This document shows positions 1-64,000 of a DNA stretch of 64,000 nt, piece after piece. A model generated the notes under the pieces. It did not search any database. It worked only from the letters and a program-made list of their open reading frames with translations, and had not been told where the DNA came from. A program made the translations under genes and the position numbers. The stretch lies in the NCBI RefSeq assembly GCF_058153355.1, contig NZ_CM177019.1. One strand, written 5' to 3'. Numbering within the stretch: position 1 is the stretch's first letter; every line of letters starts with the position of its first letter.

Positions 1-13702: not shown

Positions 13703-15382
13703 GTGAACAAAATATTTTCCTCACATGTGATGCCTTTCCGCGCTCTGATCGACGCTTGCTGGAAAGAAAAATATACTGCCGCACGGTTTACCCGTGACCT
13801 GATTGCCGGGATAACCGTCGGGATTATTGCTATCCCGCTGGCAATGGCGTTAGCTATTGGTAGTGGTGTGGCACCCCAGTACGGTTTATATACCGCAGCT
13901 GTTGCGGGGATTGTCATTGCTCTGACGGGGGGGTCACGCTTTAGCGTTTCCGGTCCGACTGCGGCATTTGTGGTAATTCTCTATCCCGTTTCGCAACAGT
14001 TTGGACTGGCAGGACTGCTGGTCGCGACACTCATGTCAGGTGTCTTTTTGATCCTGATGGGGCTGGCACGTTTTGGACGCTTGATTGAATATATTCCGGT
14101 TTCCGTGACCTTAGGTTTCACCTCGGGTATCGGGATCACCATCGGTACCATGCAGATTAAAGATTTTCTCGGTCTGCAAATGGCCCATGTCCCGGAGCAT
14201 TATCTACAAAAAGTCGGCGCATTATTTATGGCGTTGCCGACCATTAATGTGGGTGATGCTGCCATTGGCATTGTGACGCTTGGCATTCTGGTTTTCTGGC
14301 CGCGTCTGGGCATTCGTTTGCCTGGTCACCTTCCGGCCTTGCTGGCTGGTTGCGCGGTGATGGGAATTGTTAACCTGCTCGGCGGACATGTTGCTACCAT
14401 CGGTTCGCAATTCCACTACGTCCTGGCCGATGGTACTCAGGGTAACGGTATTCCGCAACTGCTGCCACAGCTGGTACTGCCGTGGGACCTGCCTAATTCA
14501 GAATTCACGCTAACCTGGGATTCTATTCGCACACTGCTGCCTGCGGCATTCTCAATGGCAATGCTCGGCGCAATCGAATCTCTGCTCTGCGCCGTGGTAC
14601 TGGATGGTATGACCGGAACGAAACACAAAGCGAACAGCGAACTGGTTGGACAGGGACTGGGGAATATCATCGCCCCGTTCTTTGGTGGTATTACCGCTAC
14701 AGCTGCCATCGCGCGTTCTGCCGCTAACGTCCGTGCCGGGGCAACTTCCCCTATCTCGGCGGTGATTCACTCTATTCTGGTTATTCTTGCCCTGCTGGTA
14801 CTGGCACCGCTGCTCTCCTGGCTACCACTTTCCGCTATGGCTGCCCTGTTATTGATGGTGGCGTGGAACATGAGTGAAGCGCATAAAGTGGTCGATTTGC
14901 TTCGTCATGCGCCAAAAGATGACATCATCGTCATGCTACTGTGTATGTCATTGACTGTGCTGTTTGATATGGTTATTGCCATCAGTGTGGGGATCGTGTT
15001 GGCATCGCTGCTGTTTATGCGTCGTATCGCGCGTATGACTCGCCTGGCCCCAGTAGTCGTAGACGTTCCAGACGATGTCCTGGTTCTGCGCGTTATTGGC
15101 CCGCTGTTCTTTGCTGCGGCTGAAGGCCTGTTCACGGACCTCGAGTCACGCCTCGAAGGCAAGCGGATTGTCATTCTGAAGTGGGATGCCGTTCCGGTGC
15201 TTGATGCTGGTGGCCTTGATGCGTTCCAGCGTTTTGTGAAGCGTCTGCCCGAAGGATGTGAACTCCGCGTGTGTAACGTGGAATTCCAGCCGCTGCGCAC
15301 TATGGCTCGCGCAGGGATTCAACCGATCCCGGGACGCCTGGCGTTCTTCCCGAATCGTCGCGCGGCGATGGCGGATTTATAA
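13703..15382 (+). CDS. dauA: C4-dicarboxylic acid transporter DauA (SulP family, STAS domain)
   Basis: ORF track 559 aa (GTG start); polytopic SulP transporter recognised as YchM/DauA. Confidence 0.9.
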
Positions 15383-15391
15383 GTACGAAAT

Positions 15392-15418
15392 TGACCAGTC
15401 AGCGCAAACTGACTGGTC
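15392..15418. terminator. Inverted repeat between convergent dauA and ychH (possible bidirectional terminator)
   Basis: Perfect 11-bp inverted repeat tgaccagtcag/ctgactggtca with a 5-nt loop; flanking T-runs are weak. Confidence 0.4.
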
Positions 15419-15436
15419 AGCAAAAGGCATTATTTG

Positions 15437-15715
15437 TTAGCTATGACGGCGATTGTCGCTACGGCGGCAACGTTTGTCATAGTGGCGAACCCACCAGTAA
15501 CGGTCGCACACCTGTTCATGCCCGCCAACACGGGCACCCGCCAGCCAGAGAATGGCACCGACGAAAATACTTAGCACTGCACCATGTGCGAAATACTGGG
15601 GCATATTAAACTGTGGTAACTGGTTGAGGATTGAATACCCCACACCAACTACCATCACCACCAGACCCAACCCCATGAGCACGTTACCGAGTAACGAAGC
15701 GTTTTTGCGTTTCAT
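15437..15715 (-). CDS. ychH: Small inner membrane protein YchH
   Basis: ORF track 92 aa, two hydrophobic segments; conserved position upstream of pth. Confidence 0.8.
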   Translation of the reverse strand: MKRKNASLLGNVLMGLGLVVMVVGVGYSILNQLPQFNMPQYFAHGAVLSIFVGAILWLAGARVGGHEQVCDRYWWVRHYDKRCRRSDNRRHS

Positions 15716-15992
15716 ATGTCACCTCCGGAACTTTCTGGGTTGTAACAGGGAATACCCCTCTTCCTTATGTGTAAAGTATAGACAACACCCTGTGGGTTAT
15801 GTGCGGGTGTGATCACAATTACAACCCTTATTTCAACAAAACTTTACAAATAAACGCCTGAACACCTTGACTTTCTAATAGTCCACTTAGGCAATTATTG
15901 CGTTATCTGCATTTGATACGCAGTTTTTTGTCAAGCGGGGCCGCAACCAGTAAACTACGCGCCAGTTATGTACACACTCAGGACAAAAAAAC

Positions 15993-16577
15993 GTGACGAT
16001 TAAATTGATTGTCGGCCTGGCGAACCCCGGCGCTGAATACGCCGCAACGCGACATAATGCTGGTGCCTGGTTCGTTGACTTACTGGCAGAGCGATTGCGC
16101 GCTCCGCTGCGCGAAGAGGCTAAATTCTTTGGTTATACTTCGCGAGTCACCCTTGGAGGCGAAGATGTCCGCCTGTTAGTCCCGACTACATTTATGAATC
16201 TCAGCGGCAAAGCCGTTGCGGCGATGGCCAGTTTTTTCCGCATTAATCCGGACGAAATTCTGGTGGCCCACGACGAACTGGATCTGCCTCCTGGCGTCGC
16301 CAAATTTAAGTTGGGCGGTGGCCATGGTGGTCACAATGGACTGAAAGACATCATCAGTAAATTGGGTAATAACCCTAACTTTCACCGTTTACGCATCGGA
16401 ATTGGTCATCCAGGCGATAAAAATAAAGTTGTCGGTTTTGTGTTAGGCAAACCGCCTGTTAGTGAACAGAAGTTAATTGATGAAGCCATCGACGAAGCGG
16501 CACGTTGTACTGAAATATGGTTTACAGATAGCTTGACCAAAGCAACGAACCAATTGCACGCCTTTAAAGCGCAATAA
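15993..16577 (+). CDS. pth: Peptidyl-tRNA hydrolase
   Basis: ORF track 194 aa; [27 protein letters not shown] recognised. Confidence 0.95.
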
Positions 16578-16693
16578 GTCGTTGTCTGCGGCATTTTTGC
16601 CGAGTGCCGTGTATAATAGGCAAAGTTATTTCCATTTCTGCAATCTGTTAGCAATAACAGGTTGATTATTAAGATATTAAGGTGATTTAAATC

Positions 16694-17785
16694 ATGGGAT
16701 TCAAATGCGGTATCGTCGGTTTGCCCAACGTCGGGAAATCTACCCTGTTCAACGCGCTGACCAAAGCCGGTATTGAAGCGGCCAACTTTCCATTCTGTAC
16801 CATTGAGCCGAACACAGGCGTCGTACCAATGCCTGACCCTCGCCTGGATCAACTGGCTGAAATCGTAAAACCGCAGCGTACGCTTCCCACGACCATGGAA
16901 TTTGTCGATATCGCCGGTCTGGTAAAAGGCGCATCGAAAGGCGAAGGTCTGGGTAACCAGTTCCTGACCAACATCCGTGAAACCGAAGCGATCGGTCACG
17001 TTGTTCGCTGCTTTGAAAATGACAACATCATTCACGTTTCCGGCAAAGTTAACCCGGCTGATGATATTGAAGTTATCAACACCGAACTGGCGCTGGCAGA
17101 CCTCGACACCTGCGAACGTGCGATTCATCGCGTACAGAAGAAAGCCAAAGGTGGCGATAAAGACGCGAAAGCCGAGCTGGCGGTACTGGAAAAATGCCTG
17201 CCGCAGCTGGAAAACGCAGGTATGCTGCGCGCGCTGGATTTAAGCGCTGAAGAGAAAGCGGCTATTCGTTACCTGAGCTTCCTGACGCTGAAACCAACAA
17301 TGTACATCGCCAACGTCAACGAAGACGGTTTTGAAAACAACCCGTATCTTGACCAGGTGCGTGAAATCGCGGCGAAAGAAGGTTCTGTTGTGGTTCCGGT
17401 TTGTGCTGCTGTTGAAGCAGACATTGCCGAACTGGACGACGAAGAACGTGACGAGTTTATGCAGGAGCTTGGGCTGGAAGAGCCGGGTCTGAACCGCGTG
17501 ATCCGTGCCGGTTATAAGCTGCTGAACCTGCAAACTTACTTCACCGCTGGGGTGAAAGAAGTGCGTGCATGGACCATTCCGGTTGGTGCAACCGCGCCGC
17601 AGGCCGCTGGCAAAATCCATACTGATTTTGAAAAAGGCTTTATCCGCGCACAAACTATTTCGTTCGAAGATTTCATCACTTACAAAGGTGAACAAGGCGC
17701 GAAAGAAGCAGGCAAAATGCGTGCAGAAGGTAAAGATTACATCGTTAAAGATGGCGATGTAATGAACTTCCTGTTCAATGTCTAA
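16694..17785 (+). CDS. ychF: Ribosome-binding ATPase YchF (Obg-family GTPase)
   Basis: ORF track 363 aa; P-loop [12 protein letters not shown] domain at the C-terminus. Confidence 0.95.
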
Positions 17786-17842
17786 TTAATTTGTTGTCTC
17801 ATGAGGTTTCGCTAAATCTCATGAAGAGCGCAAAAGTATATA

Positions 17843-17868
17843 AAATCCACGCAATTGCGTGGATTTTT
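17843..17868 (+). terminator. Rho-independent terminator after ychF
   Basis: Stem aaatccacgc/gcgtggattt with a 4-nt loop and T-run. Confidence 0.7.
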
Positions 17869-18030
17869 CATTTCACCGAGTCCTAACCATTCTTATAACA
17901 TCCTACACTTTTGTGCTTATTGCCTATAGTGAACCACGAGAATAATTAAAGACATAAGTGTTCAGATGAGGGATATCTCATTAGCAATGAGATCACGTAA
18001 GTTTGTGTTCCACTGCACATCAGACACCTT

Positions 18031-18288
18031 TTACAGCTGATCAATATTGATCACGCTCCAATATGCTGGCGAGAAAAGGACTTGCCTGAAGGGCAATATC
18101 CAGCAGATAAAGCCCCCGAATAACGTGATTACGTGCGATCCTGACAAGATGAAAATGATAACCAGTATCACGATAATAACGATATGCCAGAAAATCCATT
18201 GATCAAAAATGAATATCGATGTTTTTTGCTTTTTCTTATTAGTAATGCAAAAATGGCTCATATTGTTTTTGTTATGCAGATACATCAA
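18031..18288 (-). CDS. Hypothetical small hydrophobic protein (85 aa); may be non-coding
   Basis: ORF track only; contains a transmembrane-like stretch WIFWHIVIIVILVIIFILSG; lies in an AT-rich 0.85-kb intergenic region; no homology recognised. Confidence 0.2.
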   Translation of the reverse strand: MMYLHNKNNMSHFCITNKKKQKTSIFIFDQWIFWHIVIIVILVIIFILSGSHVITLFGGFICWILPFRQVLFSPAYWSVINIDQL

Positions 18289-18629
18289 GCGAAAATCCCA
18301 TAACTAATTAGGATTATTACCAAAAATATTCACCAAATTATTTAAACGCTGTTTGTTGTAATGTTTTTGTCATATTCATAGTAACGAATTGGAATAAGTA
18401 ACGACAACTTAGGGAATAACTCGATCTAAACTCACCTTTGTAAGGGGGATGTTAAATATATATTAATTCATGTGTTCCTGATTTTGCCCGGTAATAGAGA
18501 ATTATTCTCAGAGCAGCTCATCATGATTGCACCATACAAATATCATGATGATAAGAGGATATTATTCATTGACTTAAACAAAATGACAAAATCCATAGAC
18601 CCATAGCCTGGGTACTATATAGGAGTGGT

Positions 18630-21497
18630 ATGGGCATCAAACAACACAATGGGAATACCAAAGCCGATCGTCTCGCTGAATTAAAAATCCGTTCGCCCTC
18701 CATTCAACTGATAAAATATGGCGCTATTGGTTTGAATGCAATTATCTTTTCCCCCCTGCTGATAGCTGCTGATTTAGGAAGTCAAAATGGCACCAATATT
18801 ACTATTAATGATGGTGACAGAATTACAGGAGATACCGCCGATCCATCAGGAAACCTCTATGGTGTAATGACCCCAGCAGGAAACACGCCTGGCAATATCA
18901 ACCTGGGTGATGATGTCACCGTCAATGTCAACGACGCCTCTGGATATGCAAAGGGAATCATTATTCAGGGCAAGAACAGCTCTCTGACAGCTAACCGACT
19001 TACAGTAGATGTTGTTGGTCAAACCTCTGCCATCGGCATTAATTTAATTGGTGACTATACACATGCTGACTTAGGCACAGGCAGCACCATTAAGAGTAAC
19101 GATGACGGCATCATTATTGGGCATAGCTCAACACTAACAGCCTCTCAATTCACCATTGAAAACTCGAACGGTATAGGCCTAACCATCAATGACTATGGCA
19201 CCAGTGTCGATCTTGGAAGCGGTAGTAAAATCAAGACCGATGGAAGTACAGGTGTTTATATCGGTGGTCTCAACGGCAATAACGCCAACGGTGCTGCGCG
19301 TTTTACGGCGACAGACCTGACAATCGATGTTCAGGGCTACAGCGCCATGGGAATAAACGTACAGAAAAACTCTGTTGTCGATCTCGGAACAAACAGTACC
19401 ATTAAAACCAATGGCGATAATGCACACGGCCTCTGGAGCTTTGGCCTGGTGAGCGCGAATGCACTCACTGTTGATGTAACTGGAGCCGCTGCCAATGGCG
19501 TCGAAGTTCGTGGTGGTACAACCACTATCGGTGCTGATAGCCATATTTCTTCCGCGCAGGGCGGTGGCCTCGTAACCAGTGGTTCAGACGCGACAATCAA
19601 TTTTTCTGGCACGGCAGCGCAACGAAACAGCATCTTTTCCAGCGGTTCTTATGGTGCCTCAGCCCAGACGGCAACGGCTGTTATCAACATGCAAAATACC
19701 GATATTACGGTTGATCGTAATGGCAGTCTGGCGCTGGGTTTGTGGGCGCTCAGCGGCGGTAGAATAACCGGAGACAGTTTGGCTATCACCGGCGCGGCAG
19801 GAGCCAGGGGGATTTATGCCATGACCAACAGCCAGATCGATCTCACGAGCGATCTGGTCATTGATATGAGTACACCCGACCAGATGGCCATCGCAACGCA
19901 ACATGACGATGGTTATGCCGCCAGCCGCATCAACGCTTCGGGTCGTATGCTTATCAACGGTAGCGTTCTTTCTAAAGGTGGGCTAATCAATCTGGATATG
20001 CACCCTGGGTCGGTTTGGACAGGTTCTTCCCTCAGCGATAATGTCAATGGCGGGAAACTGGACGTTGCAATGAATAACAGCGTCTGGAACGTAACAAGTA
20101 ATTCTAATCTCGACACGCTGGCGCTGAGCCATTCAACTGTCGATTTTGCCAGCCACGCGTCAACTGCCGGCACATTTACCACATTAAACGTAGAGAACCT
20201 TAGCGGTAACAGTACCTTTATTATGCGTGCTGATGTTGTTGGCGAGGGTAATGGCGTTAATAATAAAGGAGATTTATTGAATATCTGCGGGAGTAGTGCT
20301 GGTAATCACGTATTGGCTATCCGTAACCAGGGCAGCGAGGCCACAACGGGAAATGAAGTTCTGACAGTGGTAAAAACCACTGACGGCGCGGCCTCGTTCA
20401 GCGCGTCTTCTCAGGTTGAGTTGGGGGGATATCTGTATGATGTGCGTAAAAATGGCACTAACTGGGAGCTTTATGCTTCCGGGACAATTCCGGAGCCGAC
20501 TCCTAATCCAGAGCCCACACCAGCTCCCGCTCAGCCCCCCATAGTCAACCCCGATCCTACGCCTGCCCCCGCTCCCACGCCTAAACCCACCACGACCGCA
20601 GATGCTGGCGGCAATTATCTCAATGTCGGTTACTTATTGAACTATGTTGAAAACCGTACGCTGATGCAACGGATGGGTGACCTGCGAAATCAGGGTAAAG
20701 ACGGTAATATCTGGTTGCGCAGTTATGGGGGAAGCCTGGACTCCTTTGCCAGTGGCAAACTGAGCGGCTTTGACATGGGTTACAGCGGTATCCAGTTTGG
20801 TGGGGATAAACGTCTCTCTGATGAAATGCCGTTGTATGTCGGTCTGTATATTGGCTCAACACATGCATCGCCGGACTATAGCGGAGGCGACGGTACCGCA
20901 CGTTCAGACTACATGGGAATGTACGCCAGTTACATGGCACACAACGGTTTTTACAGCGATCTCGTTGTAAAAGCATCGCACCAGAAAAATAGTTTCCACG
21001 TACTGGACAGTCAGAACAACGGCGTTAACGCCAACGGCACTGCGAATGGATTGAGCATCTCCCTGGAAGCCGGGCAGAGGTTCAACCTGACCCCTACTGG
21101 TTATGGGTTCTATATAGAGCCGCAAACCCAGCTCACATACAGCCACCAGAATGGGATGGCTATGAAGGCGAGTAATGGTCTCAATATACATCTGAATCAC
21201 TACGAATCGCTGCTGGGGCGTGCCAGCATGATACTGGGATATGACATCACCGCAGGCAACAGCCAGCTGAATGTCTATGTGAAGACTGGCGCTATCCGCG
21301 AGTTTTCAGGGGATACCGAATATCTGTTGAACAACTCCCGGGAGAAGTACAGTTTCAAAGGTAATGGCTGGAATAACGGCGTGGGAGTCAGTGCACAGTA
21401 TAACAAACAGCACACATTCTATCTCGAAGCGGATTACACGCAGGGTAACCTCTTTGATCAGAAGCAAGTCAACGGAGGATATCGCTTCAGCTTTTAA
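18630..21497 (+). CDS. ycgV: AIDA-I/Ag43-type autotransporter adhesin (YcgV-like)
   Basis: ORF track 955 aa; repetitive Gly/Thr/Asn-rich passenger, Pro-rich linker (PEPTPNPEPTPAPAQPPIVNPDPTPAPAPTPKPTT) and C-terminal beta-barrel ending ...GYRFSF; position between ychF and dhaR. Confidence 0.85.
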   Translation: MGIKQHNGNTKADRLAELKIRSPSIQLIKYGAIGLNAIIFSPLLIAADLGSQNGTNITINDGDRITGDTADPSGNLYGVMTPAGNTPGNINLGDDVTVNVNDASGYAKGIIIQGKNSSLTANRLTVDVVGQTSAIGINLIGDYTHADLGTGSTIKSNDDGIIIGHSSTLTASQFTIENSNGIGLTINDYGTSVDLGSGSKIKTDGSTGVYIGGLNGNNANGAARFTATDLTIDVQGYSAMGINVQKNSVVDLGTNSTIKTNGDNAHGLWSFGLVSANALTVDVTGAAANGVEVRGGTTTIGADSHISSAQGGGLVTSGSDATINFSGTAAQRNSIFSSGSYGASAQTATAVINMQNTDITVDRNGSLALGLWALSGGRITGDSLAITGAAGARGIYAMTNSQIDLTSDLVIDMSTPDQMAIATQHDDGYAASRINASGRMLINGSVLSKGGLINLDMHPGSVWTGSSLSDNVNGGKLDVAMNNSVWNVTSNSNLDTLALSHSTVDFASHASTAGTFTTLNVENLSGNSTFIMRADVVGEGNGVNNKGDLLNICGSSAGNHVLAIRNQGSEATTGNEVLTVVKTTDGAASFSASSQVELGGYLYDVRKNGTNWELYASGTIPEPTPNPEPTPAPAQPPIVNPDPTPAPAPTPKPTTTADAGGNYLNVGYLLNYVENRTLMQRMGDLRNQGKDGNIWLRSYGGSLDSFASGKLSGFDMGYSGIQFGGDKRLSDEMPLYVGLYIGSTHASPDYSGGDGTARSDYMGMYASYMAHNGFYSDLVVKASHQKNSFHVLDSQNNGVNANGTANGLSISLEAGQRFNLTPTGYGFYIEPQTQLTYSHQNGMAMKASNGLNIHLNHYESLLGRASMILGYDITAGNSQLNVYVKTGAIREFSGDTEYLLNNSREKYSFKGNGWNNGVGVSAQYNKQHTFYLEADYTQGNLFDQKQVNGGYRFSF

Positions 21498-21596
21498 GTG
21501 CGGGATAGACAAGCCCTTAAACGATGCTGAAAATTGTTAGCGTGCGCCGGAATGAAATACAGATCACTCTGATGTATCAGAAATCGTCTCTGTCTT

Positions 21597-23516
21597 TCAT
21601 ACCCGGCGCTTAAACTGCCCTGCATCAATGCCATGTTGCTTCATTTTCCGCCACAGCGTAGTGCGGCCGATTCCAAGTAAAGCCGACATTTCCTGAATGC
21701 GACCGCCTGTGACCTGGGCTGCGTTAATAATTGCCTCTTTTTCAACTTCCGCAAATGACAGACTGGTGGAAAGGCGAGTGGCGCTGACATCATCTGTCGC
21801 CTGCTCGGTAAACAGATGTTCAGGCAAATCACTGACGCGAATGCGCCCGTTATCACTACTCAGAGCAAGATTCTCGATGACGCTGTAAAGTTCAAAATCG
21901 TTGCCTGGCCATGCACAAGAAACCAGGCGAGCGAGGGCATCGTCATCAATTTTCAGACGCGTAGAGAAGCGTTTTTCAAGACTGCGTAATTTGTTATTCA
22001 CCAGCGCCGGAATGCTGCCACGCCGCATACGCAGAGGCGGGATGGTAATTTCAAATGCATGCAGCGCGTAATACAGCTGGCGACTAAAGCGATTTTGTTC
22101 CACCAGCATTGCCAGGTCCGCGGTCGTTGTGGCAATCACTTTGACATCAATTGGTATTAAACGCCGCGCATCCAGTCGCGTGATAACACCCTGCTTGATA
22201 ACCTGAAGCAAAGCAGACTGTAACTCCACCGCCAGATATTCAATCTTTTCAAGAAACAGCGTGCCGCCGTGCGCCAGTTCCAGTCGACTCAGACGACCAT
22301 TTTCATTGTCCGTGCGATCGCCGCCAATAAATTCTTCCGCCAGCGCCGCATCACCATATAACTCACAATTGACGGCGATGTAGGGACCTGCTGCACGCTC
22401 ACTTTCATTATGAATTGCCTGACTTAGCAGTGCCTTGCCTACGCCCTCTTCGCCACAAAGCAAAACAGGAAAGCTACTACGCGCCGCCTGGCGGCCAAAA
22501 TGAATCAAGCGGCGAGTTTGCGGATCGTCCTGTGGCATATGAGCGAAGGTATGGCTGACTTTTCCCAATTGACTGGTCATCAACTGCCGCATCTGTTCCA
22601 CGGGATGGAGCAACAAAATAAAGCTGGTTCCCTGCGTTTCTATTATCGGTTTAAGGGTTATCACAGCATCAATAAACTGGTGCTGACTTTCAAAGGTTGC
22701 TTCTACGTGTTTGAGCGGATGTGCCTGTTTTATTGCTTGTTGCAATACAGCGGGTAACGTTAAGAGTTCAGTGATCGCCCTTCCCTGACTTGCCGTCGCG
22801 TCAAGGCGCAAGACTCGCGCCGCCTGGGCATTGATAAATTGCAAATTACCCTGCTCGTCCCAGCTAATCACGCCATCGTCCATACTTTCCAGCAAGGCGT
22901 TAAGTTGATTTAAATGTCGGTTTGTTTCAGCCAGTAAATTGTCGGTCAGCAGTAAGTTTCCTACCTCGCGTGCAATTGCCAGCGTCAACGGCAAATCAGC
23001 TGCGGTGGTTTGCTTAACCGGACACGCCAAAGCTATCGTTCCCGTTAATCGGCCCTTGCTGTCAAACAGTGGCGTTGCACAAAATGCCCAATCCCAGAGC
23101 GCCTGTTTGAAATGTTGATCGGCCATCGTTTTCACTGCCTGACCAGAAATAGCCGCTAACGATAGCGCACAGGTACCAATAATTCCCTCTGCGCAATACG
23201 TGCCGTCATTGAATCCCAGGACACTAAGCTGGTGCAGCGTTTGTGGATCACCAAAACGACTAAGGATGCAGGCGGTTTCATCAAGGATGAACAGTCCGCA
23301 CGCCCGCGATTCCATATATTCCCAGGCATCTTCCAGCGCAGCCTGCCCGAGCGTCAGCATCGCTTTCTTACGCCGATAGATAGAAGCAAATGTCACGCCC
23401 TGGGCCTGGTGCGGTACGCTCCATGTCTCCCGTTTCATCAGTTTATTGCATCGCTCCCAGGAGGCTGCAATTAAGGGAGATATGCCCCGTTCATCGTTGT
23501 TAAAAGCGCCACTCAT
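21597..23516 (-). CDS. dhaR: Sigma-70-dependent transcriptional activator of the dha operon (PAS/GAF-AAA+-HTH)
   Basis: ORF track 666 aa; native N-terminus MSGAFNNDERG at ATG 23516 gives 639 aa; divergent from dhaKLM. Confidence 0.9.
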   Translation of the reverse strand: MSGAFNNDERGISPLIAASWERCNKLMKRETWSVPHQAQGVTFASIYRRKKAMLTLGQAALEDAWEYMESRACGLFILDETACILSRFGDPQTLHQLSVLGFNDGTYCAEGIIGTCALSLAAISGQAVKTMADQHFKQALWDWAFCATPLFDSKGRLTGTIALACPVKQTTAADLPLTLAIAREVGNLLLTDNLLAETNRHLNQLNALLESMDDGVISWDEQGNLQFINAQAARVLRLDATASQGRAITELLTLPAVLQQAIKQAHPLKHVEATFESQHQFIDAVITLKPIIETQGTSFILLLHPVEQMRQLMTSQLGKVSHTFAHMPQDDPQTRRLIHFGRQAARSSFPVLLCGEEGVGKALLSQAIHNESERAAGPYIAVNCELYGDAALAEEFIGGDRTDNENGRLSRLELAHGGTLFLEKIEYLAVELQSALLQVIKQGVITRLDARRLIPIDVKVIATTTADLAMLVEQNRFSRQLYYALHAFEITIPPLRMRRGSIPALVNNKLRSLEKRFSTRLKIDDDALARLVSCAWPGNDFELYSVIENLALSSDNGRIRVSDLPEHLFTEQATDDVSATRLSTSLSFAEVEKEAIINAAQVTGGRIQEMSALLGIGRTTLWRKMKQHGIDAGQFKRRV

Positions 23517-23743
23517 ATCCCGCATCCTTTGTGACAAAAGGTGTTCCGGCTCGCAATTTTTAGTATTAAAACGCGTAAAAGTTTCAATATGGAACATTCA
23601 TTAAAACATATGTTTCACCATGAAACATAATTTGGGCTAATTTTCTTTTCCCTTACCTGATGCACAATGGATTTATCGGCAGTCAGTGGTCGCCGTGTCG
23701 TTGAACATCATCCATGCCCTACCGTAATTGCTGGAGCAAGATA

Positions 23744-24814
23744 ATGAAAAAATTGATCAATGATGTGCAAGACGTTCTGGACGAACAACTGGCGGGTCTG
23801 GCGAAAGCGCATTCATCGCTGACACTGCATCAGGATCCGGTGTATGTCACCCGAGCTGATGCCCCCGTTGCAGGAAAAGTCGCCCTGCTGTCGGGCGGCG
23901 GCAGCGGACACGAACCGATGCACTGCGGTTATATCGGTCAAGGGATGCTTTCGGGAGCCTGTCCGGGCGAAATATTCACCTCACCGACGCCCGATAAAAT
24001 TTTTGAATGCGCCATGCAAGTTGATGGCGGCGAAGGTGTACTGCTGATTATCAAAAATTACACCGGCGATATTCTTAACTTCGAAACAGCAACAGAATTA
24101 CTGCACGATAGCGGCGTAAAAGTGACCACCGTGGTCATTGATGACGACGTTGCAGTAAAAGACAGTCTTTATACCGCTGGGCGGCGCGGCGTTGCCAACA
24201 CCGTATTAATCGAAAAACTCGTAGGCGCAGCGGCAGAACGTGGCGACTCGCTGGAGGCTTGTGCACAACTGGGGCGTAAGTTGAACAATCAGGGCCATTC
24301 TATTGGGATCGCCCTCGGTGCCTGTACCGTTCCTGCCGCGGGAAAACCTTCTTTTACGCTGGCAGATAATGAGATGGAGTTTGGCGTCGGCATTCATGGT
24401 GAGCCAGGTATTGACCGCCGTCCCTTCTCTTCCCTTGATCAAACCGTCGATGAAATGTTCGACACCCTGCTGGAAAATGGCTCATACCATCGCACTTTGC
24501 GTTTCTGGGATTATCAACAAGGCAGCTGGCAGGAAGAATCACAAACCAAACAACCGCTCCAGTCTGGCGATCGGGTGATTGCGCTGGTTAACAATCTTGG
24601 CGCAACTCCGCTTTCTGAGCTGTACGGCGTCTATAACCGCCTGACCACACGTTGCCAGCAAGCGGGATTGACTATCGAGCGTAATTTAATTGGCGCGTAC
24701 TGCACCTCACTGGATATGACCGGTTTCTCAATCACCTTACTGAAAGTTGATGACGAAACGCTGGCACTCTGGGACGCCCCGGTCCACACCCCGGCGCTTA
24801 ACTGGGGTAAATAA
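23744..24814 (+). CDS. dhaK: PEP-dependent dihydroxyacetone kinase, DHA-binding subunit
   Basis: ORF track 366 aa; MKKLINDVQDVLDEQ at ATG 23744 gives 356 aa. Confidence 0.95.
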   Translation: MKKLINDVQDVLDEQLAGLAKAHSSLTLHQDPVYVTRADAPVAGKVALLSGGGSGHEPMHCGYIGQGMLSGACPGEIFTSPTPDKIFECAMQVDGGEGVLLIIKNYTGDILNFETATELLHDSGVKVTTVVIDDDVAVKDSLYTAGRRGVANTVLIEKLVGAAAERGDSLEACAQLGRKLNNQGHSIGIALGACTVPAAGKPSFTLADNEMEFGVGIHGEPGIDRRPFSSLDQTVDEMFDTLLENGSYHRTLRFWDYQQGSWQEESQTKQPLQSGDRVIALVNNLGATPLSELYGVYNRLTTRCQQAGLTIERNLIGAYCTSLDMTGFSITLLKVDDETLALWDAPVHTPALNWGK

Positions 24815-24824
24815 GGAGATAACC

Positions 24825-25457
24825 ATGTCACTGAGCAGAACTCAAATTGTTAACTGGCTCACTCGCTGTGGAGAAATTTTCAGCACCGAGAGCGAGTATC
24901 TTACCGGACTGGATCGCGAAATTGGCGACGCTGACCACGGGCTAAATATGAACCGTGGCTTTAGCAAGGTGGTAGAAAAACTCCCTGCTATCGCAGATAA
25001 AGATATCGGTTTCATTCTCAAGAATACCGGCATGACGCTACTTTCCAGCGTCGGAGGTGCCAGTGGTCCGCTGTTCGGTACCTTCTTTATCCGCGCCGCA
25101 CAGACAACCCAGGCACGGCAAAGCCTGACGCTGGAAGAACTGTATCAGATGTTCCGCGATGGTGTAGACGGCGTAATCAGTCGCGGGAAAGCCGAACCTG
25201 GCGATAAAACCATGTGTGATGTCTGGGTGCCGGTGGTGGAATCGTTACGTCAGTCCAGCGAGCAAAATCTCTCTGTTCCGGTGGCGCTCGAAGCCGCCAG
25301 TAGCGTCGCTGAATCCGCTGCACAAAGTACGATTACGATGCAAGCCCGCAAAGGCCGCGCCAGTTATCTCGGTGAACGCAGTATTGGTCACCAGGATCCC
25401 GGCGCGACCTCCGTGATGTTTATGATGCAAATGCTGGCGTTAGCCGCAAAAGAGTAA
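24825..25457 (+). CDS. dhaL: Dihydroxyacetone kinase, ADP-binding subunit
   Basis: ORF track 236 aa; MSLSRTQIVNWL at ATG 24825 gives 210 aa. Confidence 0.95.
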   Translation: MSLSRTQIVNWLTRCGEIFSTESEYLTGLDREIGDADHGLNMNRGFSKVVEKLPAIADKDIGFILKNTGMTLLSSVGGASGPLFGTFFIRAAQTTQARQSLTLEELYQMFRDGVDGVISRGKAEPGDKTMCDVWVPVVESLRQSSEQNLSVPVALEAASSVAESAAQSTITMQARKGRASYLGERSIGHQDPGATSVMFMMQMLALAAKE

Positions 25458-25467
25458 GGAAATGGTG

Positions 25468-26886
25468 ATGGTAAACCTGGTCATAGTTTCACATAGCGCC
25501 CGACTGGGAGAAGGTGTCGGTGAATTAGCCCGTCAGATGTTAATGAGTGATAGCTGTAAAATCGCCATTGCCGCGGGAATTGACGATCCCCAAAATCCCA
25601 TTGGTACCGATGCCGTCAAAGTGATGGAGGCCATCGAGTCCGTTGCCGATGCCGACCATGTGCTGGTGATGATGGATATGGGTAGCGCATTATTGAGTGC
25701 TGAAACTGCACTGGAGTTGCTGGCCCCCGAGATCGCCGCAAAAGTACGTTTGTGTGCGGCACCGTTAGTCGAAGGTACACTGGCAGCAACAGTCAGCGCG
25801 GCCTCGGGAGCAGATATCGACAAAGTTATCTATGACGCCATGCATGCGCTGGAAGCCAAACGTGAACAACTGGGTTTACCGTCCTCCGACACCGAAATCG
25901 CTGACACATGTCCTCCGTACGATGAAGAAGCCCATTCTCTGGCCGTGGTCATTAAAAACCGTAACGGCCTTCATGTACGTCCGGCCTCCCGGCTGGTTTA
26001 TACCTTATCGACATTTAATGCCGATATGTTGCTGGAGAAAAACGGTAAATGCGTCACGCCGGAGAGTATTAACCAGATCGCGCTACTACAAGTCCGCTAT
26101 AACGATACGCTGCGCCTGATTGCGAAAGGGCCAGAAGCTGAAGAGGCGCTGGTTGCTTTCCGTCAGCTGGCTGAAGATAACTTTGGTGAAACGGAAGAAG
26201 TTGCTCCGCCTACTCAGCGGCCCATTCCGCCTGTTTCGGGTAAAGCCTTTTATTATCAACCAGTTTTATGTACGGTACAGGCAAAATCAACTCTGACCGT
26301 GGAAGAAGAACAAGAACGATTACGTCAGGCAATTGACTTCACGTTATTAGATCTGATGACGTTAACAGCGAAAGCAGAAGCGAGCGGGCTTGACGATATT
26401 GCCGCAATCTTTTCTGGTCACCATACACTGTTAGATGATCCAGAACTGCTGGCGGCGGCAAACGAATTTCTTCAGCATGAGCATTGCACAGCAGAATATG
26501 CCTGGCAGCACGTTCTTAAAGAACTAAGCCAGCAATACCAACAACTGGATGATGAATATTTACAGGCTCGCTATATCGATGTGGACGATCTTCTACATCG
26601 CACCCTAATCCACCTGACGCAAACGAAAGAAGAACTCCCGCAATTTAACTCGCCAACCATTTTACTGGCGGAGAACATTTATCCGTCCACGGTTCTGCAA
26701 CTGGATCCGGCGGTTGTAAAAGGGATCTGCCTTAGCACCGGAAGTCTGGTATCCCACAGTGCCCTAATCGCCCACGAACTGGGGATTGGCTGGATTTGCC
26801 AGCAGGGTGAGAAACTGTATGCGATACAACCTGAAGAAACGTTAACGCTGGACGTTAAAACGCAACGTTTCAGCCATCAGGGATAA
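25468..26886 (+). CDS. dhaM: Dihydroxyacetone kinase phosphotransferase subunit (EIIA-HPr-EI-like fusion)
   Basis: ORF track 474 aa; MVNLVIVSHS at ATG 25468 gives 472 aa. Confidence 0.95.
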   Translation: MVNLVIVSHSARLGEGVGELARQMLMSDSCKIAIAAGIDDPQNPIGTDAVKVMEAIESVADADHVLVMMDMGSALLSAETALELLAPEIAAKVRLCAAPLVEGTLAATVSAASGADIDKVIYDAMHALEAKREQLGLPSSDTEIADTCPPYDEEAHSLAVVIKNRNGLHVRPASRLVYTLSTFNADMLLEKNGKCVTPESINQIALLQVRYNDTLRLIAKGPEAEEALVAFRQLAEDNFGETEEVAPPTQRPIPPVSGKAFYYQPVLCTVQAKSTLTVEEEQERLRQAIDFTLLDLMTLTAKAEASGLDDIAAIFSGHHTLLDDPELLAAANEFLQHEHCTAEYAWQHVLKELSQQYQQLDDEYLQARYIDVDDLLHRTLIHLTQTKEELPQFNSPTILLAENIYPSTVLQLDPAVVKGICLSTGSLVSHSALIAHELGIGWICQQGEKLYAIQPEETLTLDVKTQRFSHQG

Positions 26887-26895
26887 ACCACCGTT

Positions 26896-26922
26896 CGGAT
26901 GGCATCGTTCTGATGCCATCCG
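26896..26922 (+). terminator. Hairpin after dhaM (probable terminator)
   Basis: Perfect 11-bp stem cggatggcatc/gatgccatccg with a 5-nt loop; T-rich tract about 20 nt downstream. Confidence 0.45.
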
Positions 26923-27203
26923 GCAATTTACTCTGCTCTGATATTTTTTAACTACCTGTTATATTTTTTACCAAATCATGATGATTTTTTCTGCGCTAAT
27001 CGCAAACCAAACGTCGCTGGCTGGCTAATAAACAGACGTTATTTAATCACTCTATTTCACCCTTATTTATCCCTTTAATCTCCTTTTCCAAAATGCCTGA
27101 CAGTTCGCAGAATGAGATTTCGATCATGCAGTTAGTGCGATCCTGAACTAAGGTTTTCTGATACTTGAATACCGTTTTGTTCGGTTTCGCCCAAGGAGAA
27201 TGA

Positions 27204-27643
27204 TTGATGAAAGCCACCGCCCCTCCTCGCCCGCAAAAAATAGCGTTAATTCCCGCCTGCGTTTTGTTGTGTTTCGCTGCGCTAGCGGTGCAGGCAGAAG
27301 AAACGCCAGTAACGCCACAGCCGCCTGATATTTTGTTAGGGCCGCTGTTTAACGATGTGCAAAACGCCAAACTTTTTCCGGACCAAAAGACCTTTGCTGA
27401 TGCCGTGCCGAACAGCGATCCGCTAATGATCCTTGCAGATTATCGAATGCAGCAAAACCAGAGCGGCTTTGATCTGCGCCATTTCGTTAACGTCAATTTC
27501 ACTCTGCCGAAAGAGGGAGAGAAATATGTTCCGCCAGAAGGGCAGTCGCTGCGCGAACATATTGACGGACTTTGGCCTGTATTAACGCGTTCTACCGAAA
27601 ACACCGAAAAATGGGATTCTCTGTTACCGCTGCCGGAACCTTA
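27204..27643 (+). pseudogene. treA: Periplasmic trehalase treA, 5' fragment (codons 1-146), interrupted by IS insertion
   Basis: ORF track 146 aa with signal peptide; the frame ends at a stop created at the IS junction (...LPLPEP then TAG at 27642-27644). Confidence 0.9.
27636..27643. repeat. Target-site duplication GAACCTTA (left copy)
   Basis: The 8 bp immediately left of the IS are identical to the 8 bp immediately right of it (30113-30120). Confidence 0.85.
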
Positions 27644-27673
27644 GTAAGCGGCTCGCCAGAACCGTATTGATAT

Positions 27674-29245
27674 TTACTGAGAGCTCAGATCAACTTTCCA
27701 GGGCAACAGATCGCGTACCCGGTTTGCCGGCCAGTCCTGGATATGTTCAATGACGTAACGCAGCCACTTTTCTGGCTCCACATTGTTCAGACGGCATGTG
27801 CCGATCAGCGAGTACAACACCGCAGCATGTTCACCACCGCTGTCAGAACCCGCGAAGAGCCAGTTTTTCCGGCCTACGGCCACTCCCCGTAAGGCGTTCT
27901 CTGCGATGTTGTTGTCGATTTCCACCCAGCCATTACTGCAGTACACGTTCAGTGCATCCCACTGTTTCAGCAGGTATGCGAACGCTTTTGCCGTGTCCGA
28001 GTGACGCGACAGTGTTTTCATCTGTTGCTGTATCCAGTCATACAGTGACTGCATCAGTGGCGCGGCTCTGGCTTTTCTTGCCGCCAGACGCTGTTCTGCT
28101 GAACAGCCCCGGACCTCTGCCTCGATGGCATACAGTTCACCGATACGCTGCAGGGCTTCCGTGGTGATGTCGGTGGGCACTCTTGCATGCACATCGTGGA
28201 TTTTTCTCCGGGCATGAGCCATACATGCGGCTTCCGTTATTCTGCCGGATTCGTACAACGCCCGGTAACCACCGTAAGCATCGGCCTGAAGCACTCCGCT
28301 GTAACCGGCCAGATGATTCTGTGGATGGATACCTTTCCGGTCCGGGCTGTACGCGAACCAGACCGCCGGAGGCATTTCCGAACCGGCGTTACGGTCATCA
28401 CGAACGTAGACCCACAGCCGGGCAGTCCTTGTTTTACCGCTGCCCGGCTCCTGGACCGGAACGGGGATATCATCGGCATGGACTTTACCGGGCATCAGCA
28501 CATACTGGCGCAGGATGTCATACAGCGGTTCCAGCAGTTCAGCAACAGCACCTGTCCAGCGCCCCAGTGTGGCACGGCTCAGCTCCACGCCCTGACGACG
28601 GTATATTTCTGACTGGCGGTATAACGGCAGATGGTCTGCATATTTTCCAGCGACAACATGGGCCAGAAGCCCCGCTCCGGCATAACTGCGTGCAATGGGT
28701 TTTGAAGGCACCGGAGCCTGCACGATATGGTCGCACCGGCAACAGGCCAGTTTCGGACGTTGTGTTTCGATAACCTTAAAGGCGCTGCTGATAAGCTCCA
28801 GTTGCTCTGACACATCACATCCCAGAGAACTGAGTTCGCCACCACAGGCCGGGCAGCATTCCTCTTCCGGACGGATGACCCGGGTTTCACGGGGAAGTGA
28901 GGCAGGTAACGGTTTACGGGCTGAAGACTGGCGCAGGGGAGATGGCAGTACCGGGTCATATTGCTCACCCAGCGTTTCCGCCATTTCTTCCTGAAGAGCG
29001 CTGATTCGCTCCTGTGCTTCCTGTATCTGCCGTTCGGTTTTTGCACGAAGTTTTTCTGAGCTTTTACCGAACTGCATGCGCTGCAGTTTTGCAACCAGCG
29101 CCTTCAGCCGGTTGATTTCGGAAGCATAAGCCGCCACCCGCTGTGAGAGCAGGCGGTTGTATTTCGCCATCTGGCGGATGGTGTCCTGTTGCGTCTGCAA
29201 CAGTGCCCGCAGGCGGGCATTCTCATGAGCAAGTGAGGTGTCCAT
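27674..29245 (-). CDS. IS66-family transposase (orf3/TnpC)
   Basis: ORF track 523 aa; N-terminal coiled-coil/leucine zipper then a CxxC region, as I recall for IS66 transposases. Confidence 0.85.
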
Positions 29246-29264
29246 ATCCTCACTTTACAACGGG

Positions 29265-29612
29265 TTATATGCGGATGCCAGCGCGTTCCGTTCGTTTCGG
29301 GTGTTTCCAGTCGATGCCCTCAAGAAGCATGGATAACTGGGCCGGAGTAAGGTGCACCTTGCCGTCACGGGTGACCGGCCAGACGAAGCGGCCCCGCTCC
29401 AGGCGTCTGGTGAAGAGGCACAGTCCGTCACTGTCAGCCCACAACACTTTTATCTGGTCACCCCGGCGTCCGCGGAAGATGAACAGATGCCCGGAGAACG
29501 GGTCATCCTTCAGGACGTTCTGAACTTTTGAGGCCAGGCCGTTAAAGCCATTTCGCATATCGGTGATACCTGCAACCAGCCAGATACGCGAACCTGCAGG
29601 GAGAGATATCAC
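29265..29612 (-). CDS. IS66 Orf2 (TnpB-like accessory protein)
   Basis: ORF track 115 aa; MISLPAGSRIWLVAGITDMRNGFNGLA... recognised as IS66 orf2 type; overlaps orf1 by 4 bp. Confidence 0.85.
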   Translation of the reverse strand: MISLPAGSRIWLVAGITDMRNGFNGLASKVQNVLKDDPFSGHLFIFRGRRGDQIKVLWADSDGLCLFTRRLERGRFVWPVTRDGKVHLTPAQLSMLLEGIDWKHPKRTERAGIRI

Positions 29613-30037
29613 CGTCTCAGCTCCTGTATAAGCAAGGACAGCAGATTTTCATTCACTGCCCCGTTCAACCGAAGGGTGCCGTTTCTGAACGTAATCTCAC
29701 AGGAGATGCTGTGTATTTCCGGTGTTACTGACGGTCTTGCGGTCAGTGGCTCATTAGCCGGAGCAGTTGGGAGTTGGGCATCAATAGTGACAGGAATTAA
29801 CTGAGATTCTCTGCCTGATTCTGATGATGGCAATTTTATCTTCCCCTGCCGCCATTTCTGACGCCATTTGAACAACAGATTGGCATTAATACCATTGTCC
29901 AGGGCCAGTCTGGAAATTGAAACACCTGGCTGGAATGATGCTTCTATGAGTCGTTGTTTGAATTCAGGAGGATAATTCAGGCACCCTTTAGGCCTTCCCG
30001 GAGAGGCATTTTTTTGTATATCTGACATTTTTATCAC
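29609..30037 (-). CDS. IS66 Orf1 (TnpA-like accessory protein)
   Basis: ORF track 142 aa; helix-turn-helix-like N-terminus (PEFKQRLIEASFQPGVSISRLALDNGINANLLFKWRQ). Confidence 0.8.
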   Translation of the reverse strand: MIKMSDIQKNASPGRPKGCLNYPPEFKQRLIEASFQPGVSISRLALDNGINANLLFKWRQKWRQGKIKLPSSESGRESQLIPVTIDAQLPTAPANEPLTARPSVTPEIHSISCEITFRNGTLRLNGAVNENLLSLLIQELRR

Positions 30038-30112
30038 CCACTATTAATTTAGTGGTGGATACTTTGTCCAAAGCATCGGGAATTTGCCAGACGGTCCTGA
30101 TAAGACGCTTAC

Positions 30113-30120
30113 GAACCTTA
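30113..30120. repeat. Target-site duplication GAACCTTA (right copy)
   Basis: Identical to 27636-27643. Confidence 0.85.
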
Positions 30121-31381
30121 TGTCGTGCCGGGCGGACGTTTTCGCGAGGTATATTACTGGGACAGTTACTTCACCATGTTAGGGCTTGCCGAAAGCGACC
30201 ACTGGGATAAAGTTGCGGATATGGTGGCCAATTTTGCTCATGAAATAGACACTTACGGGCATATTCCCAACGGCAACCGCAGTTACTATTTAAGCCGCTC
30301 GCAACCGCCCTTCTTTGCCCTGATGGTAGAGTTACTGGCGCAGCATGAAGGCGATGCCGCGTTGAAGCAATACCTGCCGCAAATGCAAAAAGAATATGCT
30401 TACTGGATGGACGGTGTTGAAAACCTGCAAGCCGGACAACAGGAAAAACGCGTTGTCAAACTTCAGGATGGTACCCTTCTCAACCGCTACTGGGACGATC
30501 GCGATACGCCACGACCAGAGTCATGGGTGGAAGATATTGCCACCGCCAAAAGCAATCCGAACCGGCCTGCCACTGAAATTTACCGCGACCTGCGCTCTGC
30601 CGCTGCGTCTGGCTGGGATTTCAGCTCGCGCTGGATGGACAATCCGCAGCAGTTAAACACCTTACGCACCACCAGCATCGTACCGGTCGATCTGAACAGC
30701 TTGATGTTCAAAATGGAAAAAAACCTCGCCCGCGCCAGCAAAGCTGCCGGAGATAACGCGATGGCAAACCAGTACGAAACGCTGGCAAATGCCCGTCAAA
30801 AAGGGATCGAAAAATACCTGTGGAACGATCAACAAGGCTGGTATGCCGATTACGACCTGAAAAGTCATAAAGTGCGCAATCAGTTAACCGCTGCCGCCCT
30901 ATTCCCGCTGTACGTCAATGCGGCAGCGAAAGATCGCGCCAACAAAATGGCAACGGCAACGAAAACACATCTGCTGCAACCCGGCGGCCTGAACACCACG
31001 TCGGTGAAAAGTGGGCAACAATGGGATGCACCAAATGGCTGGGCACCGTTGCAGTGGGTCGCGACGGAAGGATTACAAAACTACGGGCAAAAAGAGGTGG
31101 CGATGGACATTAGCTGGCACTTCCTTACCAATGTTCAGCACACCTATGACCGGGAGAAAAAGCTGGTGGAAAAATATGATGTCAGCACCACCGGAACAGG
31201 GGGCGGCGGTGGCGAATATCCATTACAGGATGGCTTTGGCTGGACCAATGGCGTGACGCTGAAAATGCTGGATTTGATCTGCCCGAAAGAGCAACCGTGT
31301 GACAATGTTCCGGCGACGCGTCCACTCAGTGAATCAACAACACAGCCGCTAAAACAAAAAGAGGCGGAACCTACGCCTTAA
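30113..31381 (+). pseudogene. treA: Periplasmic trehalase treA, 3' fragment (about 420 codons), separated from its promoter and 5' end
   Basis: Reading through the duplicated GAACCTTA restores the frame ...[27 protein letters not shown] track 30125..31381 covers it. Confidence 0.9.
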
Positions 31382-31395
31382 CTTTACTGTATATC

Positions 31396-31438
31396 GAGCA
31401 ATGCCATTACGTGCATAAAATTGGCATTGCTCTTTCTT
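31396..31438 (+). terminator. Rho-independent terminator after treA
   Basis: Perfect 11-bp stem gagcaatgcca/tggcattgctc with a 15-nt loop followed by tttctt. Confidence 0.6.
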
Positions 31439-31710
31439 CATCACGAAATACCACTCTTTCTACAGTCTATGCCTTTATTTTCTTTTATTAGGGAAGATTT
31501 TAATTTTATTTTATCAACTTGTTAATCATTACACCTCTATTTATATTTTCCCCCACTCCCCATTCTCCCTGACAATTTTCTTGTGGAACAAAGTGTTATT
31601 TAAGAAACAAGCAAATCATTCTGTCTCTTTAGACAAATTTTGACATCAAACATGATCTTTTTCGCTATATGTGTAAGTATATAGCGGTTTTAATTATCAG
31701 GATATTACTT

Positions 31711-32733
31711 ATGTCACTAACCAGACGGAGGTTTACACAGATTCTTGCGTCGACATTGTTCCTGCATCATCTGCCGTCCTTTGCACAATCAGTCAAATTC
31801 TGGGCCTCACTGACGCTTCCCGAAGCCCAAAACATTACACGCATCGTCAGCGCAGGCGCGCCCGCCGATTTACTATTGCTGGCTGTCGCGCCAGAAAAAA
31901 TGGTCGGTTTTTCCTCTTTTGATTTTGCCCGTCAGGCATTAATTCCATTGCCAGAGCACATTCGCCAGTTCCCCAGGCTGGGACGACTCGCCGGGCGCGC
32001 CAGCACACTCTCGCTGGAAGGGCTTATGGCATTACATCCCGATTTGGTCGTTGATTGCGGCAATACGGATGAAACCTGGATCTCCCAGGCACGGCAGGTT
32101 AGCGAACAGACACAAATACCCTGGTTATTGCTTAACGGGAAACTGGAACAATCAGCAGAACAGTTAACAACGCTTGGCAAAACGTTAGGCGAAGAGCACC
32201 GCGCCGCAGAACAAGCCAATCTCGCCAGCCGCTTCGTTGGTGAAGCTCAGGCATTCGCCACCTCACCCGCCGCTAACCTCAGCTTTTATGCTGCGCGCGG
32301 TCCTCGAGGGCTGGAAACGGGCTTACAGGATTCGTTGCATACCGAGGCGGCGGAATTATTAGGTTTGCACAACGTCGCGCAAATAGCCGATCGCCACGGT
32401 CTGACACAGGTTTCCATGGAAAATCTCCTGCGCTGGCAGCCGGATATTATTCTGGTTCAGGAGGCCGTTACTGCAGATTTTATTCGTCGTGATCCTCTCT
32501 GGCAGGGCGTGAAAGCGGTTGCGGAACAACGCATCTTATTTTTAAGTGGCCTGCCCTTTGGCTGGCTGGATGCCCCGCCGGGAATCAACCGTCTTCTGGG
32601 ATTACGCAGACTTCACGCCTGGCTGGATCCCGCCATCAATCGCCAGTTTAAAAGTGACATGCAGCATTACGCCCAACTGTTCTGGCATTGTTCACTCAGT
32701 GACGCCGACTATCAAAAATTGGTGGCGAGCTAA
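31711..32733 (+). CDS. Periplasmic substrate-binding protein of an iron-chelate/cobalamin-type (FecB/BtuF/FhuD class) ABC transporter
   Basis: ORF track 354 aa; probable start at ATG 31711 (MSLTRRRFTQILASTLFLHH..., twin-arginine-like signal); family assigned from overall sequence character and operon context. Confidence 0.7.
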   Translation: MSLTRRRFTQILASTLFLHHLPSFAQSVKFWASLTLPEAQNITRIVSAGAPADLLLLAVAPEKMVGFSSFDFARQALIPLPEHIRQFPRLGRLAGRASTLSLEGLMALHPDLVVDCGNTDETWISQARQVSEQTQIPWLLLNGKLEQSAEQLTTLGKTLGEEHRAAEQANLASRFVGEAQAFATSPAANLSFYAARGPRGLETGLQDSLHTEAAELLGLHNVAQIADRHGLTQVSMENLLRWQPDIILVQEAVTADFIRRDPLWQGVKAVAEQRILFLSGLPFGWLDAPPGINRLLGLRRLHAWLDPAINRQFKSDMQHYAQLFWHCSLSDADYQKLVAS

Positions 32734-33713
32734 TGAGAACCGTAAACGGATGTATTTTGCTGCTGGCAGCTATCAGTATCACTTTTGCCGCCGTAAGTGG
32801 GGCTTATCATCTCGATATGCAGCAACTGCTGGCGCTCATTCTTCGTCAAGAAAATGTTCCTGTGCAGGAACAAATTGTCTTCTGGCAAATCCGCGTGCCG
32901 CGTATTCTTGCTGCGCTGTTTCTGGGCGCGGCGCTGGCAGGGGCCGGAACCACCTATCAGGGAATGTTCCGTAATCCCTTAGTGTCACCGGATATTTTAG
33001 GCGTCTCCGCCGGTGCCGGACTTGGTGCCTGCGCGGCAATCCTGTGGGGATTATCCATTGTTTACATCCAGCTGTACGCATTTTGCGGCGGGCTGATGGT
33101 GGTCGCGGGCGTCTGGTTGATTACGCGTCGGGTGACCCGCCACGATCCGATCTTAACCCTGGTGCTGGTAGGCATTGCGTTAGGAACGTTGTGCGGAGCG
33201 GGGATATCGCTAATAAAAACGCTGGCCGATCCTTACACCCAGTTACCGTCAATTACCTTCTGGTTGCTGGGGGGGCTGTCCACCGTGACCTTACGCGATC
33301 TCTGCTATGCTGCACCGATCATTCTCATAGGCTCCTTGCCCCTGTTTTTTCTCCGCTGGCGCATGAATTTACTCACGCTTTCCGACGACGAAGCCCATTC
33401 GCTGGGACTGAACGTGACACGTCTGCGCTTTGGATTAATTGTCTGCGCCACACTCATCACCGCCAGCACGGTAGCAATAGCGGGCATAATTGGTTGGGTC
33501 GGCCTGGTCGTTCCGCACATTGCCCGCTTGTTGACCGGTCATAACCATCAGCAGCTGTTGCCCATGGCAATGTGTACTGGCGCGATTCTGCTCCTGCTTA
33601 CCGATACGCTGGCACGCAGCATTGGAACAACAGAAATCCCACTTGGCATTCTGACCGCTTTTGTTGGTGCACCGTTTTTCCTGTTTTTGTTGTTACGCGG
33701 AGGTCGCCAGTGA
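32733..33713 (+). CDS. ABC transporter permease, FecCD/BtuC family
   Basis: ORF track 326 aa, polytopic hydrophobic; start overlaps the upstream stop; stop overlaps the ATPase start. Confidence 0.8.
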   Translation: MRTVNGCILLLAAISITFAAVSGAYHLDMQQLLALILRQENVPVQEQIVFWQIRVPRILAALFLGAALAGAGTTYQGMFRNPLVSPDILGVSAGAGLGACAAILWGLSIVYIQLYAFCGGLMVVAGVWLITRRVTRHDPILTLVLVGIALGTLCGAGISLIKTLADPYTQLPSITFWLLGGLSTVTLRDLCYAAPIILIGSLPLFFLRWRMNLLTLSDDEAHSLGLNVTRLRFGLIVCATLITASTVAIAGIIGWVGLVVPHIARLLTGHNHQQLLPMAMCTGAILLLLTDTLARSIGTTEIPLGILTAFVGAPFFLFLLLRGGRQ

Positions 33714-34468
33714 CTTTGCTTGCCGTCCGTCATGCGTCTCTGGGTTACTCCCGCCATCCGGTGCTACGCGACGTGTCCTTCACCCTGTCGCAAGGAACAA
33801 TTTGTTGTCTGTTAGGAGCCAATGGTTGCGGCAAAACCACACTCATGCGCTCCATTCTTGGCGTTATACCGTTATTAAAAGGCGAGATCTTACTGGATAG
33901 CCTCCCTGTGCAGACACTCAGCCATCGCCAGCGCGCGCAGGCTATTGCCTGGGTGCCGCAGGCGCACGACGGCATTTTTGCTTTTAGTGTGCTGGATATG
34001 GTGTTGATGGGCCTGGCCCCCACCATAGGCGCTTTTTCCGTTCCCGGTAAGCAAGAACGCCTGAAAGCAACGGAGCAACTGGAAAAGCTGGGCATTTTGC
34101 ATCTGGCGACACGACGCTGGAATACACTTAGCGGCGGTGAACGTCAGCTGGCTTTAATCGCCCGTGCACTCGTCCAGCAACCGCGCTTGTTATTACTGGA
34201 TGAGCCTGCCTCCAGCCTCGATTTCGGTCATCAGATCCAACTACTGGACACGCTGGCGCAGCTCAAAAATAACGGCATGACAATGCTAATGTCGACTCAT
34301 CATCCGCTCCATGCCAACGCCATTGCCGACAGCATTATCCAGGTAGAGCCAGATGGACGAGTAACACAAGGCTTACCGACCGAACAGTTAACAACGAACA
34401 AACTGGCTGCCCTGTATCGGGTTTCTGCCGACCAGATTCATCATCACCTCTCTGCAATTAGCCACTAA
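33710..34468 (+). CDS. ABC transporter ATP-binding protein (FecE/BtuD-like)
   Basis: GTG 33710 preceded by GGAGG; Walker A GANGCGKTT, signature LSGGERQ, Walker B LLLLDEP; about 252 aa. The ORF-track version (33572..34468) includes a spurious upstream extension. Confidence 0.85.
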   Translation: MTLLAVRHASLGYSRHPVLRDVSFTLSQGTICCLLGANGCGKTTLMRSILGVIPLLKGEILLDSLPVQTLSHRQRAQAIAWVPQAHDGIFAFSVLDMVLMGLAPTIGAFSVPGKQERLKATEQLEKLGILHLATRRWNTLSGGERQLALIARALVQQPRLLLLDEPASSLDFGHQIQLLDTLAQLKNNGMTMLMSTHHPLHANAIADSIIQVEPDGRVTQGLPTEQLTTNKLAALYRVSADQIHHHLSAISH

Positions 34469-34477
34469 GGAACAATC

Positions 34478-35290
34478 ATGCTCATTGATGATATTGATTT
34501 TGCGGACCTTTACCTGCAGCAACTCAAGCTGGCCCACCGCACAGAAAAAACGCCGGATCACTGGGATCAACGGGCGGAAAAAATGGCGGAAAATTGCGCC
34601 TCGCCTACGGACAGCTACCTGCAACAACTGACCGCTAAAATTGATCTGCAAGGCGCGCAGACCTTATTCGATATGGGCTGCGGACCGGGTACCGTATCGC
34701 TGGCGCTGGCTGACAAACTCACGACGATTTATGGCGTTGATTACAGTCAGGGGATGCTGAAGGTTGCCGCCCGTCGCGCCGCCGCGCTAAAGGCAGACAA
34801 TGTCCACTGGATCCAGCGCGCATGGGAAGAGGACTGGAGTGACCTGCCACGCTGCGATATTGCCGTGGCTTCCCGCTCCACTCTGGTGGCTGATATGCGC
34901 CAGGCAATGAGCAAACTGAATAATCAGGCACGGCTTCGCGTCTATACGACTCATCTGGTCAGCACCTCGTTCGTCTCTCCAGCCATTCAGCGGGCGGCTG
35001 GTCGGGAAGTGATCGAATTACCCAACTATATCTTTGCGCTCAACGTCCTGTATCAGATGGGAATTTATGCTCACGTTGATTTTATCCGTGGACAAAATTG
35101 CCAACAGGATAACAGCACCTGGGAACGTTTTGAGCAGAACGTCAGCTGGAGTCTGGGCGCGCTTAACGACGATGAGCGTGAGCGGTTATATCGCTGGTAT
35201 CAACAACAAGATGCTCGTGCCCTCGCCCCTGCCAGCCGCGACTGGGCGCTCATCTGGTGGGATAGCGTACCGCAAGAGGCACTGCGATGA
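34478..35290 (+). CDS. Class I SAM-dependent methyltransferase
   Basis: ORF track 270 aa; motif I LFDMGCGPGTVSLALA; substrate unknown. Confidence 0.7.
   Translation: MLIDDIDFADLYLQQLKLAHRTEKTPDHWDQRAEKMAENCASPTDSYLQQLTAKIDLQGAQTLFDMGCGPGTVSLALADKLTTIYGVDYSQGMLKVAARRAAALKADNVHWIQRAWEEDWSDLPRCDIAVASRSTLVADMRQAMSKLNNQARLRVYTTHLVSTSFVSPAIQRAAGREVIELPNYIFALNVLYQMGIYAHVDFIRGQNCQQDNSTWERFEQNVSWSLGALNDDERERLYRWYQQQDARALAPASRDWALIWWDSVPQEALR

Positions 35291-64000: not shown

Follow-up and report, generated by a model that had tools for sequence, protein, structure and literature searches.

An IS66-family insertion sequence splits the periplasmic trehalase gene treA in an Escherichia coli chromosome

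The interrupted treA locus

The window, a 64,000-nucleotide stretch of contig NZ_CM177019.1 (RefSeq assembly GCF_058153355.1), contains a treA gene interrupted by a 2469-bp mobile element. The order of the surrounding genes, dhaR-dhaKLM-treA-iron ABC transporter, is that of NZ_CP169399.1, and treA lies downstream of dhaKLM, as in E. coli. The features of the locus are as follows.

27207-27644, plus strand: treA 5′ fragment, 145 codons, encoding the signal peptide and the first 115 mature residues
27636-27643: left copy of the 8-bp target-site duplication, GAACCTTA
27644-30112, genes on the minus strand: complete IS66-family insertion sequence, 2469 bp
27644-27669: terminal inverted repeat at the tnpC-distal end (IRR by IS convention), GTAAGCGGCTCGCCAGAACCGTATTG
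27674-29245, minus strand: tnpC, intact 523-aa IS66-type DDE transposase (NF033517)
29265-29612, minus strand: tnpB, 115-aa IS66 accessory protein with a GTG start (NF033819)
29609-30037, minus strand: tnpA, short IS66-like accessory protein with a helix-turn-helix (HTH) domain (NF047595)
30087-30112: terminal inverted repeat at the tnpA-proximal end (IRL by IS convention), reverse complement GTAAGCGTCTTATCAGGACCGTCTGG
30113-30120: right copy of the 8-bp target-site duplication, GAACCTTA
30121-31381, plus strand: treA 3′ fragment, codons 146-565 and stop, which continues the frame of the 5′ fragment after removal of the element and one duplication copy

The upstream treA frame can start at TTG 27204 or at ATG 27207. 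The initial annotation placed the opening of the gene at 27204; the frame is open there, but the real start is probably ATG 27207, which gives a 145-aa fragment and a restored protein of 565 aa, the length of annotated treA. The stop that had been placed at codon 146 is present as a TAG at 27642-27644, formed by the junction itself, with TA from the target and G as the first base of the element. When 27204-27643 is joined to 30121-31381, so that the element and one copy of the duplication are removed, the undisrupted target site GAACCTTATGTCG is recovered and a single open frame without a stop or frameshift results; the in-frame joining on which the initial annotation had made its reading depend is exact. 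Against the TreA model NF009774 (cut-off 560), the 565-aa product of the restored frame reaches 1252.9 bits, and it matches periplasmic trehalase PDB 2JF4 over residues 31-565, with residues 1-30 lying outside the mature chain. Together, the two fragments would encode a full-length orthologue of TreA, the periplasmic alpha,alpha-trehalase of family GH37, and treA is an ordinary insertional pseudogene, split by a mobile element of a known family.

The boundaries of the element are sharply defined. Its terminal inverted repeats are imperfect and begin with GTAAGCG at both ends, as had been described, the terminal bases matching at 7/7 positions, then at 17/22 and 19/26. GTAAGCG is a typical terminus of the IS66 family, for which a relative in strain H10407 provides the one corroboration in this analysis. 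The 8-bp duplication claimed for both sides of the element is exact, and because two fixed positions would match over 8 bp by chance with a probability of 4^-8 (~1.5e-5), the repetition of GAACCTTA is not a chance occurrence. A target duplication of 8 bp is also that reported for IS66 (PMC6778807). Within the window there is no second copy of the IS and no composite transposon.

Comparison with intact genomes places the element in an otherwise undisturbed E. coli chromosome. In a BLAST alignment to E. coli MFDS1022581, the window is collinear over 6945-27643 and 30113-50810, both flanking alignments use the same eight subject bases (20693-20700), and the IS is the sole break in ~44 kb of collinear sequence, which makes a Shigella host unlikely. 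E. albertii, considered as a host on account of the best full-length IS relatives being on its plasmids, was rejected because the flanks match E. coli chromosomes at 98-99% identity. In 5316 of the 5426 complete E. coli genomes searched, a collection without Shigella genomes, the empty site aligns without interruption to an annotated treA, so loss of treA is rare.

Genes of the element and membership of the IS66 family

The three minus-strand ORFs that the initial annotation had listed (142, 115 and 523 aa, in the IS66 layout) all pass the cut-offs of curated NCBIfam (NCBI) models for IS66 proteins. TnpC scores 479.3 bits against the equivalog model NF033517 (cut-off 180), covering profile positions 4-386 of 387, so that the family homology on which the initial reading also depended is present. 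The protein contains the zinc-finger cysteines CPAC and CCRC (CxxC pairs) and the motif CMAHARR. An identical protein is recorded with the Pfam domains LZ_Tnp_IS66 (PF13007), zf-IS66 (PF13005), DDE_Tnp_IS66 (PF03050) and DDE_Tnp_IS66_C (PF13817) on E. coli draft contig ABXYKR010000031.1, the source of all Pfam assignments given here. TnpB reaches 127.8 bits against NF033819 (cut-off 50) over the full profile; PF05717 is recorded on the tnpB of the draft copy, and the exact TnpB protein is found among public E. coli records.

TnpA scores 88.8 bits against NF047595 (IS66_ISRel24_TnpA; cut-off 74), and its 85.9 bits against a second TnpA model, NF038385, lie under the cut-off of 150, which fits a short variant of the protein. 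The gene could encode 142 aa from GTG 30037 or 139 aa from ATG 30028, and the 139-aa form is more likely to be the true product. It is this form that is annotated in the E. albertii plasmid and E. coli draft copies, with Pfam domain HTH_Tnp_1 (PF01527), and an exact look-up of the 142-aa form in the protein collection gave no match because public calls use the ATG start.

The genes lie in the order tnpA-tnpB-tnpC on one strand. The overlap between the tnpA stop and the tnpB start reads GTGA, and a 19-nt spacer containing GAGGA separates the tnpB stop from the tnpC ATG. Translational coupling of tnpA and tnpB in the IS66 family is attributed to Han et al. 2001, as cited in PMC3469429. The founding and best-characterized members, IS66 and IS679, share with the window element the overlapping, coupled tnpA-tnpB-tnpC frames, the TnpC transposase, the 8-bp duplication and the imperfect repeats (Machida 1984; Han et al. 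2001; Gourbeyre et al. 2010, as cited in PMC6778807 and PMC3469429), whereas the window element has another sequence and a shorter tnpA. In its transposase, tnpB, tnpA, layout, ends and target duplication, the element belongs to the IS66 family. It is apparently functional, and near-identical copies occur at three different sites, each with a different duplication.

Relatives of the element and its mosaic structure

The 5426 complete E. coli genomes contain no full-length copy of the element and hold only truncated remnants of this IS type, and the 27-base tnpA-proximal end has 0 matches in 100,044 species-representative genomes. Copies of 2469 bp were found on plasmids pESA134_1 and pESA134_2 of an E. 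albertii bat isolate (NZ_CP070285/6), at 95.7-95.9% identity, and in E. coli draft genome GCA_047897835.1, on the F-type-plasmid-like contig ABXYKR010000031.1, at 99.8% identity (5 differences). The 2469-bp boundaries thus recur in three other copies, two of which have their own 8-bp duplications (CCTTATTC for an E. albertii plasmid copy and CACCGGAC for the E. coli draft copy) and one of which, in E. albertii, has unmatched flanks. These copies share the length, the architecture and the terminal 30 bp of the window element, the last 30 bases of the tnpA-proximal end being identical in the E. albertii and E. coli draft copies. In contrast to the window element, they lie in plasmid contexts and none is in treA: the sites comprise the interior of a Tn3-family transposase gene and a position adjoining an autotransporter and traM/traJ. 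The autotransporter beside the E. coli draft copy matched only a generic beta-barrel domain in NCBIfam and gives no clue to pathotype. The element is a rare variant in E. coli, probably carried on plasmids and shared with E. albertii. A literature search found no named IS66 element of E. albertii.

Among the closest known relatives are ISCro1-like elements of E. coli, such as a 2699-bp copy in enterotoxigenic E. coli (ETEC) H10407 (NC_017633), labelled by PGAP as ‘IS66-like element ISCro1 family transposase’. The two elements are 96.95% identical at the nucleotide level over the first 1968 bp, which comprise the tnpC-distal repeat (2 of the first 40 bases differ), tnpC and tnpB. The H10407 element likewise has a 523-aa TnpC, a 115-aa TnpB, an 8-bp duplication (ATCCGTAA in H10407) and GTAAGCG-type ends, although its tnpA-proximal end starts GTAACCG. 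The nucleotide similarity ends at element position 1968, at the tnpA stop/tnpB start, and none can be detected beyond it. The TnpA proteins (139-142 aa in the window versus 225 aa in H10407) are 41.6% identical over the C-terminal 120 residues only, tnpB starts with GTG in the window and with ATG in H10407, and the tnpA-proximal repeat and the total length (2469 versus 2699 bp) differ.

With only positions 1-1968 of 2469 aligning to the H10407 element, which stands in for ISCro1 here on the strength of its PGAP label, the window element does not appear to be ISCro1 or an isoform of it. By ISfinder convention, isoforms share high nucleotide identity over the whole element. Since the alignment is partial, the window element would count as a distinct IS under that identity rule.

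The element thus consists of an ISCro1-type tnpC-tnpB part (97%) and a tnpA module unrelated to that of ISCro1-like elements at the nucleotide level, with the breakpoint at the tnpA stop/tnpB start. Such an arrangement could reflect a modular recombinant in which ISCro1-type tnpB-tnpC and its repeat were combined with a different, short tnpA and its own repeat, a reading that we put at about even odds. In the 1968-bp region common to these elements, the window copy resembles the ISCro1-like element more closely (96.95%) than it does the E. albertii copies (95.4%), a pattern suggestive of repeated exchange, or of gene conversion, between IS66 elements that shared a host.

Origin and consequences of the insertion

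We explain the locus as a whole by the insertion of a complete, apparently functional IS66-family element at codon 146 of the chromosomal treA, with duplication of 8 bp of target, and assign this explanation a probability of about 0.95. According to this model, the 2469-bp element would have transposed into treA codon 146 in an E. coli lineage, duplicating GAACCTTA. The donor was likely a plasmid-borne copy, since the closest relative, with its 5 differences, lies on an F-type-plasmid-like contig. The insertion would leave the GH37 enzyme split, with the signal peptide and the 115 N-terminal mature residues on one side and everything else on the other; because of this separation and the TAG stop at the junction, it is predicted that no periplasmic trehalase would be made.

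The interrupted allele is not confined to the window. In an independent short-read assembly (Logan SRR8656992), a contig that also carries dha genes is 100% identical to the window over 4466 bp, has the same left junction and ends 29 bases into the IS; ~3 contigs are similar to it, and the exact 145-aa 5′ product is called on independent contigs. The treA/IS allele is common to several sequencing samples. An exact look-up of the 418-aa product of the 3′ fragment returned no record, so that the right junction is without confirmation in other samples; gene callers may use another start. A literature search for an IS in E. coli treA turned up no description of one.

The presence of the allele in several samples could be taken to mean that loss of treA was an adaptation favoured by selection and not a neutral or slightly harmful accident. 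A metagenome contig with a separate null mutation at the same treA codon (TAT to TAG) would fit such selection, as would the influence of treA on osmotic resistance, type 1 fimbriae and colonization (PMC6727828, PMC11228248). However, treA is intact in the great majority of complete genomes, the metagenome contig may be a chimera, and the samples may represent one clone or even one strain, given the complete identity of the SRR8656992 contig to the window. Published treA mutants are, moreover, attenuated and not fitter (PMC6727828, PMC11228248). Adaptive loss is consequently an improbable second possibility, weaker than the reading of the element as a modular recombinant.

The age of the insertion bears on whether the element might be a relic of considerable age, no longer active, and treA a gene that was lost long ago. 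The restored treA differs from the nearest intact allele at 19 nucleotides, 16 of them synonymous, and restored TreA differs at two amino acids from the annotated treA product of MFDS1022581. No complete E. coli genome has a perfect match to the sequence context of either private nonsynonymous change in the treA fragments (D172 and N347); some drift may therefore have followed inactivation, or a defect may have preceded the insertion, and ‘very recent’ is a relative term. An exact-sequence look-up of the restored 565-aa TreA gave no record, so no intact twin allele was found. These changes, together with the truncated state of the remnants in complete E. coli genomes, are what an old relic would lead one to expect, but the reading is less probable still: none of the three IS ORFs is truncated, a copy at a different site matches the element at 99.8% identity, the duplication is perfect and treA has no other stop or frameshift. 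The same intact features bear out the description of the insertion as clean and probably recent in the initial annotation.

The suggestion that the outward-facing end of the IS could influence the treA 3′ fragment fared less well. The ends of insertion sequences can carry outward promoters or -35 boxes, as discussed in PMC8764528, and a 418-aa ORF (GTG 30125) begins 5 bases past the right copy of the duplication, so that a promoter in the tnpA-proximal end might in principle drive this ORF or downstream genes with functional consequence. A consensus scan of 27000-30400, which is a weak test, found no plus-strand sigma-70-like site near the right end; its only promoter match was on the minus strand, inside tnpA. 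Two plus-strand terminator-like hairpins (29992-30007 and 30038-30058) lie just inside the right end, neither the signal peptide nor the first 115 mature residues of the enzyme of known structure are encoded by the 3′ fragment, and insertion of the related ISCro1 lowered downstream transcription and promoter activity in experiments (PMC8764528). We consider a functional outward promoter very improbable. Least credible is an assembly artefact, in which a repeat was misplaced in treA and the true chromosomal gene is intact, for although IS copies commonly cause misassembly and the window is the only assembly showing both junctions, a misjoin would not yield a perfect 8-bp duplication on both sides, the left junction is found identically in SRR8656992, where the assembly reads into the IS, and apart from the IS the flanking sequence shows perfect collinearity with a genome in which treA is intact.

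Insertional inactivation of treA by the IS66-family element would have consequences that can be anticipated from the literature on K-12 and extraintestinal pathogenic E. coli (ExPEC), and the strain would be expected to lack periplasmic trehalase and to use trehalose poorly at high osmolarity. Null mutants of treA engineered in E. coli K-12 and in ExPEC MT78 and BEN2908 have the same expected outcome, no periplasmic trehalase, with altered osmotic-stress behaviour, fewer type 1 fimbriae and growth on trehalose retained via TreB/TreC; such deletion mutants still grow on trehalose by that route at low osmolarity (PMC11228248). Unlike these engineered nulls, the treA of the window is a natural IS allele.

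The practical value of the finding is modest and mostly a matter of annotation, and it does not challenge current understanding. The treA gene should be annotated as an IS-split pseudogene and the three IS genes as one element, not as separate transposase genes, and the treA/IS junction can conveniently serve as a clone-specific marker for PCR. Periplasmic trehalase is predicted to be missing from the strain and its clonal relatives, which could matter if the strain is used in physiology or virulence work, because published treA mutants show altered osmotic-stress behaviour and type 1 fimbriation. For the IS66 family, the element would be a clear example of module shuffling. If the modular-recombinant reading is true, TnpA together with the end next to it would be a cassette that can be exchanged, with relevance to the still poorly understood part that TnpA plays in IS66 transposition.

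Structure of the treA insertion

The treA gene, encoding periplasmic trehalase, is split by a complete IS66-family element that carries the hallmarks of transposition. The 8-bp duplication encloses 2469 bases, and the ends of the element agree as terminal inverted repeats at 7/7 terminal bases, 17/22 and 19/26. The features of the insertion, with ORF scores against the NCBI curated equivalog models, are as follows.

27636-27643 and 30113-30120: target-site duplication, 8-mer GAACCTTA, on both sides of the 2469-bp element
27644: left end of the element, starting GTAAGCGGCTCGCC
27674-29245, minus strand: tnpC, 523 aa; IS66 transposase model, 479 bits (cut-off 180)
29265-29612, minus strand: tnpB, 115 aa; IS66 TnpB model, 128 bits (cut-off 50)
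29609-30037, minus strand: tnpA, 142 aa from GTG or 139 aa from ATG 30028, the start chosen in public annotations; IS66-like TnpA model, 88.8 bits (cut-off 74)
30112: right end of the element, ending the reverse complement of GTAAGCGTCTTATC
30197-30199: treA codon 172, Asp; Gly in the nearest intact allele, with two nucleotide changes within the codon
30722-30724: treA codon 347, Asn; Ile in the nearest intact allele

All three ORFs pass their cut-offs, and in a public record of the identical TnpC, Pfam marks the leucine-zipper, zinc-finger and DDE domains of IS66 transposases. The start of tnpB overlaps the stop of tnpA (GTGA), and tnpC follows tnpB after 19 nt, preceded by a GAGGA ribosome-binding site. 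The tnpABC order, tnpA/tnpB overlap and 8-bp duplication match the layout described for the family, which includes translational coupling, in PMC6778807 and PMC3469429 (both citing Han et al. 2001).

The upstream treA frame, most likely starting at ATG 27207, runs for 145 codons to a TAG at 27642-27644, to which the target contributes two bases and the element its first. With the element and one duplication copy removed, an uninterrupted open frame crosses the join. The window is collinear with Escherichia coli MFDS1022581, which has the nearest intact treA, across 6945-27643 and 30113-50810; the element is the sole interruption, and both flanking alignments use the identical eight subject bases. 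When the empty site was rebuilt (1400 bp), it aligned without a break to annotated treA in 5316 of the 5426 complete E. coli genomes, the best reaching 99.1% identity. The initial annotation had described an IS66-family insertion joining in frame across treA, and its duplication, boundaries, ORFs and stop were all borne out. The finding is real, correctly read and ordinary, an IS66-family insertion pseudogene that is mildly unusual only in the rarity of the element in E. coli and in its modular mosaic structure.

Restored TreA is 565 aa long and, at 1253 bits, exceeds the cut-off of 560 for the TreA model. Its residues 31-565 match the solved structure of periplasmic trehalase from E. coli (2JF4), and residues 1-30 are therefore the signal peptide. 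Compared with the nearest intact allele, restored treA has no stop or frameshift, and its 19 nucleotide differences (16 synonymous) change two amino acids, giving D172 and N347. Because neither has a perfect 61-base context match in the 5426 complete genomes, both look private to the lineage; they may reflect relaxed constraint on a pseudogene, or may be older than the insertion.

Other copies and mosaic structure of the element

The 2469-bp unit occurs at other sites with identical terminal 30 bases. One copy lies within a Tn3-family transposase gene on Escherichia albertii plasmid pESA134_1 (flanks CCTTATTC), and another adjoins an autotransporter and traM/traJ on E. coli draft contig ABXYKR010000031.1 (flanks CACCGGAC). 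These two insertions confirm the element boundaries. A third copy, on E. albertii pESA134_2 (NZ_CP070286.2, 1201-3669, 2469 bp), differs from the others in having unmatched flanking 8-mers (ACCCATAA versus GGTTAAAT), which suggests either that two copies recombined or that neighbouring DNA was deleted once the element had inserted.

The window copy is 99.8% identical to that on ABXYKR010000031.1, with only five differences, all synonymous and all in tnpB. These are packed into 94 bp (29397-29490), and their alleles form a mixed pattern when set against those of the ISCro1-like and E. albertii elements. The patch looks like a small gene conversion between IS66 relatives.

No full-length copy was present in the complete E. 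coli genomes searched, where thousands of matches end at element position 1968, the end of the tnpC-tnpB part. Over positions 1-1968, the window copy is 96.95% identical to the 2699-bp ISCro1-like element of ETEC strain H10407 (duplication ATCCGTAA); past position 1968, no nucleotide similarity to that element was detectable. The breakpoint is sharp and coincides with the tnpA stop/tnpB start (29609-29612, element position 1968/1969). TnpA has 139 aa in the window and 225 aa in H10407, with 41.6% identity across about 120 residues. In this common 1968-bp part, the window copy lies nearer to the H10407 element than to E. albertii copies of the same architecture, and this relationship therefore points to recombination among IS66 elements.

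The short tnpA module is found in complete E. coli genomes only within truncated remnants of the element, and several of these lie on plasmids with CFA/III pilus genes. On plasmids of ~100 kb, namely p16F5M1D101 of E. coli O8:H8 and its relatives, remnants made up of the short tnpA, tnpB and part of tnpC are 94-95% identical and adjoin the type IVb pilus genes of CFA/III (cof), suggesting that ETEC-type virulence plasmids keep the element in circulation.

Host lineage and independent samples

Broadly defined, the host is E. coli, of a lineage poorly represented among RefSeq complete genomes: for 30121-52000, the nearest shows only 98.9% identity across 21.9 kb, followed by one at 98.2%. The source of the window is missing from that collection and, to judge from the lack of its IS end, also from the GTDB species representatives. 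Coverage of 30121-52000 reaches 80% or more in only 2135 of 5426 complete genomes; some of the region is therefore accessory, possibly the cluster at 31669-38137. This cluster, directly downstream of treA, encodes an iron ABC transporter, a SAM-dependent methyltransferase, ModD and a TonB-dependent receptor.

The exact 145-aa truncated TreA product was called on five public contigs. One of them, a Logan contig (SRR8656992), matches the window at 100% identity across 4466 bp and breaks off after 29 bases of the IS, as a short-read assembly would be expected to do; about three contigs are similar to it. Given these matching contigs, the allele is real; either it is common to a small clone, or one strain has been sequenced repeatedly.

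A metagenome contig (ENA ERZ925685, k127_52625), whose positions 497-510 correspond to 27636-27644 and 30121 onward, encodes the identical truncated product without the IS, through TAT to TAG exactly one base past the insertion point. Upstream, it agrees with the window at every base (100%), the first IS base, G, included; the 256 bases downstream contain 8 mismatches. Either the same codon acquired a nonsense mutation independently, or strains with and without the IS were assembled into one chimeric contig.

Predicted consequences for trehalose utilization

The initial annotation had also proposed that the outward-facing IS end could influence the treA 3′ fragment, a suggestion that found no support. 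A promoter scan revealed no plus-strand promoter-like site near the right end of the element, and two plus-strand terminator-like hairpins lie just inside it. An insertion of the related ISCro1 lowered downstream transcription experimentally (PMC8764528). The fragment itself lacks an export signal and 115 mature residues.

The insertion would have arrived recently, plausibly from a plasmid donor copy, and we infer that it abolishes periplasmic trehalase. TreA splits periplasmic trehalose in hypertonic conditions, and TreB/TreC act on trehalose at low osmolarity; treA deletion mutants retain growth on trehalose, but their osmotic resistance is changed and they bear fewer type 1 fimbriae (PMC11228248; PMC6727828). 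Because TreB/TreC cover low osmolarity and treA mutants still grow, the trehalase-negative growth effect predicted in the initial annotation is reasonable for high osmolarity only.

What the first reader, a model, noticed from the sequence alone, without database searches (positions are those of the whole stretch)
31440..31710. AT-rich 270-bp leader upstream of the transport locus lacks an obvious Fur box
The only candidate promoter region for the six-gene cluster is strongly AT-rich but contains at best weak matches to the Fur consensus (e.g. ttaatcattac, aattatcag). If the locus were a conventional iron-uptake system a good Fur box would be expected. Its absence hints at another regulator (Zur, a corrinoid or other riboswitch, H-NS silencing) or a non-iron substrate.
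Basis: seen in the sequence. Interest (0 to 1): 0.3.

Follow-up and report, generated by a model that had tools for sequence, protein, structure and literature searches.

The report
ModE operator before misnamed "iron" transporter
The AT-rich leader really has no Fur box, but it carries a near-perfect binding site for the molybdate sensor ModE that is conserved in front of the same six-gene operon in about 50 enterobacterial species. This E. coli island, long listed as a possible iron-uptake system (prrA-modD-yc73-fepC), is therefore most likely switched by molybdenum supply, not iron.

Summary
Window 31440-31710 has GC 0.30 against 0.50 for the whole window. A Fur matrix trained on 14 K-12 Fur promoters gives at best 12.0 bits, which 6.7% of shuffles reach. 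Orthologous leaders in about 50 species score mostly 3-9 bits. Rfam finds no riboswitch, and there is no Zur or NikR site.

What the leader does contain is CGCTATATG-TGTAAG-TATATAGCG at 31663-31686. It has the same architecture as the K-12 ModE operators of modA and moaA and fits the published ModE consensus ATCGNTATATA-N6-TATATANCGAT. It is the only such site in 64 kb (30 bits; next best 7). It lies 24 nt before the start codon and 17 nt after a conserved TTGACA.

Of 52 syntenic operons (binding protein, permease, ATPase, methyltransferase, ModD, TonB-dependent receptor), 51 carry the box. In Morganellaceae, Pectobacterium and one Serratia, where the receptor gene has its own intergenic gap, a second box precedes it. 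The palindrome shows no RNA-type covariation.

The closest solved relative of the permease is MolB of the Haemophilus molybdate importer, which is also linked to modD.

Best reading: ModE-molybdate represses this operon, so it serves molybdenum (or tungsten) acquisition. ModE binding, the transcription start and the substrate were not tested.

The parts
31396..31439 (+). Terminator-like hairpin after treA: GAGCAATGCCA, 15-nt loop, TGGCATTGCTC, then TTTCTTC. It separates treA from the operon.
   Evidence: Read from the sequence. The scan tool did not flag it because the loop exceeds 8 nt. Citrobacter loci have a clearer terminator at the same place. Inferred, not tested.
31440..31639 (.). Very AT-rich upstream part of the leader with no assigned function. 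It contains the tool's promoter-like match TTGTTA-17-TATATT at 31519-31547.
   Evidence: GC about 0.30. Conserved only within Escherichia. No Fur, Zur, NikR or ModE site and no Rfam match.
31640..31645 (+). TTGACA, a -35-like hexamer conserved across genera.
   Evidence: TTGAY lies exactly 17 nt before the box in Escherichia, Citrobacter, Raoultella, Enterobacter, Klebsiella and Symbiopectobacterium. Morganellaceae have TTGACT, 16-17 nt, TAGTAT or TAATTT, then the box. The transcription start is not mapped.
31661..31688 (.). ModE operator: TT-CGCTATATG-TGTAAG-TATATAGCG-GT (core 31663-31686).
   Evidence: Same architecture as the K-12 modA and moaA operators. Only match in the window at <=2 mismatches, with 0.04 expected. 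Scores 30.0 bits on a matrix trained on other genera, next best 7.0. Conserved in 51/52 orthologous operons. Fits the published consensus ATCGNTATATA-N6-TATATANCGAT (PMC545781).
31700..31703 (+). Shine-Dalgarno AGGA, 7 nt before the ATG.
   Evidence: Read from the sequence. CAGGA is conserved in Enterobacteriaceae leaders.
31711..32733 (+). Periplasmic binding protein (340 aa, Peripla_BP_2) with a twin-arginine-type signal (LTRRRF).
   Evidence: Pfam and NCBIfam. Among solved structures, sequence and fold matches are 4pag (ligand unknown) first, then MolA/HI1472.
32733..33713 (+). FecCD/BtuC-type (type II) ABC permease.
   Evidence: Pfam FecCD. Best solved relative is HI1471 (MolB), E 2.3e-64 and 221 bits, ahead of HmuU, FhuB and BtuC.
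33710..34468 (+). ABC ATPase.
   Evidence: HI1470 (MolC) is the best importer ATPase among solved structures, E 1.2e-35.
34478..35290 (+). Class I SAM-dependent methyltransferase ('yc73'), substrate unknown.
   Evidence: Only generic methyltransferase matches.
35287..36141 (+). ModD, a quinolinate-phosphoribosyltransferase-like protein.
   Evidence: TIGR01334 modD at 504 bits. PDB relatives are QPRTases.
36167..38137 (+). TonB-dependent outer-membrane receptor ('prrA').
   Evidence: Plug and barrel domains. No close characterised relative.
38145..38174 (.). Hairpin GCGGATAGC...GCTATCCGC between the receptor gene and the convergent ymgE; probably a terminator.
   Evidence: Read from the sequence. 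Inferred.

Best explanation
The leader carries the promoter and a single operator for ModE, the molybdate-sensing regulator found in essentially all E. coli. The operator is the 24-bp inverted repeat CGCTATATG-N6-TATATAGCG at 31663-31686.

When molybdate (or tungstate) is plentiful, ModE-molybdate binds this site. The site lies between the conserved TTGACA (31640-31645) and the ribosome-binding site, only 24 nt before the start codon. Binding there blocks transcription of the six-gene operon, as it does at modABC. When molybdenum is scarce, ModE leaves and the operon is expressed. Its products are a TonB-dependent receptor, a MolBC-like type II ABC importer with its binding protein, ModD and a methyltransferase.

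The island, known in the literature as prrA-modD-yc73-fepC, is therefore a molybdenum (or tungsten) acquisition system and not a Fur-controlled iron system.

Shown here:
- the sequence match to proven K-12 ModE operators;
- its uniqueness in the window;
- its conservation and position in about 50 species;
- the lack of Fur boxes;
- the lack of RNA-type covariation.

Inferred: ModE binding itself, repression rather than activation, the exact promoter, and the transported substrate.
For: 1. Direct comparison with the K-12 operators read from NC_000913.3: modA CGTTATATT-GTCGCC-TACATAACG, 19 nt before its ATG, and moaA CGCTATATA-CATGAT-TACATAGCG. The window has CGCTATATG-TGTAAG-TATATAGCG, 24 nt before its ATG.
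2. The pattern CGYTATAT-N7-TAYATARCG matches the window once even at <=2 mismatches, with 0.04 matches expected.
3. A matrix trained only on boxes from non-Escherichia orthologs has the consensus ATCGTTATATATTTAAATATATAACGAT, which fits the published ModE consensus ATCGNTATATA-N6-TATATANCGAT (PMC545781). It scores the window site 30.0 bits, with the next best in 64 kb at 7.0. In about 150 kb of K-12 control DNA it picks out exactly the modA (13.2) and moaA (21.9) operators, and everything else scores <=7.
4. The six-gene order is conserved in 52 species-level loci. 51 of them have a box at <=2 mismatches, usually 9-35 nt before the binding-protein start.
5. Every box at <=2 mismatches in the 80 fetched loci falls into one of four classes: before the binding-protein gene; in the ModD-receptor gap (Morganellaceae, Pectobacterium, Serratia H1w); just before methyltransferase-ModD or ModD (e.g. 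Edwardsiella, Cedecea); or, in about five loci with only a distant ModD, a site several kb away or just downstream that was not pursued further.
6. modE is present in 5391 of 5426 complete E. coli genomes.
7. The other E. coli allele of the leader keeps the box: CGATATATATGTAAATATATAGCG.
8. Gene content fits molybdenum. ModD matches TIGR01334. The permease is closest to MolB of the H. influenzae molybdate/tungstate importer. MolA is the best ligand-characterised structural match of the binding protein.
9. In H. influenzae, molABC sits next to modA and modD (PMC3928620), and molB is repressed by molybdate (PMC4031551).
10. Fur is excluded as far as sequence allows. The CFT073 Fur-regulon study names many strain-specific Fur targets but not this cluster, and c1646-c1653 do not occur in its held tables, although the flanking genes ymgE (c1645) and treA (c1654) do.
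Against: - There is no binding or expression experiment for this site.
- The transcription start is unmapped, and no convincing -10 hexamer follows TTGACA at 16-18 nt; the hexamer at 17 nt is CGCTAT. Repression is therefore inferred from position only.
- The window's box departs from the 20 specified consensus positions at 3 (17/20).
- The binding protein is only weakly similar to MolA (E 1.8e-7 over 73 residues). The receptor and transporter belong to families that mostly carry iron complexes, haem or corrinoids.
- About 200 bp of AT-rich leader remain unexplained and could carry further control, such as H-NS.
- The negative result in the CFT073 Fur data rests on locus tags I inferred from the flanking genes and on supplement text that may be truncated.
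Confidence: 0.85

Rival explanations
1. It is a conventional iron-uptake operon repressed by Fur through a weak or non-canonical Fur site, such as 31680-31698 TATAGCGGTTTTAATTATC or 31515-31533.
For: The families (FecCD permease, Peripla_BP_2, TonB-dependent receptor) are typical of iron-complex uptake. The literature calls the cluster a possible iron-uptake system (PMC1890555, PMC12928451). The best Fur score of 12.0 bits equals the weakest known targets, tonB at 12.3 and exbB at 13.2.
Against: 6.7% of shuffles of the leader reach 12 bits. That site overlaps the right arm of the ModE box, which explains its AT-rich match. Orthologous leaders mostly score 3-9 bits, with no conserved Fur-like position. 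The cluster is not among the Fur targets listed for CFT073, and its inferred locus tags are absent from the held tables.
Confidence: 0.05
2. The inverted repeat acts in RNA, as a hairpin followed by a U-run just before the ribosome-binding site. It would be an intrinsic terminator or attenuator, or the expression platform of an unknown riboswitch in a long 5' leader starting near 31554.
For: The scan tool reports a terminator-like site at 31662-31687 followed by TTTTAATTAT. The hairpin appears in the minimum-free-energy and centroid folds. A promoter-like match at 31519-31547 would give a leader of about 160 nt.
Against: Across 39 distinct sites the pairing (84.3%) and covariation score do not exceed column shuffles (84.4%; 307/500 and 143/500 shuffles reach the observed values). 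The third pair is broken in 15 sequences and the innermost in 20, and the third pair is the 'N' position of the ModE consensus. The leader folds no better than shuffles (z = -0.66). There is no Rfam match even at E <= 10. The T-run is not conserved in Providencia or Morganella, while the flanking CGAT of the ModE consensus is. The same motif is a proven protein-binding DNA site at modA and moaA (established knowledge; consensus cited). The upstream promoter-like match is not conserved outside Escherichia.
Confidence: 0.03
3. ModE binds here but activates rather than represses, as it does at moaA, dmsA and napF.
For: ModE is a dual regulator (annotation). No -10 element is evident, so the promoter could need help.
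Against: The box ends 24 nt before the start codon and covers the space where any -10 element and start site must lie. This copies the modA arrangement (box 19 nt before the ATG), not moaA (box about 175 nt upstream). In Morganellaceae the box lies just downstream of a good -35/-10 pair. Repressing an uptake system when its metal is plentiful is the expected logic.
Confidence: 0.07
4. The AT-rich leader is mainly a target of xenogeneic silencing (H-NS) on a horizontally acquired island, and the palindrome is incidental.
For: GC is 0.30 on an island absent from K-12. About 200 bp of the leader have no other assigned function.
Against: This does not explain a 24-bp motif conserved in position and sequence across about 50 species whose leaders otherwise differ, including leaders with GC 0.45-0.57. 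H-NS could still act in addition to ModE.
Confidence: 0.05

Closest known systems
E. coli K-12 modABC promoter-operator (ModE-molybdate repression of the high-affinity molybdate transporter)
   Same: The operator has the same architecture and nearly the same sequence (CGYTATAT-N7-TAYATARCG). It sits just before the first gene of a transport operon, 19 nt before the ATG at modA and 24 nt here. The same regulator is available in the cell.
   Different: The genes controlled are a type II (FecCD/BtuC-like) importer with a TonB-dependent receptor, ModD and a methyltransferase, not the type I ModABC. The locus is an accessory island present in about 40% of E. coli. Binding is not demonstrated here.
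Haemophilus influenzae MolBC-A (HI1470-HI1472), the 'secondary' molybdate/tungstate type II ABC importer, clustered with modA and modD (HI1469-HI1475)
   Same: The permease is the closest solved relative (E 2.3e-64), and the ATPase is the best importer match among solved structures. There is a modD gene in the same cluster (PMC3928620). Expression is repressed by molybdate (PMC4031551). MolA is the top ligand-characterised structural match of the binding protein.
   Different: The binding protein is only distantly related to MolA (20% identity in the structural alignment; E 1.8e-7 in sequence). The enterobacterial operon adds a TonB-dependent receptor and a SAM methyltransferase. The regulator of the Haemophilus operon was called unknown by its authors. 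I could not read the Haemophilus locus with these tools.
Fur-controlled TonB-dependent plus FecCD-type uptake systems of E. coli (fep, fhu, fec, chu, fit)
   Same: The machinery is the same: outer-membrane receptor, periplasmic binding protein of the same fold, FecCD permease and ATPase. This is the reason for the 'iron' annotation.
   Different: No Fur box here or in any ortholog. A ModE box is present instead. There are two extra cytoplasmic enzymes, ModD and a methyltransferase.
moaABCDE control region (ModE site plus Moco riboswitch)
   Same: Nearly identical ModE box: CGCTATATA-CATGAT-TACATAGCG.
   Different: At moaA the box lies about 175 nt upstream of the gene and is followed by the Moco riboswitch. 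Here the box abuts the ribosome-binding site, and no Moco RNA motif is found.

Membership tests
ModE operator (molybdate-responsive regulon of Enterobacteria) | Inverted repeat matching ATCGNTATATA-N6-TATATANCGAT. | tested here: met
   Window 31661-31688 TTCGCTATATG-TGTAAG-TATATAGCGGT matches 17 of 20 specified positions. It scores 30.0 bits on a matrix trained on other genera, higher than the K-12 modA (13.2) and moaA (21.9) operators. It is unique in the window.
ModE operator (molybdate-responsive regulon of Enterobacteria) | The organism encodes ModE. | tested here: met
   modE is found in 5391 of 5426 complete E. coli genomes. The 64-kb window itself does not include the mod locus, so this is shown for the species, not for this strain.
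ModE operator (molybdate-responsive regulon of Enterobacteria) | The site is placed where binding can affect a promoter, and is conserved in orthologous control regions. | tested here: met
   The site lies 17 nt after the conserved TTGACA and 24 nt before the ATG. 51 of 52 orthologous operons keep it, and second copies precede the receptor gene where that gene has its own intergenic gap.
ModE operator (molybdate-responsive regulon of Enterobacteria) | ModE-molybdate binds the site, and expression responds to molybdate and to modE. | not testable with these tools
   Needs a gel shift or footprint and reporter or RNA-seq experiments.
Fur box / Fur regulon | A 19-bp site close to GATAATGATAATCATTATC, scoring clearly above what the local base composition gives. 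| tested here: not met
   The best score is 12.0 bits, reached by 6.7% of shuffles. Known promoters score 12-22 bits with p <= 0.02. Orthologs score mostly 3-9 bits.
Riboswitch leader (cobalamin, Moco or other Rfam family) | A match to a covariance model, or a conserved structure with covariation. | tested here: not met
   Nothing relevant is found at E <= 10 in 31000-32200. The fold z-score is -0.66. The palindrome shows no covariation beyond base composition.
Zur box / NikR box | A match to GAAATGTTATANTATAACATTTC or to GTATGA-N16-TCATAC. | tested here: not met
   No site lies in the leader at <=3 mismatches. The only Zur-like site in the window is at 57522-57544, and NikR-like matches are at chance level.
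MolBC-A-type (type II) molybdate/tungstate ABC importer | Permease and ATPase most closely related to MolB and MolC. | tested here: met
   HI1471 is the top solved relative of the permease (221 bits, against 171 for HmuU). HI1470 is the top importer ATPase. This comparison covers solved structures only, not a phylogeny.
MolBC-A-type (type II) molybdate/tungstate ABC importer | The binding protein is a MolA-type oxyanion binder. | tested here: inconclusive
   The model has pLDDT 88. MolA (3psa) ranks third, with TM 0.67 and 20% identity, after 4pag, whose ligand is unknown. Sequence similarity to MolA is weak and partial. The binding residues were not examined.

The most novel reading that the evidence does not exclude
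The prrA-modD-yc73-fepC island may be a ModE-controlled, TonB-dependent molybdenum (or tungsten) scavenging pathway that is widespread in Enterobacterales. On this reading the receptor and the MolBC-like importer bring in molybdenum as an organic complex (a metallophore-bound or cofactor-like form) rather than as the free oxyanion. ModD, which resembles quinolinate phosphoribosyltransferase, and the methyltransferase would then process the ligand in the cytoplasm. That would give enterobacteria their first outer-membrane molybdenum receptor. It would also give ModD, unexplained since the 1990s, a function.
Probability: 0.35. Interest if true: 0.75.

Novelty: new member of a known kind. Interest (0 to 1): 0.58.

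Why it matters
Genome annotation still labels this island an 'iron ABC transporter'. Papers from 2007 to 2026 call it a possible iron-uptake cluster of uropathogenic, avian and O157 lineage I strains. About 40% of complete E. coli genomes carry it.

If ModE controls it, the island belongs to molybdenum economy. Molybdenum enzymes (nitrate, S-/N-oxide and formate respiration) support the growth and virulence of enterobacteria in the inflamed gut (review PMC7759655). An abstract seen (PMC6781011) reports tungstate being used to target the metabolism of gut Enterobacteriaceae.

A high-affinity, TonB-dependent route for molybdenum or tungsten would bear on three things:
- competition for this trace metal in the host;
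- how tungstate enters cells;
- how 'iron-uptake' virulence gene lists are read.

It also offers a genetic handle on the unknown function of ModD, and a candidate regulator for the molybdate repression seen in the related Haemophilus mol operon.

Tried and rejected
- **Fur.** I tried consensus counting and a matrix built from 14 real K-12 Fur promoters, with leave-one-out and shuffle controls. There was no significant site, and none in orthologs.
- **Riboswitch or attenuator.** An Rfam scan at a permissive threshold, an RNA fold with shuffles and pair counts on 39 sites gave no support.
- **Zur, NikR.** No site in the leader.
- **FNR.** The conserved TTGAY-N4-NNCAA looked FNR-like in some genera. 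The E. coli site has 3 mismatches, and matches at <=2 mismatches in the window are at chance level. Dropped.
- **Promoter.** The only + strand match of the scan tool (31519-31547, 9/12) is no better than shuffles and is not conserved outside Escherichia. I could not assign a -10 hexamer after the conserved TTGACA.
- **ModD next to classical modABC.** This holds in few of the fetched loci: K-12-like ModA/ModB were found only in L087, and ModE only in L085 and L087. The ModD-only loci L084-L090 were not resolved.
- **Literature.** Ten searches found no paper describing ModE control of this cluster. Studholme & Pau 2003, Tirado-Lee 2011 and Guyer 1998 are not held, so an earlier prediction, for example in a regulon database, cannot be excluded.
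- **Names in protein clusters.** They are generic only.

Full report
**Where the finding sits**

The window is E. coli chromosome. The six genes lie on an island between treA (stop at 31381) and ymgE. K-12 lacks the island and has ycgY in its place, and homology to K-12 ends right after the treA stop codon. The genes, all on the + strand, are:
- a periplasmic binding protein, 31711-32733, with a twin-arginine-type signal;
- a FecCD-type permease, 32733-33713;
- an ATPase, 33710-34468;
- a class I SAM methyltransferase, 34478-35290;
- ModD, 35287-36141 (TIGR01334, 504 bits);
- a TonB-dependent receptor, 36167-38137.

The gaps between them are -1, -4, 9, -4 and 25 nt, so the leader is indeed the only place for a promoter. 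At least 80% of the island is present in 2139 of 5426 complete E. coli genomes.

**The observation**

Positions 31440-31710 are 271 bp with GC 0.299, against 0.501 for the window. Only 0.2% of 271-bp windows are as AT-rich.

I tested for a Fur box in two ways.
- Matches to GATAATGATAATCATTATC reach 12-13 of 19 in the leader. The window holds 103 overlapping 19-mer positions at >=12 of 19.
- I fetched 14 established Fur-controlled promoter regions from K-12 and built a symmetric matrix from them. Twelve of the 14 score 12.3-22.4 bits with shuffle p <= 0.02.

The leader's best site is 12.0 bits, at 31680-31698, and 6.7% of dinucleotide-preserving shuffles of the leader reach that score.

A permissive Rfam scan of 31000-32200 returns only three chance-level hits to eukaryotic or archaeal small RNAs. 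There is no cobalamin or Moco riboswitch. There is no Zur or NikR site in the leader.

**Comparative genomics**

ModD homologs are common in Enterobacterales. Using an alignment of 20 of them, I fetched 80 loci from one-genome-per-species contigs. In 52 of them the six genes occur in the same order as in E. coli. The genera include Escherichia, Citrobacter, Raoultella, Enterobacter, Klebsiella indica, Symbiopectobacterium, Serratia, Pantoea, Erwinia, Pectobacterium, Affinibrenneria, Proteus, Morganella and Providencia.

Scanning the 350 nt before each binding-protein gene with the Fur matrix gives best scores mostly of 3-9 bits, with no conserved position. The lack of a Fur box is therefore a property of the operon family, not an accident of this strain.

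Reading those leaders side by side shows one element shared by nearly all. It is an inverted repeat, CG(C/T)TATATA-N6-TATATA(G/A)CG, a few tens of nucleotides before the start codon, preceded by TTGAC(A/T). In the window it is CGCTATATG-TGTAAG-TATATAGCG at 31663-31686, with TTGACA at 31640-31645.

**What the repeat is**

The repeat looked like the ModE operator, so I read the two classical K-12 sites directly from NC_000913.3:
- modA: CGTTATATT-GTCGCC-TACATAACG, 19 nt before the ATG;
- moaA: CGCTATATA-CATGAT-TACATAGCG.

The architecture is the same. The published E. coli ModE consensus is ATCGNTATATA-N6-TATATANCGAT (PMC545781).

Three further tests support the identification.
- The pattern CGYTATAT-N7-TAYATARCG matches the 64-kb window only at 31663-31686, even with two mismatches allowed, against 0.04 matches expected.
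- A matrix trained only on boxes from non-Escherichia orthologs has the consensus ATCGTTATATATTTAAATATATAACGAT. It scores the window site 30.0 bits, with the next best in the window at 7.0.
- Applied to about 150 kb of K-12 control DNA, that matrix singles out exactly the modA (13.2 bits) and moaA (21.9 bits) operators. Everything else scores at or below 7.

So the motif defined by the orthologous operons and the experimentally known ModE motif are the same thing.

**Conservation and placement**

- 51 of the 52 operons have a box at <=2 mismatches. It typically ends 9-35 nt before the start codon. The exception is a C. braakii locus with a disrupted 5' end.
- In Morganellaceae, Pectobacterium and Serratia H1w the receptor gene is separated from modD by a 100-400-nt gap, and a second box sits in that gap.
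- In loci that have only methyltransferase-ModD or ModD (Edwardsiella, Cedecea and others), most boxes lie just upstream of those genes.
- In about five loci with only a distant ModD, the boxes lie several kb away or just downstream. One of these is next to a divergent modE homolog. I did not resolve those loci.
- No box at <=2 mismatches falls outside these classes in the 80 loci.
- modE is present in 5391 of 5426 E. coli genomes.
- The promoter-proximal leader is present in 2144 genomes at >=95% identity in nearly all. The second E. coli allele has CGATATATATGTAAATATATAGCG, if anything closer to the consensus.

**DNA site or RNA hairpin?**

The scan tool flags 31662-31687 as terminator-like, and the hairpin appears in predicted RNA folds. 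The evidence nevertheless favours a protein-binding DNA palindrome.
- On 39 distinct sites the proportion of paired cells (84.3%) and the covariation score do not exceed column shuffles (84.4%; 307/500 and 143/500 shuffles reach the observed values).
- The third pair, which is the 'N' of the ModE consensus, is unpaired in 15 sequences, and the innermost pair in 20.
- The whole leader folds no better than shuffles (z = -0.66).
- The T-run after the repeat is not conserved, whereas the CGAT flank of the ModE consensus is.

**Mechanism**

ModE-molybdate binds DNA and represses molybdate uptake genes (established knowledge; summarised in PMC11672702). Here the box fills the space between a conserved -35-like hexamer and the ribosome-binding site. 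In Morganellaceae it lies just downstream of a good -35/-10 pair. This copies the modA arrangement, not the distal activating site of moaA. I therefore infer repression when molybdenum is plentiful and expression under molybdenum starvation.

The weak point is that I cannot name a -10 hexamer in the E. coli leader: TTGACA is followed after 17 nt by CGCTAT. The transcription start is also unknown.

**Does the gene content fit?**

- ModD is named for its place in molybdate transport operons.
- The closest solved relative of the permease is HI1471 (MolB) of the H. influenzae molybdate/tungstate importer, at E 2.3e-64, well ahead of haem, hydroxamate and B12 permeases.
- The ATPase is closest to MolC among importers.
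- The binding protein is only weakly like MolA in sequence. In a confident model (pLDDT 88) MolA is the best ligand-characterised structural match, ranking third with TM 0.67 behind a structure of unknown ligand.
- In H. influenzae, molABC sits with modA and modD (HI1469-HI1475; PMC3928620). molB is repressed by molybdate through what the authors called an unknown factor (PMC4031551).

The receptor and the methyltransferase have no informative relatives. The presence of a TonB-dependent receptor suggests either a substrate larger than free molybdate or scavenging at very low concentration. That remains open.

**What the literature says**

The island is the 'prrA-modD-yc73-fepC' cluster, first noted in CFT073. 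The O157 paper cites Guyer et al. 1998 for this. It corresponds to OI#55/S-loop#83 (ECs1693-ECs1699) in O157 lineage I, where it was 'proposed to be involved in iron uptake' (PMC1890555). A 2026 paper still lists it as 'possibly mediating iron uptake' (PMC12928451).

The CFT073 Fur-regulon study (RNA-seq, proteomics, ChIP-seq) names many strain-specific Fur targets but not this cluster. The flanking genes ymgE (c1645) and treA (c1654) appear in its tables, while c1646-c1653 do not occur in any of the seven held supplement files. Two caveats apply: I inferred those tags from the flanks, and the stored files may be truncated.

I found no paper reporting ModE control of the cluster. Key older papers are not held, so an earlier prediction cannot be ruled out.

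**Verdict**

What is really in the leader is a canonical, deeply conserved ModE operator. As a regulatory element it is a new member of a known kind. Its interest lies in re-reading a widespread 'iron' island as a molybdenum-responsive, TonB-dependent uptake and processing system, and in the simple experiments that would settle this.

Noticed in passing
window 27644-30112: An IS66-family element (HTH transposase, TnpB and DDE transposase ORFs on the - strand) is inserted about 437 bp into treA, with an 8-bp target duplication. treA is therefore disrupted in this strain, and the intact gene is seen in the closest genome L001.
   Followed up: yes
window 18151-18169: A strong Fur-like site, GAAAATGATAACCAGTATC (16/19 to consensus, 18.8 bits, the best in the window). 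It lies in the very AT-rich gap between ychF (16694-17785) and a 955-aa ORF (18630-21497), inside a small - strand ORF.
   Followed up: partly
window 57522-57544: A near-consensus Zur box, GAATTGTTATATTATAACAGTTC (2 mismatches, none expected by chance), about 30 nt before a 133-aa secreted-protein ORF (57575-57976). From memory this ORF resembles PliG/YcgK, a known Zur target.
   Followed up: partly
L040-L083 (Proteus, Morganella, Providencia), L049, L059, L060; about 8890-9090 in locus coordinates: Where the receptor gene is separated from modD by a gap of 100-400 nt, a second ModE box lies in that gap. The receptor then has its own molybdate-responsive promoter.
   Followed up: yes
L018-L038, about 60-80 nt upstream of the TTGAT hexamer: The Citrobacter, Raoultella and Enterobacter leaders share a short conserved hairpin-like string (tagcccttatggggta) that E. 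coli lacks. Its function is unknown.
   Followed up: no
window 32729-32747: A second weak Fur-like match (GCTAATGAGAACCGTAAAC, 12.4 bits) lies at the junction of the binding-protein and permease genes. It is probably chance.
   Followed up: no
L015, L020, L029: Some record titles look mislabelled. A 'Collinsella sp.' MAG contig carries 98-99% E. coli-identical genes of this operon. An 'uncultured Raoultella' MAG locus is Citrobacter-like. A 'Serratia marcescens' contig is nearly identical to Symbiopectobacterium.
   Followed up: no
window 31711-31790 and orthologs: The binding protein has a conserved twin-arginine-type signal (LTRRRF in E. coli; the RR motif is kept in most orthologs). This suggests export in a folded state.
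   Followed up: no
window 54426-54774 and 55410-55692: Two further stretches with GC <= 0.33, holding clusters of weak Fur-consensus matches. They were not examined.
   Followed up: no
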